A stretch of 64,000 nucleotides of DNA from IMGVR_UViG_3300042540_001822:155476-219475; one strand, 5' to 3'. Shown: positions 1 to 64,000, counted from the stretch's first letter. Numbers and translations are program-made. The notes: generated from the sequence alone by a model not told the origin.

Positions 1-173
1 CTTATTTTTTTCTTTGAATTTATAATTTCAACTGCCATATAGGATGAACTTCTTCCCTTCCATGACCCAACTTCGACAAAATGAGATCCATCTACAAAAT
101 GTGAAACCATTTGAGAATAAAAATCCGGATATGTAAACCAGTTTTCTCCTAGATTTTGATAAAAATGATCCAT
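1..173 (-). CDS. Class I SAM-dependent methyltransferase (Methyltransf_24-like), runs off window edge
   Basis: Manual translation MDHFYQNLGENWFTYPDFYSQMVSHFVDGSHFVEVGSWKGRSSSYMA; VEVGSWKGRS is SAM-binding motif I. Confidence 0.75.
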   Translation of the reverse strand, partial: MDHFYQNLGENWFTYPDFYSQMVSHFVDGSHFVEVGSWKGRSSSYMAVEIINSKKKI

Positions 174-175
174 TG

Positions 176-1711
176 TTATACGTTGGCCATTAAGGTGACT
201 TTCAAACCTTTTGAAGGATGAATAAGATAACCGTGTAATGCCCGTGTAGATCCTTCATATCCATGGTTGTGGTGCCATCGATCTGATCCAGAAAGACTAG
301 GCATTTGAAATACCTTTACTCCCTTATAATCTTTTACCATTTCGTGGTGGAGGTGTCCAGTAAAAAAGCTTCTGTGTTTAGTTCTGGCCCAAGCTTCTTG
401 CGCTTCGTTGGCCATAAGATAAGGAAGTTCTTGGAGTTTGGTTCCGTCTCCGTGTGTGAAGCCCAGCAGATTCTCCCCGTACTCAAAATACTGTCTGAAT
501 TTGTGGCACCGAATAACATTCACGTCCGAGCAGTTCCGATAATATGCACCCAGATATTGTAAGAGCACGTGTGAAAGTTTGAAATCGTGATTACCTGCGG
601 TCAGAAGAATTTCAACAGGAGCTATCTGTCTTAGTGTGTCAATAAATTCAACCATGAGCTGCTGACCTTCCACCATAATTTGGATGAATGTTCCGTCACA
701 ATCTTGAGGAGTACCTTTGGTGGTAGTACCACCTAAAGTATCAACATGGAAAAAATCAGATCCTACTGGAACTACAATTTTTTCCACATTGTAATGAACC
801 ACATCAGCTAAAATTTCTGCAGTCTTTGTCATTAACAGATCTTTCGCCATTTGCCTGCTATATGCTTCTCTGACTTCCCCAGACCAAGAATATTTTCCGT
901 AGTGAAGATCGAAGGGAGAAATTACCAAAGAATGAGGATCTCCATCGGGCAATTTCAATTTGGGTACCTCATACTGGGCAAAAACCTGGGAAAGTTTTTC
1001 AACTAAAGGGTTAATGATCAGTCCTCTAAATGCCCACCAATTGCTGGCCGCTTCTTTAATCATTTTTTCCTCTTCCCTAGTATATTTTTGAAAGAAAGAA
1101 AATTTTCTTTTTTGTAAAGCATCCGCCACCATTTCCTCCTCTTCTCTCATGAACATTTCCTCGTCGGTGAAAGGCTCAGAATCGTGGGTCCATCCCAGAA
1201 TTGTCTTCAAAGCGACAAAGATGTTTCGAGGGATTTCAAAATTGCGGCAAATTTCGTTGATTGTCTCGGGTGATCCTGTTAAAGCAGAATATCTGCTTTT
1301 CATATCACGGATGATTGTACCTGTAAATTTGTAAGCTTTATTTTTGATGTAGACTATGTATAGATCTTTGGTCTCGTCATAGTAATAATCCGTGCTGTGT
1401 TTGTACTTTTTAAAAGCAGATCTAGCAGCAGATTCTTCCTCCTGGATCATTTGGTCCAAATCTTCATCGGTCACCTCCTCAGTTTTAAATTTTTCCTGGA
1501 TGTGTTCCGTCACTTCCGATTCAGAATCAGGTTCGGCCAAACGGGAAGAAATTGCTCGACGAAACGAATCCAATTGGGAAGAGCCTAAAGTTATGTTCTT
1601 GTCCTCGACAATTTTTTTTGCAATCTCCGTTTTGCTGAGACCAGATTGGTGCAACTGTCTAATTTCTTCTTCATACTTTAAAACTAAATCTCTAAGGGAA
1701 AATGAACTCAT
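176..1711 (-). CDS. Calcineurin-like metallophosphoesterase with N-terminal helical/HTH region
   Basis: DLHYG, GSDFFH, GNHD, HGD, GHLHH motifs in canonical order. Confidence 0.8.
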   Translation of the reverse strand: MSSFSLRDLVLKYEEEIRQLHQSGLSKTEIAKKIVEDKNITLGSSQLDSFRRAISSRLAEPDSESEVTEHIQEKFKTEEVTDEDLDQMIQEEESAARSAFKKYKHSTDYYYDETKDLYIVYIKNKAYKFTGTIIRDMKSRYSALTGSPETINEICRNFEIPRNIFVALKTILGWTHDSEPFTDEEMFMREEEEMVADALQKRKFSFFQKYTREEEKMIKEAASNWWAFRGLIINPLVEKLSQVFAQYEVPKLKLPDGDPHSLVISPFDLHYGKYSWSGEVREAYSRQMAKDLLMTKTAEILADVVHYNVEKIVVPVGSDFFHVDTLGGTTTKGTPQDCDGTFIQIMVEGQQLMVEFIDTLRQIAPVEILLTAGNHDFKLSHVLLQYLGAYYRNCSDVNVIRCHKFRQYFEYGENLLGFTHGDGTKLQELPYLMANEAQEAWARTKHRSFFTGHLHHEMVKDYKGVKVFQMPSLSGSDRWHHNHGYEGSTRALHGYLIHPSKGLKVTLMANV

Positions 1712-1747
1712 ATTGGGTTTGAATTTTATACCGAAACGGATTTTGCT

Positions 1748-1775
1748 ATATACTTTAGAAGTGTTGAAAAATTTC
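1748..1775 (-). promoter_or_regulatory. Putative class II (GAAA..NTATA) promoter
   Basis: GAAATTTTT-N13-GTATAT upstream of phosphoesterase. Confidence 0.45.
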
Positions 1776-1794
1776 GAATTCTAAAAAATTAATT

Positions 1795-2055
1795 TTAAGA
1801 TTCTAAATTTTTTTGTTCTACGGATTTTACAATCGATTCGATAAGGAGGTCTTTTTCTAATTTCGAAAAGAAATCAGTTACGTATTTACATTTCTCATAT
1901 TCTTCCGTCGATTCGTAATAAATCAACAAGGAAGTTTTAATGACATCTCTTCTTTGTATAAGATGAGGATGCATTAATGCACGAGATCCCATTTTCTCCA
2001 TTCTTTGGAGAGCGCTCTCATAAATATTCCGATCCAGTTTTGGTTCGTTTTGCAA
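1795..2055 (-). CDS. Small protein with UVR (UvrB/C)-like EEYEKC motif
   Basis: YYESTEEYEKCKYV; helical 86 aa. Confidence 0.55.
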   Translation of the reverse strand: MQNEPKLDRNIYESALQRMEKMGSRALMHPHLIQRRDVIKTSLLIYYESTEEYEKCKYVTDFFSKLEKDLLIESIVKSVEQKNLES

Positions 2056-2064
2056 TTTATTTTT

Positions 2065-2268
2065 TTATTTTGAGTTGTTTCTCGGATCTTTTTTTTTGGT
2101 TAAAATCCTGTATAATTCTTCACACTTTTCATATTCTTCAAAAGATTCCAAAATTTTTAAACAAGATTCACTTTGTGTCCAAAGAGAACTTCTTTCTCCA
2201 TATTTTACCAGCTCCGAGTAAATTTGAAGTGCCCAATTAAGATCTTCGATTGATTTGGGGTTAGACAT
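2065..2268 (-). CDS. Small protein with UVR-like EEYEKC motif
   Basis: ILESFEEYEKCEEL; GAATATATAA upstream at 2289-2298. Confidence 0.55.
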   Translation of the reverse strand: MSNPKSIEDLNWALQIYSELVKYGERSSLWTQSESCLKILESFEEYEKCEELYRILTKKKDPRNNSK

Positions 2269-2313
2269 AAGTGAATCTGTAAATTCACTTATATATTCAT
2301 AACAACAGATAAA

Positions 2314-2538
2314 TCAGTTTAAAAATTGAAAAGAATCAGCAGGTTTTTGGAATGGTAAACCAAATTCCCCAGGTGCGTTATATTCAACCTGTAGAAGAGA
2401 TTCATTTTGTTTGTTTTTATATACGTTCAAAACCTTGACAGTTTTTTTTGTAGAAGATTCTCTCAGTATATCTCCTTTTTCTACTCTCATTCCATGTACG
2501 TATGTAGAGCTGGCTAATTTGTAGTCTTTAAGTTCCAT
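2314..2538 (-). CDS. Hypothetical protein
   Basis: ORF; start moved to MELKDY to reduce overlap. Confidence 0.45.
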   Translation of the reverse strand: MELKDYKLASSTYVHGMRVEKGDILRESSTKKTVKVLNVYKNKQNESLLQVEYNAPGEFGLPFQKPADSFQFLN

Positions 2539-2822
2539 TTTTTTAATTTTTGTATTTGTTTTTTTACTTCTGCACAAATTTCATACCGTTCCAATTCTTC
2601 ACACCAAAGAAGAAAATTTTTGAGAAAAAGATCAAAATTTTGTCTTTCGATGATAATGGAATACCCTTCTCCACCGACCTCTTGATCGTCTATTTGAAAA
2701 ATGATTGTGTAATCCTGTTTTTTTGTGATGGCTTTTGAAACCTGTGCATAGATGATGGACCAGAATTTATCCTTCTCCTCGAAAGAAAGATCGTCACTGA
2801 ACGAAAAATTTGAGTTTTTCAC
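2514..2822 (-). CDS. Hypothetical protein with C-terminal UVR-like motif
   Basis: WCEELERYEICAEV. Confidence 0.55.
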   Translation of the reverse strand: MKNSNFSFSDDLSFEEKDKFWSIIYAQVSKAITKKQDYTIIFQIDDQEVGGEGYSIIIERQNFDLFLKNFLLWCEELERYEICAEVKKQIQKLKKWNLKTTN

Positions 2823-2832
2823 TATTCAAATT

Positions 2833-3894
2833 TTATTTCGGGAGAATTGAATTTATAACACCAGAAAGATAATTGGTGATTTTATAAGGATCTGCATTTG
2901 AACCTGGCCTCCTGTCTTCTAGATATCCTTTCCATGTTTGAGAGGTAGACAATGGAATTCTAATAGAAGCACCTCTGTCGCTAACTCCCCAGCTGAATTT
3001 ATCAATGCTTTGGGTCTCATGCTTGCCTGTCAATCTCATTCGATTGTCAGAGCCGTAAAGAGAAATGGCGGTTTCGTGAGTTTTACCCAATTCCTCACAA
3101 ATTTGTTCGAAGTATTCTTTGCCTCCAGATTCTCTCATTTCGAAGGTTGAGAAATTGGTGTGCATGCCAGAGCCATTCCAGTCCTCATGCTCGCCCATGG
3201 GCTTTGGATGAAAATCAACTTTTATTTTATATGACTCTGCAATTCGAACCAGAAGAAATCTTGAAATCCATAGGTCGTCTGCCGCTGCCTTTTCTCCTTG
3301 ACCAAAAATTTGGTATTCCCATTGGCCTAACATTACTTCTGCATTAGTTCCAGTGATGTTGATTCCACAAGACAAACAAGCTTCTAGATGTTGTTCCGAA
3401 ATTTCTCTTCCTGCAGAATATGGGTGTCCAATTGAACAATAATATTTACCTTGTTCTTCCGGTACACGGAAATTTTCGAATCCTACAGGAAGAGTTTTGT
3501 CTTTATTAAACCATCGAAGAACATATTCTTGTTCGAAGCCGAACCAAGTGTTGAAATCCTCATCGTTTATTTTAGCTCTAAAATTCGAGGTGTGTGGGGA
3601 ATAATCTGAATTTAAAACTTCACATAACACAATGAATGAAAATCCACCTTTGAGAGGGTCCGCATACATTTTCACGGGTTTTAAAATACAATCTGAAAGT
3701 TTTCCATCCGCTTGTCTAGTAGAACTACCGTCAAAATTCCATTCTGGTATTTTCGAAAAGTGATTTCTTGCCCAGTGCATCGGAGAAAATGAACTTTCCC
3801 CTTCAAAGGGAACATCCAACACTTTAATTTTCGATCTTAGATTCGGCTCTGGTTCATATCCATCCAACCAGACATATTCCAATTTTATTTTCAT
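2833..3894 (-). CDS. glnII: Glutamine synthetase type II
   Basis: LEYVWLDG, WNFDGSST, GFEQEY, NAEVMLGQWEYQI, DWNGSGMHTNFS, RLTGKHET, RGASIRIP, EDRRP; 353 aa. Confidence 0.95.
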   Translation of the reverse strand: MKIKLEYVWLDGYEPEPNLRSKIKVLDVPFEGESSFSPMHWARNHFSKIPEWNFDGSSTRQADGKLSDCILKPVKMYADPLKGGFSFIVLCEVLNSDYSPHTSNFRAKINDEDFNTWFGFEQEYVLRWFNKDKTLPVGFENFRVPEEQGKYYCSIGHPYSAGREISEQHLEACLSCGINITGTNAEVMLGQWEYQIFGQGEKAAADDLWISRFLLVRIAESYKIKVDFHPKPMGEHEDWNGSGMHTNFSTFEMRESGGKEYFEQICEELGKTHETAISLYGSDNRMRLTGKHETQSIDKFSWGVSDRGASIRIPLSTSQTWKGYLEDRRPGSNADPYKITNYLSGVINSILPK

Positions 3895-3919
3895 ATGGGA
3901 ATTTTAATTTTGATGTTGT

Positions 3920-3947
3920 TTATACATCAAATTTTAAAAAAATTTCC
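3920..3947 (-). promoter_or_regulatory. Putative class II promoter
   Basis: GGAAATTTTTTT-N10-GTATAA upstream of glnII. Confidence 0.45.
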
Positions 3948-3962
3948 AATACAGAAATGAAA

Positions 3963-4139
3963 TTATTTAGATTGAAATCCAGTAAATGTTTTCTTGAAAT
4001 CTTCGAATCCCATCAACTTTCCTACAGTTGAATGTTTCAAACCTAAGGAACCTTGCTTTGTTCCAAAAATCTTTTGGTCGTACCACTTAATGAAATTATC
4101 TGGCGTGGTGTATTTTGCTTGTGGGGTAACTGTTTTCAT
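3963..4139 (-). CDS. Small hypothetical protein (58 aa, not in ORF track)
   Basis: MKTVTPQAKYTTPDNFIKWYDQKIFGTKQGSLGLKHSTVGKLMGFEDFKKTFTGFQSK; fills intergenic gap; carries FEDF motif. Confidence 0.55.
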   Translation of the reverse strand: MKTVTPQAKYTTPDNFIKWYDQKIFGTKQGSLGLKHSTVGKLMGFEDFKKTFTGFQSK

Positions 4140-4142
4140 AAT

Positions 4143-4538
4143 TTAGGGGGTTTCCGATAGGAAAAATATTTTTGCCAGAATTCCAACCAGGGATGTAAAG
4201 AAAATCCAAAGAGCCTTGTTGACTCCAGATTTCCACTTTACTAAATCAGAGTGTTCTAAAACCATCTTTTGGTAGGCAGCATCCTCTCTTTCTTGCTTTC
4301 TTTCGAATTCTGCACGAAATCTGGTATTTTCGTTTACTTTTACGATAACACCATCGTCTGGATCTAACAATTTGCGTTTAATGTCTGATAACTCTCTTTT
4401 CATTTCGGCTTGAGAGTTTTTAAGATCCTCCATAGCCATCTGAATAATTCTAAGATCGCTAGAAGGAATTCCTCTCATGTTAGAAAGTTCTTCGTGAAGA
4501 ATTGCACGGATAGTTTCGGCGAGTGGGGTAGGTTCCAT
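4143..4538 (-). CDS. Coiled-coil protein with C-terminal transmembrane helix (possible holin-like)
   Basis: C-terminal ALWIFFTSLVGILAKIFF; heptad-like core. Confidence 0.5.
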   Translation of the reverse strand: MEPTPLAETIRAILHEELSNMRGIPSSDLRIIQMAMEDLKNSQAEMKRELSDIKRKLLDPDDGVIVKVNENTRFRAEFERKQEREDAAYQKMVLEHSDLVKWKSGVNKALWIFFTSLVGILAKIFFLSETP

Positions 4539-4546
4539 GGTTGGAT

Positions 4547-4554
4547 TATATATC
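4547..4554 (-). promoter_or_regulatory. GATATATA late-promoter-like motif
   Basis: Exact motif just upstream of start 4538. Confidence 0.55.
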
Positions 4555-4573
4555 CAACATAAACCTGAAATTT

Positions 4574-4777
4574 TTAGGAATTAGATTCCCAGCATACACT
4601 TGTTTCGGAGGCAATAATGAAAGAATCCACAGTTTCTGGATCGGTATCTATCACGAACATCCCATAATATTCACCGTTTAAAATTTTCGATTCAATTATA
4701 AGAGATTCGTGCATATTAATTAGGGTGCAAACTTCCAAATGTGATTTTGCACTTTTTGTTTTAATTGTTGTTATCAT
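4574..4777 (-). CDS. Hypothetical protein
   Basis: ORF with ATGA overlap to upstream gene. Confidence 0.5.
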   Translation of the reverse strand: MITTIKTKSAKSHLEVCTLINMHESLIIESKILNGEYYGMFVIDTDPETVDSFIIASETSVCWESNS

Positions 4778-5049
4778 GATTCATCAATCTTTAAAATTAT
4801 ATTGTTGACTCTTGGAGAATCTACTATGAAAAATTTGCTTTTATCAACTTCTTCAATTATAAATTCTGTGGGATTTATACTTCCTCTCAACCAATATTTG
4901 GTTTTTCCAATTTTGAATTCGGTATCCAAATGATCTGGGGTTAACTTTGAAAGTCTTATCCATTTGCTTTGATTTCTGATAAACTGGGTTCGATAGTATT
5001 CCAACAAAGAATCCGTTGGTTTTTTTATTTCTCTAAAAATTTGGGCCAT
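4774..5049 (-). CDS. Hypothetical protein
   Basis: Start moved to MAQIFREIKK, just downstream of promoter motif at 5070-5098. Confidence 0.5.
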   Translation of the reverse strand: MAQIFREIKKPTDSLLEYYRTQFIRNQSKWIRLSKLTPDHLDTEFKIGKTKYWLRGSINPTEFIIEEVDKSKFFIVDSPRVNNIILKIDES

Positions 5050-5069
5050 TAATTTGTTTTTTCCTTGAG

Positions 5070-5098
5070 TTATACAACCAATTGGAAAAATAATTTCC
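5070..5098 (-). promoter_or_regulatory. Putative class II promoter
   Basis: GGAAATTATTTTT-N10-GTATAA. Confidence 0.45.
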
Positions 5099-5120
5099 CC
5101 GGTTGAATTTGAATTTTTAC

Positions 5121-5864
5121 TTACGATTGTTGTGGTGTTTGCATTTGTAATCTCAAACTTGTTAGATCGTCCATAATAGGACCAAGAATGAAAAATTCCT
5201 TTGACTCTTTTCCCATCTCGCAAACTCCAGGTTGGCAGTACCAATAAATGTTATAGTGAAAATGATTGTGATCCCCCGAAGACATTCTCTTCGATCCATT
5301 GACCTCGTTGGTCCAAGGATCCTCTCCATCGACCAGATGTTTTAAAAGATAATTTCTATCCCAAATGGTGGCATTGTGGGAGTGTAAATAATTTTCTCCA
5401 TCCGAGTACTTTAGAATTTGTTTTTTGTTTATTTCAAATGGGGTTGGCTCCAATTTATAGGATTCATAGTAGTGCAATTTGGTGTGGATTTTGATTGAGT
5501 TTGCATTGTGTAACTCAACAAAAGAAACCAATTCTTCTAAAACTTCATCCCCGGGATATGAAAAAGGCCACATATCTTCTTGGATGTAAATTACCCACTT
5601 AGAAGGAATACGTTCTAATGCCAATCTCATCCTGGTAGAAAAACCATTTTTGTCTGTCAACCCTGTTAAAATTGGTGTAATACCGGGATTCACGGTATAT
5701 GGAAGATTACGACAAGACAAATTGATGTCATGTACATTTTTTTCCTCTGAAGCCCAATAGACCGGTACCTTTTCAAAATTCCAATTGAAGTCAAGACCAT
5801 AAAGCATACCAAACCAATATTGTTGGTATGAATCACAGGTGTGAACGAGCAAAGAAAGATCCAT
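5121..5864 (-). CDS. Putative glycosyltransferase (GT-A-like)
   Basis: LLVHTCDSY start, YIQEDMW acidic motif, HNATIWDR; glyco-island context. Confidence 0.55.
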   Translation of the reverse strand: MDLSLLVHTCDSYQQYWFGMLYGLDFNWNFEKVPVYWASEEKNVHDINLSCRNLPYTVNPGITPILTGLTDKNGFSTRMRLALERIPSKWVIYIQEDMWPFSYPGDEVLEELVSFVELHNANSIKIHTKLHYYESYKLEPTPFEINKKQILKYSDGENYLHSHNATIWDRNYLLKHLVDGEDPWTNEVNGSKRMSSGDHNHFHYNIYWYCQPGVCEMGKESKEFFILGPIMDDLTSLRLQMQTPQQS

Positions 5865-5865
5865 T

Positions 5866-6849
5866 TTAAAAATTTTGGAAATAATTCGATTTTTGAAGCT
5901 TTTCTAGATAATCTGTAATTTTAGAACACTCTGATTCTCTCTTTTCCCCGTGTAAAACTTTGATCGATCTTTTTTCTTCCGGAATTTTATAAAAGCATAA
6001 AGAAGGATCTGGATTTTCCTCGGTCATCCACGATGAAAATCCAGGTTGACCCTGTTCATAAAAATGTACGGTTGTCTCTAAACCATCTCTTAAATTAATG
6101 TAACACAAAGGCAAACCCTCGTTCGTTTTTTTCCAGGACAAAACATTGTAAATGGTTTCCTCGTGATAGGCAGCATAATAATTCAAATCTAAATTGAGTT
6201 TTGGTAACATAAAACAAAGCTCACGCCACATTTTCACAAAAGATAAACAATCTGGTGTGGCTAATATCACGTTAGTTGTTCTGTAGGTACCCCTCGAATC
6301 TGGAAACATCTGTAGAAATTGCATTAAAGGCCATTCTAAAGTTTTTGTGTGATCTGCCATGGGCCAACATCCTTCAAATGGATTACCTCTTTCTTTTCCA
6401 GATTCAATCATAATCATGTACTGATGTATGCCTTCTGAACAGAGAGGATAGTTCTTAACAAGCGGAATCCAATCGAACAACTCGTCAACAATAGGAGTTC
6501 CTAAACAATCTGAATCTAGATAGCAAACCTCTTCGACACCAGACTCCAAAGCTTTTTCGATGGCAACAGTTTTGGCACAAAGGATTTGATAAATTCTTGG
6601 GCTTTTTCTTTCGATATAAAAATTTCCATCTGATTGTGTTCCAAAATCTTCAGGTCTCAAAGAATCGATAGGTAAATCAATATGAATTAGATGAACTTCC
6701 GTAATATCTTCGAAAGGATTGACGTTTTCCCGACAATTTATTCCATAAATTAGAATAGGAATGTCGGAAAATTTACGAATAGATAAAGCCAGATTTCTAG
6801 CGACCTGAAAATAATTTTCAGTCACATGGGTAATGTATGCTCTTTTCAT
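5866..6849 (-). CDS. Putative nucleotide-diphospho-sugar transferase
   Basis: YLDSD DxD motif, HEETIYN, VLHGEK; start at MKRAYITH. Confidence 0.6.
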   Translation of the reverse strand: MKRAYITHVTENYFQVARNLALSIRKFSDIPILIYGINCRENVNPFEDITEVHLIHIDLPIDSLRPEDFGTQSDGNFYIERKSPRIYQILCAKTVAIEKALESGVEEVCYLDSDCLGTPIVDELFDWIPLVKNYPLCSEGIHQYMIMIESGKERGNPFEGCWPMADHTKTLEWPLMQFLQMFPDSRGTYRTTNVILATPDCLSFVKMWRELCFMLPKLNLDLNYYAAYHEETIYNVLSWKKTNEGLPLCYINLRDGLETTVHFYEQGQPGFSSWMTEENPDPSLCFYKIPEEKRSIKVLHGEKRESECSKITDYLEKLQKSNYFQNF

Positions 6850-6968
6850 AAGAACTCCCATCCTCCACCTGGAAATTTTTCTTCTTGGACTAAAACATTA
6901 AAATTTTTTAGTTGTTCATTAAAATAACAAATGTAATTAATGTACAGGTCTTGTAGTTTCATGGGTTA

Positions 6969-7700
6969 TTAATTAATTGATTTTATTTGATCAATGTTTC
7001 TTTTAGTATATCCTTCTTCTGGGACATTTACCAAAATCTTATTGATAAAAACCGACCTAAGGCTATTGCTTACCATATACTCACGAACACGCTCCCATAA
7101 ATCACAATCACTTGGTGATACATTTCCAGTTTCCTCGTAAACATCCCGAAATAAAAGGGGTATTTTCACAAAATTCATGCAAACTGTTTGTGTTAATAAA
7201 CGTGTGCAATGAGGGTAAATTTCGTGATAATCCTTGTCGCTCGGCAAACTATATAAAGGAAATTCCTGTCCATTTGTGAAATATCCTTTGGCAAAAACAA
7301 AGTCAGCCCCCGTTATCTTGATGCACCGATTAACTTCCTCTAAATAAGTTGGATAGTAAAAATCATCATGGTTCTGCAAACATATAAAACTATGACCATC
7401 TCTCTTTGCCAACTCAATACCAGTATTTATTGCATTTGCTCCGCCCGAACTCCAAAGCTTATCTCCATCTTCATATTTATCCCTCTCCTTGGCGTGAGGT
7501 AAATTTACAGCTTTGATTCTATGGTCGTAACTCTTGGCGATCTGGCCGAATTGTTCTTGGTCTGAGTATTTGTCACCAATCATGTAAACTTCAAAATCTT
7601 GGTGAGATTGAGCATAAATACTATCCAAAAGCCTGCGAATGTAAAATTCGCTTAGGCCATCGGGGCGTTGGTAAGTCGGAAATACTATTGGGAATGTCAT
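6969..7700 (-). CDS. Glycosyltransferase family 2
   Basis: IVFPTYQR, IGD, GANAINTG, NHDD; start could be GTG at 7742. Confidence 0.75.
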   Translation of the reverse strand: MTFPIVFPTYQRPDGLSEFYIRRLLDSIYAQSHQDFEVYMIGDKYSDQEQFGQIAKSYDHRIKAVNLPHAKERDKYEDGDKLWSSGGANAINTGIELAKRDGHSFICLQNHDDFYYPTYLEEVNRCIKITGADFVFAKGYFTNGQEFPLYSLPSDKDYHEIYPHCTRLLTQTVCMNFVKIPLLFRDVYEETGNVSPSDCDLWERVREYMVSNSLRSVFINKILVNVPEEGYTKRNIDQIKSIN

Positions 7701-7743
7701 ATCTTTATTTTTTAATAATCCGGAATCTAATGTTTGTTTCACA

Positions 7744-8529
7744 TTAATCTTGATTTTTTTTATAAAAACGTTTATTTTCTGGTTGATACCATTCATCTAA
7801 TGAAGCTGGGACTCTTGAATGGTAACCTAAAAATTGTTGCATTTCATAAGTAAACGAATTCATTCTTTCATATCCTAAAGCTCTAGGATAATCTAATAAT
7901 TGTTTCATAAATGATTTACTTATAGTAAAAGGAATAGCTCTTCTATTATTCTGGGTTTTATTAGGAGCTGAAGAATGCCACACATTAGAATTGAATATTA
8001 ATATATCTCCTCTTTTTCCTGTTGCTTGGTGGGCATTGTTAAAAAACTCTTCATCGGTTGGTTTTCTTTCTTCTAAATGGGAACCGGTAAGAAGATAAGT
8101 CCCGCCATTCTCAATAGTAAAATCATCTATCATAATTAAACAATTAAGCATTATAGGAAATTCTCCAGAATAAAATCTTAGATCACGATGTACTATGGAT
8201 GAAAAATTAGGTTGGTTAGGTAAATTATTTAAAGCACTAAATGAATTTAAAATACATTTACTATGGAAAAAATTATCTTGTAATGATTGAATAAACCCAT
8301 TTTTAAGTAAAGTTTGTAAAAATTCTATAAATACCGGACTACTTAATAAAACATGAAGGGCAACCCCCATTGAATTAATATCATTATTATTATATAATTG
8401 AATATTTCTATGTTCTAAAAATGCTTTATCTATTTCACTAGATAGTATATCTAACCATTTTTTAGTTATTTGATTACGAACAATTACATAACCTTTTTCT
8501 TTTAATTCTTGGGATTGCTGTATTATCAT
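7744..8529 (-). CDS. Phytanoyl-CoA dioxygenase-like 2OG-Fe(II) oxygenase
   Basis: HRD...WH facial triad, ENGGT..L.GSH, GDILIF. Confidence 0.85.
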   Translation of the reverse strand: MIIQQSQELKEKGYVIVRNQITKKWLDILSSEIDKAFLEHRNIQLYNNNDINSMGVALHVLLSSPVFIEFLQTLLKNGFIQSLQDNFFHSKCILNSFSALNNLPNQPNFSSIVHRDLRFYSGEFPIMLNCLIMIDDFTIENGGTYLLTGSHLEERKPTDEEFFNNAHQATGKRGDILIFNSNVWHSSAPNKTQNNRRAIPFTISKSFMKQLLDYPRALGYERMNSFTYEMQQFLGYHSRVPASLDEWYQPENKRFYKKNQD

Positions 8530-9191
8530 TTTAAAAATTTTTCTCCTTCAACTCTATTTTTAATTATTTTAGCAGGGTTGCCGTATGCTAGTACATTTGA
8601 TGGGATAGATTTAGTAACTAAACTACCTGAGCCTATTACTGTGTTTTCTCCTATTTCTAATCTATCCATTATAGTTACCCCTAATGTAATAGCCGAAAAT
8701 TTTCCAATTTTAACATATCCCCCTGTTAAGGATCCCGCAGATATACTAGCAAAATCTTCTATTTCATTATCATGTTCTACTTGTGCCCCTGTAGCAAAAA
8801 AAGTAAAATTACCTATTTTAGCTTTAGGATTAAAAATACATCCAGCCATTGCTACAATCCCTATTCCTAATTCAGTAGTATTTCCTATAATAACTGAGGG
8901 GTGAATAGCATTCACAAATTTAAAATTAGGTATTAATTCATGTATTTGATTATAAACATAATACCTACTCCAATTATCTCCTATAGAAATTACTCCCCCA
9001 TATATGTCATTTTGATTAATAATTTCTTTCAAATTTTCTTGACGACCTAAAATAGAATAACCAAATCTTTTACTTCCTATCTCATGGATTGAGTCAACAA
9101 TACCAATAATATTATATTTTTTTTCTTTTTCAATAATATCTATAGTATAATGAGCTTGGTTACCTCCTCCTATTAAAATTATATTTTTCAC
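8526..9191 (-). CDS. NeuD/PglD-like sugar acetyltransferase (hexapeptide repeat)
   Basis: IGGGNQA, IHPS, EHD, left-handed beta-helix repeats, GNPAK. Confidence 0.9.
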   Translation of the reverse strand: MKNIILIGGGNQAHYTIDIIEKEKKYNIIGIVDSIHEIGSKRFGYSILGRQENLKEIINQNDIYGGVISIGDNWSRYYVYNQIHELIPNFKFVNAIHPSVIIGNTTELGIGIVAMAGCIFNPKAKIGNFTFFATGAQVEHDNEIEDFASISAGSLTGGYVKIGKFSAITLGVTIMDRLEIGENTVIGSGSLVTKSIPSNVLAYGNPAKIIKNRVEGEKFLK

Positions 9192-9814
9192 TTTGTATAA
9201 ATTTTAAATTTAGATAAGTTGGGGTATGGAAGCTCCAAATCAGCGTTATGCTTTTTGCTACCATCGGTGTTGTAAAATTGATTCATTAACAACAAGCCCC
9301 TCGTTGCAAGTTCGGGCATCATATAGAAATTCCATCCGAGCATATCAAAATGATCATCGTGATAACTGCACTCTCTCCTACCGCTATACCTTGCTCTTTT
9401 AAACCACAAATAAGCCTGATGATCATCGGTAAGTATTGCTCCTCCCTTGGATAACTTAAAATGCTTGTACGGACCTGTAAACGATATGCACATATGGGTA
9501 TTGGGAAGATACATATCAGCCGTAAACCTTAAAGCACTATCCCAAACCCGGCTCGGTTTGAGTTGGTATGCGCCCTTCAATGTCGTTCCTTCAACTTCTT
9601 CAAAATCCACCCTTGCCCCTGCGTGGATGATTTCGCAAGGCACGGATGGGTATGTTCGTTCCGGGATAGTAATTGTTGTGCCTCCAACTTTCTCGTACAT
9701 CAATGCTAAAAACAGTCCATTGGATTGGTTGTCTAAGCACACTGCATAAGGAGCGCCGGTGTAGTCCGCAAGGCGTTTTTCAAATTCGTTGGTAATGTCA
9801 TAAACAGTTTTCAT
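9188..9814 (-). CDS. Short DegT/DnrJ/EryC1/StrS aminotransferase
   Basis: FEKRLADYTGAPYAV, WDSA, SFTGPYK, GGAILTDD, GWNFYM; only 208 aa. Confidence 0.8.
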   Translation of the reverse strand: MKTVYDITNEFEKRLADYTGAPYAVCLDNQSNGLFLALMYEKVGGTTITIPERTYPSVPCEIIHAGARVDFEEVEGTTLKGAYQLKPSRVWDSALRFTADMYLPNTHMCISFTGPYKHFKLSKGGAILTDDHQAYLWFKRARYSGRRECSYHDDHFDMLGWNFYMMPELATRGLLLMNQFYNTDGSKKHNADLELPYPNLSKFKIYTK

Positions 9815-9849
9815 CCAGATAATTTTTTTTCTTCTTGGTGAATAAAATT

Positions 9850-10491
9850 TTAAATTTTGATTTTTTTTAAATAACCATTAGGGTTGAAAGTAACATTGTA
9901 ACCATAAAAATCACACCATTTTCTATCTATTTCGAATTGTGGATTTTGGGGCAAAAATTCTCCTATTGCTCTAAGAGGACCTCCGTCATAGTTTTTTTCG
10001 ATGCCCATCCAATTCACAGTTCCATCTTCAACGATCATATAGGAATCTTCGCTGATTAAATCTTTGAATTTATTCATCACAGACAAAACATCGTTATATT
10101 TGTGTGACCCGTCTTCAATCAACATAATTTTTTCAAATGAGGATGCATAATCCAAGTTGTATTCTTGATAACCTCCCAAGAATCTCTGAATTCTTGGATG
10201 TCGATTAATCAAACCCCTCTTTTCTTCGGAATTTGATAAAAAAGTTTCATCCTGAATATCCACAGTATGAACCATACCTTTACCTATATTATTTAAAATA
10301 TCACCCAAATACAGGCAGGATCCTCCATAATTAGTCCCTATCTCTATTATCAAATCGGGTTTTATTTCATTAATTATCATTTGATACATTACGTAATCAA
10401 ATGGGGATTTTTCAGTTATGATTCCTCTATATAAAGTTTTTAGATGTCCATCCATGATACCATCTAAATTTAAGTTGTATGAATTGTTCAT
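9850..10491 (-). CDS. Cephalosporin hydroxylase (CmcI)-like methyltransferase
   Basis: KSPFDYVMYQMII, KPDLIIEIGTNYGGS, IEDGSH, YMIVED. Confidence 0.85.
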   Translation of the reverse strand: MNNSYNLNLDGIMDGHLKTLYRGIITEKSPFDYVMYQMIINEIKPDLIIEIGTNYGGSCLYLGDILNNIGKGMVHTVDIQDETFLSNSEEKRGLINRHPRIQRFLGGYQEYNLDYASSFEKIMLIEDGSHKYNDVLSVMNKFKDLISEDSYMIVEDGTVNWMGIEKNYDGGPLRAIGEFLPQNPQFEIDRKWCDFYGYNVTFNPNGYLKKIKI

Positions 10492-10500
10492 TTTTTTATT

Positions 10501-10905
10501 TTAAAGATCCACTCTCATAGTATTGCACTCCCTGAAAAATCCACATCTTTCATAGAAATTTATTCTCTCATCAAAACAGGATAGAATAACCTTATAACAT
10601 CCAAGATATCTTGCTTTTTCCAATGCTTTTTGAACTAATAAATAACCAATTTTATTACCTCTAAATTTTTCTTTTACTGCTACATCCTCAATATACCCAG
10701 CTATTCCCCCGTTCCTTATTAATTTTTTTTGAATATGAAGGGTAATTGTTCCTATAATTTCTTCCCCTTCAACCGCTACAAAGTTATGATTGTTAAGCAT
10801 CCACTGGTCTAAATTGTGAATTTCAATTTCTGTAATCCACCATGTTTCACTAAGGACTTTCAATAAACCTAGTTCATCTCCTTTTTGAAATTCTCGAATA
10901 ATCAT
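10501..10905 (-). CDS. GNAT acetyltransferase (glucosamine-6-P N-acetyltransferase-like)
   Basis: GYIEDVAVKEKFRGNKIG, GCYKVILSC, FYERCGF. Confidence 0.9.
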   Translation of the reverse strand: MIIREFQKGDELGLLKVLSETWWITEIEIHNLDQWMLNNHNFVAVEGEEIIGTITLHIQKKLIRNGGIAGYIEDVAVKEKFRGNKIGYLLVQKALEKARYLGCYKVILSCFDERINFYERCGFFRECNTMRVDL

Positions 10906-10910
10906 GATAT

Positions 10911-12071
10911 TTATTTTTGAGATTCTAAAACTCGATCAATTACAAATTCAATTTCTTCGTCTCTTAAATAAAGATGCAAAGGAAGACTGATGATTTTTTC
11001 GCTTGAAATTAAAGAATTGGGGTTTAGCCCAAATTGAGATTTATACATCTCATAATTAGTATTGTCTCTATAATGAACCCCGGGATAGATTCCGTTCATA
11101 TTCAAGTATTCCATAGTTTTATTTCTTTCCTCTACAATTATTTGGTACAAATGTCTGGAAGAGATTTCCGTATAAGGAGAAACTTTAACTGATTTAATGC
11201 CAGATGATTCAAAAGCAGTTTCATAAATTTTGCAGATCTCCCTCCTTCTTTCATTATCTTCTTCCAAATATTTGAGACCTACCAAAGCCATAGAAGCCAT
11301 CATAGAATTTCCATGGTATTTAAATCCGACATCTACCAGATCATATTCCCATTTATAACTCCCTTTATCATGGGATCTCTGGTAAGTGTCTTTTGAAATT
11401 CCAAGCCAAGATAATTTTCTAGCTAAAGCGTCGTAATCCTCGTTTTTAAAACAGATCATTCCTGAATCAGCGGTAGGGAGGTTTTTAACAGCCTGAAAAC
11501 TAAAAATGGAAACATCAGCATCTAAACCAACATGGTCTTTCGAGTATCCAACCCCAATCTCTGTTTTGTTTTTGACCCAGGTTCCGGCCATATGTGCGGC
11601 GTCTAAAATAATTTTTAGGCCTTTTTTTTTGCAAAGTTTTACTATTTCATCAAACCTACCGGCATTACCACCAATACCAACAAATAAAACAGCTTTGGTT
11701 TTTTTAGTAATTTTTGATTCAACTGACTTAGGATCTAAGCAAAGAAATTCATCCACGTCCGCAAAAATTGGTTTCAACCTTTCGTACAAAATCGCATGAT
11801 TCGAAGAAACGAAAGTTAGAGGAGACGTGATAACCTCATCTCCATCTTTCCATTTATTTGCATCTTTCAAAATTTTCAAGGCAAGATGTAAACCTGATGT
11901 GTTAGAATTTATAAAATGCGAATGGTTGAATCCAGTGTACTTTTTCCATTCTTCTTCAATCTGCTGAGTTTTAAAACCTAAACCAGTCCAGCCCATTTCC
12001 ATACATTCCTCCATTATTTCGAAAATTTCGGAAGTTCTAAATTTAGGTTTAAATAATTGAATATTTTTCAC
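10911..12071 (-). CDS. DegT/DnrJ/EryC1/StrS sugar aminotransferase
   Basis: NSNTSGLHLAL, DAAH, FSFQAVKNL (PLP Lys), GFKYH, SLPLH. Confidence 0.93.
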   Translation of the reverse strand: MKNIQLFKPKFRTSEIFEIMEECMEMGWTGLGFKTQQIEEEWKKYTGFNHSHFINSNTSGLHLALKILKDANKWKDGDEVITSPLTFVSSNHAILYERLKPIFADVDEFLCLDPKSVESKITKKTKAVLFVGIGGNAGRFDEIVKLCKKKGLKIILDAAHMAGTWVKNKTEIGVGYSKDHVGLDADVSIFSFQAVKNLPTADSGMICFKNEDYDALARKLSWLGISKDTYQRSHDKGSYKWEYDLVDVGFKYHGNSMMASMALVGLKYLEEDNERRREICKIYETAFESSGIKSVKVSPYTEISSRHLYQIIVEERNKTMEYLNMNGIYPGVHYRDNTNYEMYKSQFGLNPNSLISSEKIISLPLHLYLRDEEIEFVIDRVLESQK

Positions 12072-13174
12072 AACAAATAATAATTTTTTACTAGAGCATA
12101 CTTAGACAAGTTTTCTCTTTTAATTTTTATAGAATCTGTGAATTGACATGTTTCATCTCCTATATTCTGTAATTTTTTTGTAAAAACTACAGAATCCCCA
12201 TCTACAAACAAATCATTCAATTTTTCTTTGTACCAAGTTCCTTTTCTCAAAATAATTTCTCGTTTATAAAATAATTCGCCATTTTCATTTTCAATCTGAA
12301 TTTCGAATTTTATTTCTTCCCCGAAAAAACCGTAGTCTACTTCCAAAAGCAATGAACATTCACTAAGATCTTCTTTCCAAAATATCGAAGAAGTTGTTTG
12401 GGAATGTAAAGAACTAGGTCCTGGTTGTATAACTGAACTTTTTAAGTTCCAATTCCCAATTCCAAAAAAATTATCTAATTCTTCATAATTGCAAATTAAA
12501 TTGTCGTCTTGAACAAAAAGTTGTAAAATTACATCTTCACCAGAGCAATTAGGAAAATGTTTTTGATAAACTGAATTATCAGAAAAATCTATATTTGGAA
12601 TTCTGTTTATTAAAATTTCATCAACGCTGAATCCGAAAAAGAATCCAGAAAACCAACTGCTAAAATTTGGGCTATTTCTAATAAAGAAATTCCTTTTTTT
12701 TCCTAGGTCATTAAAAACCTGATTAAATTTTTCTAGGATATTATCTGGGCATTTAAAATCACCTACAAAATAAAAAGAAAAATCATAACCTTTAGAATGA
12801 ACAAATTTTATAGAGTTAAAAAATTGGGACATAATAGCAACAGACCAACCAGTGATTACTACATAATCTCTAAACATCTCGTTTCCAATAGTCATAAATT
12901 TCATATAAATTGGATTCGATATACCTTGTAAATTGTAATTTAAAATGTCGGAATCAAGGAAATGGTAATTGTTTTTCTTTTCAAAAATAAAATAAGTCGA
13001 GTTTTCAATTATTTCTGGAGTACACGGGTGATGGCTGGTAAGTAAAACATCTATGTTATTTAATTTGAATTTTTTTAAGTTCTCTAATAGAATTTTCTGT
13101 TCATCTTCTGTTTGAGGATAAGCATCAATAATAACACAAAATTTTTTTTCTGTGTAATTTTTTTTGGAGTCCAT
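12068..13174 (-). CDS. Hypothetical protein, putative GT-like; paralog of 18983-19915
   Basis: N-terminus (AYP..ILLENLKK..VLLTSHHP..YFIFEKKN) similar to 18983 ORF. Confidence 0.55.
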   Translation of the reverse strand: MDSKKNYTEKKFCVIIDAYPQTEDEQKILLENLKKFKLNNIDVLLTSHHPCTPEIIENSTYFIFEKKNNYHFLDSDILNYNLQGISNPIYMKFMTIGNEMFRDYVVITGWSVAIMSQFFNSIKFVHSKGYDFSFYFVGDFKCPDNILEKFNQVFNDLGKKRNFFIRNSPNFSSWFSGFFFGFSVDEILINRIPNIDFSDNSVYQKHFPNCSGEDVILQLFVQDDNLICNYEELDNFFGIGNWNLKSSVIQPGPSSLHSQTTSSIFWKEDLSECSLLLEVDYGFFGEEIKFEIQIENENGELFYKREIILRKGTWYKEKLNDLFVDGDSVVFTKKLQNIGDETCQFTDSIKIKRENLSKYALVKNYYLL

Positions 13175-13208
13175 TCTTTAAAAAATATTTAATTTTTCTT
13201 CCAAATTA

Positions 13209-14123
13209 TCAATTTTTCCAAGCCCATATCATGTTTCCAGTGTGGTGTGTTTGGAATCCATTTTCTGAAAAGATAAGCAACAATTGATCCGGAGGATGAA
13301 TATGATATTCTAAAACTATCTTTGGTATAGACTTTAAAAATTCAGAGCTTAAGTAAGGCAAAATTTCCCATTCACATCCTTCACAGTCGATTTTCAAAAA
13401 ATCTATTTTTACTCCAGATTCTCTAGCCCATTCTTCCAGAACAACTCCTTGGCAAGAAACACTTTCATCAGTATGATCAAACGAAAAAGAAACTGAATTC
13501 AAAACACTAAAGTCATGTATGTTTAATCTTAAATCTTTTTTTTCAGACCACACGGCTGAATTGTTAACATGAATTGGTAAATCCCCAAAATTTGTTTGTA
13601 TAAAGTTTGATAATTTGGGATCTGGTTCAAAAGAGTGAACTTTAGAAGCACCTTGTGTAATTGAAAAATAAGTGAATAAACCAATATTAGCCCCAATATC
13701 AACAACAACATCTCCAGGTTCTACTTTACAACGATCGTGGTTATATTCACCGTTAAGAAAAATCTCCCAAAGTACCAATCCGGTTGATAAGTCTTTTTTT
13801 GAAAGATTACTCCCTATATTTTTCAACTTGTTTTTTTGGTCTAAATTTCTTACATCATGTTGAAAAACATCCGAGTAATCACAAACTTGAAGTAGGATTT
13901 CTTCAGTTTTAGAATCTTCCACTACAAAAGTCATTAATTTTGTAATTCTACCGTCATAAGATGCCCAGTAGGAACATTTTGGAAGGACTTTCATTGTTTC
14001 CCCCCTGAAAATTAAACTAGTATATGAATCAATGAACTTAATTACAATTTCTTTTTCTTCATCAAAATGACTTGTAAAATCTATTCCGTTTCTATCTGGT
14101 AAAATGTGATTCAATGAGATCAT
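13209..14123 (-). CDS. FkbM family methyltransferase with N-terminal extension
   Basis: VVVDIGANIGLF, HSFEP, DFLKIDCEGCE, LEYH. Confidence 0.9.
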   Translation of the reverse strand: MISLNHILPDRNGIDFTSHFDEEKEIVIKFIDSYTSLIFRGETMKVLPKCSYWASYDGRITKLMTFVVEDSKTEEILLQVCDYSDVFQHDVRNLDQKNKLKNIGSNLSKKDLSTGLVLWEIFLNGEYNHDRCKVEPGDVVVDIGANIGLFTYFSITQGASKVHSFEPDPKLSNFIQTNFGDLPIHVNNSAVWSEKKDLRLNIHDFSVLNSVSFSFDHTDESVSCQGVVLEEWARESGVKIDFLKIDCEGCEWEILPYLSSEFLKSIPKIVLEYHIHPPDQLLLIFSENGFQTHHTGNMIWAWKN

Positions 14124-14129
14124 AATTTA

Positions 14130-14906
14130 TTATTTGTTGTTTTGTTTAAGAACTTCTTTTTCTTTATTGAAGCAATGTAAAGAAGTGATGTGCATGGTAA
14201 AAAGTCCAGGTTTTACATTTTCCCAAGATTCGGGACTTCTCTCTTTCAATTTTTCTAGAACCCAAAAAACTTTGCGGCAAGCCATGTAAATATCGTCCCT
14301 GAAATGGCGGAGGTAGTCGCAAGACCTTATGTAATACACGATGTGTAAATAATCTGCTCTTCTCATAAAATGATAACCGATTGTACAAGGAACTCGTTCA
14401 CCGTGAACAGAACCAGTGTCTTCAGGGAACCACAAAGGAAGAAATGCCTGCCTTGTAAAAGGTTCTCTTTGTAGCAAATCGATCACATCCCCAAAGTCAC
14501 CATAATGGTACCTGATACCAAACATGGTAGATTTGGGTTCTTCCGATGCAAATTTAGGCCAGAGCCTTTCGGGATAAGTGTGAGAAAATTTCTCCTCGAT
14601 TTTAAACTGGGCGTTCTTCTTTTGGTTGAAAGGCCACCATTCGTTCGAAGGTGGTGGATTTAAAGGTTGGCCCCCTATTCTTTCTTCAAAATGATCGTCC
14701 GCCCAGGGAAGATTAGGTCTGACCTCCTCGCGTAGCTCCTGAAGTGTACCTGGCACAAACATAGAGAAAGATGTATTTAAAGTTTCCCACATGTCGTCGG
14801 GAGAAGTTATACCCTGCCATCTCTCGGTCTGTACAACATATCCATAGTCGATCAATTTTTCCTTAGCCCACTTGATGGCTTGTGAGGGCTTTTGAAATGT
14901 TTTCAA
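14130..14906 (-). CDS. Thymidylate synthase homologue, dCMP hydroxymethylase-like (Asp-type)
   Basis: PCT catalytic Cys, YYIRSCDYLRHFRDD, MHITSLHCF. Confidence 0.75.
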   Translation of the reverse strand: MKTFQKPSQAIKWAKEKLIDYGYVVQTERWQGITSPDDMWETLNTSFSMFVPGTLQELREEVRPNLPWADDHFEERIGGQPLNPPPSNEWWPFNQKKNAQFKIEEKFSHTYPERLWPKFASEEPKSTMFGIRYHYGDFGDVIDLLQREPFTRQAFLPLWFPEDTGSVHGERVPCTIGYHFMRRADYLHIVYYIRSCDYLRHFRDDIYMACRKVFWVLEKLKERSPESWENVKPGLFTMHITSLHCFNKEKEVLKQNNK

Positions 14907-14925
14907 TTGAAATAAATTTTGAAAA

Positions 14926-14952
14926 TTATACAGATCAGAAACTATAAGTTTC
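14926..14952 (-). promoter_or_regulatory. Putative class II promoter
   Basis: GAAAC-N16-GTATAA upstream of TS-like gene. Confidence 0.45.
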
Positions 14953-14980
14953 TGTTTGATTTTATTTTATCTCAAAAATT

Positions 14981-15613
14981 TTATTGGTTCAACCAAAAAA
15001 ATAATTCTTCATTACCAATCAAATTTAAATCCCTAACTCTATTTTTTTGAAAAACTTTATATTCGAAATATGGGTTGTCAAAGGGAACGAGCTCTTGTCT
15101 TCCTCTTTTAATAAGACCAACTCCCTCATCGATATTAAGAGTACAAATATTTAAGTCAGATCTAGTTGCCTTTAATTTATAAATCGTTTTCCAAACCGTT
15201 CCGTTCCATGGCTGTCCCCAATTATCCTCAACTAATCTGGTATAATTTTCTTCATACATAAATGGGTCACAATCATGCAAAACAATAACACCATTTTCTG
15301 ATAAGTGATTCAAAGAATTCAATATGTCTTTTTCCACCTGATAAGAAAGATGTAATCCATCAATAAAAATTAGGTCCCACTTATAATCAGGAGGTAAATC
15401 CAACAAATTATTTTCTAGCCTAATAAAGAATTCATCCGATGTGTATTGGTATTTAACTGGATTTTCCTGGTACTCTAAACCTGGATCTACCCCGGATTTT
15501 TCTGGACATTGAATTAAATCGAAACAATCCCACGGGAATCTAACTCCTATTTCTAAATAGGTATTAAAATTTTTTGTTTGAATGATTTGGTTGATTACTT
15601 CAGATCTGTGCAT
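14981..15613 (-). CDS. Class I SAM methyltransferase (Methyltransf_24-like)
   Basis: YLEIGV, DLIFIDGLH, IVLHDC, WNGTVWK; start MHRSEV. Confidence 0.85.
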   Translation of the reverse strand: MHRSEVINQIIQTKNFNTYLEIGVRFPWDCFDLIQCPEKSGVDPGLEYQENPVKYQYTSDEFFIRLENNLLDLPPDYKWDLIFIDGLHLSYQVEKDILNSLNHLSENGVIVLHDCDPFMYEENYTRLVEDNWGQPWNGTVWKTIYKLKATRSDLNICTLNIDEGVGLIKRGRQELVPFDNPYFEYKVFQKNRVRDLNLIGNEELFFWLNQ

Positions 15614-15634
15614 GAATATAAACTTGTTTACCAA

Positions 15635-15661
15635 TTGTACTGAATTGATAATTAAAGTTTC
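15635..15661 (-). promoter_or_regulatory. Putative class II promoter
   Basis: GAAAC-N16-GTACAA. Confidence 0.4.
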
Positions 15662-15697
15662 TTGGATACAAAAAATAGCAGGATTTAATCCTATAAA

Positions 15698-16108
15698 TTA
15701 TCTATTCTTACTGCTCATTTTCCGGTACAACTTGTATTCTGGTGTTTCCTCAATGGAATCTAATTCGAATCTCTGGAAATTTCCGAACCTCATAGGTCCA
15801 TTTAAATTAAACCTTTTGTGTGGTTCGACTGAATCCTCGTAAAATTGACAAATTTGCTCGTGATATTCGGAATCTTTTTCAATAAAATATTCTTCTGGGT
15901 TGTGATAGTAGTCAAAAAGATACTCTGCCCATTCGGAGGGATTCTTTCCTCCTCCAAATTGTTCGACAAATTTTTCCATTTGGATTTCTTCATCCGTCAT
16001 GCTTATACCCAAATTTTGGAAACCTGAAATCAAATCATCTAGATCTGACCCAATATCATTATTTTCATTCAAAATTGAGAACACCCAAAAGGATTTTAAA
16101 TTATTCAT
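15698..16108 (-). CDS. Hypothetical protein with CTS-like N-terminus
   Basis: MNNLKSFWVFSILNEN. Confidence 0.55.
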   Translation of the reverse strand: MNNLKSFWVFSILNENNDIGSDLDDLISGFQNLGISMTDEEIQMEKFVEQFGGGKNPSEWAEYLFDYYHNPEEYFIEKDSEYHEQICQFYEDSVEPHKRFNLNGPMRFGNFQRFELDSIEETPEYKLYRKMSSKNR

Positions 16109-16115
16109 GATAAAT

Positions 16116-16123
16116 TATATATC
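16116..16123 (-). promoter_or_regulatory. GATATATA late-promoter-like motif
   Basis: Exact motif just upstream of start 16108. Confidence 0.55.
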
Positions 16124-16138
16124 CATTTTTTTGCCCAC

Positions 16139-16169
16139 AAAAAACCCGACCTGAATTGGGTCGGGTTTT
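16139..16169 (-). terminator. Intrinsic terminator
   Basis: 11-bp stem aaaacccgacc/ggtcgggtttt, 7-nt loop, U-run on minus strand. Confidence 0.75.
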
Positions 16170-16183
16170 AAGCTTGTCCGGAA

Positions 16184-16342
16184 TTACTGAACTGCCGTGG
16201 TTGAATCTACAGAGGTAGTGTCCGCAGATTCAACTACTGTAGAATCCACTGTTGTCTCCTCGGAAGGAGCAGTTTCTTCTGTTGGTGTAGCACATGAGCT
16301 CAGAATCAAAGCTGAGACAAGCAAGAAAAACAAATTTTTCAT
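16184..16342 (-). CDS. Small lipoprotein (52 aa, not in ORF track)
   Basis: MKNLFFLLVSALILSSCATPTEETAPSEETTVDSTVVESADTTSVDSTTAVQ; lipobox LSSC; GAATATATAA upstream, terminator downstream. Confidence 0.75.
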   Translation of the reverse strand: MKNLFFLLVSALILSSCATPTEETAPSEETTVDSTVVESADTTSVDSTTAVQ

Positions 16343-16412
16343 TTTTTTGGTTTTGAATTTTAAATTATATATTCATTTCGAAGAATGTTTCAATGAATTC
16401 AATATTTTTTAT

Positions 16413-16658
16413 TCAAATAGAAGAAGATCCATATTCCATTTCGAGGTAAGACATCTCTATTTCTGCTTTTTTCTGGTCATATCCAAATTCATTCTGAATT
16501 AAATTTACACCATATTGTCTCCATTCCAAAAGCGTTTCCCCCTTCAAAGGAAAATTCAAATTCCAATAGGGATCTTTATTTAAAACTTCTTGTTTCAGAT
16601 CAAGATAAATTCTGTGTCTCTCTTTTAGAGCGGCAAAAATTTTGTTTTTGTTTTTCAT
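16413..16658 (-). CDS. Hypothetical protein
   Basis: ORF in operon orientation. Confidence 0.55.
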   Translation of the reverse strand: MKNKNKIFAALKERHRIYLDLKQEVLNKDPYWNLNFPLKGETLLEWRQYGVNLIQNEFGYDQKKAEIEMSYLEMEYGSSSI

Positions 16659-16674
16659 TTAATTTTTGATTTTA

Positions 16675-17463
16675 TTAAAATTTTGAGGATTCGAGATATT
16701 GTCTTTTTCTTTCATTCAGTGTTTTTCTTCCTTCCGATAACCAATTTTCCTGTGCGTTTGAATTTTCATCTTTAGTTTCTGATGGATAAGTTAATGAATT
16801 AGGATGAACACGATAAACATAACTGGGATATTGAAGATATTCAATTTTTCCTCTTAGAGAAAGCTCAAAGTTCATCGGCCAGTCGGAATAAGGAAATTCT
16901 TCCATATATTTTTGAAATAAATCAGGATAATTCACAAAAAATCTAGAAGATGAAGTAACACAGTTGTGTTGATTAGCAATAAAATCCGAAGAAGTATATT
17001 CCTCTTTTTGTAAGTGTTCAGGAGGCCCAAAAAAATAATTTCCTGTTCTTAGAGGTTCGAATTTTTTTTCATTCTCGTTGTATATTATGTAAGCCGTGAA
17101 ACACATTGATAAATCTTTATTATTTTCCATAATTTCATACTGATTTTGGAGTTTGTTCGGATCTATCCAATAGTCATCAGCATCTAAATAAGCTATGTAA
17201 TCACCGGTTGCCTGTTCAAGTAAAAATTTTGTATTTTGTATTTCTCCGGAATTAGATCTAGAAAAATAGCGAAACGAAAATTTATGTCCTGGAAGTATAT
17301 TTTTAAAGTACTCTAAAACTTCTAAACTTTGATCCGTAGATCCATCATCCGAAACCAGAATTTCTACGGGGAAAGAAGTTTGTTGACATAAAACGGAAAA
17401 TAAACAGGTGTCCAAAAATCTACCATAATTATAATTAGGTATAATGACCGTTACTTTTTTCAT
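16675..17463 (-). CDS. Glycosyltransferase family 2
   Basis: VIIPNYNYGRFL, VSDDGSTD, YIAYLDADDYW, SDW. Confidence 0.92.
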   Translation of the reverse strand: MKKVTVIIPNYNYGRFLDTCLFSVLCQQTSFPVEILVSDDGSTDQSLEVLEYFKNILPGHKFSFRYFSRSNSGEIQNTKFLLEQATGDYIAYLDADDYWIDPNKLQNQYEIMENNKDLSMCFTAYIIYNENEKKFEPLRTGNYFFGPPEHLQKEEYTSSDFIANQHNCVTSSSRFFVNYPDLFQKYMEEFPYSDWPMNFELSLRGKIEYLQYPSYVYRVHPNSLTYPSETKDENSNAQENWLSEGRKTLNERKRQYLESSKF

Positions 17464-17473
17464 TTTTAAAAAA

Positions 17474-18154
17474 TTATTGATTTACAAAATAAAACATTGT
17501 TTGATGTTCCCCGTTATTATTTACATCCCAATAAAAAGAATGTCTAACTTTTCCTGGAATAAAAAAAGTTTCATTAAGAATAGGATCGTGTGTTTCTACT
17601 GCTATTTTATTTATTTTATTTAAAATTGATTCATCCAAGTTTTGGAATAAATCATATTCTCCACCTTCAATGTCACACTTCAAAAAGTCAATTTTTTCCA
17701 AATTGAAAATTTTGAAAACATCCTCCATTTGCAAATAAAGGGGGTTGTGTTTTGGTGACCATAAGTGTGTTGGATGTAGGGATTTTCCCAAAACAGAAGC
17801 ATTCAAATATTTTACATTGTTGTGTTCTTTTGTATTTTCTATAAGACAAGAAAAAACTTCATAACCTCCATCTATAGCTATTATTTCTTTACATTTTTTT
17901 GCTGCCAAGTGAGTAAAGAAACCAACATTTGCCCCCAAATCAACCACCACATCTTCTGGATTAAGTTTGCAATCCCACATTTCATAAATGCAATTAGTTT
18001 CAGAGAATTCCCAGCCATAAATTTCCTTGAAGAGAAATTCATAACCAAAAAAAGAATTGGAACTTAAAACAAAATCAAGATTTTGATTCCAATAATGGTT
18101 ATTCTTGTCTGAAAAAAGTTTCCAATTTTTTCCTGTCATTTTATTTATATTCAT
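17474..18154 (-). CDS. FkbM family methyltransferase
   Basis: VVVDLGANVGFF, IDFLKCDIEGGE, AVETH. Confidence 0.88.
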   Translation of the reverse strand: MNINKMTGKNWKLFSDKNNHYWNQNLDFVLSSNSFFGYEFLFKEIYGWEFSETNCIYEMWDCKLNPEDVVVDLGANVGFFTHLAAKKCKEIIAIDGGYEVFSCLIENTKEHNNVKYLNASVLGKSLHPTHLWSPKHNPLYLQMEDVFKIFNLEKIDFLKCDIEGGEYDLFQNLDESILNKINKIAVETHDPILNETFFIPGKVRHSFYWDVNNNGEHQTMFYFVNQ

Positions 18155-18580
18155 TTATTTTTGGCTATCACCTTTCGAAACCCGATAAGAATCTGACTCA
18201 ATGTGGTGAGTTGAAACTTCAAAGATTATACCCTCTGTTATTGCTTCCAGTTGATGTGGTGTTCCTGGCTTTTGTCTCACACAGTCACCTTTTTTTAAGG
18301 TTGTCTCAACTACATCTGCATTCCTGGTGTCGATGAATCTATAAATGAAAGTTCCTTCCTGAACATACCACGTTTCATCCTTAATCAAATGGTAGTGCAT
18401 AGAAAATTTGGCTCCGGCTTTGAAGCAAAGAAGTTTCCCACAATACAATTCGTTGTTTTCGAAAACAATCTCTTGCCCCCACCCTTTTGGTATATTACAA
18501 CTGGGGCATTCCAAAGCATTGTAAATATGTGAAAGGTTGATTTCAATCATTTCAATTGGAGGATTTGGCAAATAGGACAT
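18155..18580 (-). CDS. Cupin domain protein (sugar isomerase-like)
   Basis: KGWGQE, SMHYHLIKDETWYV, PGTPH, FEVST. Confidence 0.85.
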   Translation of the reverse strand: MSYLPNPPIEMIEINLSHIYNALECPSCNIPKGWGQEIVFENNELYCGKLLCFKAGAKFSMHYHLIKDETWYVQEGTFIYRFIDTRNADVVETTLKKGDCVRQKPGTPHQLEAITEGIIFEVSTHHIESDSYRVSKGDSQK

Positions 18581-18588
18581 TTTAATTC

Positions 18589-18596
18589 GATATATA
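18589..18596 (+). promoter_or_regulatory. GATATATA late-promoter-like motif
   Basis: Plus-strand copy upstream of plus-strand ORF 18661. Confidence 0.45.
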
Positions 18597-18660
18597 ATTT
18601 TATGGAATTTGAATAAAAGTTTTCGAATTTTGGTTTATATTTGTAAATAATTAATTAATA

Positions 18661-18867
18661 ATGGAAATTGATAAAATAATCAATTCGATCAAAAATCACC
18701 TGCTGAGCATCGAGCTTTCATCTGATGGGGAAGATAAAAAAAATCATTTGATTGTAATTAAGCAGGAAGTTGAAAACTTATCTGTGGAATATCAAAAATT
18801 AAAAGAAACACACGATACAATCATTTCTCAGTTGAAACAGGAAATTTCTAGATTGAATAGGCTTTGA
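18661..18867 (+). CDS. Small coiled-coil hypothetical protein
   Basis: Occupies gap on plus strand; heptad pattern. Confidence 0.5.
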   Translation: MEIDKIINSIKNHLLSIELSSDGEDKKNHLIVIKQEVENLSVEYQKLKETHDTIISQLKQEISRLNRL

Positions 18868-18889
18868 TTTCAATTATTTAAAATTTTTG

Positions 18890-18974
18890 CGGAGAGGGAG
18901 GGATTCGAACCCCCGGATCCTTGCGGATCGGCTGTTTTCAAGACAGCTCTCGTAAACCACTTGAGTACCTCTCC
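18890..18974 (-). tRNA. tRNA-Ser(UGA)
   Basis: GGAGAGG acceptor, GCTGT-CTTGAAA-ACAGC anticodon arm, long variable arm, GGTTCGAATCC T-loop; CCA not encoded. Confidence 0.95.
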
Positions 18975-18982
18975 AATTTTTA

Positions 18983-19915
18983 TCAAACGAAAAATTCTAA
19001 CAAACCTCTTTGGTTGTATTTGACCTTATTTTCTTCATTCAAAACAAATTTTTTTGTAAGGATAAATTCTTTATCTTGTATTTTAACTTCTGTTAATTCT
19101 TCAGAAGGATAATACCAATACGTTCCAGGGTATAGATCAAAACTTTTACCATTCACTTCACACTGTAAACCATAATCTTTATTGTTCATAATATACAAAT
19201 AATAGCCTTGATCAGAAGGAATAGTTTCACAGATTATTTCAATCCCGGAAATTCTATTAATATAACTGTTTTCGAAACCTTGAATAGAATTAAATCCATC
19301 ACACGATTTTATCAAAAATAATTCCTCTTCTGGATAAAAAAAATTATAAAAATCATCTTCTAAATATCCACTTAAATTTTTGATGTCTGGACTTTCTTTA
19401 GTAATTGGAAATCTAAAATTCCTAACGAAAAAATCAATATTTCCACCAAACAATAAAGTATGATAGCCATAACTTGATTCAGTTGGATATTTGTGAAAAA
19501 TCAATTTTTTATTTTCTTTCAACATCTCTGAAAGATGTAAATCAAATGTTTGTAAATCAATATCACCAATTAGATTGTCACACTCAGTGAAAAAAAAGTT
19601 GACAAATCCCAAACGTTGACCTAGTGAAATTCCATTGATCATATTTCTTAAAATAGCGATAGAGTGACCTGGATTTGAGATAGAAACTCTAAATTGGGAG
19701 TTAGCGAACCAAAACCAAGATGTAGATTCTAACATGATGTTTTCCGAATCATAAACACAATAATCAACCATTTTTTGAATTTCTTCTGGTATTGGGAGGT
19801 GTGAGCACACCATCAATTTGTAATTTGTTTTTTTCAATCTGGTCAAACAATCTTTTAAAATATCCAAATGATATTGACTAGAGTGATAAGAATTGACAAT
19901 AATTATCTTTTCCAT
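18983..19915 (-). CDS. Hypothetical protein, putative GT-like; paralog of 12068-13174
   Basis: [28 protein letters not shown]; TECD. Confidence 0.55.
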
Positions 19916-19917
19916 AA

Positions 19918-20367
19918 AAAGGCGTAGTTCTGCGATTTTATCCCTCTGTCTGGGAATTTTTTTTGTTTGAAATATCGTTGAACCTCATTTGGCTCAACTC
20001 GTAATTTGCGTTGACCTGAGCCCAGAGTTTATCACATCTGGAATCCAATTGTTTCTGTAATGATTCAAATAGTTCTTTTTCAGCTCTTATTCTCGAGTCT
20101 TCTCGTTTGCCGATTTCATCTGTAACTTCATCGATTCTACTGTGGATGTAAGAATCATCAGAATGTAGGTTTCCCCTTGTAATTTCAATCTCTTTCCAAA
20201 CCGATTCAATGCGGTCAGAGATTTTGTTTGTGATTTTTCGGTCTAAATCCGAATTCATCTTAAACACGCCCACCACAGTGACCAAGACCACCACGGTAAG
20301 CGCACCTAAAAGAAAATAAAGTGTTTCCATAATTTTTAAATTTTTTTTGAAGCAGAACTACGCCTTT
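19918..20367. repeat. Perfect 16-bp inverted repeat pair enclosing ORF 19938-20330
   Basis: aaaggcgtagttctgc (19918-19933) and gcagaactacgccttt (20352-20367). Confidence 0.9.
19938..20330 (-). CDS. Membrane-anchored coiled-coil protein
   Basis: N-terminal TM LYFLLGALTVVVLVTVVGVF followed by helical soluble domain. Confidence 0.65.
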   Translation of the reverse strand: METLYFLLGALTVVVLVTVVGVFKMNSDLDRKITNKISDRIESVWKEIEITRGNLHSDDSYIHSRIDEVTDEIGKREDSRIRAEKELFESLQKQLDSRCDKLWAQVNANYELSQMRFNDISNKKNSQTEG

Positions 20368-20400
20368 GGGATTTGTATATGAAATTCCACAAAAGTTTCC

Positions 20401-20431
20401 AAAAAAAAAAGTTTGTCCGAAGACAAACTTT
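20401..20431 (-). terminator. Intrinsic terminator after tmRNA
   Basis: AAAGTTTGTC-TTCG-GACAAACTTT then U-run. Confidence 0.85.
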
Positions 20432-20435
20432 GTTG

Positions 20436-20872
20436 TGGAGCTGGGCGGATTCGAACCGCCGTCCTGTTAGGTAGATCTTGGAAACTCATTCACAGGCTTA
20501 GTCTATTTTTATAAACAGACAAATCTTTACCTCCTAGTTTTTGACTGTGATAGGAGATAATCCACAGCGTCTTCCCTTACAGCGATCTGAAGGGTATTGG
20601 GCCGGAGCCCGCAGGGTTACTGAGGGTCGACGAATTTTGTGGTACTATTAACCCTTTTTCCCACAATTGTGACTTTCTGTTCCTGGGCGTCACCTCCCGG
20701 TGTTTAGGCTGCCAAGGCAACTTCAACCGACTCCACTGAACCTAGTCCAGCAAGAGCAAAAAATGGATTTTCGCCATTTGAAAAGTACTTAGGATATTTA
20801 GGTGCTTCCAAAGCTAGCACCGCCTGCATCATGTCAAAGAACTTGTTCCTCCAGTCGATTCCTGTCAGCCCC
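20436..20872 (-). ncRNA. ssrA: tmRNA
   Basis: 5' GGGGCTGACAGGAATCGAC; 3' GGCGGTTCGAATCCGCCCAGCTCCA; G3.U alanine pair; tag frame 20775-20704 GENPFFALAGLGSVESVEVALAA*. Confidence 0.93.
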
Positions 20873-20882
20873 GAAGTTGTGT

Positions 20883-20909
20883 TTATATATGTACGAAAAA
20901 AAAAGTTTC
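20883..20909 (-). promoter_or_regulatory. Putative promoter of tmRNA
   Basis: GAAAC-N16-ATATAA about 10 nt upstream of tmRNA 5' end. Confidence 0.45.
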
Positions 20910-21300
20910 ATAATTTGACCTCAAATCTTTTCGCCATAGCATCTAACTTGTCAGAAGGAACTCCGTGAACATTTTCACCCATGTGTCGGTTTTCTACGAT
21001 CGCGGTGGAAACCAGATAACCGAATTTTTCGGCCATTTGAAAATAAGGTTCCATTTCCCATTCCTGTGTAAATGTATTTGATACGATAATTAAAGGGTGG
21101 TCCAAAAACATCCAATCTTTAACCATTGTTTGGCACCACTCGTGAGCCTGCTTTAATTTGTCACCTTGGAATTTATATTCTCCATCTACCATGAAAAATT
21201 GGTCAGCTTCAACGTGAAAAACCCCATAACCTCCTAACCTTTTGGCCAAAGTTGATTTACCAGATCCGGGCAAACCCCGGAGTAAAAGAAGTGTATTCAT
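20908..21300 (-). CDS. AAA_33/N4BP2-like P-loop kinase
   Basis: LLRGLPGSGKST, EADQFF, IVSNTF, HGVP. Confidence 0.85.
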   Translation of the reverse strand: MNTLLLLRGLPGSGKSTLAKRLGGYGVFHVEADQFFMVDGEYKFQGDKLKQAHEWCQTMVKDWMFLDHPLIIVSNTFTQEWEMEPYFQMAEKFGYLVSTAIVENRHMGENVHGVPSDKLDAMAKRFEVKL

Positions 21301-21313
21301 GATTTAAATTTGT

Positions 21314-21988
21314 TTAATTGGTTTTCTTTGTGATTACCCCATCGATGATTCCATAGGCCTTGGCTTCCTCGGCATCGAGCCAAAAATCACGGGTTGCGTC
21401 CTCCTGAACCTTTGCCGGATCCTTACCACAAAAATCACCAAGTAGTTCAAATAGGATTTTATTCACCTTTTCCCATTCTTGAAAGTCAATTTTTGCGTCC
21501 TGGATGTTTCCTTCGAAGCCTCCAGAAGATTGGTGCAACATCACCTTAGAGAAGCGAAGAGAAAATCTTTTTCCCTTGGTCCCAGCACCTAATAGCACAG
21601 ATCCCATAGAAGCTGCCATGCCCGTGTTGATTGTGGAGATGTCAGATTTAATGTACTGCATGACATCCACCATTGAAAGTCCAGATTTAACCGATCCCCC
21701 TGGTGAATCGATGTGCATTGTGATGTCCCTTTCATCAACGGAATCTAAAAACATCAGCTGTGCCTGAACTACTGTCGACATGGAATCACGGACCGGACCT
21801 GCCACCCATAAAATTCTGTCCATCATGAGTCTTGAAAAAATGTCCAATTGTGTCACCCGAAGTTCTCTTTCTTCTAGAATGTAGGGGGTTAGTGAGCTTT
21901 GAACTTGTTTTTCATAGTAGTCCAAAGTGGAGGAACTAATTCCTTGAGATAGGGAGAATTTTTGAAATTCCGAAAAAAGTTTTGACAT
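21314..21988 (-). CDS. clpP: ATP-dependent Clp protease proteolytic subunit
   Basis: DIFSRLMMDRI, IDSPGGSV, AASMG (Ser), MLHQ (His), RDFWLDAEEAKAYGIID. Confidence 0.95.
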   Translation of the reverse strand: MSKLFSEFQKFSLSQGISSSTLDYYEKQVQSSLTPYILEERELRVTQLDIFSRLMMDRILWVAGPVRDSMSTVVQAQLMFLDSVDERDITMHIDSPGGSVKSGLSMVDVMQYIKSDISTINTGMAASMGSVLLGAGTKGKRFSLRFSKVMLHQSSGGFEGNIQDAKIDFQEWEKVNKILFELLGDFCGKDPAKVQEDATRDFWLDAEEAKAYGIIDGVITKKTN

Positions 21989-22020
21989 GGTTTTAATTTA
22001 AAATGTAAAATTTTCTAACC

Positions 22021-22052
22021 CAAATATACGAACAAGAGAACTTAAAATTCCC
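22021..22052 (-). promoter_or_regulatory. Putative promoter of clpP
   Basis: GGAATTTT-N14-GTATATTTG; also contains Bacteroidota-type TAnnTTTG. Confidence 0.45.
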
Positions 22053-22187
22053 TTACTTGTGATAATTAATTAACCTTTGATGATTCCTTTTAAAAAGGTT
22101 TCTTTAGCAATACACTCATCCTCAAATTCGTTCAAAAGCATGAACATGAAACCAAACAAAAATATGGCCCAAAACATGCTATGAAAT

Positions 22188-22499
22188 TTAAATCAAAGAG
22201 GTGTTTACTGTTCTATTTGCAACCCCGGCTATTCCTGGAAAAGAAGAAAAAACGTTGGTCATATCTTTAATCGTCGTGTCCCAAGGAGAATGGCTTTCGT
22301 TAAATCTGACCATAGGATAAAATACTGGTGATTCGTAATTTCCACCCCGGATTGGCATTTTGCACCTGACTGGCGGGTGACTAACCGCCTGTAAATAAAA
22401 AACTGCAGATCCATCTGGAGTAAATCGAATTTCGGACACCTCAATGTCACTTCTCTCTTTTCCAGTGAGAAAATTTTTTAACTCGTCTCTGAAGTTCAT
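22188..22499 (-). CDS. Hypothetical protein
   Basis: ORF with ATGA overlap to trx. Confidence 0.55.
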   Translation of the reverse strand: MNFRDELKNFLTGKERSDIEVSEIRFTPDGSAVFYLQAVSHPPVRCKMPIRGGNYESPVFYPMVRFNESHSPWDTTIKDMTNVFSSFPGIAGVANRTVNTSLI

Positions 22500-22780
22500 A
22501 ATTCTGAAGTGTGTTTTTGAATGAGATCCTGATAAAAACCTTCGGGTTTCAAACCTTTAACGTTTTCTAAAACTGAATTTTCTTTCATAAATAAAACCGT
22601 AGGCAAAGATCTAATTCCAAATTCCGCTGTTCTTTCCTTATTTTCATCAACGTTAATTTTCACAATTTCAACGTTTGGATTTTTTGATTTTAAATTTTCT
22701 AAAATTGGATTAAGCATACGGCAGGGTCCACACCATTCGGCATAAAAATCTAAAATTGTAAGTGGAGTAGGGTTTGACAT
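22496..22780 (-). CDS. trxA: Thioredoxin
   Basis: DFYAEWCGPCR, INVDE, IRSLPT. Confidence 0.95.
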   Translation of the reverse strand: MSNPTPLTILDFYAEWCGPCRMLNPILENLKSKNPNVEIVKINVDENKERTAEFGIRSLPTVLFMKENSVLENVKGLKPEGFYQDLIQKHTSEL

Positions 22781-22825
22781 AAAAGTTTTTAAAATATTAG
22801 ATAAAATAGAAAAAATTGTTTCTTT

Positions 22826-23146
22826 TCAATAAACAATAGTTTGTGTCATATCTGGATTTGTTCTGTAAATTACCTCGGGACCAGGTGACATGATAACTGA
22901 AAGTTCATCTGACAGTGTTTGCAAACTTTGGATAAAATTTTGAACGTCGTCTTTTTTGGAAGCGGGAAAATTAAAATGAGTCATAACATCATTAGTCAGG
23001 GACTCAATAGAATCATCAAATTGCCCGGCATCATGAAAATCCATGTCCTTTTCATATTTTGAAACGAAGTCTTTGATTTCGTCCTGTTCTACCTGTGACA
23101 AAGAAAGATTCGACACAAAATCATCAAATTCTAGAATTCTTTTCAT
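22826..23146 (-). CDS. Hypothetical protein with CTS-like N-terminus
   Basis: MKRILEFDDFVS. Confidence 0.6.
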   Translation of the reverse strand: MKRILEFDDFVSNLSLSQVEQDEIKDFVSKYEKDMDFHDAGQFDDSIESLTNDVMTHFNFPASKKDDVQNFIQSLQTLSDELSVIMSPGPEVIYRTNPDMTQTIVY

Positions 23147-23161
23147 ATGACAAATTTTTTT

Positions 23162-23174
23162 GATATATATATAT
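23162..23174. promoter_or_regulatory. TA-run/GATATATA motif in divergent intergenic region
   Basis: gatatatatatatt between divergent ORFs 23146(-) and 23195(+). Confidence 0.5.
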
Positions 23175-23194
23175 TATAACCAAATAAATACAAA

Positions 23195-23641
23195 ATGGAA
23201 AAACATGATAAGGATAAAGATTTCTTGATCCAAGATTCGACAGAAGAATTTGAAACAACTGATTTGGATTCAAATGATGAATTCACCCTTGAAGAGGAGG
23301 ATTTTGACGAAGAGCCAGCAGAAGATATCGTAATTCAACCCCAAGAAGATAAAGACGAGGATGAAGATGATGATGATGAGGAAGATGATGACGAAGATCA
23401 GAAATCATCTGACACCGAAGATGAAATTTCCATGCAATATTACATGGATGATGAACCAGGAAAACCGGAGTTTAAAAAATCTAATAAAGAAGAAGATGAT
23501 GGGGAAGATGATGAGGATGATGAAGATGAATATATTTCTTTAAGTCACTCAGGGGAAGAACACAAAACCCCACAGAAATCCTCAAAAGGAACAAAGATAC
23601 TTTCATTTGAAGATTTTGTAGATGGTCTGGACGAGGATTAA
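23195..23641 (+). CDS. Extremely acidic low-complexity protein
   Basis: Long D/E tracts; C-terminal KILSFEDFVDG. Confidence 0.65.
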   Translation: MEKHDKDKDFLIQDSTEEFETTDLDSNDEFTLEEEDFDEEPAEDIVIQPQEDKDEDEDDDDEEDDDEDQKSSDTEDEISMQYYMDDEPGKPEFKKSNKEEDDGEDDEDDEDEYISLSHSGEEHKTPQKSSKGTKILSFEDFVDGLDED

Positions 23642-23820
23642 TCCTCTGAAGTAGTACTTCTTCCAAGATCTCTACGGATCAGTTTTCTGACATAGTGAGA
23701 AATAGAAACTGGGGGATCACCTTTAGTTAAAGCTTGTTTCGAGATTTTTTTCCCAAGTTCTTCTAGATCTTCGCTAGAAAGCAACACTTGGATTTTTTCG
23801 GATTTTTCTTCTTTTGCCAT
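23638..23820 (-). CDS. Ribbon-helix-helix-like DNA-binding protein
   Basis: KIQVLLSSEDLEEL...SISHYVRKLIRRDL. Confidence 0.55.
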   Translation of the reverse strand: MAKEEKSEKIQVLLSSEDLEELGKKISKQALTKGDPPVSISHYVRKLIRRDLGRSTTSED

Positions 23821-23833
23821 GATTGATTTTTTT

Positions 23834-25306
23834 TTAAATTGATTCGAATTTTATACCTCCATGAGGCATTCCTTTTGTTTTAAGTGGTCTGTAACCTTTC
23901 ATTTCGTCTGTAACTACGAATGCCTTATGAGGATTAACCATTACCCCCATTCTTTTCATTAAACCTCTATTTGCCAAAAAAGGAGTGCTTTTTTGAATTC
24001 TGTCAGTAGGTGCAACCTTAACATCGGAAATTTTAACTCCATTGAGCATCAAATCCAATGATATAATAGGTCTTTTTTCTTTTTCCCTTCCAATTTCAGT
24101 GTTTGTGTAACCTATAATTTCATCTGCGAAAGTATTTTCACCTATTTTCCAATATAGAACTCCATTTTTTTCCTCCAATTCATCAGCGTGAATCGAAGAG
24201 GCTGAAGATCCATTACCAGTGTCAAATTTTGCCACCATTTTACCAATTCTGGGAATATCTAAAGTTTCTAAATAGCCAACCTCCATTTTGCTATAGCTCC
24301 AATTATTCTTGTCTATAACATAGTCAATAACATCTCCAACAATAGGTCTTCCAATTGCCTGAGAAATACCTTCTGTTCCAGGAGAAGAATTGACCTCCAA
24401 AATGTAGGGTTTACCCGATTCAGCATCAATCATGATGTCTACTCCACACCAGTGGCTTCCGACTGCATTAGCGGCTTCACAAGCGAGAGCTGCTGTTTCT
24501 TCGTCGATATCATAGGATGAAACCTGCCCTCCCAAAGAGTAATTAGTTCTAAAGTCTTTTTCAACAGCTTCTCTTTTCATGGAACCGAGAATGGTGTAAT
24601 TTCCTTTTTTTGAAATAAGTGGATCGAATCTTTTAACGATTACCTGAATTCTAAGATCAAAATTAGAATTAATCTTTTCTTGTATCAAAATTTCCTTTTC
24701 CGGGTCTAGCTTTGCTATGGTCTGATAAACCGACTTTAAAGAAGCATAAGAATCAACAATCGAAACTCCAATTCCCTGGGTCCCAGACAGTAATTTCATA
24801 ACGACAGGAAATTTACCTCCAATCTGCTCCAAAGCGGAATCTAGATTGTCTTCCCCGTTGACTAATGCGTATCTAGGAACGGGTAAACCCTCACCCTCCA
24901 AAATCCGGGAGGTAAGAAATTTGCTTTCACAAATCTCAATTGATTCTAAAGAGTTAACGCAAAAATATCTAGATGCCTCCAAATCTCTCATGATTTGTTT
25001 GGTGTAGGAGTTGGTAATAACTCCTCTCCGAGGAATAATTGCAGTTTTATCTGGTTTAATTAGAATTTCTTTGCCATCTTTTTTTCCTTCACGAACCATG
25101 TGTCCGTTGTAAATTTTTTCCAACGTTATGTTGTTTATGTCCACCACGTTGCAGACGATTCCCCGATTTTCACACTCGGCCATAAAAGATTTAGAGGTAG
25201 GGCTGGGTTTGGCGGTACCGGACAGGATAAGAATTTCTACCCCATCTGAGGACTCGGATTCATTCAAGAAGGTTGAAAAATTAACAACAGAAGGAGCAAA
25301 GGACAT
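23834..25306 (-). CDS. rimK: RimK-family ATP-grasp ligase fused to retropepsin-like (RimB/Zn_protease) domain
   Basis: CESKFLT..L...GLPVPR, PVVMKLLSGTQGIGV, IQEKI..FDLR, FRTNYSLGG, GVDI, LEVNSSPG; C-terminal KFDTGNG; start at MSFAPS. Confidence 0.85.
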   Translation of the reverse strand: MSFAPSVVNFSTFLNESESSDGVEILILSGTAKPSPTSKSFMAECENRGIVCNVVDINNITLEKIYNGHMVREGKKDGKEILIKPDKTAIIPRRGVITNSYTKQIMRDLEASRYFCVNSLESIEICESKFLTSRILEGEGLPVPRYALVNGEDNLDSALEQIGGKFPVVMKLLSGTQGIGVSIVDSYASLKSVYQTIAKLDPEKEILIQEKINSNFDLRIQVIVKRFDPLISKKGNYTILGSMKREAVEKDFRTNYSLGGQVSSYDIDEETAALACEAANAVGSHWCGVDIMIDAESGKPYILEVNSSPGTEGISQAIGRPIVGDVIDYVIDKNNWSYSKMEVGYLETLDIPRIGKMVAKFDTGNGSSASSIHADELEEKNGVLYWKIGENTFADEIIGYTNTEIGREKEKRPIISLDLMLNGVKISDVKVAPTDRIQKSTPFLANRGLMKRMGVMVNPHKAFVVTDEMKGYRPLKTKGMPHGGIKFESI

Positions 25307-25329
25307 GAAAGTGGGAAGAAATTTTTCCT

Positions 25330-25337
25330 TATATATC
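25330..25337 (-). promoter_or_regulatory. GATATATA late-promoter-like motif
   Basis: Upstream of rimK start 25306. Confidence 0.55.
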
Positions 25338-25965
25338 ACTTTTTTTCAACAAACTCTGTAAAATAATGTTGATCTGTCTCGAAATTTGTTTTATTTTCTA
25401 CCGAATAAACATTCATATCAATTTTGTAACCAGGATTTTTTTCTATCCTCTTAAATGTCCACGCATTATCCATCCAAATTATTCTATTATTTGGATAGAT
25501 GAAATAATTTCCATTGTCCATCTTGAAAACGTGTCCACATTTGTGTTCTGGTGTTTCTGAAAAATTGGTATCTAATAAGGATCTATTTTCAAAAGACCAA
25601 TCAAGAGTAAAAAGGTAAATCCCCTGTCTTTTTAAACCCGAAATTGAAATTAAATCTGCTCTTAATCCGCTCATTCTTGCCCTCACCTGAACATCGATGT
25701 ACGAGCTAAAGCAATCCCAATAAATATGCTCGCTTAAAGGCAATAATTCAGCATCCTTTTTCCAACAAAAAGCGTTAATGGGTCTTCTTGTCCAATTGAC
25801 CCCATTTTCCAAAAAAGCTTCAAATAATGGAACTCTTTTTTCAATCGAAGCAACCGAATGAACATCTGCTAAGGTAAAATCACCGTGTCCTTTTTCGTGG
25901 TTAAATAAAAATTCATTTCTGATGAAACAGGTCAGAGTTGGGATGTTGTGATTTAGATAGGGCAT
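25336..25965 (-). CDS. Conserved phage hypothetical protein
   Basis: YLNHNIP, WDCFS, TLDW, EHKC, PNNRI; recalled as common in large phages (not verified). Confidence 0.65.
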   Translation of the reverse strand: MPYLNHNIPTLTCFIRNEFLFNHEKGHGDFTLADVHSVASIEKRVPLFEAFLENGVNWTRRPINAFCWKKDAELLPLSEHIYWDCFSSYIDVQVRARMSGLRADLISISGLKRQGIYLFTLDWSFENRSLLDTNFSETPEHKCGHVFKMDNGNYFIYPNNRIIWMDNAWTFKRIEKNPGYKIDMNVYSVENKTNFETDQHYFTEFVEKK

Positions 25966-25993
25966 TTTTTGGAATTAAAATCGATTTTCGAAT

Positions 25994-26257
25994 TTAAATA
26001 TCAAGCAAATATTGGATTTCTACTGCATTCTTGATTTTAAGAAGTTCTGCACACTGTGTGTAATTTTCTTCTAACAACAAAAAATCGATTATTTCCTGAA
26101 CTCTCTCGCACTTAAATCCGGAGGTAAAGGTGGGGTCAGAAATAAATTCAAATTTGTATTTCAAAATTTGGTTGGCATTTTCAAACATGAATTGCCTGTA
26201 ATCTTCAAATTCTTGGTCAATCTCGTCCAGAAGTGGGGTTGTCGTTTCTTTTTTCAT
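25994..26257 (-). CDS. Small protein with UVR-like motif
   Basis: LLLEENYTQCAELLKIK. Confidence 0.55.
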   Translation of the reverse strand: MKKETTTPLLDEIDQEFEDYRQFMFENANQILKYKFEFISDPTFTSGFKCERVQEIIDFLLLEENYTQCAELLKIKNAVEIQYLLDI

Positions 26258-26417
26258 TTTGAATTAATTGTTTCATATAAGACATAGATTCTTCGGGTCC
26301 AGTCAAAGCGTCGGGCTTGTGCCAATACAGTTTCATGAATCTTTGGTCATCTGCCATTCTTTCCCTAATAAGAATTAGTTCCTCTACAGAAGGTAAAGTG
26401 CGTCGGTGGAATCCCAT
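26217..26417 (-). CDS. Hypothetical protein
   Basis: MGFHRRTLP; abuts polymerase stop. Confidence 0.55.
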   Translation of the reverse strand: MGFHRRTLPSVEELILIRERMADDQRFMKLYWHKPDALTGPEESMSYMKQLIQNEKRNDNPTSGRD

Positions 26418-26418
26418 T

Positions 26419-27573
26419 TTAAAAAAGAGTATTAATCATGAAAAGGTTGGGAGAAATCGGGTGGTGACCCATTACTTCTATGAAGCGGTTGATTGGATCT
26501 AAAATTGTTTTGGTGAACTGTTGGTCTAAATCCACCGGAGGAGCATACTCGTAAGGGTAATTTCCTTGAGAATAGGCAAAAACATTGTTTTCCTGTGGAT
26601 TATTGGTTTTAACAAAGTAAAATCTAACTTTTTCTCCGCTTCCTAACAGGGGATATTTGTCCTTGTACTTCGAGTTGTTTAGTATGTAATTATGATAGCC
26701 AGAAGCTCTGACGTGAATAGGGGTAGCCTTGGCAAATTCGAAACCTGTGGTGTCGTTTAAAATGAACTTCTCGTAGTTGTTAACCGAAATAGCCAAGGCG
26801 ATCCGTTCTGGTTCCTGGGCTTTAAAATCTTTCTTGATTGATTTTAACTCTGTAACGAACTCCCTAATGTTGAAAGACCTACCTTTCGTTAAAATAAACT
26901 TAGTTAAGTACATTAGCTTCTCACGAACAAAGGCAGGTGTGCCTCCTTTTATCATCTCAACTCCAGTGGTTTTGATGTTGCTTAGAGGTTCGAACTCCAC
27001 ACCATCTGAGTAAACTGTGTTCGTAACATATTTTTTCTTGCCAAGAAAGATGGCATTAATCGACAAGGTCTCAAGTTCGAAATCCTGATAGTTTTCCGTG
27101 TTCCATTTTTTGGCGTAAATCTCAAAGCACTTTTTAAGATAACCTTTTAATCTAAATTCATTGATTTTTAAAATCAATTCCTTTGGATCTCCTTGCCAGT
27201 TACAAGACGCCACGACTTCCTGAAATGTTACATAATTGGAGTCAGTATCACCATAGATAGTTAAGGGCCGGTGTACCTTCTTGACATCGGTGACTCCTAG
27301 TTTTTCATGAAGATCGACATCATCGTGCCAGAAATCGTGAAAGTATCTATGAATAATTTTTTCTGAATACTTGATTAAATCCTGTCCCTGAAGAGTAACT
27401 GCTTCTGCAACGTCTGTATTAAAGCAAGCAAAGAAATTATTTCCTACCGCTCCATAGATGGAGTTCATCGTTAACTTTACGGCTTGTTCCTCGTTCTTGA
27501 GCTCATTCTTTAGGGAGGTGAGCTCTTCTATTTTTAATTTTAGTTCTTTCGCATTTAGATTATGTGGTTCCAT
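26419..27573 (-). CDS. Family B DNA polymerase, C-terminal subunit (gp43B-like)
   Basis: KLTMNSIYG (motif B), YGDTDS (motif C), KKKY, TTGVEM; no exonuclease or motif A. Confidence 0.92.
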   Translation of the reverse strand: MEPHNLNAKELKLKIEELTSLKNELKNEEQAVKLTMNSIYGAVGNNFFACFNTDVAEAVTLQGQDLIKYSEKIIHRYFHDFWHDDVDLHEKLGVTDVKKVHRPLTIYGDTDSNYVTFQEVVASCNWQGDPKELILKINEFRLKGYLKKCFEIYAKKWNTENYQDFELETLSINAIFLGKKKYVTNTVYSDGVEFEPLSNIKTTGVEMIKGGTPAFVREKLMYLTKFILTKGRSFNIREFVTELKSIKKDFKAQEPERIALAISVNNYEKFILNDTTGFEFAKATPIHVRASGYHNYILNNSKYKDKYPLLGSGEKVRFYFVKTNNPQENNVFAYSQGNYPYEYAPPVDLDQQFTKTILDPINRFIEVMGHHPISPNLFMINTLF

Positions 27574-27591
27574 TCTTGTTCCCAATCTAAT

Positions 27592-28353
27592 TTATTTCTC
27601 GATGATTCCAATCGCAGTGGAAGTTTTTGTCTGCTCTGAACAGAAAACGATGCGATTATCGTGAACATAACAGTGGGATGATTCAGAGTCTACATAATTC
27701 AAATGCGATTTGTAAATTGAGGAATCCATTTTACCTGACCCCTTGATTTCTGAAGTTCCAATGTTTAATTTAAAGTCAAAAGAATCTCCGGTTACCCTAA
27801 CGTTGTCTTTTTCAATTCGGAAAACAAGAAGTTCCTCTGCGTTGGACTCCATGCCACACAAAGAAGATAAAGAAGAAAAATCGGAAGAATACAATTTGAA
27901 GTTTGCTTCTGAATCTTCTTTCGAATGAACCATTTCTCCAATTGAATCCTCGACATAAGACAGCAAAGAAAGATCTGCACACTTAATCTTAATTTTCAGC
28001 GAGTTTGAAATGACATTGAGTTCGGTAGCCACACAAGATCCATCCAATTTAGAAATCTCAAGATTCAAAAAGATTTCTTCTTCTGCACGGTAGTACCTGA
28101 AGCAGTCTATCAATCTAACGACATCGATCAAACCAATTTTAATTCTTTCGCACTTCAATTTTGCGAATCCTTCGAGTGGTTCGAAAATTTGATCTACTGG
28201 AATCGATGCAAATTTCATAACAGATTTATCTGGTGTGTGAATTTTGCAAAAAAGTTCAGTTTCATTCAATTCCAATAGAACGCTTCGATCTACAACCTTT
28301 AATTTCTTCAGAAATGCGATTAAGTTGGTGGTACTTAAAACCCTAATTTTCAT
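27592..28353 (-). CDS. Putative DNA polymerase sliding clamp (gp45/PCNA-like)
   Basis: 253 aa, two beta-rich halves, adjacent to polymerase; no diagnostic motif. Confidence 0.55.
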   Translation of the reverse strand: MKIRVLSTTNLIAFLKKLKVVDRSVLLELNETELFCKIHTPDKSVMKFASIPVDQIFEPLEGFAKLKCERIKIGLIDVVRLIDCFRYYRAEEEIFLNLEISKLDGSCVATELNVISNSLKIKIKCADLSLLSYVEDSIGEMVHSKEDSEANFKLYSSDFSSLSSLCGMESNAEELLVFRIEKDNVRVTGDSFDFKLNIGTSEIKGSGKMDSSIYKSHLNYVDSESSHCYVHDNRIVFCSEQTKTSTAIGIIEK

Positions 28354-28374
28354 GTGTTTAAATTTTTATGTTTA

Positions 28375-28402
28375 TTGTATGTCGGGCCCGAGATTTGTTT
28401 TC
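28375..28402 (-). promoter_or_regulatory. Putative class II promoter
   Basis: GAAAAC-N16-ATACAA upstream of clamp. Confidence 0.35.
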
Positions 28403-28417
28403 GTCTTTGCCCAAAAT

Positions 28418-29803
28418 TTATTCTTCTTCTTGTTCTTCGGTTGGTGTTTCTTCTTCTACCTCGAAAATTTGAATGTCGGAATCCAAATTTCTGACGGAAG
28501 GTTGTGAAGAGGTAACAAGTAAGGTGGCAGAAGTCTTTTTAACCGGAATCACCTCGAGAAGTTTTACGACCTTTTCTTGTGCTTTAATAGCCACCTGTGT
28601 TGTCTTTATTTGTTGTTTGATGGATTTAATTTCCTCTTGAATTTCAACAATGTGATTGGTAGAAAGCTTTACTAGTTGAATCGATGAAAGACGTCCAGAG
28701 ATGGATTTATTAAACTGGGTCAGGAATTCCAAAATCTCTTCGTTTTTCCTTTTGCTTCCGCTCATGTAAATTAAAAATTTCAATTTTGCCTCCAGAAATT
28801 CCATTTCGTTGGTCAAATCCTGAACATCCCGATTTAATCTTTTAAGTTTAACATATTCAAGATGAGATTTGAATTCTTCGAGATAGGACTTTACAGAATC
28901 AAACTGCCTGACCCCTCCATCTTTGATAAAAACAATGTCCTCCTTAACCAAAATTTGAGTTAGCTTTTTTACTGTCTGTGTTAAAGATGTAAACTCGGCA
29001 GAGGTGCTTTTATAAAACCAAAGGGTAATGTCACACTTGCTTTGTGAGTTATTGTTTAACTTGTAGTCGACGCCCAGATTTTCCAATTTTCTGACAATTT
29101 TTTCCATAAAGGAATCAAATCTCATCACTGGGGGAAGATCAAAAATACGTATGGATTTTTTTTGTTGGTTAGCCTCAAACCCGCTCTCCAATAACCACAC
29201 ATTTTCGTGATCTTCGTATTTGTAAATTTTACCGGAGAAATCTTTAAAGTAGGGCTTTAATACCTTGTTCTTTCCCTGTAAAAATTCAACAATGTCCTCA
29301 AGCTTACGTGGCAAGATATTGGTTCGATATCCTACTGCTATGCCAATGATATGGGTTAGCAATCCGATGGGTATTTCCACGTTAAGCCAGTCGTGGCCTC
29401 CCTCTTCGTTCTGCTCATTCAAATCGGAATGCCGAGTAATGATATCTTTCACACCACGGTTTATTCTCACCGAAGTGTATCTTGGAGCGGATGGATTTGG
29501 ATTGACCGGTGATCCAAAAAATCCATCTCCTTCTAAAATGGAGAAGGAACATCCAAAGGGTCTGGCCAATTTTGAAATAGCTCCGGCCAAAGAAGAATCT
29601 CCGTGGTGATATAAACCAGTTCTGATGACCTCTCCAACTAAACCAATTGTTTTGTGAAAAGTAGACGGACTATTTTCTAAAATAATTCTTTGAACTGGGG
29701 TTAGAGAATCGTAGAAATTTGGAATACCTCTGGACTGAAGAACATAAAGAGCATAATCCCTATATTGGGTATTAATTTGGTCTGTAATCGAAATAAAGTT
29801 CAA
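28418..29803 (-). CDS. Type IIA topoisomerase subunit A (T4 gp52-like)
   Basis: RGIPNFYDSLTPVQR, YHHGDSS, G.GFFGS, SAPRY (catalytic Tyr), GIAVG; no C-terminal pinwheel. Confidence 0.92.
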   Translation of the reverse strand: MNFISITDQINTQYRDYALYVLQSRGIPNFYDSLTPVQRIILENSPSTFHKTIGLVGEVIRTGLYHHGDSSLAGAISKLARPFGCSFSILEGDGFFGSPVNPNPSAPRYTSVRINRGVKDIITRHSDLNEQNEEGGHDWLNVEIPIGLLTHIIGIAVGYRTNILPRKLEDIVEFLQGKNKVLKPYFKDFSGKIYKYEDHENVWLLESGFEANQQKKSIRIFDLPPVMRFDSFMEKIVRKLENLGVDYKLNNNSQSKCDITLWFYKSTSAEFTSLTQTVKKLTQILVKEDIVFIKDGGVRQFDSVKSYLEEFKSHLEYVKLKRLNRDVQDLTNEMEFLEAKLKFLIYMSGSKRKNEEILEFLTQFNKSISGRLSSIQLVKLSTNHIVEIQEEIKSIKQQIKTTQVAIKAQEKVVKLLEVIPVKKTSATLLVTSSQPSVRNLDSDIQIFEVEEETPTEEQEEE

Positions 29804-29902
29804 TTTTCAAATTTTTAATTATAGCAACAAGAAAAGCTCAATGTTTCTCATTTTAAAATTTAAACGAGTAAACAAAAGATGTGATTTGAAATTAGTGAAT
29901 GG

Positions 29903-31042
29903 TTAAGAGGTAGACTTATCGCCCTCGCCTTTAATTGCAGAAGCCAGAACAGGAGCTGGAACATCGTCCATTTCTACCAAAACAAAGTCAATTTGATTCT
30001 GGTTTTCCTTCCTCATTTCTTGAAGAACTTTTTGTAAATCGGTTGCATTTTTGAAAACGATACATCCAGCTGAATACCAACCTATTTCTTCTGTGGTGCC
30101 TGTTTTATTTCCTCTGTGAATGTTGATTCCATAATTTCCAGTTTCCGCATTTCCAGGAGAAAAGGTGGTGAACTTGGCCTTATTCACATCATCGACAATT
30201 GGGAATCTTTCTACCTTTACAGGTCCAGCCTGTACCAAAGCATCATAATCATTATGTTTACCAATTTTGTAAGGATATACCCCTGGCCGTAAAATTGCCA
30301 ATCCATCTGGATTAAGAGCTTCTTTGCTTTTGGCGAACCAATAATTTCTCAATTTAGAAATTAGAAAACTAGCACCTGGAACCGTGGTTCCTTGCATGAT
30401 GGACAAAGATTTTTCATTTTCTGGACTCATCAAAATCAAAGCATCAATAAATCTATTGGGATAATTCTTTTTAACCGAAAGGTAATTTCTAAGACCAACC
30501 AGGTTATATTTTTTAAAGTTCATTTCCCTGGCCAAACCTTTTTTTTCTAAAATGTATTTTAATCCTTCCCAAGACAAATCTTTAACGTCGTCAAATTTGT
30601 AATCTCCAGATTTTAATTCTTTGAAAATTTCTTTTGTTTCAGCCTCATCTGCAGTGGAAACCCCGGCAGAATTTAAAGCCTCAATGTCTTTTTCGGTTGT
30701 ATCTTTAGAATTAGAAGATTGATCACCGGATGTCCAATCCTGAGGGAGAATCCCCTTTTTTTTCAAAGCATCGAGTAATTCTTTATTTTCGTCCTTATGG
30801 AATTCCCCGGCAATTTTTTTGCCAATTTCGGTTCCATAAAAAAGGTCTGCAACGGAGATCGAGCTTTTACCCAGAGAGGTTGATTTGGACGTACTAGAAC
30901 TATCCTCAGATGAAGATTTTGTTTCTTTTGTTGCTTGTTTTAAAATAGATTCACTGGAATCTTCCTGAATTTTGGTGTAGCTATTAGAATTCAGAATAAC
31001 GAAAAATTCAGAAAATTTCAAAATGTTTTGTGACACAGACAA
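29903..31042 (-). CDS. Putative L,D-transpeptidase-fold peptidoglycan enzyme with CTS-like N-terminus
   Basis: GINIHRG...WYSAGC; N-terminal ILKFSEF; S/T-rich linker. Confidence 0.55.
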   Translation of the reverse strand: MSVSQNILKFSEFFVILNSNSYTKIQEDSSESILKQATKETKSSSEDSSSTSKSTSLGKSSISVADLFYGTEIGKKIAGEFHKDENKELLDALKKKGILPQDWTSGDQSSNSKDTTEKDIEALNSAGVSTADEAETKEIFKELKSGDYKFDDVKDLSWEGLKYILEKKGLAREMNFKKYNLVGLRNYLSVKKNYPNRFIDALILMSPENEKSLSIMQGTTVPGASFLISKLRNYWFAKSKEALNPDGLAILRPGVYPYKIGKHNDYDALVQAGPVKVERFPIVDDVNKAKFTTFSPGNAETGNYGINIHRGNKTGTTEEIGWYSAGCIVFKNATDLQKVLQEMRKENQNQIDFVLVEMDDVPAPVLASAIKGEGDKSTS

Positions 31043-31051
31043 GAATTTTTT

Positions 31052-31405
31052 TTAGATTTCTCCATCTGTATATATCTTTCCTGGACTATTTTTTATTAGA
31101 TAAACAATTAGGGTATTAATAATGACACTTGCCCCGCTAATCCAAAATCCAGAAAAAAGTATTGTTAGAATTTGGTAAAAATACCCATCATATTCCAATA
31201 AAAACATGAAAGGATTAACCATCTGATTGGCGGAAATCAGCAAACCAAATAAGATTCCCACCCAAAAGCCAGAACACTGCATACAGGTCAATAATTTTCC
31301 CAAAGTTGGGTACATTACCTGCAAATAAATTCTGAGAGGATCAAATATGGAACCATTGACTAAAATACTGGTGATGGCCCAACCTAAAAAACTAAATTCA
31401 ATCAT
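31052..31405 (-). CDS. DUF1360-like membrane protein
   Basis: LLTCMQCSGFWVG; multiple TM segments. Confidence 0.65.
   Translation of the reverse strand: MIEFSFLGWAITSILVNGSIFDPLRIYLQVMYPTLGKLLTCMQCSGFWVGILFGLLISANQMVNPFMFLLEYDGYFYQILTILFSGFWISGASVIINTLIVYLIKNSPGKIYTDGEI
31069..31076 (-). promoter_or_regulatory. GATATATA late-promoter-like motif
   Basis: Upstream of start 31042. Confidence 0.55.
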
Positions 31406-32439
31406 GACGGAAAGATTTTCTTGTAAGTAGACAAGAAATCCCTTTGTGTTTCATTTAATTCTTTAGGAATTCTTAATTTTAATCTGATTAATATGTCTCC
31501 TCTGAAATCAGAGTTAAATTCAGGAATTCCCTTTCCTGCTAACCGGAGAATCTTTCCTGGATCTGATCCAGGAGGTATTGAAATTTTATATTCTCCGTCT
31601 GGAATTTCTAAATTTGGAATTTTAACCTCTGCACCCATACAGGCATCATAAAAATCAACATCCATATCACAATACAAATTCAGGGAATCACGTTTGTAAA
31701 AATGATGTTGAATATCCTCTACAGACACAATTAAGTCTCCAGGATCACATGGGGATTTTTCAAAATCTCCACCTCCGTCGATCTTGAAATTTATACCCGT
31801 AACTGAACCTTTAGGAACCGTAATGTCTACCTGTGTTGTCTGTCTTATGGTTCCAGAACCAGAACAAGAATGGCAAGGTGTTTTGGCAGTTTCTCCAAAT
31901 CCACCACAGGAAAAACACGTTCCATCCACAGCCATTTGACCAAACCCTGTATTTACAATTTTTCTATTTACTCCTGTTCCATTACACTGAACACAAAAAA
32001 CGACCTCAGCATTATGTGCTCCTGTCCCTTTGCACGGTTCACAAGGAAATCTTTTGAATAGTGTTACCTTTTTCTGTGCTCCCTTTAGTACATCCGCTAG
32101 ATTAATTTGCAATCTGGCGTTTATATTTTTCCCCTTTCGAATTTGTGTTTTATGTTGATGCCAGGAGTTTGCTGAATTGAAATTATTAAAAAAATCTGCA
32201 AATGGACTTCCCCAGTTTGCTTGATTAGGTCCGCTCCACTTCGGAGAATCATATGCTTTCTTTTTTGAAGGATCCCCTAAAGTTTCGTAGGCTTCGTTTA
32301 TTTGTTTAAATTTTGCCTCTGCAGAGGTGTCTCCTGGATTTTTATCTGGATGATATTTTAAGGCCAATCTCCTGTAACTTTTTTTTATTGCATCAGAAGA
32401 CGCTTCTCTTCCAACTTCTAAAATTTGATAAAAGTCCAT
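31402..32439 (-). CDS. dnaJ: Chaperone DnaJ
   Basis: J-domain HPD, four CxxCxGxG repeats, C-terminal GDL/GKGIP motifs. Confidence 0.95.
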   Translation of the reverse strand: MDFYQILEVGREASSDAIKKSYRRLALKYHPDKNPGDTSAEAKFKQINEAYETLGDPSKKKAYDSPKWSGPNQANWGSPFADFFNNFNSANSWHQHKTQIRKGKNINARLQINLADVLKGAQKKVTLFKRFPCEPCKGTGAHNAEVVFCVQCNGTGVNRKIVNTGFGQMAVDGTCFSCGGFGETAKTPCHSCSGSGTIRQTTQVDITVPKGSVTGINFKIDGGGDFEKSPCDPGDLIVSVEDIQHHFYKRDSLNLYCDMDVDFYDACMGAEVKIPNLEIPDGEYKISIPPGSDPGKILRLAGKGIPEFNSDFRGDILIRLKLRIPKELNETQRDFLSTYKKIFPS

Positions 32440-32447
32440 TTGGGATT

Positions 32448-32795
32448 TTAAAATGTGGATTTAAGCCATGATCTAAGTTGATCGATCTTGGTTTTTTTCT
32501 TTTTAGGAAGGGATTTCCATTTTTGAATCAGAGACTCTTTGAGGAGAAGTATTTCACCGCATATTTCATAGTTTTCTACCCCTTCCCAATAGCCCAACAT
32601 TAAATTTGTAAATTTTTCGATTTGAGATTCATCTGAAAAAATATGAAGGAATTCTTCTGATTGTTCTCGAAGGGACTCCAAATACAAATCATGAACCGCC
32701 CGATCAATGTTTGCCTTTAAAACCGAAAATTGAGGATGACTTTCAAAAGAGGTTCCCCATCCTGTAAAAGAAGAGTCTTTGTTTGGGTTTGACAT
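32448..32795 (-). CDS. Hypothetical protein with UVR-like motif
   Basis: YWEGVENYEICGEIL. Confidence 0.55.
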   Translation of the reverse strand: MSNPNKDSSFTGWGTSFESHPQFSVLKANIDRAVHDLYLESLREQSEEFLHIFSDESQIEKFTNLMLGYWEGVENYEICGEILLLKESLIQKWKSLPKKKKTKIDQLRSWLKSTF

Positions 32796-33055
32796 TATTG
32801 TATATTCTCTAAAAGTTGAAACAAATGTTTGTAAATTTCCGGATTTAATAAATCCTGAGTTGATAAATTCAATTTCTGCATTTCCTGCAGAGTACGATCT
32901 AATCCGAAATTTTCTTCCAAAACTGCAAGTTTAATTTGGGATTCAATCTCTGTATCAGGTTTATAACGAATTTTTTTTGAATCTAATCCTAAAATTTGAT
33001 TTTCAAAATTCCGGAAAGATTGAATATCTTCAGAAGTGATTTTCGTGTTTTTCAT
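32795..33055 (-). CDS. Hypothetical protein
   Basis: Start at MKNTKITS downstream of promoter motif. Confidence 0.5.
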   Translation of the reverse strand: MKNTKITSEDIQSFRNFENQILGLDSKKIRYKPDTEIESQIKLAVLEENFGLDRTLQEMQKLNLSTQDLLNPEIYKHLFQLLENIQ

Positions 33056-33066
33056 GGTGTTCAAAA

Positions 33067-33094
33067 TTATATTCAAATTGAACAAATAAATTTC
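33067..33094 (-). promoter_or_regulatory. Putative class II promoter
   Basis: GAAA-N18-ATATAA. Confidence 0.4.
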
Positions 33095-33122
33095 GGATCA
33101 ATGAAAATTTGTACATTTATTT

Positions 33123-34043
33123 TTAAACATCAAAATCTTTCAGATATTTCAATAAAGCCTTTTCCTTCATTTTTACCTCGAATTCAATTGAAAAATCGTA
33201 ACCGTAATTTTTTACCTTCTCATAAATCCAATCTGAGTGTGCAAGATCCTTTGTTGAAGAATCTTCCCATTGTTTTTTCGAATCTGAATAGTGAACAATT
33301 GGACTGATTTCTTTTGGCCAGGTTTTGATACAAAGGTCAAGTGCTTCTTGTTCCGATAGATCAGATGGATTACACTTATGATGTAAATAATCATAGGTCA
33401 AGGGAACTCCAATTTTTTTGAAAACAAGTTCGTACAATTCAGAAGGAGTGAATCCCGATTTTTTGTCGTCATTTTCTACAACCAAACGTTTTTTAACTGA
33501 TTCGGGTAACATCTGAAAATTTTCACAAAATCTAGATGCAGCTTCTTCCTTAGTGGGTTGGGAAGTGTAAACATGAACGTTGATCGGATAAAAGTGTGTT
33601 TGGTCCAATCCCATGAGATCCATGATTTCTGCGTGCTGTCTTAAATCTTTTACTGCCTTGATCACAACATCTTCCCTCTGTGATGCTAGAACGGAATAAG
33701 GCGATGGATGAAATGTAATTCTTTGATCTCCTGCTTTGGCAATAGATCCAGCCTCTGCCAAAACAGTTTTTATTTCCTCGAAGTGTGGAAGATCATGAAA
33801 TTCATATTCGCTGTACCAAGGGAAAATATCAGATGACATTCTATACATCCGGATTCCCATTTCATTGTTCCATGAAATAATCTTAACCAAATCTAAGCAG
33901 TTCAAAAGTGCCGTTTCGGAAGCGAAGGAAATTCCTTTTTCTTCAAAAGTTTTTTTGACCATAGACCGATTGGTGGTAATTCTATTTAATCCTTTACCTT
34001 CACCCAAAGTAAGGTTTATACAACAATATCCAAATCTGTGCAT
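33123..34043 (-). CDS. uvsE: UV damage endonuclease (UVDE)
   Basis: FGYCCIN, MYRMSSDIFP, RITFHP, RLVVENDD, YDYLHH, HYSDS, AHSD, EVKMKE. Confidence 0.93.
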   Translation of the reverse strand: MHRFGYCCINLTLGEGKGLNRITTNRSMVKKTFEEKGISFASETALLNCLDLVKIISWNNEMGIRMYRMSSDIFPWYSEYEFHDLPHFEEIKTVLAEAGSIAKAGDQRITFHPSPYSVLASQREDVVIKAVKDLRQHAEIMDLMGLDQTHFYPINVHVYTSQPTKEEAASRFCENFQMLPESVKKRLVVENDDKKSGFTPSELYELVFKKIGVPLTYDYLHHKCNPSDLSEQEALDLCIKTWPKEISPIVHYSDSKKQWEDSSTKDLAHSDWIYEKVKNYGYDFSIEFEVKMKEKALLKYLKDFDV

Positions 34044-34052
34044 AATGTAAAT

Positions 34053-35837
34053 CTATGACTTTTTTGACAACCAAATCTTTCTTAATTCGGAAGAATTTCC
34101 AAAAGCCATCTCTAGCATTTGTCCTGATTTTTTATCCCGTACTATGGTAACAACTCTTTTGTTTTTCATGACATAATCCCAATCATCCAAAGACAAAGAT
34201 CCCAATCCCTTAAGATATCTGACATTTGCCAGTTTTTTTCGTGCTGTCGCGGTTTTAAATTCTGTTAGGGAGTAAAAATATTCCTTCGATTTGTCCCCGG
34301 TCGTGACCAATGGGGTATCCAAAAAATTCAACATTTTCTTGTCTATAATCCAGGGAAACCAATTGTAAAATAAAGAAATCAGAAGTGAGGTGATGTGAGA
34401 TCCATCTGGATCCTGGTCGGTGGCAATCACAATTTTTTCATAAGGACATTCGCCCTGGGAATTTTCTGGATCTAAATTTAAAATCTGCATCAATTCCAAA
34501 ATTTCACGATTATCAGAAAGATCCGATAAATTTCTGGCGTTTTTAATTTTTCCCTTCAAAGCATATACTCCATCTCTAGATGGATTTCTTTTTTGCAAAA
34601 TCGAGCCCATGGCTGAAAGACCCTCCACTATAAATAAATTTTCTGCTATTCTTGAGGTTGGAGGAAAATATTTGTGTGAAAATTTAACATTGACATTTTT
34701 CTTTTCTTTTCTAATTTTCTTTAAAGCTGCGTCTTTCTTTCTTCTTTCGACTTTTTCCTTGATGGTTTTGAAAAGTGGTGTGGTATAAAACTTTCGGAGA
34801 GATCCCTCAAAAGATTCCAAAATAATTTTTTCTACCTCTTCTCTTTTTGTCACAAATCTAGTTTTATTTTGATCACCAAATTTAACTAAGGAAGGAGGTA
34901 AATTCAAAATAAAACAGAAGTCATAAAAGTGATGGGCAAGAGAATCTTCTAAGACGTCGGCGATCTGGTCCATGATGATTTTCTGGTGAATTCCTGAACA
35001 CATGGCACTGTTTACAAAAGATACAGACCCAGATTCCCCCTCCTTCTCCCAAAATAAAATTTCACCCAATTGGGTTTTGAACGACATTTGTTGAAGAGAA
35101 GAAGTAGAAATTTGATGGATATCTGATTTCCAAACAAATTCTAGCTGAATATTTTTCGTGTGGGCTTCAGATTCTAAAACTCTTTTTTTCAGGATTAATA
35201 GAGAAATTAAAATATCCTTATTCCATTTACAGTGTTCGAATATTTCATGTAAAGGAATAAATGTAACTGAAGTCCCAAGATTTTGAGTTGTTCTTTTTTG
35301 AATTTTAGGTTTGGTCGATTTGAAGTTAACCCATTGTTGTGAATAAACTTCTTTGGAATTGGTCGAAACGATTGAGAATTCGGATGATAATGCGTTAACC
35401 AAACTAACCCCCATTCCATTGGTTCCTATGAGTGTGTCCGATAATCCATCATTGTCAAAGTTGCTTCCCGCTCTCAACATAGAAACTGCCGTTTCAATGT
35501 TACTTACTCCACTTTTCTCGTTAATTTTAGAACCATCTACAAATCCTTCTCCCGTATCTGCTATTGTGATCTTATTTGTTGAGGGTTCCACTTCAATACG
35601 AATCAATTTCATTGGTTTCTTCATTCTTTTGGCTTCATCTACACAGTTAGAAAAAACCTCATCGAAGAGCTTATACATACCCACAGATATGTGCCTGGGG
35701 ACCAATGAAATTTTGTCTTTATCGACCTTTGGAATGGATTCTTCCGTTATCTTGACAGATCCTACATAAATGGTGGGCCTTTTGAGAATGTGCTCAAAGT
35801 CGCTGAGAACCTGGATTTTCTTTTTAGATTGGGTCAT
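34053..35837 (-). CDS. Type IIA topoisomerase subunit B (gp39+60-like, unsplit)
   Basis: EHILKRPTIYVGS, DEVFSNCVD, GSNFD, GTNGMG, VEGLSA, DQDPDG, RYLKGLGS. Confidence 0.93.
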   Translation of the reverse strand: MTQSKKKIQVLSDFEHILKRPTIYVGSVKITEESIPKVDKDKISLVPRHISVGMYKLFDEVFSNCVDEAKRMKKPMKLIRIEVEPSTNKITIADTGEGFVDGSKINEKSGVSNIETAVSMLRAGSNFDNDGLSDTLIGTNGMGVSLVNALSSEFSIVSTNSKEVYSQQWVNFKSTKPKIQKRTTQNLGTSVTFIPLHEIFEHCKWNKDILISLLILKKRVLESEAHTKNIQLEFVWKSDIHQISTSSLQQMSFKTQLGEILFWEKEGESGSVSFVNSAMCSGIHQKIIMDQIADVLEDSLAHHFYDFCFILNLPPSLVKFGDQNKTRFVTKREEVEKIILESFEGSLRKFYTTPLFKTIKEKVERRKKDAALKKIRKEKKNVNVKFSHKYFPPTSRIAENLFIVEGLSAMGSILQKRNPSRDGVYALKGKIKNARNLSDLSDNREILELMQILNLDPENSQGECPYEKIVIATDQDPDGSHITSLLISLFYNWFPWIIDKKMLNFLDTPLVTTGDKSKEYFYSLTEFKTATARKKLANVRYLKGLGSLSLDDWDYVMKNKRVVTIVRDKKSGQMLEMAFGNSSELRKIWLSKKS

Positions 35838-35860
35838 ATAAATTTAAAAGGGAATTGCAG

Positions 35861-35901
35861 CAAATATACGGTTTTATACAAACCAGCACCCTAATTATTT
35901 C
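35861..35901 (-). promoter_or_regulatory. Putative promoter(s) of topo B
   Basis: GAAA-N18-GTATAA plus TATATTTG (TAnnTTTG). Confidence 0.45.
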
Positions 35902-35918
35902 GTATTTGTTTTAGTAAA

Positions 35919-36473
35919 TTAGGAATTAGAAGGTTTGTAAAAAATTTCTTCCACCTTCATAGGGGCAATTGGTGCTTCAAAACCTTTCTTTTCTAAAGAG
36001 GCTGGAGTCCCTATAATATACTCTTTGGATCCGATTTTTTCAATCCTCTTTACAATAAATTCAGAATCAAAAAAGATGGTTCTTTGGTTGCCGAATCTAT
36101 CGATGTCAAAATCAAAATCTTTTGAATTTGGATCGATTTCTTTTCCTGTTTTTGCCTTGTAGGCCAAAGCAACTCTTTGTCTTTCTTTTTGAATTATATC
36201 TTGTATGTACTGTGGTGTACCCTTTCCCTGTGTCGGGACATCTGCTACGACAGTTATCTTTTTAATTTCTCCAGATTTTTGAAGTTCCAATAATTTTTGT
36301 AAGGTAGAAATAACCTCTGAATATTTGATGTTCTGATCAGGAGACGCTTTTACATCCGCCATAAACTTTACCTCATTGTAAACCGGAATAACCGAATAGG
36401 AACTTTGAGGTTCTTTTCTGACTTCCATAATTGGTTTTTTGGAGAAGTTTTCAAACAATTGTAAATGCTTCAT
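35919..36473 (-). CDS. Hypothetical protein with CTS-like N-terminus
   Basis: MKHLQLFENFSKKPIME; GAATATATAA at 36497-36506. Confidence 0.6.
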   Translation of the reverse strand: MKHLQLFENFSKKPIMEVRKEPQSSYSVIPVYNEVKFMADVKASPDQNIKYSEVISTLQKLLELQKSGEIKKITVVADVPTQGKGTPQYIQDIIQKERQRVALAYKAKTGKEIDPNSKDFDFDIDRFGNQRTIFFDSEFIVKRIEKIGSKEYIIGTPASLEKKGFEAPIAPMKVEEIFYKPSNS

Positions 36474-36496
36474 GAATAGAAAATTATTTTATACAT

Positions 36497-37369
36497 TTAT
36501 ATATTCTTAAAAATCTTAGTTTCGAAAAAACCTGTAAACAACCCGAACTGATCTTCATATTCTTTAGGAATTTTAATTTTAGATTTCAGATCATCTGGCA
36601 TGTGTTTCCACGCCTGTGACAGAAGGAGAACTATCTTCCCGGGATTCCTTCGGAGTTCCAAGTTCAACGAGTCCGGTTGGAGATATGGCAGGGTTAGGAT
36701 TAGTTTCTGTGCATTTTCTGATCCTTTTTCCAGAACTTCCAGCCATCCCTTCATGTTCCATTTACCCTTGATTAATTCAAATTCATCACAAAAAAATCGA
36801 CCATTTATTTCTTGTGGTGCTCCTTCCAAGGATTGGAGTTCGTTGCGGGAACAATTAAAAACTCCACCAACTTTCTTTGGTGCTCCTTTCAAGGACTGTA
36901 ATTGGTTTTGTGAACAATTAAAACCCATGCCAACTTCCTTCGGTGCTCCTTTTAATGATTGGAGTTCATTGAGCGAACAATTAAAACTCCCTCCAACTTT
37001 TTGTGGTGATCCTTCAAGTGATCGTAGTCCGTTGTTGCGAAAATAAAAATTACCACTAACTTCCTTTGGTGCTCCTTCCAGAGATCGGAGTTTGTTGCCG
37101 AAACAAGTAAAATTCCCAGTGACACTTCCAAATTTAATTAATCCCATAAAACTTTTTATTCCCTTTGGAGGATCATACAAGTTTTTAGAAATTTTAGATC
37201 CATAACAACGGAAATCCCCCCGAATGTCTACCAAACCTGTTGATGGATTTACTCTCCAGGTTCCTTTTGTGTTACGATTCAGGAAAATCCCATTATATCG
37301 ATCAAAACCCACAGGAATCCATTTTTGATTTATGGATTCGTAGATCCTAAATGGAATCAGATGTCTCAT
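36497..37369 (-). CDS. 21-aa leucine-rich-repeat-like (SLEGAP) protein, paralog 1
   Basis: About five FxCxxNxLxSLxGAP repeats; C-terminal domain shared with 37384 ORF. Confidence 0.8.
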   Translation of the reverse strand: MRHLIPFRIYESINQKWIPVGFDRYNGIFLNRNTKGTWRVNPSTGLVDIRGDFRCYGSKISKNLYDPPKGIKSFMGLIKFGSVTGNFTCFGNKLRSLEGAPKEVSGNFYFRNNGLRSLEGSPQKVGGSFNCSLNELQSLKGAPKEVGMGFNCSQNQLQSLKGAPKKVGGVFNCSRNELQSLEGAPQEINGRFFCDEFELIKGKWNMKGWLEVLEKGSENAQKLILTLPYLQPDSLNLELRRNPGKIVLLLSQAWKHMPDDLKSKIKIPKEYEDQFGLFTGFFETKIFKNI

Positions 37370-37373
37370 GTTT

Positions 37374-37381
37374 TATATATC
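37374..37381 (-). promoter_or_regulatory. GATATATA late-promoter-like motif
   Basis: Immediately upstream of start 37369. Confidence 0.55.
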
Positions 37382-37383
37382 CT

Positions 37384-38334
37384 TTAAAACAAACCCAGCT
37401 CGTCAAATCCGGAAAACAGTTCGAAATCATCTTCATATCCTTTAGGAATCTTAATTGCAGATTGCATGTCCTTTGGCATGTGATTCCATGCAGTGGCCAA
37501 TAGATGAACTGTTTTCCCCGGATCACGTTGGAGTTCCTGGTTCCACCAGTCCGGTCCTAGCCATGGGAGGGTGAGAATCAATTTTTGGGCTGATGGTGTT
37601 CCTGTGTTCAGAACCTCGACCCATCCTTCCATGTTCCATTTGCCTGAATCTAATTGGAATTCGTCACACCGAAAACTCCTACCCACCGTCTGAGGTGCTC
37701 CTTCGAGGGAGGTCAGTTGGTTGCCGCCACAGTAGAATCCCCGGCCCAATTCCTGAGGTGCTCCGACCAGAGATTGGAGTTGGTTGACGTCACACCGAAA
37801 ATCCCCATTTACCGTCTGAGGTGCTCCTTCCAGGGATTGGAGTTGGTTGTCGATACACCAAAAATCCCCATCTACCGTCTGAGGTGCTCCTTCCAGGGAT
37901 TGGAGTTTGTTGTGGGAACACCGAAAATCCCCATTTACCGTCTGAGGTGCTCCTTCCAGGGATTGGAGTTGGTTGTCGATACACCAAAAATCCCCATCTA
38001 CCGTCTGAGGTGCTCCTTCCAGGGATTGGAGTTTGTTGTGGGAACAATCAAAAAACCCCCCCACCGTCTGGGGTGCTCCTGCCAGGGAGGTCAGCCGGTT
38101 GGAGCCACAGGAGAAATTCCCACTCACATGTCCGAACGAGATGCCCGGGAAAGACTCCAGTCTTTTGGCACTACAGTCAAAATCACCCTGAACGTCCACC
38201 AAACCTGTTGTTGGATTAACAGACCAGGTTCCAGTTGTGTATTTGTTTAAGAATTTCTCCTGCTTCTTGGTGAGACTTGAAGGAAGAAGAACCACTTTAG
38301 CTTCGAAAAGTACAAACGGTTGGATGTGTTTCAT
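37384..38334 (-). CDS. 21-aa leucine-rich-repeat-like (SLEGAP) protein, paralog 2
   Basis: About seven repeats; start at MKHIQPFVLFE. Confidence 0.8.
   Translation of the reverse strand: MKHIQPFVLFEAKVVLLPSSLTKKQEKFLNKYTTGTWSVNPTTGLVDVQGDFDCSAKRLESFPGISFGHVSGNFSCGSNRLTSLAGAPQTVGGFFDCSHNKLQSLEGAPQTVDGDFWCIDNQLQSLEGAPQTVNGDFRCSHNKLQSLEGAPQTVDGDFWCIDNQLQSLEGAPQTVNGDFRCDVNQLQSLVGAPQELGRGFYCGGNQLTSLEGAPQTVGRSFRCDEFQLDSGKWNMEGWVEVLNTGTPSAQKLILTLPWLGPDWWNQELQRDPGKTVHLLATAWNHMPKDMQSAIKIPKGYEDDFELFSGFDELGLF
37792..38046. repeat. Perfect 126-bp tandem duplication (63-bp basic unit) inside LRR gene
   Basis: ccgtctgaggtgctccttccagggattggagtt at 37812, 37875, 37938, 38001; 37792-37917 equals 37918-38043. 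Confidence 0.9.
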
Positions 38335-38339
38335 CCAAT

Positions 38340-38347
38340 TATATATC
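38340..38347 (-). promoter_or_regulatory. GATATATA late-promoter-like motif
   Basis: Immediately upstream of start 38334. Confidence 0.55.
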
Positions 38348-38612
38348 AAAATTTTTGAATTACAACATTCAATTTAGTTTTCCCTTTCAAAAGTCTATGC
38401 CATTTTCCGGCTGGGATGAAAAATTCTCCTATGGCTGGAACCGGTAAAACATCGTCTTCTTGGTACATCCAATCACTTTCACCCAAAAAAATCACGACCC
38501 TATCTTCGGTGTCTTGATGCCACTTTAGTTCCTCACTTTCGGTTGATGGATCAAAAGTCCTTTTGTATGTTCCTTCAGAAATTTTCTCTTCTGTAAACGG
38601 GAGTGATTTCAC
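38346..38612 (-). CDS. Small cupin-like protein
   Basis: LKWHQDTEDRVV, FIPAGKWHRLLKG. Confidence 0.6.
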   Translation of the reverse strand: MKSLPFTEEKISEGTYKRTFDPSTESEELKWHQDTEDRVVIFLGESDWMYQEDDVLPVPAIGEFFIPAGKWHRLLKGKTKLNVVIQKF

Positions 38613-39199
38613 CAGGGACTACTAGATTTAATTCCCAAAAGTTTTCGGTACCGTGCAACATTACAAGACCAATATCTAGGTTTCCATTTCGGCCCTGGAT
38701 TATCGCAATTATGCCTGGCTCTGAATGATTTCGATCTTTTAGGATCATCATTTCTTACCCTCATTCCGGGTTGGCCAAATCTAACCAAAACGACTTTTCC
38801 TGATTCATTCTTTGTATAGACCCCAAATTTTCTAGGACCTCCTGAAGTTCTGAAAGGTCGATTGAGATTTACCTTTCTTCCTTTATATTCTGCCTCGTAA
38901 AGGTCCTCCTCCAGAAAAGGAACGTCAAGCCAAACCTCTACTCCTTCGAAGAAATCTCTTCGGCCTAAATCTGACTGAAGAAAAAATAAATCATCTTCAC
39001 CGAAGTCTAACACATTATTTTCCCAAAGCTCTCTGGCTTCATTAATCATTTGAAACCACGATTCTGAACCAATTCTAAAAACACTTTCAGAAAGAGAAAG
39101 ATTGTTTTTCAAATGATAATCGAATTTTTCGAAATCGTATATGTTTCGGTTGTGGATTTCGTTGAATTCTCCCCACAATTCAAGGTTTAAGATTTGCAT
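38609..39199 (-). CDS. Conserved phage protein with basic C-terminal domain
   Basis: YKGRKVNLNRPFR..KFGVY..VRFG..KSFRARHNC..YWSC. Confidence 0.65.
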   Translation of the reverse strand: MQILNLELWGEFNEIHNRNIYDFEKFDYHLKNNLSLSESVFRIGSESWFQMINEARELWENNVLDFGEDDLFFLQSDLGRRDFFEGVEVWLDVPFLEEDLYEAEYKGRKVNLNRPFRTSGGPRKFGVYTKNESGKVVLVRFGQPGMRVRNDDPKRSKSFRARHNCDNPGPKWKPRYWSCNVARYRKLLGIKSSSPW

Positions 39200-39203
39200 A
39201 TTC

Positions 39204-39211
39204 TATATATC
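39204..39211 (-). promoter_or_regulatory. GATATATA late-promoter-like motif
   Basis: Immediately upstream of start 39199. Confidence 0.55.
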
Positions 39212-39238
39212 ATCCTTGTGCTAAAAACAATCCCTGTG

Positions 39239-39661
39239 TTAGAAGTTTTTTTTTCCTTCTGGATTGTAGTACATGAAACGATGTACCTTCGAATCATCTT
39301 CCCAAGTGTAATGAACCATGATACCGCCATCGCTTAAATATTTATTATTCCCTAAATTGTGGTGGGTTTCGATTATTCTTAATAACATAGCTCTTGCTAT
39401 ATCATCAGATTTAGTAAACTGCGAACACATTTCATTTTTGAGAGACCCGTATCTAAAAAAATACATGGCCATCAAATCAAAATCTGGGTGAATCGTATAA
39501 AGAGTCCAAAACTCTTCAAGATTTTGTCTTTTCCATTCAGTAGTTCCAAACTCCAGTCGATTTCTTTCTTTTATTTCTGTTGGAGTAAATGAAACCATTG
39601 GTTTTTGAGCAAATAAAGTTGAGCTAAATAGCACACTTAAAAGAATAATTAGTTTTCTCAT
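39239..39661 (-). CDS. Exported protein with signal peptide
   Basis: MRKLIILLSVLFSSTLFA-Q Sec-type signal. Confidence 0.65.
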   Translation of the reverse strand: MRKLIILLSVLFSSTLFAQKPMVSFTPTEIKERNRLEFGTTEWKRQNLEEFWTLYTIHPDFDLMAMYFFRYGSLKNEMCSQFTKSDDIARAMLLRIIETHHNLGNNKYLSDGGIMVHYTWEDDSKVHRFMYYNPEGKKNF

Positions 39662-39668
39662 CGTTTTT

Positions 39669-40067
39669 TTATAATTTTATTTTTTCTGTGATGCGGGTTT
39701 TCGCCCTTTCTGAAATTGGTATAGGATTTCCTTCTTCATCTATTCTAACAAATTTAATGTTTGTTCGAAGAATAACTTTCTGCTCTCCTGTGTAAACATT
39801 GTGTGCTCTTGCCTCCATGTAAATTGTAACTGATGTTGTACCAATCTCAGCTGGGTTTCCATAAATTTTCAGAAGCTGCCCTTCCTTGGCTGGTCTCTCA
39901 AAGAAACATTTGTCGATGGAGACTGTTACCATTCTAGGAGTGTCGCAAAGCTGCATGGCATATCCAGCAGCAGCCGCATCTATCCACTTCAAAAGCTGAC
40001 CTCCGAACAAATTTCCATGAAAGCCCAGGTCTGACTTTTTAACAGGATACATAGAAAGAACTTCCAT
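39669..40067 (-). CDS. Acyl-CoA thioesterase (HotDog, YciA-like)
   Basis: HGNLFGGQLLKWIDAAA, VTVSID..F..P, IGTTSV, FVRIDEEGNP. Confidence 0.9.
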   Translation of the reverse strand: MEVLSMYPVKKSDLGFHGNLFGGQLLKWIDAAAAGYAMQLCDTPRMVTVSIDKCFFERPAKEGQLLKIYGNPAEIGTTSVTIYMEARAHNVYTGEQKVILRTNIKFVRIDEEGNPIPISERAKTRITEKIKL

Positions 40068-40074
40068 TTTTCAG

Positions 40075-41313
40075 TTATTTAACAGGATCTGGCTGATTTT
40101 GTGATTTCAATTTCATAGTCGCAGCCTTTTTAAAGTTTTCCAAATTCCGGTAGATTCTTTCTTTTTCTCCTGGATTGAGCAATTCAAAAAAAGGCATTTC
40201 TGTAACTTTCTTCATTTTTTCGTAGGACATCTCTGGATTTCCCGTGTGGTAAGCAGCCAAAGAAAATTCGTCCAACAATCTCCATTGCCAAATTTCGGGT
40301 TCTACAAATAAGATGTCTCCGGTTCCTGGATTTTTCATCGCCATCGTACCATAAGTAAAAGATAACACAAATCTATTTTGTTCTCTTAATTTTCTCATAC
40401 AGTGAAACACCGCTTCCAGCCTCTCTGGTCGGAATTCCCAAGCTTTAGAATAGGCCTGAATAACTTCGTCTGGATGTCTACCAAGTTTTTCTTTTAATCT
40501 CCCTATCATGTACAAAGAGTAATAAACCTCTTCTGGCCAGCCTCCAGCATTCACCCTCTTTTCATAGGCCTGTAAAGCCTTGAGATTTTGATTTGAATCA
40601 CGATAACTTTGGGCGAGATAAAACATGTACCTGGTATTGTTTGGGTCCTCCGCCAAGGCTTTCTCCAAAATTTCTGCGTCCTTCGAATACTTCTCTTCTA
40701 AAGATGAAGCCCTTTTTAACGGGGAGATGTTGGCGTTCACCAAACATCTATCGTTAGGAATCTGTGCCTGATATAAAGGTTGCTTTCCTGGTAAATCTAA
40801 ATATTCATGAAGAACGCCTTTGTAAACCCAATTTTGGTCAGACTTCACAATTTGAGCTCTAAAGTATTGTAAAGAATTCAATTTATATTGAATCTGAAAG
40901 CAGTCTACGCCATCTGGCAAATCGGAGAAAGGATTTGTTCCAGGATTCAGATTTTCAAACAAATCATCGGCATCAATAATCCATCTATAATCACATTTTC
41001 CGTAGGATAATTCTAAACTTTCTGTACGATTGACTTCGAAGTTAACCCAAGGTCTTTCGTGTAGTTCACCCGGGATGTTTAATTCTTCCATGGTACTCCG
41101 GATCTCCTCAATGGTGTTGTCCTTTGAACCAGTATCACAGATTACCCAGTAGGAAATAAAAGGAGCAACCCTCTGTAAACATTTTCTAATTGTGTCCCCT
41201 TCATCTTTAACGATCATAACCAAACAGAATGTGAACTTTTGTTTGGGGGATAAACTTGTGGAAGGTGATGGAGATTTTTTGATCTGTGGTTTATTCTTTG
41301 TGGATTTAGACAT
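40075..41313 (-). CDS. Glycosyltransferase family 2 with TPR repeats
   Basis: LVMIVKDE, ICDTGSKD, PWVNF, IIDADD, YKGVLHE; TPR RYMFYLAQSY. Confidence 0.85.
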   Translation of the reverse strand: MSKSTKNKPQIKKSPSPSTSLSPKQKFTFCLVMIVKDEGDTIRKCLQRVAPFISYWVICDTGSKDNTIEEIRSTMEELNIPGELHERPWVNFEVNRTESLELSYGKCDYRWIIDADDLFENLNPGTNPFSDLPDGVDCFQIQYKLNSLQYFRAQIVKSDQNWVYKGVLHEYLDLPGKQPLYQAQIPNDRCLVNANISPLKRASSLEEKYSKDAEILEKALAEDPNNTRYMFYLAQSYRDSNQNLKALQAYEKRVNAGGWPEEVYYSLYMIGRLKEKLGRHPDEVIQAYSKAWEFRPERLEAVFHCMRKLREQNRFVLSFTYGTMAMKNPGTGDILFVEPEIWQWRLLDEFSLAAYHTGNPEMSYEKMKKVTEMPFFELLNPGEKERIYRNLENFKKAATMKLKSQNQPDPVK

Positions 41314-41328
41314 AAAAAAACTTTCTTT

Positions 41329-41355
41329 TTATATCTAATTTTTAGAAAAAATTTC
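41329..41355 (-). promoter_or_regulatory. Putative class II promoter
   Basis: GAAATTTTTT-N11-ATATAA. Confidence 0.4.
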
Positions 41356-42034
41356 AGATTTTCTGAATTTCTAAAATTTTATCCAACGTGTAACCCAGCA
41401 AACTGGATTTTGTGAAGTTTGCCCGAATACGGATTGGGTTTGATTTTGATGCTGAAATCAATTCTAGATCTAACACAGCTGAACTAAATTCCGTTTCTAT
41501 ATCAGGGGTGAATTCAAAGGTTGATTTTTTCAAAGTCCTGCCATTCCAAATTAACAAACTTAAATTTTCCAATTTTGAATCCAAAATTTTCACAATTTGA
41601 TTTGGAGTCAGAATTTCCAATTTAATGCCAAGGTAACCTGTAGGACTTGGTGCATAAATGGAAAACAAAGAATATCCAACACCTTCTAAAAGTCCAGGAA
41701 TAGTGTCATTCTTGATCGTGAACAAAGGAAAAGATCCGGAGTGGACGTGCTGTTTGAATTTTATTCCATTTTCAACGAAGAATTCAATTAGATTTTTGGC
41801 CAAGGATGAATCAGAAAACTTCCGACGAAATTTGACATGTAAAGTTGGATTAGGTCCGGCTGCCAATTTTGAGGGCTTAAGCTCTACTCCGGTCTGGCAG
41901 AAGTAATTTTCGAGTTGTATTCCTATTTTACCAATCTGGCTATGATGAGACATTTCAACTTTATTTTTGAAATGAATTTCTTTTTCAAAGTTTTCTACAA
42001 ACCCCGTAAGTAAATCTACCGTGTATTTTGACAT
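41354..42034 (-). CDS. Hypothetical protein
   Basis: 226-aa ORF, no recognised motif. Confidence 0.55.
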   Translation of the reverse strand: MSKYTVDLLTGFVENFEKEIHFKNKVEMSHHSQIGKIGIQLENYFCQTGVELKPSKLAAGPNPTLHVKFRRKFSDSSLAKNLIEFFVENGIKFKQHVHSGSFPLFTIKNDTIPGLLEGVGYSLFSIYAPSPTGYLGIKLEILTPNQIVKILDSKLENLSLLIWNGRTLKKSTFEFTPDIETEFSSAVLDLELISASKSNPIRIRANFTKSSLLGYTLDKILEIQKI

Positions 42035-42067
42035 AAATTTGAAGTCACTTTGACCTGTAGGGTTTCT

Positions 42068-42730
42068 TTATTGTGTATTAGAATCAGTTTTGGGTTTATC
42101 CGATTTACTTTTCCGTAGGTCTAACTGGTTCACAATTTTTTTGTACAGTCTATCTATCCCCACTCCAGAATCAAACTTTTTAAGCTTTCTGCTTTTTTGG
42201 TACAGTTCGATAAGAGGAGCAGTTTTTTCGGTGTACGTTTGAAATCTTTTTTTAATCACTTCTGGATCTTTATCATCTTCTCTATTTTCTTTTTCTGCTC
42301 TAGATAAAATCCTTTCTGTAGCGGTCTTTTCATCCAAATCCAAATAGATCGTATGACTTAAACCCAATCCCATTTTTCCGAGCAAAGAGTCTAACATTCC
42401 AGCCTGCTTTACAGTTCTAGGAAAACCATCAAAAATAATACCCATTCCAGGATCCAATTTTTTAAGTTCTTTTCTGAGCATCGATACCATCGTTTTATCA
42501 TCGATGTATTCCCCCTTGGCAATCTTTGCTTTCAATTCTGGTTCCTTCGAATTACGAATCAGATCTCCTGTAGAAATGTGATTGTAACCCTCTTTATCAG
42601 CGAGTCTTTTTGAGAAGGTCCCCTTCCCAGATCCAGGAGGACCCATGATAACTAAGATCTTTCCCTGAAAATCAGGAAGTTCTCTTTCTTGAAGATGAAT
42701 GAATTCGTCAAATTTCTTAACTGTGCTCAT
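42068..42730 (-). CDS. adk: Adenylate kinase (short LID) with CTS-like N-terminal extension
   Basis: GPPGSGKGT, HISTGDLIR, FDGFPRT, REDD, RFQTY; start [10 protein letters not shown]. Confidence 0.92.
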   Translation of the reverse strand: MSTVKKFDEFIHLQERELPDFQGKILVIMGPPGSGKGTFSKRLADKEGYNHISTGDLIRNSKEPELKAKIAKGEYIDDKTMVSMLRKELKKLDPGMGIIFDGFPRTVKQAGMLDSLLGKMGLGLSHTIYLDLDEKTATERILSRAEKENREDDKDPEVIKKRFQTYTEKTAPLIELYQKSRKLKKFDSGVGIDRLYKKIVNQLDLRKSKSDKPKTDSNTQ

Positions 42731-42980
42731 ATTTGATAATTGTATTTTGGATTGGAAATTTAAAGATTGGGACTCTTTTACCGTCTTGAGTCTCTTGAAA
42801 AACCTCATAAGAATTGTAATGGGCCTGAGAAAGTTGAATGGTCATGATTTCCTTGTATATTCCTCTTATATGAGGATTTTCAGATTCGATTTGAAGGGTG
42901 TGTTTTTTGGTGTTAAAGATTAAAATATTTGTCATGGTTTTTTTGTTAGGATTGAAAATTAAGATCCACAGGCGATACAA
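42717..42980 (-). CDS. Hypothetical protein
   Basis: ORF between nrdA and adk; true start likely MTNILIF. Confidence 0.5.
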
Positions 42981-45424
42981 TCATCAGGATTATCCAAACT
43001 ACAACTTAAATCTTCTAAAGTTTGGTTGGCTAGAACTTGTAATTCTTCATTTGGGGTTTCCAAAGGTTTTTTGAAAACTTTGGGCTCTTCTTTTTTGGGT
43101 GTTACCTGATATCTAGAAACATCAATTCCTAATCCTGTCATGGCATCTACAGCCGACTTGGTACGTAAATAGTACATGCCGGTTTTCAAACCCAATTTCC
43201 AAGAATGGAAATGAGCGGCAGTTAGTTTGGCGGCGTTGACTCCTTCGATGAAAAGGTTGAGGGATTGGGATTGACAAATGAATCTACCTCTTTCTGCCGA
43301 CATCTCAATCAGATCTTTCTGCTTGATTTCCCAAACTGTTTTGTAAACCTCCTTGATGTCATCCGGAATGTTTGGAATGTTTTGAACGGATCCTTTGTGA
43401 ATGATAATCAAATTTTTAACATCTTCATTCCAAAGTCCTAGATTAATCAAATCTTTTACCAGATATTTATTGATTATGATAAATTCTCCGCTCAGGGTCC
43501 TTCTGGTATAAATGTTAGAGGTAAAGGGTTCAAAAGCTTCATTATTGCCCATGATTTGAGCTGTGCTCGCGGTTGGCATCGGTGCTAAAAGCAAAGAATT
43601 TCTGGCTCCATGTTTAATAACATCTTTTCTTAATTTGTCCCAATTCCATCTGCCAGAGAGTTCAGAGTCGGATACGTCCCAAAGGTTGAATTGGAATTTT
43701 CCTTGACTCAAGGGAGATCCTGGAAAACTTTCATAGTGTCCTTCTTTCTTAGCCAAATCGACAGAAGCTGTCATGGAGGCGAAATAAATTGTTTCAAAAA
43801 TTTCAGAGTTGATCTTTCTTGCTTCAGGAGAAGTAAAGGGTATTCCCATAATGGCAAAAAGGTCTGCTAGCCCTTGAATTCCGATACCGATTGGTCTGTG
43901 TCTAAAGTTGGAATTTTTAGTTTCTGGGGTTGGATAAAAATTGACATCAATTACTTTATTTAAATTCAGTGTAGTTTGATAGGCCACATTGTAAAGCATG
44001 TCATGATCCACATCACATTTTTTTCTTACAATTTTAGATGTTCTGGCATCTGTAGATTTTAGGAACTTATTCACCGCTATGGAAGCCAAATTGCAAACTG
44101 CAGTTTCGTCTTTACTGCTAAATTCTATAATTTCTGTACACAAATTAGAAGATTTGATTGTTCCTAAATTTTGTTGGTTTGATTTTCTATTGGCAGCATC
44201 TTTAAACAAAATGTAAGGGGTTCCGGTTTCAATTTGTGAATCCAAAATCTTGCCCCACAGATCCCGGGCCTTGATTGTTTTTCTGGCCTTCCCTGCCTGT
44301 TCTGCCTCCAAATAAGAAGCGTTGAATTCCTCACCAAATTTTTCATGAAGATTGGGAACTTCCGACGGGGAAAACAAAGACCAAGTAGAATCTTCATTAA
44401 CTCTCTCCATAAACAAATCTGGTATCCACAAAGCCAAAAACAAATCTCTGGCTCTTCTTTCTTCTTTGCCTGTGTTCTTTCTTAATTCCAAAAAATCTTC
44501 GACATCGGAATGCCAGGGTTCCAAGTAGATGGCAAAGCTTCCTTTTCTCTTTCCACCTCCTTGGTCCACATACCTAGCAGTTTCGTTATAAACCCTAAGC
44601 ATGGGAATGATCCCGTTTGATTTGCCATTTGTTCCTCTGATGTAAGAATCCGTTGCCCTAACATTATGAATCGCTAAACCAATTCCTCCGGCATGCTGAG
44701 AAATCAAGGCAACGTCAGAGAGAGTTTTATAAATTCCGGGAATGGAATCTTCTGACATGGTTAACAAAAAGCAGGAAGACAACTGGGGCTTCCTAGTTCC
44801 AGCATTGAAAAGGGTTGGGGTTGCATGAGTCATCATGTGATTGGAAAGCAACTCATATGTCTTGATCGTGTTCTTGATGTCATTACCCCAGATTCCTACC
44901 GCCACTCTCATGTACATGTGTTGAGGTGTTTCTGCCGGTTTATCAAGCATCTTAAGAAGATAACTTTTCTCAAGAGTTTTAAATCCAAAATATTCGAAGT
45001 TAAAATCTCTGTCATGAATGACAGCGGAATCTAGTGTGTCTTTGTGTTCCATCACCACACGATAGGTTTCTTCTGAAATTAGACCCGATTCCAATCCGGT
45101 CTCAGGGTCCACATATGAGAATAGATCCTGAATCGTTTCTGAGAATTTCTTCTTGGTTGTTTTGTGCAATCTAGAAACTGCTATTCTGGAAGCCAAAATG
45201 GAGTAATCTGGATGCCTGGGAATAAGTGAAGCTGCAGTTTCTGCAGCTAAATTGTCAAGCTCCCAGGTTGAAATTCCATCATAGATTCCTGCAATAACTT
45301 TTTGTGCTATTTCCATGGTATCAACGAATTCTGAGTTCAACCCATAGGTTACCTTTCGAATTCGATTTGAAATTTTATCGAATCTGACCGCTTCTCTTGA
45401 ACCGTCTCTTTTGTGTACAAACAT
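42959..45424 (-). CDS. nrdA: Class Ia ribonucleotide reductase alpha subunit with ATP cone
   Basis: VHKRDG ATP cone, [38 protein letters not shown]-terminal CIACGS; no intein. Confidence 0.97.
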
Positions 45425-45440
45425 TTTTTATGAATTTTTT

Positions 45441-46424
45441 TTAAAAATCTACATCTAAATCGAAAGCATCGGATGAACCATTTAGAACTCCCGCCTTCTG
45501 ATACTCTGCCACTCTTTTCTCAAAGAAGTTTGTTTTCCCCTGTAAAGAAATATTCGTCATAAAGTCGAATGGATTTTCGGATCCATACACTTTTGAACAT
45601 TCCAAAGAAACCAAAAGTCTATCTGCTACAAATTCCAAATATTGACTCATCAGATCAGAGTTCATGCCAATAAGTCTAACAGGCAAAGATTCCAAAATGA
45701 ATTCTTTCTCGATCTCCAAGGCACTGACAATAATTTCTTTGATTTTTTCTTCCGATACCTTGTTCGCCAGATATTTGTTATGAAGAAGAACTGCAAAATC
45801 GCAGTGCATTCCTTCGTCACGAGAAATGAGTTCGTTTGAAAATGAAAGGCCTGGCATTAGCCCTCTTTTCTTCAACCAGAAGATTGAACAGAAAGAACCA
45901 GAAAAGAAAATTCCCTCAACTGCTGCAAAGGCAATTAATCTTTCCTGAAAGTTAGGAGATGAAATCCATTTCAAAGCCCAATCTGCTTTTTTCTTCACAG
46001 CAGGAATAGTTTCAATGGCGTGAAATAAACGGTGTTTTTCCTGGGGATCAGAAATATAGGTATCAATCAACAAAGAATACGTTTCCGAGTGAATGTTTTC
46101 CATCATGATTTGAAACCCGTAGAAAAATTTTGCTTCAGTGTATTGAACTTCTCTGACAAAATTTTCTGCCAAATTTTCATTTACAATTCCATCCGATGCA
46201 GCAAAGAAAGCCAGAACGTGTTTGATGAAGTGTTTTTCATCTTCATTAAGCTTGTTTCTCCAGTGATCTAAATCGGAAGAAAGATCAATTTCCTCTGCGG
46301 TCCAAATGCATGCCATTTGATTTTTATACTGAGACCAAAGTTCGTCGTGTTGAATTGGGAAAATAACGAATCGATCTGGATTTTCTTGTAGGATCGGTTC
46401 TGGTAGCGAATATTCTTCCATCAT
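45441..46424 (-). CDS. nrdB: Class Ia ribonucleotide reductase beta subunit
   Basis: [48 protein letters not shown]; start MMEEY. Confidence 0.97.
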
Positions 46425-46459
46425 AGGGTTTCTATTTATTTTTATGTTTTTAGTAAGAT

Positions 46460-46927
46460 TTAATAATTGTTTGCCTGCCTTCTGCGATTTTCCTCGTTTT
46501 TGGACATGTACATGTTGTACATTTCCTCTGCAGTCATACCGATCGAAACTGCATAATTCATGAAGAAATGAAGTATATCCACAATTTCGAATTTGCATTC
46601 TCTTTGGTCAGAATCGGACAAATCTGAAAATTTAATTTCGGAATAGGTGGCATATTTTTGCTTCCATTTTTTCCAAACTGCATTTCCGTGTCCGTCCTTG
46701 ATTCCGCCCAAAGCATCTGTGGCTTCGTGGATTTCATCAATTATGGAGTGGCTATTCATGTGCCAAAAATCCATTACATCTCTAAGTGTCATGTTTGAAA
46801 AGTCATAACCATAAACTGTAGCCTGTGTGGATGCCTGTAAATTTAAAATGTCTCCAAGTGTGTCTTTAGATTCTGCGTACAAATTTTTGATTTCTAGATT
46901 AGAACATTGATTGTCAGTGTTTGCCAT
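46460..46927 (-). CDS. T4 gp56-like dCTP/dUTP pyrophosphatase (all-alpha)
   Basis: [36 protein letters not shown] match recalled T4 gp56 segments AVWKKWK, KFELVDIFHF, KNKHNFERQDNGY. Confidence 0.85.
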
Positions 46928-46961
46928 ATAATTTGTTTTTAGATTGCGGTTTGGTTTGACT

Positions 46962-46969
46962 TATATATC
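46962..46969 (-). promoter_or_regulatory. GATATATA late-promoter-like motif
   Basis: Upstream of start 46927. Confidence 0.5.
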
Positions 46970-47008
46970 ACCCCCTGGCAAAAAACCAGGAGGAGAAGTA
47001 TGTCCTTA

Positions 47009-48412
47009 TTAGGACATTTTTTTCAATTGTTTCTCCAACTGGTCGATTTCTATTTGGAGTTTTAACATTTTATCCTTGGCCATTCTTCTTTTGGCGTAAA
47101 GGTCTTTAATTATCGACTTCAAAATTGGATCTTCGTCGTCTCCTCCGAACACAGCTCCAGAGGAAGTTTTAATCCAACTTTCTTTTATGTCCAATAAATT
47201 TTTGCCTTTGTAAACTTCAGGAGAGATTCCCCACTGCACAATGGCGTTGGGATATAGAGAAGCAAAGTCATAACATGCTACCCATTCGTGCAAACCAACA
47301 ATTGGATCTTTGACATATGCACCGGCAAATTTGACGTGATTTTCATCCTTTCTGGTTTGGACAAAGACCTGCTTTCGTTCGAGAAATTTTCTCATCATCA
47401 TTACCTCGGTAGACCACACTGGGGAAAGAGCCCTATTGATTTCAACACCGTTTAAATTTGCTATCTTAAAGAAGGTCAGCATTGTCTTCAACTTCTTGTC
47501 GATATAATGAACCAGTGCACAGTCAATGGCGTTGTAAAAAATGAATTTACTGAAATCTGATTGGTAAAGAGTCCGTAGTGTTCCCTCGTAATGAATTTTC
47601 TTTAATCCGGTTGCTTTTTCTGCCACATAATCCAAACGATTACTTTCCTTAATTTTGATTACCCTGTCCCACTTCTTGTAAATTTCAAGATAGTCGATCA
47701 TGAGGATGTGGGCTGGAAGTTGATTTTGTCCAATAAAATAACCACTCGGAGACATGATTTTTGGATCTATTCCAAGCCTTTTGGCTCTATTAATAAGATA
47801 AGGCCAGTCGTATCCAAACCAGTTCCAACCTGTGATCACCGACATCTTAGATGCTATATCCTTGAAGAAGGTGTAAAGCATGTCATACTCAGACTCGAAC
47901 TTTTTGTACTTGAAGTCCCAGGTGTCTCCTTTTTCTTGTAAATACTCGTTGACCTGTTGGTGAATCAATCCCTGTTGTTCGGCATCCAAATCGTCCAGCC
48001 CCAGGACGATCAACTTGCATTTATCTGTGGCTATTCCTATGGACAAAATTTTATTTTTTGCCTTCTCAGTATCCAATGAATCTTTCATCTCGTCGGTCAT
48101 CTCGACCTCGATGTCCACGAAGAATTTTTTTGGGGTTTGAAATTCCCAAAGTGGTTTAGTCAGTTCTGGATCCGCCTCTTCGAGCAATTGTAAAATTCGA
48201 TATTTGTCGTATTTTGTGTTTTTATATTTCTTAATTGAAGATCCCTCCCAATTTTTCCAAACTTTATCCCGATCCCTATCGCTGTGTGAACAAATCTGCC
48301 AGACGAATCTTTCCTCTGGTGGAATCGGGACGTTAACAAATGTAATGTTTCCTTCCGGAGAAAAAGTCGAAATTTTGAGTTCTTCTCCGTTATTTTCAAT
48401 ATCTACTATCAT
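47009..48412 (-). CDS. Family B DNA polymerase, N-terminal subunit (3'-5' exonuclease + motif A; gp43A-like)
   Basis: FVDIE (ExoI), GWNWFGYD (ExoII), YNAID (ExoIII), YDFASLYP (motif A); ends after first fingers helix; start MIVDIE. Confidence 0.92.
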   Translation of the reverse strand: MIVDIENNGEELKISTFSPEGNITFVNVPIPPEERFVWQICSHSDRDRDKVWKNWEGSSIKKYKNTKYDKYRILQLLEEADPELTKPLWEFQTPKKFFVDIEVEMTDEMKDSLDTEKAKNKILSIGIATDKCKLIVLGLDDLDAEQQGLIHQQVNEYLQEKGDTWDFKYKKFESEYDMLYTFFKDIASKMSVITGWNWFGYDWPYLINRAKRLGIDPKIMSPSGYFIGQNQLPAHILMIDYLEIYKKWDRVIKIKESNRLDYVAEKATGLKKIHYEGTLRTLYQSDFSKFIFYNAIDCALVHYIDKKLKTMLTFFKIANLNGVEINRALSPVWSTEVMMMRKFLERKQVFVQTRKDENHVKFAGAYVKDPIVGLHEWVACYDFASLYPNAIVQWGISPEVYKGKNLLDIKESWIKTSSGAVFGGDDEDPILKSIIKDLYAKRRMAKDKMLKLQIEIDQLEKQLKKMS

Positions 48413-48429
48413 AAATGAAATCCTGAATG

Positions 48430-48437
48430 GATATATA
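48430..48437 (+). promoter_or_regulatory. GATATATA late-promoter-like motif
   Basis: Plus-strand copy immediately upstream of start 48443. Confidence 0.55.
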
Positions 48438-48442
48438 CACTT

Positions 48443-48769
48443 ATGTTGGACAATCTTAAAAGTTTCGGAAATTTTGTAACTGAAAACTGGAGCGCATTTG
48501 CTCCGGGAAGCGTAGCTGTGCCTGGAGAATGGTACAAGGACAATGTTAATTCCAGAAATTATCGTCCTGCCTACACCCAAATGCCTAGAGTTGTAGACGA
48601 TCTTTACAACACTACGGATTTATATTCTTATTTAGACGAGTTAGCAGAAGAAGAAGAATTTCAAAAAATGCTTACCAAAGATCACAAGAATTCCAAGAAG
48701 ATTTTAAAGTACGTGAAACAAAGAATTCACGAGACACTTTCAGGCAAGGCCAAAACAGAGTCTAAGTAG
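48443..48769 (+). CDS. Hypothetical protein with CTS-like N-terminus
   Basis: MLDNLKSFGNFVTEN. Confidence 0.6.
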   Translation: MLDNLKSFGNFVTENWSAFAPGSVAVPGEWYKDNVNSRNYRPAYTQMPRVVDDLYNTTDLYSYLDELAEEEEFQKMLTKDHKNSKKILKYVKQRIHETLSGKAKTESK

Positions 48770-49128
48770 GCCTGAAGCTTTTTGTCTGTTACCTGGATGT
48801 GAATATTTTTCTCCACAAAAATTTTCCAGGAATCTGAGGCATATCTTCCAACTCCAGGTAATTCTAAAACAGAATCGAACCCGGAATTCCACTTTTTGCT
48901 AAGATCCACTATTCTTTGACTTTTAACTGAGGAAAACCCAGTACTTCGAATAATAGTAGCTATTTGTTCGGGTTGAGTATTTGAGGCAGTCGAAGGATCA
49001 GGAATCAATTCAAAGAGTGGCAACAAAACTTTTCTGACCTGTTGGTTGGTTGTTTGATTCAATAGAATGCAACAAACCAGCATCTTCCAAGGATCTTCCA
49101 AATAGTCTTCTTGAATAAGTCTTTCCAT
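48727..49128 (-). CDS. HhH-GPD DNA glycosylase, MBD4-like
   Basis: DPWKMLVCCILLNQT, LPGVGRYASDSWKIF, TDKKL. Confidence 0.85.
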   Translation of the reverse strand: MERLIQEDYLEDPWKMLVCCILLNQTTNQQVRKVLLPLFELIPDPSTASNTQPEQIATIIRSTGFSSVKSQRIVDLSKKWNSGFDSVLELPGVGRYASDSWKIFVEKNIHIQVTDKKLQAYLDSVLALPESVS

Positions 49129-49139
49129 AAAACAAAAAT

Positions 49140-49172
49140 AAAAAAGCCCGTTCGAATTAGAACGAGCTTTTT
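49140..49172 (-). terminator. Intrinsic terminator after hsp20
   Basis: AAAAGCTCGTTC-TAATTC-GAACGGGCTTTT then U. Confidence 0.7.
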
Positions 49173-49196
49173 CAAAAATTGCCAGAATTTTTTAAC

Positions 49197-49553
49197 TTAC
49201 AGAATTGTGATTTTCTTGGAGATAGCCTGCTTTTTCTTCGGGATTCTTATAGAGAGAATGCCGTTTTCTAATTTGGCTTCCATTTTAGACCCATCAACGG
49301 TCTCTGGCAACTTGTATTTTTTTGAAAATCCATTGGACCATTTGTTGGTGTTGGATTTTGCTTCCACTAGAAGCACATTGTCTGTTACCTCCAATGAAAT
49401 TTCGGATTGAGAAAATCCAGGAACTTTGAATTCAGCATCCAAAGAATTTTCTTGTTCGTTGACACGGTAATCTACGGGGTCAACTAAACCTAGATCATTG
49501 GATAGAATTCTATCCATCATTTCTAGGGGGTGATAAAACCGATATTTGTTCAT
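49197..49553 (-). CDS. Small heat-shock protein Hsp20
   Basis: FKVPGFSQSEI, FSKKYKLP, AKLENGILSIRIPK. Confidence 0.9.
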   Translation of the reverse strand: MNKYRFYHPLEMMDRILSNDLGLVDPVDYRVNEQENSLDAEFKVPGFSQSEISLEVTDNVLLVEAKSNTNKWSNGFSKKYKLPETVDGSKMEAKLENGILSIRIPKKKQAISKKITIL

Positions 49554-49670
49554 AAATGTTAATTTTTTTTAACATTCAAGAATCAAATTTTGTTCCGAAC
49601 TAAAATTATAACGGATTAACCGACAAATTGTCTTAAAAAAAATAATTAACAGGAAATTTTGTCGAAAAAA

Positions 49671-50132
49671 TTATTTCTCCTGCAATTTTTTCATTGTTTT
49701 CACAAAATCAGAAAAATTCTGAATAGTTTTAGACCTTGTTTTTTTTCCTTTTTTGTCCTTTTGTGCTGATGGAGTTCCAACTGTCAGAGAGGTAAACTTA
49801 TCTCCAGATCCTTGTTTAGAAGCATCGTAAAAATTTGCATTTGTTCCTGGACCTGTTGGTGGTGTCACCGGTCCCATACCAGGGGTAGAATTTAAACTCG
49901 CCATTCCGCCTTCACTTTCTTCCATCTTGAATTTTGGATAACCACATTTTTGCATGTAATTTTCAACCTGCCAATTTTCTGTACAATATGAATTTTCCAC
50001 CATCCATTCACACAGAGATTCTAAAATTTCTTCGGCAGAATTTTTTTCGGATTCATAATAAGGAAGATCGTCACAACAGCATAAACAAACTACTGTGTGT
50101 CCTTGTGTGGTATTACCTGTTGGGAAAAACAT
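49671..50132 (-). CDS. Hypothetical protein
   Basis: Cys cluster CLCCCD; TPGMGPVTPP; C-terminal IQNFSDFV. Confidence 0.55.
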   Translation of the reverse strand: MFFPTGNTTQGHTVVCLCCCDDLPYYESEKNSAEEILESLCEWMVENSYCTENWQVENYMQKCGYPKFKMEESEGGMASLNSTPGMGPVTPPTGPGTNANFYDASKQGSGDKFTSLTVGTPSAQKDKKGKKTRSKTIQNFSDFVKTMKKLQEK

Positions 50133-50146
50133 AATTTCAATTTTTT

Positions 50147-50383
50147 TTAAAGTACTTCTACAACATCTTTTGCAAATATTCTAATGATTCTTCCTTCTTG
50201 ATTGTTGGTTATATAACCGATTAAAGAACCATTTACGTCTCTTATTGGACTAGTTACATTCAAAATTGAACCGGTAGAATGCCTTATGGTTCTACCTGTA
50301 AGAGGATCTGGTTCTGAGTTTAAACTAGATTCACTCATTTGTGTTATTTGTTCATGGTTAGCTTGTCCACATCCGCAACTCAT
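50147..50383 (-). CDS. Hypothetical protein
   Basis: MSCGCG start; GATATATA upstream. Confidence 0.55.
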   Translation of the reverse strand: MSCGCGQANHEQITQMSESSLNSEPDPLTGRTIRHSTGSILNVTSPIRDVNGSLIGYITNNQEGRIIRIFAKDVVEVL

Positions 50384-50404
50384 AATATTTGGGTTTAATT
50401 TATT

Positions 50405-50412
50405 TATATATC
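50405..50412 (-). promoter_or_regulatory. GATATATA late-promoter-like motif
   Basis: Upstream of start 50383. Confidence 0.55.
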
Positions 50413-50828
50413 TATCTGTAATCGTTTCTCAATTCTTTTCTTCTCAAATAATTGAAGAGATATTGTAAAGCCCTGTTATAATCCTTCAAAGTTTTAAAAG
50501 GTCTAGGAAATCTACGGATGTCGTTTCCTCCCCCTTGCGGGATTTCGTGAGATTTTTCTGGATTGTACCTTCTGACAATTCCACTTGGATGAACCGTGTA
50601 AAAAACATCTCCGTGACCTCTTTCTCTTTGTTTGTTTTTTGTTCTAACAAATTTCAAGGTATTATTTAATTCCTGCTGATGTGAATGATCCTCTTCAAAT
50701 CCTAAATCTATGATATTTCTATATGCTCCAGATTTTCTGATGTCATCCAAAGAAATATCCCTCCTGGTATCGGCTTTGTATTCTAACCTAGGATCATATT
50801 TTTTAAATTCCAACAGGTGATAGAGCAT
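50412..50828 (-). CDS. Hypothetical protein
   Basis: MLYHLLEFKKY start; basic 138 aa. Confidence 0.55.
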   Translation of the reverse strand: MLYHLLEFKKYDPRLEYKADTRRDISLDDIRKSGAYRNIIDLGFEEDHSHQQELNNTLKFVRTKNKQRERGHGDVFYTVHPSGIVRRYNPEKSHEIPQGGGNDIRRFPRPFKTLKDYNRALQYLFNYLRRKELRNDYR

Positions 50829-50831
50829 CGA

Positions 50832-51524
50832 TTAAGATTTTTTACTCGAAATATAATCACGGTAATCTGCCAAATGTGTCATTTTCTTTTTTCCTTTTGG
50901 CTTGGTTACCTCTGGATTCAAATGTGGAACGATAGGTTTAATACCACCTCCTACGTTCAAACCCGGAGTAAAAGTTGGCATTTTCTTCGAACCAATGATG
51001 GGAGAAGTTGCACCAGATACCGGAATCCCTTTCTCATCCAGTGATTCTGATTCTTCAACTTTTCCCGTCAACATTTCAATATCTTCTATTGATAAACCAT
51101 AATCATCGTTAAAATCTGTGAAGTAAACATGTCCATTCACATTTTGTCCAACTTCAGTTACTGTTAAAACGTCACCCTCTTGAAGATCTTCAAAACCTTT
51201 AGCAGGAGAATACCACTCGGGATAAGTTACATTCATAATTCGAATTTTATCGCCTGGTTTGTAATATTGGGTCTTCGATTTTGTTGAGTCTTCCTCGACT
51301 GCTTGATAATCGTCGTACTCGAAAGTTTCTTTTACGTAGTGTGGGAGTTTTCTGGTTTTGGTTGAAGCATACTTCTCCAACTCCTTGTTGGTCATCTCTC
51401 CATCGGCAATAGCCTTGATTTCTTTCCTATACTTTGAATCGATGTCTTTTAATTTAAGTTGACCCGACCTTAAAGCCCAAGCCTGGCCCATGAGAGATTG
51501 TTGTGCTTTTGAAACTGCTGGCAT
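50832..51524 (-). CDS. Protein with DUF3008-like N-terminus
   Basis: MPAVSKAQQSLMGQAWALRSG...ELEKYASTKTRKLP. Confidence 0.6.
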   Translation of the reverse strand: MPAVSKAQQSLMGQAWALRSGQLKLKDIDSKYRKEIKAIADGEMTNKELEKYASTKTRKLPHYVKETFEYDDYQAVEEDSTKSKTQYYKPGDKIRIMNVTYPEWYSPAKGFEDLQEGDVLTVTEVGQNVNGHVYFTDFNDDYGLSIEDIEMLTGKVEESESLDEKGIPVSGATSPIIGSKKMPTFTPGLNVGGGIKPIVPHLNPEVTKPKGKKKMTHLADYRDYISSKKS

Positions 51525-51528
51525 TTTA

Positions 51529-52128
51529 TTATTCAATTTTTTTTAGTTTTATGTAGTAATTAGGATCTTCAAATAGATGATCCATGGCTATTTCTCTTGC
51601 CTTTTGTGGAGAATCTGTGTGTTCCATCTCAACAAAAACACCATCAACCAACTGTCTGGTTAGGTAATCTACAACTCCTGGTAAATTGTGACCAATTGTT
51701 TCGGTGTGTTTTTTCGCTAAATCTAAAATTGTGAGTTTATCCCCTACTCCACCTTTAAGAATTTCACTGGATGTATTATTTTCTTTTAGATAAAGATTTT
51801 TCATTTTCTTTTTCATCTCCGAAGGTGTCATAGGCTTAGCGTTCAAGCCCCAATTGGCATTCGGATTGATGATTTTAGAAGATTTCTTTTTCCATTCGGG
51901 AAAAGTCCAAAGCCACTTGTTGTATGCCTTTCCCACAATTTCGAATCCCTTGTCTCCCGGTTGGATAGCGATTGGTGATTGTGGAGGCATATAAGAACTC
52001 GTCTCTGCCTCATTACTTTGTTTGAAAGCCTTGTCGACCAACTTAAAACCACTATCTCCGTCAGGAATTTTCTTGGCAGATTTGGGTGGTTTGTAGCTTG
52101 AGGTCAGAGACGGGTTCTTTTTTTTCAT
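51529..52128 (-). CDS. Protein with C-terminal DUF5661-like domain
   Basis: GVFVEMEHTD..AREIAMDHLFEDPNYYIKL. Confidence 0.65.
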   Translation of the reverse strand: MKKKNPSLTSSYKPPKSAKKIPDGDSGFKLVDKAFKQSNEAETSSYMPPQSPIAIQPGDKGFEIVGKAYNKWLWTFPEWKKKSSKIINPNANWGLNAKPMTPSEMKKKMKNLYLKENNTSSEILKGGVGDKLTILDLAKKHTETIGHNLPGVVDYLTRQLVDGVFVEMEHTDSPQKAREIAMDHLFEDPNYYIKLKKIE

Positions 52129-52142
52129 TCCATGTTATTATG

Positions 52143-52349
52143 TTAGGCAATCACTGCTTCCACTTTTGATTTTGAAATTTGAATAGTTTCAAAAAATCCA
52201 GAAACCCCTTCAAGGTGTGAAGCAACTTTGTGTTCAACCTCGAGCACGGATTCTGCTTCGACCAAAAATTCTCCTTTGGACATAACAGGGTCACCATTTT
52301 TCTTGGTTTCACCAGATTCGAATTGTACTCTTGCGATGTAGTATGGCAT
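52143..52349 (-). CDS. DUF4494-like small protein
   Basis: YYIARVQFES...EFLVEAESVLEVE; recalled as Bacteroidota family. Confidence 0.6.
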   Translation of the reverse strand: MPYYIARVQFESGETKKNGDPVMSKGEFLVEAESVLEVEHKVASHLEGVSGFFETIQISKSKVEAVIA

Positions 52350-52423
52350 AAAAATTTATTTAGATGTCTTTTTTACTTCTCTTCTACTTTTTGTTTCCAC
52401 CGAGTAATCCGAATCTTTTGTTC

Positions 52424-52431
52424 TATATATC
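52424..52431 (-). promoter_or_regulatory. GATATATA late-promoter-like motif
   Basis: Directly after terminator, upstream of 52349 gene block. Confidence 0.5.
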
Positions 52432-52453
52432 TTTTTTCCAAAACACAAAGCAC

Positions 52454-52482
52454 AAAAAAAGGCAACTCTTGGAGTTGCCTTT
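52454..52482 (-). terminator. Intrinsic terminator after Hc1-like gene
   Basis: GGCAACTC-CAA-GAGTTGCC then 7 U. Confidence 0.8.
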
Positions 52483-52500
52483 CTGGGTAGTAGAAAGAAA

Positions 52501-52677
52501 TTAGGCTTTGTTTTTTTCCTCTTGGATTTCAAGCCTAAGCTGCTGAGCGAGTTTTTTCAGTTCTTGCAAAGACTGTCTAACACGTGTGCCAGCAGACATG
52601 TTGCCTTTTTCTGAAAATTTCACCATATCAGTTTCAACTGTTTCTACCAAAGATTTGATTGCTTCAAATGTTTGCAT
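52501..52677 (-). CDS. Histone H1-like (Hc1 family) nucleoid protein, 58 aa (not in ORF track)
   Basis: MQTFEAIKSLVETVETDMVKFSEKGNMSAGTRVRQSLQELKKLAQQLRLEIQEEKNKA; KGNxxAGTRxRxxL signature. Confidence 0.8.
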   Translation of the reverse strand: MQTFEAIKSLVETVETDMVKFSEKGNMSAGTRVRQSLQELKKLAQQLRLEIQEEKNKA

Positions 52678-52760
52678 GATAATTGGTTTTTTGTTTTATT
52701 TTAGATCCAAAATTCTAAAAAGTTCCCATTTTTGGATCTTTAAGTTCGATTTTTTTTAAT

Positions 52761-53294
52761 TTATCTGTTCCACAAATAAATCTTTTTGGAAGATCCATCT
52801 TGCATGTGCCAATCTTCTCCCAAAGCGAAAGAAAGCAATGATTTAGAATATGCTCCATAGTTCTTGATGTCCAAATTCAAATTCATCTCATCAACCATTC
52901 TAATGATTTTTGGATTTTTCTCCAAATAGCTGGAAATACACTTTCCGATTTGTTCGAACAATCTAGAAAGTTCACCACCGGATAGTTTAAAAGAAACTTT
53001 GTTTTTTTCTGGCAAACTTCCTTTATTAATCGCAATATCTTCTATGACTTCTGTTCCAATTTTGTTGATGTTCAAAACAGCGTATGAATTTTTGGGACCA
53101 TCCATAGACTCATATTGTGAATACTTTCCTATCATCAAACAGAATCCTTCGGGATCTTCTTTTTCTCTTTCCAATTGGAAAAAGTAATAATAAACATCAC
53201 CTTCTTTTTTAAGTAAAAATGGCATTGTTCCGAAGCCATCGGCCTCGTTCAACGTGTTTGACAGAAAATCTGTATAATTAAATAAATTTTTCAC
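52761..53294 (-). CDS. Hypothetical protein with CTS-like N-terminus
   Basis: (GTG)KNLFNYTDFLSNTLNEA. Confidence 0.6.
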   Translation of the reverse strand: MKNLFNYTDFLSNTLNEADGFGTMPFLLKKEGDVYYYFFQLEREKEDPEGFCLMIGKYSQYESMDGPKNSYAVLNINKIGTEVIEDIAINKGSLPEKNKVSFKLSGGELSRLFEQIGKCISSYLEKNPKIIRMVDEMNLNLDIKNYGAYSKSLLSFALGEDWHMQDGSSKKIYLWNR

Positions 53295-53311
53295 AGTGAA
53301 TCTTTTTTGTG

Positions 53312-53319
53312 TATATATC
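53312..53319 (-). promoter_or_regulatory. GATATATA late-promoter-like motif
   Basis: Upstream of start 53294. Confidence 0.55.
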
Positions 53320-55232
53320 TAATTTTTCTTCAAGTCTGACACCAAACCAGAATACAAATTAAGTACCGACTTTGGCAGCATCTTTTTCAAGGATGCATAA
53401 TCTTCTTCTTCCAATTTAGATCTTACCTCTGTGGCAGAGGTGCTTCTAGGCGTTTCAACCAATTTAAAGTCTTCCGGCAATTTATCGAACAACTCCGTTT
53501 TTTTAATGTAATCCATCTGCTTGTCATAATCGTCTTGTCGATCTTCACCAGCTCCGACGAGATGTGGCTCGAATCCCATCTCCACCAATTTGTTCACTGC
53601 AGATCCCAACAGACCCCGTGGAACGATCATGTAGTCCTTTAAAACATCTCCGTGTTCTTTTACCACAGCATCCATATACTGCTTTATTGTTGTTTCCCCA
53701 AATGGAGATTTTCCACTCTTATTGTGTCCAGGATAAACAACAACCACAAAAGAAGGTAATTTATTTTCCTCGTGTAACTTTTTGGCCATCTTTAAATGTC
53801 CCAAATGAAAAGGTTGAAAACGCCCCATGATGACATTGATCTTTTTGTCTTCTTCCTTTTCAACCAATGGTTCTTCTTCATCAGAAGATTGCTGGTCTAT
53901 ACTTTCTAATTTAGAAATAAAATCATCGAAAGAAAGTAAAGGATTTTCGTTCTTTTCTGTATCCTCGCTTTCTTCCAACACATATTTCACATTAGGCTTT
54001 GAATCTTTTTGAAAATCCAAAAAGCTAACAAATTCGGATTCATTGACTTCTTTTTCTGGACGTTCGATATGATCTTTAATTTCTTGGATTAGCAAATTCA
54101 GCTGGGCCAGAGTTCCAGATGTGACTATTCCAGAAGCACGGGTTTTTAGTTTTCTGAAAGAATTTAACAGAAGTTTGTACAGTGACTCGAAGGCTTCGTC
54201 TTCTTCAACAAATTTTGCCACTCTACGATCCCTGACCAAATCCCTATTTAATCTGAATTCTGGCTTTTTTAGATATTCTGGTTCTTCAAAATCTGCTCCT
54301 CTGTATTTCTCGGCATTTTCCTCCAAAAATTTAGCAAACACGTCAGAAATAAATGAAATATACCTTTCGTCTTCTCCTTCTCCTTCTACCTCAAAAGAAT
54401 CTACACCCTGCTGTAGGATAAAATTCATTACGTCTAACAGGGTAATTCCAAGAAAATCAGAAGGCTTTTTATCCCTCTTTTCTTGATATTTTGTTTTGGC
54501 TAAATCAGTGAACAAAGGATCAACCATCTTTGCCAGAACCGTTTCATTCTCTGAATTTGGTTCTCCGAATCTGAATACTACACCTTCTACATCTTTATCT
54601 AGATCATCGTTCAGAGCGCTGGATTTCAATTCTGGATTTAAAACAGAAATGATAAATCTAACAAAACTTTGGGTTTGGAATCTCGAAACTAGCTGCTGAA
54701 ATGGAGTTGCCAAAAATTCGGTCAACTGCTCTTTTTGTGTTTCGTCCAGATAGCCTTGGAAAATAATAGGGCTTCTTTCCACTCCCAATAAATCTGCCCA
54801 CGTGTCCAATTTTTCTTTCTGCTGAATTGTTTTGGCGATCTTTCCTTGTAAATCCATTTTATGGACGAACGAAAGTATCAAGTGATTCTTAGGAATTCTG
54901 TCGTAAACAATTTCAACAGGCTTAGTGTTGGCAAAATATTCCAATCCAAATCTCCAACCTCTTGGAATTTTTTCTAAAATGTCAGGAGGCAAGGATTCAA
55001 TGTACTGAATTGGCTTTTCGTAATACTTCATCAAAGTCCTGTCAACCAATGTGATTGGATTTCTTTGGTCTCTCCTATAAAAATTGAACTTACCAGTTTC
55101 TAAATCCCTCTCAAAAGAAAAGGCAGATCCATCCATCTTTTCATTGATGGTAACAAATTGAGAAAAAAGAGATTGAATGAAATCCGCCCCTTTCTTATTA
55201 TACATATCGTATAGGTGGTTGATACCTGCCAT
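53319..55232 (-). CDS. RNA-ligase-like covalent nucleotidyltransferase fused to HxGH cytidylyltransferase/NMNAT-like domain
   Basis: EKMDGS (motif I), GLEYF (III), EGVVFR (IV), AKMVD (V); C-terminal GRFQPFHLGH and TSATEVR. Confidence 0.75.
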   Translation of the reverse strand: MAGINHLYDMYNKKGADFIQSLFSQFVTINEKMDGSAFSFERDLETGKFNFYRRDQRNPITLVDRTLMKYYEKPIQYIESLPPDILEKIPRGWRFGLEYFANTKPVEIVYDRIPKNHLILSFVHKMDLQGKIAKTIQQKEKLDTWADLLGVERSPIIFQGYLDETQKEQLTEFLATPFQQLVSRFQTQSFVRFIISVLNPELKSSALNDDLDKDVEGVVFRFGEPNSENETVLAKMVDPLFTDLAKTKYQEKRDKKPSDFLGITLLDVMNFILQQGVDSFEVEGEGEDERYISFISDVFAKFLEENAEKYRGADFEEPEYLKKPEFRLNRDLVRDRRVAKFVEEDEAFESLYKLLLNSFRKLKTRASGIVTSGTLAQLNLLIQEIKDHIERPEKEVNESEFVSFLDFQKDSKPNVKYVLEESEDTEKNENPLLSFDDFISKLESIDQQSSDEEEPLVEKEEDKKINVIMGRFQPFHLGHLKMAKKLHEENKLPSFVVVVYPGHNKSGKSPFGETTIKQYMDAVVKEHGDVLKDYMIVPRGLLGSAVNKLVEMGFEPHLVGAGEDRQDDYDKQMDYIKKTELFDKLPEDFKLVETPRSTSATEVRSKLEEEDYASLKKMLPKSVLNLYSGLVSDLKKN

Positions 55233-55239
55233 GACTTAT

Positions 55240-55719
55240 TTATTTGTGTGTGAAATCTTTTTTGAATGTGAAGATCCCATATGCTTTTTCCATTTCTTTG
55301 TTCAAATCTTCAACCAGATCCATATGAATGACTTGACTAATTCCTTCTATAATTTTTCTAACAAAAATTTTGGACTTTAACTGTAGAGGGGAATTCCAAG
55401 CCAAAATAAGTTTAGGAAGATAAATTTGAATTCCAGGGGGATCAAAATTTTCGAAATCAATAAGTTCGAAAACCCTTTTTTCCACCGTGTAAACTAACTC
55501 GTTATTCAATAATATTTTTCTGTCTCCGTGTTTTGTTTTTATAATTAAACCGGAAGAACCATTTTCAGTTTTAAATAAAACCAGCTTTCCATCTCTGACA
55601 ACTGCCTGTGGGGAATTACCGTCAAGAAAAAAATCCAAGGCTGTGTATAAGGGATCAAACATCATCGGACAAAGAATTTTGTTTAGTTTGTACCTCTGAA
55701 GGGATTGGCAATTTAGCAC
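55240..55719 (-). CDS. Hypothetical protein
   Basis: ORF; true start likely MMFDPLY. Confidence 0.5.
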   Translation of the reverse strand: MLNCQSLQRYKLNKILCPMMFDPLYTALDFFLDGNSPQAVVRDGKLVLFKTENGSSGLIIKTKHGDRKILLNNELVYTVEKRVFELIDFENFDPPGIQIYLPKLILAWNSPLQLKSKIFVRKIIEGISQVIHMDLVEDLNKEMEKAYGIFTFKKDFTHK

Positions 55720-56593
55720 GTTCTAAATATCTGGCAAAGTCTTCCACAATATCTAACATTTTATCATTATAAATGTAACTAGGTGAAGTAACTAAAGACC
55801 AGGCATCTTCAAATGTTTTCACTTGATTTGGATCAATCCCTGGACCAAACATAAGTTCTACTGCCTCTTGTGGATCGTTGGTGACAAATTGGACTGTTCC
55901 TTCTATGGTTTGTGGTCTAGAAAGTCTGTTCTTTCTTATTCCACGGTAGGATTTTTTGGATTTAAAAATTCCTTCACTTAATCTCAAAACATAGCCTTCA
56001 TAATCCATGATTTTCCCCTCTTCATCAAGACTTTCTACCTCTTTTAAAGAAGAAAGAATAGCCTGAAAAAGCCAATTCCGATGGGCAGATTTGTACACAG
56101 ATTCGTCAAGACGATAATCCGGAGAGTAATAAATAAATCTTGCCCAATCCATATTGGAAAGAGGAATAAGATCCAACTGAACAATTCCTTGAGATGGATC
56201 TCCTCCGATTGGCCAACCGATTGAAAGTACTCCTAAACCCTTCATGAGCTTCATGTCGGGTTCAAATCCAAGGATTTCAGGCAATTCAGTAGACAATAAC
56301 TGTTCCAAATCCGTCAAGACAGTTTCGGGGCTGGAACCCAATTGATCCATCAGATACTCTTTGGAAATCCCCAAATCGATGTCACCAGAATCGTCCGTTG
56401 GGTTTTTCTTTTTTCCAATGCTTCCGATTAGCAAAAAATCCTCGTCAAAATTACCACCGCCCAAAATAGAAAACAGATTTGATTCTATGTGTTCCAATGT
56501 GGACTGTGCTTCATCCTCCCTTATTCTACGGGAGGTTTTTATGGCGGCCCCGCCTTCATTTAATCTCATAAATTGGTTGAAATTAGCAATCAT
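55655..56593 (-). CDS. Pol-beta-superfamily nucleotidyltransferase with CTS-like N-terminus
   Basis: LIGSIGKK...SGDIDLG, third acidic residue in VQLDL; MIANFNQFMRLNE. Confidence 0.7.
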   Translation of the reverse strand: MIANFNQFMRLNEGGAAIKTSRRIREDEAQSTLEHIESNLFSILGGGNFDEDFLLIGSIGKKKNPTDDSGDIDLGISKEYLMDQLGSSPETVLTDLEQLLSTELPEILGFEPDMKLMKGLGVLSIGWPIGGDPSQGIVQLDLIPLSNMDWARFIYYSPDYRLDESVYKSAHRNWLFQAILSSLKEVESLDEEGKIMDYEGYVLRLSEGIFKSKKSYRGIRKNRLSRPQTIEGTVQFVTNDPQEAVELMFGPGIDPNQVKTFEDAWSLVTSPSYIYNDKMLDIVEDFARYLERAKLPIPSEVQTKQNSLSDDV

Positions 56594-57076
56594 TTAATCT
56601 AAATCAAAATATTTTCTAGAACGTCTTAAATAATCTCGATATTTTCTTTGATCTTCAGTTTTAGGTTTTTCCACATCGAAATCAGAACCGAAAGTTTTTT
56701 TACCAGAATACAAAGATCTTGTGTAAAAATCTTCATAATCTTTTTCTTTGTTTTTTCCACTTTTCTGAATACTTTCTCCCCATCTGCTAAAAACCTCTTC
56801 TTCATCTTTTGATCCCTTTGGAAGTTTACTTCCAATTGCTCCGAAAATTGCCTTACCAGCTTTAGAGATACCAATCCCAGCTGCTCCTAAAAGTCTTCCT
56901 AGAGCTCCTCCTGGATCTTCTGCCATGGCTTTAGCCCAGCTCGAATAACCTCTCCAATTTTCTCCTTCTATTTCAGGAACTCTAGATCTTATTCTTGCCT
57001 CTAGTTCTTCCCACTTTTTTTTTGCAATATTTTCATTCAAAGAATTAAATTCATCAAATTTTAAAACTGAGGACAT
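56594..57076 (-). CDS. Hypothetical protein with CTS-like N-terminus
   Basis: MSSVLKFDEFNSLNEN. Confidence 0.6.
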   Translation of the reverse strand: MSSVLKFDEFNSLNENIAKKKWEELEARIRSRVPEIEGENWRGYSSWAKAMAEDPGGALGRLLGAAGIGISKAGKAIFGAIGSKLPKGSKDEEEVFSRWGESIQKSGKNKEKDYEDFYTRSLYSGKKTFGSDFDVEKPKTEDQRKYRDYLRRSRKYFDLD

Positions 57077-57094
57077 ACCAAATCTTATTTTACC

Positions 57095-57102
57095 TATATA
57101 TC
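57095..57102 (-). promoter_or_regulatory. GATATATA late-promoter-like motif
   Basis: Upstream of start 57076. Confidence 0.55.
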
Positions 57103-57111
57103 TCCGTGCCG

Positions 57112-58635
57112 TTACAGCTTTACCTTGAAAATTTGGTACTTGAATTTTTCGTTTTTGTAAATTTCAATTCTTGCCTGCCCGTGTTTCATCAAGTAATTTG
57201 TATACCTAGATGAACAAAAATCATCCACAAAATCGATAACATTAACTTTCTCTTTCCCTTCCATCAGCCTCATACCTCTTCCCAAACTTTGTTTGATCAA
57301 AACCTCGCTCTTGTAAGATTCGACCAGAAAAATATTGTGGAGATTGTTGATAGAAATACCAGTAGCAAAAGTTCCAAAGGTCGCTACAAGAATCTTATTG
57401 TCGCCCTCGCCCATTCTAGATTTATACTCTTCCCTTAATTTCTCATCGGTATCCCCATCAACATAAAAAACTTCTTTGGAAGAATCTTGTTCTCTTAATC
57501 TATTCCAGATTTGTTTTCCGTATTCGTCCTTTACAGATTGAAAAAGAACCAAAGAATTTTTAGAAGTTTTAGCAACGAAATCCACGATGTAGGCGATTCT
57601 TTTTTCGCTTTCTACCACCATCTTTCTTTCAATGTTGTAAATTTCCGTACCTTCTAAATTTTGAGAGGTAAATTTCAGCTGGGCTAGTTTGTCCTTGATT
57701 TCTGGATCTAACCAGTCGAGCATGACGACTTTGATAGCCACTGGGGTAGCGTGTTTGTTTTGGAACAAAAAGTCAGGAGAGATTTCTACGATGACCGGAC
57801 CCAAGAATTGCTGGATTGTCAGATGATCTGCTGTTCCCCTCTTGGTAAGAGTTCCAGTTAATCCAAAACGCCACCCGGTCCCCATACATTTTGACATAAT
57901 TTTCTTGATGGACATGGAATTTGTATGGTGTGCCTCATCCACAAAAACAGCGTCTATGCCCTCAAAGAAATCCTGTTCTTGTTTCACCAAAGATTGAAAT
58001 GTTCCGATGATAACGTCACATCCTTCTCTTATCTTGCTGCCCCCGCCTATCTGTTGTATCTTGACCCCAAGTTCTCCAATTCCATAATCCAAAAAGTCGT
58101 CATTTCCCTGAAAAACAAGATTGGTACTTGGAACTATCATCAGAAATTTCCGAATATAATTTCTGGATTTCAGAAAAGCCAAAATCATAAAGGCGATAAG
58201 AGTTTTTCCTGATGAAGTAGCAATCTCCGAAACAGAATAACGATATTTAACAATTTTCCAGGCGGCCTCTATTTGGTAGTCTCTGGGTTTAATTTCTTTG
58301 TCGGCGAAGAATTCATTTACCCAATTTTGGAATTCTTCCAAAGTTAGATCTGAAAGTATTAAAGAATCCAATCCTTCTATCTGAACTTCATATCCAAATT
58401 CCTTTCCTATGCTGAAAATCTCCATCCAAAGACCAACGGGGACTCTCCAAATCAAACCCTTTTTTTCTACGAAACAAACATTACCATCCCAAATTTTTTT
58501 CTTTACCAAAGGGTGGAAGAACCAATTATTTACTTTTTTGGTTAAAGAAATTTCAATCTGTCTTTTCTCCACTTCTGTGACCAGATTGCTCATGATGAGC
58601 CATTGGCGATCTTCGGAGACTGTGAACTTCAACAT
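57112..58635 (-). CDS. uvsW: UvsW-like SF2 DNA helicase
   Basis: PRDYQ, IATSSGKT, VDEAH, GLTGT, VATFGTFATGISINNLH, QSLGRGMR. Confidence 0.92.
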   Translation of the reverse strand: MLKFTVSEDRQWLIMSNLVTEVEKRQIEISLTKKVNNWFFHPLVKKKIWDGNVCFVEKKGLIWRVPVGLWMEIFSIGKEFGYEVQIEGLDSLILSDLTLEEFQNWVNEFFADKEIKPRDYQIEAAWKIVKYRYSVSEIATSSGKTLIAFMILAFLKSRNYIRKFLMIVPSTNLVFQGNDDFLDYGIGELGVKIQQIGGGSKIREGCDVIIGTFQSLVKQEQDFFEGIDAVFVDEAHHTNSMSIKKIMSKCMGTGWRFGLTGTLTKRGTADHLTIQQFLGPVIVEISPDFLFQNKHATPVAIKVVMLDWLDPEIKDKLAQLKFTSQNLEGTEIYNIERKMVVESEKRIAYIVDFVAKTSKNSLVLFQSVKDEYGKQIWNRLREQDSSKEVFYVDGDTDEKLREEYKSRMGEGDNKILVATFGTFATGISINNLHNIFLVESYKSEVLIKQSLGRGMRLMEGKEKVNVIDFVDDFCSSRYTNYLMKHGQARIEIYKNEKFKYQIFKVKL

Positions 58636-58647
58636 CCTTTGATAAAA

Positions 58648-59085
58648 TTATTTGATTGTTCCGCCTCTTAGATATTCTTCTAAAGAAACTCTTTGTTTTA
58701 TACCATATAACATGTGATCAACGGTCTGAACTGTCTGATCCATGAATTTACGGTGGCCTTCTACAAGTTCTATTTTTTGTGTTATCTCGGCTAGATCACC
58801 CTCGATGAGAGTTTTTGTTTCATTGCTTCCATACCTAACATCTTTGTTTTCTTGGTATTCCTTTAATTTTTTTGCTCTTTCCTGTCTCTCTCTTGATGAA
58901 AGCTTAGAGATAATCGAAGCCAGTTTAAAACTGTACTCGATTAAAATTTGTCGAGTGCTAAAAAGTTCGATCTGGGCTTCCGCCACAGTTCTAATGTTCT
59001 TTAAACTCAAAGAAATAACCTGAATTTTCTCTCTCCATTCGGCTCTTTCTGTTTCGAAAACTTTGTGAAAATCTGTCTCTGCCAC
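58648..59085 (-). CDS. uvsY: UvsY-like recombination mediator
   Basis: 145 aa helical, TKTLIEGD, position adjacent to uvsW as in T4-like phages. Confidence 0.65.
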   Translation of the reverse strand: MAETDFHKVFETERAEWREKIQVISLSLKNIRTVAEAQIELFSTRQILIEYSFKLASIISKLSSRERQERAKKLKEYQENKDVRYGSNETKTLIEGDLAEITQKIELVEGHRKFMDQTVQTVDHMLYGIKQRVSLEEYLRGGTIK

Positions 59086-59087
59086 TT

Positions 59088-59303
59088 TTAGAATAATTGA
59101 TTTCTGTTGGTTTTTTTCTTTTTATTTAGATCTACTGAGATCGACTTCTTTTGTTTCAATTTTGGTTCTTCGTAGGATGCTAGGTCTTCGATCTTGTCCA
59201 AAGAATTTAGGATCTCAATCTCGTGAAGGGCTATCGGAAATTTGAGCCCATTTTGCTTTTTTGGTGGTTGAATAGGATTGTAATCGTGTAGAAACATGCT
59301 CAA
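59088..59303 (-). CDS. Hypothetical protein
   Basis: ORF with ATGA overlap to primase. Confidence 0.5.
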   Translation of the reverse strand: MSMFLHDYNPIQPPKKQNGLKFPIALHEIEILNSLDKIEDLASYEEPKLKQKKSISVDLNKKKKTNRNQLF

Positions 59304-60364
59304 ACCTCCATAAAGTATGTTAAATCTAAAGTTTCTTTGGTAAAATAATCCTCAAATCTTCTGATTTTTAATTTCTTCAAACGAAGATAATTGATCAGAT
59401 CGTTTAAATCCCACTTTTTGTCCAGAGGCAGGTTATGATCCTGTAGAAATTTTTTCCAATTGAAAACCAAATTTCCTTTGGTGAGCATTTCTAAAGATTT
59501 TGTTCTACCTGCTTTGTCCCAATCATACCAAAATCTGATGTCGTCAAATTCAAATGGAAATTTGTTTTCTATAGAACAAAGGCCAACTGAATTTTCCCAG
59601 AACCAAGAATCCATTGGACCTTCAAAAATTGTGATTGTACGATCGAAAGAAATCTGACCAATCCCAAAGACGTGGGATATAGGATCTATCTTGCCACATT
59701 CCATCAAAAATTCTGAGTTGGTCTCTCCCATCATTTTCTCCCAAATTCCACTCAATTTATAAGTGTAATATTTAGAAGCTCTTGTTGATTTTGACATAGA
59801 TCGAACTTGAAGACCAATAATTTCTTGATCTTTTGTAAGATTGAAAAGAAAAAGTCTTTCTTCTGCCGGATCCCAAGCAAATTTCTGATCGGGAACTTGG
59901 TTTCTTCTTTTCAAGTAACCTGCAATGGAAGATTTATCCACATCTTCCAATTTTAAACGTTGTATAAAATCTTTCCTAGGAATAACATATTTTTTAAAGT
60001 CAATTTCAAACAACATAGAAATATCCACATCTCCATAGTGGGTTTTTCTTTTTTCTTTGCTTTCCTTAATGATCTTTAAAATTTCTTTTCTGTCGTCTGA
60101 ATTTAAATCGGATAAAACTTCAAAATCAGTAAAGAAAGCATACCCATCTTTGAAAATACCACAACCACCATTGTAACATTTATAACACAAGGTTGTCAAA
60201 TAAAAGTTCCCTCTTTTTTTTCTTCCAGTAGAGCTATCCCCGCAGTATGGGCAAGAAAAATTAATTCTATTTCCGGCCAGATAAATTTTTTGCCTGGCAG
60301 AATCTCCTGGAAAGGATTTTCTTAAAACAGTTTCGACTAGATTCTCTATTTTGGTAAGTTCCAT
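59300..60364 (-). CDS. DNA primase (T4 gp61-like)
   Basis: NFSCPYCGD..YKCYNGGC zinc finger, FEGPMD, YDWD, WDLND. Confidence 0.9.
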   Translation of the reverse strand: MELTKIENLVETVLRKSFPGDSARQKIYLAGNRINFSCPYCGDSSTGRKKRGNFYLTTLCYKCYNGGCGIFKDGYAFFTDFEVLSDLNSDDRKEILKIIKESKEKRKTHYGDVDISMLFEIDFKKYVIPRKDFIQRLKLEDVDKSSIAGYLKRRNQVPDQKFAWDPAEERLFLFNLTKDQEIIGLQVRSMSKSTRASKYYTYKLSGIWEKMMGETNSEFLMECGKIDPISHVFGIGQISFDRTITIFEGPMDSWFWENSVGLCSIENKFPFEFDDIRFWYDWDKAGRTKSLEMLTKGNLVFNWKKFLQDHNLPLDKKWDLNDLINYLRLKKLKIRRFEDYFTKETLDLTYFMEV

Positions 60365-60372
60365 GATTTGAC

Positions 60373-60398
60373 AAAAAAGGGGAGGTTTCCCTCCCCTT
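60373..60398 (-). terminator. Intrinsic terminator after SSB
   Basis: AAGGGGAGG-GAAA-CCTCCCCTT then U-run. Confidence 0.85.
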
Positions 60399-60422
60399 AT
60401 GATTTTAATTTAATAATAAAAA

Positions 60423-61403
60423 TTAAAGATCTGCGTATAGATCATCCAAAGAAGAAGCAGTTGTGGGTGCTGCCGGTCTCTTTAGACCTGCCTTTGATGC
60501 CTTTTCTGCCGGCTCTTCGTCAGGAACGGAACCTACCCGTGTAGAAACTGCTTCATCGTACAAAGAAGATGATTGAGATGGGGCTTCTGTTTTGTAAGAA
60601 GAAGGTGATGGTTTATTGACACCTCCTAAAATTTCGTTGACCAATCTTCCATCTGGAACTGTATTGCGAATAATAGACATTACTCTTTCGGTCAAATCAT
60701 CATCCCAATCTTTGTAATCAAAGGCCGTGAGATTTTGAGGACCAGACTCCAAATAGGCTGTAATTTCTTTCATGTCCTCTTGGTTTTTCTTCATTTTTCT
60801 TCCTTCAATCTCAATTGGACATTTGTCACCAACAAAAGAACAAAGATCGTAGTTGTTCCATTCCCCTACCTTACGGGATTGGATAGAAAAAAGCTTACCG
60901 CTGAAAAGATCAAATGGGTTGCAAGGATCTCCATATTCGGGTTTGAGCTGTGCTTCCAACATTTCGTTGAGCTTCTTACCAAATTTGAAAATCATAATTT
61001 TTCCTTCCAAATCAGGATTGTTTTTGTCCTGTACAATTTGAATCAAGGAATAATAATCTTCTTTTCGGCTAAATCCTTTGGAAAGCTCTTGATCAGCCGC
61101 CGAATGTGAATTCTTTAATTTCCAGAAGATGTCCTTCAGAATTGATTTTTTTCCAACTGTTGAAGGGCAATCAACCGAAAATTTATCACCAGAAATTGGG
61201 TCGGTCAGATACACGTAGTATTTGTGGATTTTGGATTTTACCGGGTCAGTGATATTCGGAACGAATCTCACCAGTGCCTTGTAAACTCCATCTTTTCCAT
61301 TTTCGGGGTAGGGCTTGTAGAATTCAGATTCCTTACCACCTTTTTCGTTTGTTTTGGTTACAAAATTCTCCAGATCTAAATTGAAGATGTCCAAGTTGCT
61401 CAT
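60423..61403 (-). CDS. Single-stranded DNA-binding protein (T4 gp32-like)
   Basis: ALVRFVP, VDCP, KIMIFKFGKK, NPFDLFSG, NNYD, acidic tail SLDDLYADL. Confidence 0.9.
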   Translation of the reverse strand: MSNLDIFNLDLENFVTKTNEKGGKESEFYKPYPENGKDGVYKALVRFVPNITDPVKSKIHKYYVYLTDPISGDKFSVDCPSTVGKKSILKDIFWKLKNSHSAADQELSKGFSRKEDYYSLIQIVQDKNNPDLEGKIMIFKFGKKLNEMLEAQLKPEYGDPCNPFDLFSGKLFSIQSRKVGEWNNYDLCSFVGDKCPIEIEGRKMKKNQEDMKEITAYLESGPQNLTAFDYKDWDDDLTERVMSIIRNTVPDGRLVNEILGGVNKPSPSSYKTEAPSQSSSLYDEAVSTRVGSVPDEEPAEKASKAGLKRPAAPTTASSLDDLYADL

Positions 61404-61469
61404 AATTTTTTAAGTTTTTTTTATTTGTGTGTTTAATTGTGTTCAAAATGAAAAGTTTCCTTTAATTTC

Positions 61470-61937
61470 TTATATATCTTTATTTTTTTGTTCTATTTTG
61501 TATTTATATTGGGCTATGACATCGGAACATATTCCAATACAAGAATCAATTGGATCGTGATGAACTTCGGGCAAAACGGCAATAGAACCCTCAATGGGTT
61601 GTTTTCCTGGATAAACCCAAACAAATCCACGGCTGGTCAAAGTTGCCAAATCGGATTCATGAAAGAAATAGTGCAAATCTGTTTTCATCATTTGAATCAA
61701 AGCCTCCTCATTTTTGATGTGTATCCACAACCTTTTTTCTCTTTCGATCAACCAATCCAAAGTAACTAAATGTTTTCCCTCGTCGTGACCCAAGAAAAAT
61801 TGATTCTCATAGGACCAAAGGTCCACTTCTACATCAAACCCAAGATCCAAAGCTTTGTCGATATAATCTGTCCTATTTTCAAATTCTGGCATCGATCCTG
61901 CCAAATTTCCCCTATGAGAAATAAATTTAAATTTCAT
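61470..61937 (-). CDS. Minimal GDPD/PI-PLC-like phosphodiesterase
   Basis: ISHRGN, DVEVDL, LGHD, WIHIKN, YFFH, GICSD. Confidence 0.7.
   Translation of the reverse strand: MKFKFISHRGNLAGSMPEFENRTDYIDKALDLGFDVEVDLWSYENQFFLGHDEGKHLVTLDWLIEREKRLWIHIKNEEALIQMMKTDLHYFFHESDLATLTSRGFVWVYPGKQPIEGSIAVLPEVHHDPIDSCIGICSDVIAQYKYKIEQKNKDI
61471..61478 (-). promoter_or_regulatory. GATATATA late-promoter-like motif
   Basis: Upstream of SSB; GGAAACTTTT also present at 61451-61460. Confidence 0.45.
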
Positions 61938-61944
61938 TTTTTGT

Positions 61945-62610
61945 TTATACGGAGTTTAGATCCTGAAATAACTTCAAACAAATCCACGTGGCATCCACAA
62001 GATCGTCTACTGGTTTGTTTACGCTTTTCGCCGGGGTTATCCACTGAGACTGATACATTTGGAGGGTTTTAGTGAGGGTTTCAAAATTTGTTCCTTCCAT
62101 TTTTTGTTCGATCAAAGCATGATACAATTCATCCTTTTTAGCATTTCCCTTCACGGCAAATTTTTTGACAGAGGTTGGGGAGAATACGTGGAAATTTTGA
62201 CTTCCGATTTTTTGGGTAATCTTTGCTCTCAATAAAGCAGTTGCCATAGATATGTCAATAAGAGCGTTTCCGTTGGATGCAAAGCTTAGTCCTTCTATGG
62301 CTATGTGAGTTTTTGGACATTCTATGTGTGGCTCTATCCCAGACCAAAAGAAATCCACCAATTCTAAAAAATAGTCGATCTTTATTCTTTCTTTCGCTGA
62401 GTACTCCTCAGGAAGCTTTTCTTTCGTTAGAAAGGTAAGATTGAAATTTGGTGTTTGTGACAAAACAGAATAAGGCTTGTTAGCAGATTTTAAAAATGAA
62501 TCTTCGCTTCTATCGGATCTTGTTAAACTGCCCCAGAAAAATTTCGAATTAGATAATACACAGTAAGCAGGAGAATTTAGGGAAAAGTCTATCCCTATGA
62601 AAATTGACAT
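61945..62610 (-). CDS. RuvC-like Holliday junction resolvase
   Basis: IGIDFS, IAIEG, PTSVKKFAVKGNAKKD, DDLVDA. Confidence 0.8.
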   Translation of the reverse strand: MSIFIGIDFSLNSPAYCVLSNSKFFWGSLTRSDRSEDSFLKSANKPYSVLSQTPNFNLTFLTKEKLPEEYSAKERIKIDYFLELVDFFWSGIEPHIECPKTHIAIEGLSFASNGNALIDISMATALLRAKITQKIGSQNFHVFSPTSVKKFAVKGNAKKDELYHALIEQKMEGTNFETLTKTLQMYQSQWITPAKSVNKPVDDLVDATWICLKLFQDLNSV

Positions 62611-62625
62611 AAATTGAGATTTATG

Positions 62626-62633
62626 TATATATC
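62626..62633 (-). promoter_or_regulatory. GATATATA late-promoter-like motif
   Basis: Upstream of start 62610. Confidence 0.5.
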
Positions 62634-64000
62634 TACACTATTCTAAATCCTTGAATAAAATTACTAAAATCATCAGTATTTGTAGAAGCTTTCACTGTTG
62701 CAGCATCTCCTGAAGTTTTCTCTGACCTAACCCAAAAATACAAAGTAAGGGGACTAGCTCCTCCAGTTAGAATTAAAGATGAACTAAAACCATTTTGGTA
62801 TTTTGGACTATCTGCAGTAACTTCACTAACCTCGAAAACCCAGACACCGTAAGCTGTATTTATTGCTCCAGTACCGCCGACATTTCCTAAAACAACTTTG
62901 TATCTTTCGACATTATCCGAGTCCACATTTAAATTCACTTGAAAATAAAAGGAAAGGTTCCAGACTTCATTAGCGGCTATTGTAATTGTACCGGATGTAC
63001 TGTTGTAGTCATTTCCAGTATCGTATTTTTCTGAATCTGCTACAAAAGCGTTGGCAGTCGTAAGTGTTCCTGGGTTATTATTTACCACATCATAAGAAGT
63101 TGTTCTTGAAGCACGGAAATAGGTGGATCCTGGGTTAGAGCCAGAAGTTCCTGAGGTTCCACAAGAACAAGAAGTTCCTGATGATCCTGCTGTTCCAGAA
63201 CTTCCAGCACTTCCAGCACTTCCAGAAGTTCCAGAAGTTCCAGAAGTTCCGGGTAAAGAAAAGCTTAATGAAAAAATCTCATCCTCCTTTGCCCCATCGT
63301 CTGCACAAGCTATTTGAAATCCAGTGTATGCATACCAACCATTTTCATCTGAAATTGAGTCTATTCTCCAAATGAAATAAGAACCAGATGTGCAAGACTG
63401 AAAAATCAAAAGGGTCCCAACGGTAAAAGTTCCAAGCAAAGCAGAAAAATCGCTATTGGGGTTATAAGCGAAATCACTAAGAGATAAATTTCTTTCTTCT
63501 GATAAGTCACAAAAGTTATTTGTATTAAAATCAAAATAACCATTACCGGGGTCATTAGGAGCAGATGCATTTTTTTTCCATCTCCACTGGGGAATTGCGC
63601 AACCAGATGTTCCGCTAGATCCAGACGTTCCAGAAGTTCCTGAAGAACCAGAGGTTCCAGAAGAACCAGACGTTCCAGATGATCCTGCAGTTCCAGACGA
63701 TCCTGCGGTTCCAGATGATCCTGCGGTTCCAGATGATCCAGATGTTCCGGAAGAACCAGATGATCCGGAAGAACCAGATGATCCAGAAGAACCGGAAGAT
63801 CCTGAGGATCCACTTGATCCAGAGGAACCGGATGATCCACTCGATCCAGAAGAACCGGAGGTTCCTGATGAACCCGAAGATCCTGATGATCCACTCGATC
63901 CAGAAGAACCAGAAGTTCCCGAAGAACCTGATGACCCCGAGGATCCGCTAGATCCAGATGAACCAGAGGTTCCTGAAGAACCTGATGATCCCGAGGATCC
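62633..64000 (-). CDS. Gly-Ser/Thr-Ser triplet-repeat fibre-like protein, 5' end outside window
   Basis: One open frame from 64000 to stop 62633: GSSGSSGSSGTSG...GCAIPQWRWKKNASAPNDPGNG...; C-terminal beta-rich head-like domain. Confidence 0.8.
   Translation of the reverse strand, partial: GSSGSSGSSGTSGSSGSSGSSGSSGSSGTSGSSGSSGSSGSSGSSGTSGSSGSSGSSGSSGSSGSSGSSGSSGSSGSSGSSGSSGTSGSSGTAGSSGTAGSSGTAGSSGTSGSSGTSGSSGTSGTSGSSGTSGCAIPQWRWKKNASAPNDPGNGYFDFNTNNFCDLSEERNLSLSDFAYNPNSDFSALLGTFTVGTLLIFQSCTSGSYFIWRIDSISDENGWYAYTGFQIACADDGAKEDEIFSLSFSLPGTSGTSGTSGSAGSAGSSGTAGSSGTSCSCGTSGTSGSNPGSTYFRASRTTSYDVVNNNPGTLTTANAFVADSEKYDTGNDYNSTSGTITIAANEVWNLSFYFQVNLNVDSDNVERYKVVLGNVGGTGAINTAYGVWVFEVSEVTADSPKYQNGFSSSLILTGGASPLTLYFWVRSEKTSGDAATVKASTNTDDFSNFIQGFRIV
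63602..64000. repeat. Degenerate 9-bp coding repeat (G-S-S / G-T-S)
   Basis: About 44 consecutive G-x-x triplets; second short tract near 63128-63258. Confidence 0.9.

What the first reader, a model, noticed from the sequence alone, without database searches (positions are those of the whole stretch)
53319..56593. RNA-ligase/HxGH-transferase fusion plus Pol-beta nucleotidyltransferase: possible packaged RNA-repair or anti-defence module
Seen: the 637-aa protein has ligase motifs I, III, IV and V plus a C-terminal HLGH transferase, joined by an acidic linker carrying two F-x-x-F motifs. A GS...DID nucleotidyltransferase with a CTS-like N-terminus lies about 0.4 kb upstream. Both the tRNA-Ser and the tmRNA here lack an encoded CCA. 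Established: T4 Rnl/Pnk repair anticodon-nuclease cuts; HxGH enzymes include NMNAT; Pol-beta NTases include CCA-adding enzymes and CD-NTases. Inference: tRNA/RNA end repair, NAD+ restoration, or nucleotide-signal interference.
Basis: partly seen in the sequence, partly recalled or inferred. Interest (0 to 1): 0.6.

Follow-up and report, generated by a model that had tools for sequence, protein, structure and literature searches.

The report
Phage gap-filling polymerase and ligase–adenylyltransferase module
A freshwater jumbo phage carries, inside its DNA replication genes, a conserved pair of a small polymerase-X-like enzyme and an RNA-ligase-type nick sealer fused to an NAD-synthesis-type enzyme; it looks like a fill-and-seal repair kit, not a packaged anti-defence weapon.

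Summary
Both genes are real and at the stated coordinates. The 637-aa protein (53319-55232, minus strand) has three parts. These are a divergent Rnl2-type ligase (nucleotidyltransferase plus helical domain, Lys32), a roughly 65-residue disordered acidic linker, and an NMNAT-type HxGH adenylyltransferase.

The 312-aa protein (55655-56593) belongs to the Pol-beta superfamily but matches no Pfam family. Its whole fold is closest to family X DNA polymerases, including the minimal ASFV Pol X. It is not closest to CCA-adding enzymes, CD-NTases or RlaP.

The fusion family is large: 757 clusters at 50% identity, from freshwater and marine huge phages. In 68 of 80 related loci the PolX-like gene lies directly upstream on the same strand. 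The block always sits in the replication module, next to gp32, primase, helicase, an HhH-GPD glycosylase, DNA polymerase B and ribonucleotide reductase. The phage has a separate, canonical Rnl5-type RNA ligase elsewhere.

My best reading is a fill-and-seal nick/gap module of replication and repair, with cofactor (probably NAD+) synthesis in cis. Whether the substrate is DNA or RNA is unresolved. RNA repair by RlaP-like logic is the main rival.

The packaged/anti-defence idea has only indirect support. A recurrent N-terminal F-x-x-F…L-x-E motif, found on about 20 proteins, reappears in the fusion's linker.

I rate this a new variant of known kinds, of moderate interest.

The parts
53319..55232 (-). 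637-aa fusion gene: Rnl2-like ligase, acidic linker, NMNAT-like HxGH adenylyltransferase
   Evidence: ORF. More than 650 near-full-length homologues and 757 clusters at 50% identity. AF2 model pLDDT 87.
54519..55232 (-). Ligase nucleotidyltransferase domain, residues 1-238 (Lys32 motif I, Glu98, Glu216, Lys235)
   Evidence: PF09414 scores 22.5 bits on residues 27-235. Foldseek's best match is T4 Rnl2 (2hvq), E 2.7e-7, and no DNA ligase appears in the top 50. Invariant motif residues.
54063..54518 (-). All-helical domain of the ligase, residues 239-390 (takes the place of the OB domain of DNA ligases)
   Evidence: Secondary structure of the model. The alignment to full-length T4 Rnl2 spans 380 columns. 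Ligase-only homologues in huge phages end at about residue 410.
53850..54062 (-). Disordered acidic linker, residues 391-461, with two conserved F-x-x-F motifs
   Evidence: pLDDT below 50 over 394-460. Conservation.
53895..53945 (-). Internal copy (residues 430-446) of the motif that otherwise marks the N-terminus of about 20 proteins of this phage
   Evidence: A PSSM from 16 N-terminal instances gives its best non-seed hit, among 58,228 proteome positions, here (score 16.9).
53322..53849 (-). HxGH (Rossmann-like) adenylyltransferase domain, residues 462-637
55240..55662 (-). 140-aa ORF between the two genes, function unknown; present only in the closer relatives
   Evidence: Gene call. Present in 24 of 80 loci. 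No family or Atlas hit.
55655..56593 (-). 312-aa Pol-beta-superfamily nucleotidyltransferase with a family-X-polymerase-like fold (Asp71, Asp73, Asp141)
56594..57076 (-). 160-aa protein, function unknown, carries the N-terminal motif; conserved upstream partner
   Evidence: Abuts the 312-aa gene. Present in 64 of 80 loci.
52761..53294 (-). 177-aa protein (GTG start), function unknown, carries the N-terminal motif; fused to the C-terminus of the fusion in some relatives
   Evidence: Present in 67 of 80 loci. 51% identical to the C-terminus of the 866-aa homologue P0244. One stop-free ORF spans fusion plus p177 in L070, L074 and L081.
57112..58635 (-). SF2 (ResIII/DEAD) DNA helicase
   Evidence: Pfam and PHROG. 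Within 8 kb in 80 of 80 loci.
59300..60364 (-). 354-aa primase-like protein (zinc-finger N-terminus); no Pfam hit
   Evidence: ORF. No Pfam hit. Present in 78 of 80 loci. The primase assignment is my reading of the sequence.
60423..61403 (-). gp32-type single-stranded-DNA-binding protein
   Evidence: PF08804 on the identical gene in L004. Coordinates.
48727..49128 (-). HhH-GPD base-excision DNA glycosylase (133 aa)
   Evidence: PF00730 on the identical gene in L004. Present in 33 of 51 loci with enough flank. Overlaps the start of a 1288-aa fusion homologue in L021.
47009..48412 (-). Family B DNA polymerase (467-aa call)
   Evidence: PF03104 and PF00136. Coordinates.
52456..52484 (-). Terminator-like hairpin that may close the transcription unit; its partner upstream lies at 60377-60398
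   Evidence: Consensus scan. These are the only strong hairpins on the minus strand between 52000 and 60500.

Best explanation
The two genes belong to one conserved, co-oriented block: helicase, p160, PolX-like nucleotidyltransferase, an optional p140, the ligase-HxGH fusion, then p177. The block lies inside the DNA replication/repair module of a roughly 220-kb freshwater jumbo phage.

I read it as a fill-and-seal unit for nicked or gapped duplex nucleic acid that arises during phage genome replication and repair.
1. The 312-aa enzyme uses Asp71, Asp73 and Asp141 to add the missing nucleotide(s) to a 3'-OH, as minimal family X polymerases do.
2. The ligase domain is adenylylated on Lys32 and seals the nick. 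Its Rnl2-type fold suggests a preference for a ribonucleotide at the 3'-OH side, that is, a 'ribo-patch' or RNA-DNA junction.
3. The tethered HxGH domain makes an adenylylated cofactor. The most likely reaction is NAD+ from NMN and ATP, to keep NAD+-dependent steps supplied, such as a host or phage LigA-type ligase.

Shown here: the folds, the catalytic motifs, the conservation, the fusion, the synteny and the gene inventory. Inferred: every substrate, DNA versus RNA, the cofactor, and any physical cooperation between the proteins.
For: Folds:
- The 312-aa model (pLDDT 89.9) matches only family X polymerases in Foldseek's top 50.
- In BFVD, giant-virus family X polymerases are the first named relatives.
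- The same fold occurs fused to a PD-(D/E)XK nuclease.
- The ligase part is closest to full-length T4 Rnl2.

Context:
- The window holds gp32, a primase-like gene, helicase, an HhH-GPD glycosylase, DNA polymerase B and ribonucleotide reductase around the pair.
- In 80 IMG/VR loci, helicase is present in 80, gp32 in 74, and the PolX-like gene lies upstream on the same strand in 68 (10-56 nt away in 44). HhH-GPD is present in 33 of 51 loci with enough flank.
- An HhH-GPD gene overlaps the start of a 35%-identical homologue.
- A 42%-identical relative keeps the PolX-like gene (hhalign 99.6%). It also carries a NAD-dependent DNA ligase and an ADP-ribosyltransferase in the same cluster.

Inventory:
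- No PF01068 or PF01653 ligase was found in the phage's own genome.
- A separate, canonical Rnl5-type RNA ligase with a metallophosphoesterase exists elsewhere.

Operon-like packing, and terminator-like hairpins only at the ends of the block.

Precedents:
- Viral PolX-plus-ligase base excision repair (PMC5537341).
- A nick-sealing RNA ligase needed for radiation resistance (PMC5397189).
- NAD+ supply for phage NAD-dependent ligases (PMC11662467).
Against: - The ligase fold is RNA-ligase-like, not DNA-ligase-like. It has no OB domain, and Rnl2 enzymes need RNA at the 3'-OH.
- Pol-beta NTases are known partners of RNA ligases in RNA repair (RlaP; PMC7824862).
- PolX likeness rests on middling Z (about 9) and on no sequence-level link. 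No 8-kDa lyase domain is present.
- Genes of one temporal class cluster in phages, so synteny with replication genes is suggestive only.
- A relative has its own LigA, so the fusion is not simply 'the' replicative ligase.
- NMNAT assignment is far below the equivalog cut-offs, and no NMN source (NAMPT) is encoded.
- Lys32 is replaced by Gln or Asn in 23 of 141 representatives.
- The genome is about 88% complete.
Confidence: 0.45

Rival explanations
1. RNA repair module. After a host ribonuclease cuts and trims tRNA or another RNA, the Pol-beta NTase restores the lost 3' nucleotides. It would be a functional analogue of RlaP. The Rnl2-like ligase then reseals the RNA.
For: - The ligase fold is closest to T4 Rnl2, fungal tRNA ligase and Rnl3.
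- PF09414 passes in homologues.
- RNA ligases in jumbo phages are typically accompanied by a Pol-beta NTase (PMC7824862).
- RlaP adds 1-2 NMPs to damaged RNA (preprint 10.64898/2025.12.29.696909).
- The phage carries a tRNA and a tmRNA.
Against: - There is no RlaP (PF10127) signal in the genome or in any of 53 family members.
- RlaP has an all-helical C-domain, whereas this model has a beta-rich, thumb-like one.
- No kinase/phosphatase end-healing gene, Tpt1 or 2H enzyme lies in the block.
- The block is fixed inside the replication module across 80 loci and recurs with HhH-GPD.
- The phage already has a canonical Rnl5-type ligase next to a metallophosphoesterase.
Confidence: 0.25
2. NAD+ restoration is the main job. 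The HxGH domain is an NMNAT that rebuilds NAD+ when host NADase defences deplete it, and the ligase part only localises it or is secondary.
For: - NMNAT-type signature and best HMM votes.
- A relative has a NAD-dependent ligase and an ADP-ribosyltransferase beside the fusion.
- Phage NAD+ reconstitution and NAD-using jumbo phages are documented (PMC11662467).
Against: - NAMPT, Nudix, a second HxGH protein and an ADP-ribosyltransferase were not found in this genome. NMNAT alone cannot rebuild NAD+ from nicotinamide and ADP-ribose.
- PPAT and NadD tie in fold score.
- Scores lie far below the equivalog cut-offs.
- The ligase motifs are under strong conservation, so the ligase is not a mere anchor.
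Confidence: 0.1
3. Packaged and injected enzymes. The F-x-x-F…L-x-E motif is a capsid-targeting or prohead-protease signal. The NTase, p160, p177 and a processed ligase/HxGH polyprotein would then travel in the capsid and act at entry.
For: - About 20 ORFs start with the motif, among them a lysozyme and a LysM protein of the kind often found in virions.
- The best internal match in the whole proteome lies in the fusion's disordered linker.
- The motif sits at the junction of naturally fused modules.
- It resembles the T4 IPIII targeting peptide and the L/I-x-E cleavage rule (my own knowledge, not tested here).
Against: - There are no proteomic data.
- The search for a T4-type prohead protease was uninformative, because its control rang nowhere.
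- Motif carriers also include an adenylate kinase.
- The genes sit in an early/replication-type block, not among structural genes.
- The loose regular expression is only 2-fold enriched at N-termini.
Confidence: 0.08
4. The NTase is a CCA-adding enzyme for the CCA-less tRNA and tmRNA, or a cyclic-nucleotide synthase or mimic that interferes with host signalling.
For: It is a Pol-beta-superfamily catalytic core. The tRNA and tmRNA lack CCA.
Against: - No neck, body or tail domains are present.
- There are no PADLOC or Pfam hits.
- Unencoded CCA is ordinary and is served by the host enzyme (established knowledge).
Confidence: 0.02

Closest known systems
T4 RNA ligase 2 (Rnl2 family, Pfam PF09414)
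   Same: - Nucleotidyltransferase domain followed by an all-helical domain instead of an OB fold.
- Best structural match (2hvq, E 2.7e-7).
- Motif I lysine and motifs III and IV are present.
   Different: - Only about 15% identity, and its own Pfam score is below the cut-off.
- Motif V has one lysine.
- About 60 extra helical residues.
- Fused to an HxGH domain.
- Fixed in a replication gene block.
Minimal family X DNA polymerases (ASFV Pol X; pol beta/lambda palm plus thumb) and viral PolX-plus-ligase base excision repair (PgV PolX, PMC5537341)
   Same: - Paired with a ligase and near a glycosylase.
   Different: - No sequence-level match to PolX Pfam or PDB profiles.
- No 8-kDa lyase or HhH domain.
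- About 50 extra C-terminal helical residues and an N-terminal motif.
- The partner ligase is RNA-ligase-type.
[quoted passage not shown]
   Same: A Pol-beta NTase gene conserved next to an Rnl-type ligase gene in jumbo phages.
   Different: - No PF10127 signal.
- RlaP's C-domain is all-helical.
- Different genomic company: replication genes here, RtcB/RtcA or Pnkp there.
Archaeal/NadM-type NMN adenylyltransferase (for example MJ0541, 1f9a; phage NatV-type enzymes)
   Same: - G-R-F-Q-P-F-H-x-G-H signature and the Ser/Thr-x-x-Arg motif.
- Most frequent HMM neighbour.
   Different: - Scores of about 24 bits against cut-offs of 127-181.
- No Nudix or NAMPT partner.
- Fused behind a ligase.
- In distant members the first His is often Thr, as in PPAT.

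Membership tests
Rnl2-type RNA ligase (PF09414) | Motif I lysine (KxDG) with motifs III and IV | tested here: met
   Lys32, Glu98 and Glu216-Gly217 are invariant in 37 homologues. Lys32 is kept in 110 of 141 representatives.
Rnl2-type RNA ligase (PF09414) | Pfam gathering score | tested here: inconclusive
   The protein itself scores 22.5 against a cut-off of 27. Homologues score 27.0 and 29.3, and many homologues carry PF09414 precomputed.
Rnl2-type RNA ligase (PF09414) | All-helical C-terminal domain instead of an OB fold | tested here: met
   The model is helical over 239-390. The alignment to full-length T4 Rnl2 spans 380 columns.
Rnl2-type RNA ligase (PF09414) | Motif V with two lysines | tested here: not met
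   Only Lys235 is present. Position 237 is Val or Ile and position 233 is not Lys across the family.
Rnl2-type RNA ligase (PF09414) | Seals nicks that have RNA on the 3'-OH side | not testable with these tools
   Needs biochemistry.
ATP- or NAD-dependent DNA ligase | PF01068 or PF01653 adenylation domain plus an OB domain | tested here: not met
   No match anywhere in the genome. No OB fold in the model. No DNA ligase in Foldseek's top 50.
NMN adenylyltransferase (archaeal/NadM type) | (H/T)xGH and ISxTxxR-type ATP-binding motifs | tested here: met
   His476 and His479; Ser599, Thr601 and Arg604.
NMN adenylyltransferase (archaeal/NadM type) | Equivalog-level HMM score | tested here: not met
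   22-24 bits against cut-offs of 127-181. NMNAT models are still the commonest weak hit, in 29-37 of 69 members.
NMN adenylyltransferase (archaeal/NadM type) | NMN-binding pocket and NAD+ synthesis | not tested
   No residue-level structural alignment was available, and the fold ties with PPAT and NadD.
Family X DNA polymerase | Three catalytic carboxylates on the Pol-beta palm | tested here: met
   Asp71, Asp73 and Asp141 are invariant.
Family X DNA polymerase | Palm plus thumb architecture | tested here: met
   [not shown]
Family X DNA polymerase | Sequence membership (PolX palm/thumb Pfam models, PDB profile hits) | tested here: not met
   No Pfam NTase or PolX hit in 53 members. The profile against PDB finds nothing.
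Family X DNA polymerase | 8-kDa dRP-lyase / HhH DNA-binding domains | tested here: not met
   Only about 25 residues precede the palm. ASFV Pol X lacks them too.
RlaP (PF10127) | PF10127 match and an all-helical C-domain | tested here: not met
   No match at E up to 10 in the genome or in 53 members. The model has four beta strands after the palm, unlike the RlaP crystal description.
CCA-adding enzyme / CD-NTase | Family-specific domains beyond the palm; PADLOC or Pfam match | tested here: not met
   [not shown]
T4-type capsid targeting / propeptide signal | N-terminal position with an L/I-x-E site | tested here: inconclusive
   The pattern is present on about 20 ORFs and in the linker. The prohead protease search was uninformative. 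No virion data.

The most novel reading that the evidence does not exclude
The F-x-x-F…L-x-E element marks module boundaries of a processed polyprotein and of about 20 other proteins. On this reading the phage loads a ready-made genome-maintenance kit into its capsid and injects it with the DNA. The kit would hold the PolX-like polymerase, the nick-sealing ligase, the NAD+-making enzyme and p177. It could mend nicks or gaps and supply NAD+ before any phage gene is expressed, even in hosts that deplete NAD+.
Probability: 0.08. Interest if true: 0.85.

Novelty: new variant of a known kind. Interest (0 to 1): 0.55.

Why it matters
**Partner for an Rnl2-type ligase.** The in vivo role of T4 Rnl2 itself is still unknown. 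Here such a ligase has a conserved partner polymerase and a conserved genomic address among replication genes in a very large clade of environmental huge phages. That makes the idea directly testable that 'RNA' ligases seal ribonucleotide-containing nicks in DNA.

**A new fusion.** A ligase fused to an NMNAT-type domain turned up in none of my paper searches. It may link nick sealing to local cofactor supply, which is relevant to NAD+-depleting defences.

**An unnamed family.** The 312-aa family is a Pfam-orphan, PolX-like enzyme family in phages. It also occurs in Lak megaphages and Agrobacterium phage Atu_ph07, and it deserves a name and an assay.

Tried and rejected
**Similarity searches**
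- DNA similarity to 50,697 phage records: none.
- PADLOC: none for five proteins.
- PDB sequence searches: the 312-aa protein and its profile find nothing. The ligase part of profile A3 finds nothing.
- Atlas feature search on the 312-aa protein gave viral hypothetical clusters, one with NTP_transf_2 in a third of its members. On p140 it gave nothing.
- A second word search with profile A1 listed only close relatives.

**Homology tests that failed**
- The C-terminal extensions of the 990-1288-aa homologues are not PolX-like.
- The extension of P0241 is not p177-like.
- The ORFs between the helicase and the fusion in LR756500.1 are not homologous to the 312-aa protein.
- The upstream ORF in L018 is not either.
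- p177 is not the ADP-ribosyltransferase of L016.
- p140 is not conserved in L016.

**Uninformative or failed runs**
- The context of a 35%-identity locus (L097) was uninformative.
- P0346 looked like a stand-alone HxGH protein. Its contig shows a stop and a family A polymerase fragment upstream, so it is either a truncated variant or an assembly chimera.
- The search for related loci with the diverse alignment A3 failed for lack of conserved columns and was redone with A2.
- The T4-type prohead protease search cannot be interpreted, because the control rang nowhere.
It was redone by coordinates only.

**Not run**
- I ran no complex prediction, because I do not claim that the proteins bind.


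Full report
**Setting.**
- The window is the last 64 kb of a single 219,475-bp viral contig. CheckV rates it about 88% complete.
- It has about 35% G+C, and nearly all genes are on the minus strand.
- Near-identical DNA occurs in freshwater and lake metagenomes from 17 studies.
- The closest deposited genomes are uncultured 460-735-kb phages and the Lak megaphages, at the protein level only.

**Observation.**
- The 637-aa ORF (53319-55232, minus strand) and the 312-aa ORF (55655-56593, minus strand) exist as described. A 140-aa ORF fills the 0.4 kb between them.
- Both proteins have hundreds of homologues.
- The tRNA-Ser and the tmRNA lack an encoded CCA. This is common and carries little weight.

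**The 637-aa protein.**
- An AlphaFold model built on 69 diverse homologues (pLDDT 87) shows four segments:
  - a nucleotidyltransferase domain (residues 1-238);
  - an all-helical domain (239-390);
  - a disordered acidic linker (394-460, pLDDT below 50);
  - a Rossmann-like domain (464-636).
- Ligase part:
  - Foldseek's best match is full-length T4 RNA ligase 2 (E 2.7e-7). It is followed by fungal tRNA ligase and Rnl3.
  - No DNA ligase appears in the top 50.
  - Pfam RNA_ligase is just under its cut-off for this protein and over it for homologues.
  - Lys32, Glu98, Glu216-Gly217 and Lys235 are invariant among close homologues.
  - Across 141 representative clusters, Lys32 is kept in 110 and replaced by Gln or Asn in 23.
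  - Motif V has only one lysine.
- C-terminal domain:
  - It has the HxGH and Ser/Thr-x-x-Arg motifs.
  - By HMM vote it is nearest to archaeal and NadM-type NMNATs, with 29-37 of 69 members hitting NMNAT models against 1 for PPAT. All scores are far below the equivalog cut-offs.
- The fusion is old and widespread. There are 757 clusters at 50% identity, many of them full-length down to 26% identity, plus ligase-only forms of about 400 aa and longer forms of about 870-1290 aa.

**The 312-aa protein.**
- No Pfam, PHROG, NCBIfam, PADLOC or PDB sequence match exists for it or for 53 relatives.
- Its model is confident (pLDDT 89.9).
- All of Foldseek's top 50 PDB matches are pol beta, pol lambda or TdT.
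- In BFVD the nearest proteins are uncharacterised phage proteins, for example from Agrobacterium phage Atu_ph07. Giant-virus family X polymerases come next.
- Lak megaphages have homologues.
- Gly57-Ser58, Lys61-Lys62, Asp71, Asp73, Asp141 and a conserved helix (Lys168, His171-Trp174) are invariant.
- RlaP is the known RNA-ligase-associated Pol-beta NTase. It is not detected, and it has an all-helical C-domain, unlike this model.

**Context.**
- The gene order in the window is:
  - gp32, primase-like, a 71-aa ORF, a 145-aa ORF, helicase;
  - p160, PolX-like, p140, fusion, p177;
  - Hc1, a 68-aa ORF, DUF5661, four further unannotated ORFs, HSP20;
  - HhH-GPD glycosylase, DNA polymerase B, ribonucleotide reductase.
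- Genes abut or overlap. Terminator-like hairpins on the coding strand occur only upstream of the primase-like gene and just downstream of Hc1.
- In 80 IMG/VR loci with fusion homologues of 34-94% identity:
  - the helicase is within 8 kb in 80, and gp32 in 74;
  - the PolX-like gene lies upstream on the same strand in 68, only 10-56 nt away in 44;
  - p177 is present in 67 and p160 in 64;
  - HhH-GPD is present in 33 of the 51 loci with enough flank.
- A 42%-identical relative keeps the PolX-like gene. It adds a NAD-dependent DNA ligase and an ADP-ribosyltransferase to the cluster.
- A 35%-identical marine homologue is overlapped at its start by an HhH-GPD gene.
- p177 is naturally fused to the C-terminus of the fusion in some phages.

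**Inventory of the phage's own genome.**
- None of the following was found: PF01068 or PF01653 ligase, NAMPT, Nudix, a second HxGH protein, Tpt1, an ADP-ribosyltransferase or RlaP.
- There is a second, canonical RNA ligase: a PHA02142 OB domain plus RNA_ligase, which I read as Rnl5-like. It lies next to a metallophosphoesterase and a YqeY protein, outside the window.

**The N-terminal motif.**
- About 20 ORFs begin with a shared motif: aromatic-x-x-aromatic, then L-x-E. Carriers include a lysozyme, a LysM protein, an adenylate kinase, the PolX-like protein, p160 and p177.
- A matrix built from 16 N-terminal instances finds its best other hit in the whole proteome at residue 430 of the fusion, in the linker just before the HxGH domain.
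- The motif is also kept at the junction with p177 in triple fusions.
- Its role is unknown. Options are a targeting or cleavage signal, or a docking peptide.

**Interpretation.**
- The NTase is polymerase-X-like, and the neighbourhood is DNA replication and repair. I therefore prefer a fill-and-seal nick/gap module, with a cofactor-making domain in cis (confidence about 0.45).
- Because the ligase is Rnl2-type, a ribonucleotide-containing nick in DNA is an attractive substrate. This is the ribo-patch idea discussed for Rnl5 (PMC5397189).
- RNA repair by RlaP-like logic remains a serious rival (0.25).
- NAD+ restoration as the main role (0.1) and capsid packaging (0.08) are possible but weakly supported.
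- CCA addition or nucleotide signalling is unlikely (0.02).

**Novelty.**
- My paper searches found no description of this fusion or of this PolX-like phage family.
- The components are of known kinds, so I rate it a new variant.

Noticed in passing
genome-wide; in the window at 15698-16108, 35919-36473, 42068-42808, 52761-53294, 55655-56593 and 56594-57076 (all minus strand): About 20 ORFs start with a shared motif: Met, a basic or polar residue, then aromatic-x-x-aromatic, then L-x-E. Carriers include a lysozyme, a LysM protein and an adenylate kinase whose motif follows an internal Met (residue 27). The function is unknown. The motif resembles the T4 internal-protein targeting peptide (my own knowledge).
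   Followed up: partly
G000:C1:143192-145531 (L002:226-2565), outside the window: A second, canonical RNA ligase (PHA02142 OB domain plus PF09414 at 88-90 bits, Rnl5-like by my reading). It lies beside a calcineurin-like phosphoesterase, a YqeY protein and a protein that reads as an HNH nuclease. This is a better candidate for classical RNA repair.
   Followed up: partly
L001:5945-7207(-) in LR756500.1 (462-kb uncultured phage): The 421-aa neighbour of the fusion homologue carries the same N-terminal motif. It also has ligase-like KxDG and EG-x-V-F motifs but no Pfam or PHROG match. It may be a further orphan ligase family.
   Followed up: partly
P0241, P0243, P0247, P0250, P0263, P0264, P0268; L097:8001-10952: Fusion homologues of 980-1290 aa carry C-terminal extensions of 350-650 residues. 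These have no Pfam match and are unrelated to p177 or to the PolX-like protein.
   Followed up: partly
representatives P0241-P0390 (alignment): The catalytic lysine of the ligase is replaced by Gln or Asn in 23 of 141 representative clusters. Some lineages may therefore keep the domain without ligase chemistry.
   Followed up: no
G000:C1:18920-19432, 19468-19779, 98091-98600, 98620-99120; window 15698-16108: A small paralogous family of 100-170-aa proteins shares the N-terminal motif, followed by a second conserved block about 20 residues later.
   Followed up: no
window 18889-18974 and 20433-20872 (minus strand): The phage encodes a tRNA-Ser (UGA anticodon) and a tmRNA (Rfam 67 bits), both without an encoded CCA.
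   Followed up: yes
window 47009-48412 (minus strand): The family B DNA polymerase call is only 467 aa (exonuclease plus polymerase Pfam hits), which is short for a replicative enzyme. The gene may be split or the call partial.
   Followed up: no
L016:3309-5338 and 9939-10490: In a relative, the helicase gene is followed or interrupted by a GIY-YIG/NUMOD3 homing-endonuclease gene. An ADP-ribosyltransferase gene abuts the end of the fusion gene.
   Followed up: no
L022:1-1047: This contig has a family A polymerase fragment, then a stop, then the tail of the ligase helical domain and a 271-aa linker-plus-HxGH ORF. It is either a domain-loss variant or an assembly chimera.
   Followed up: partly
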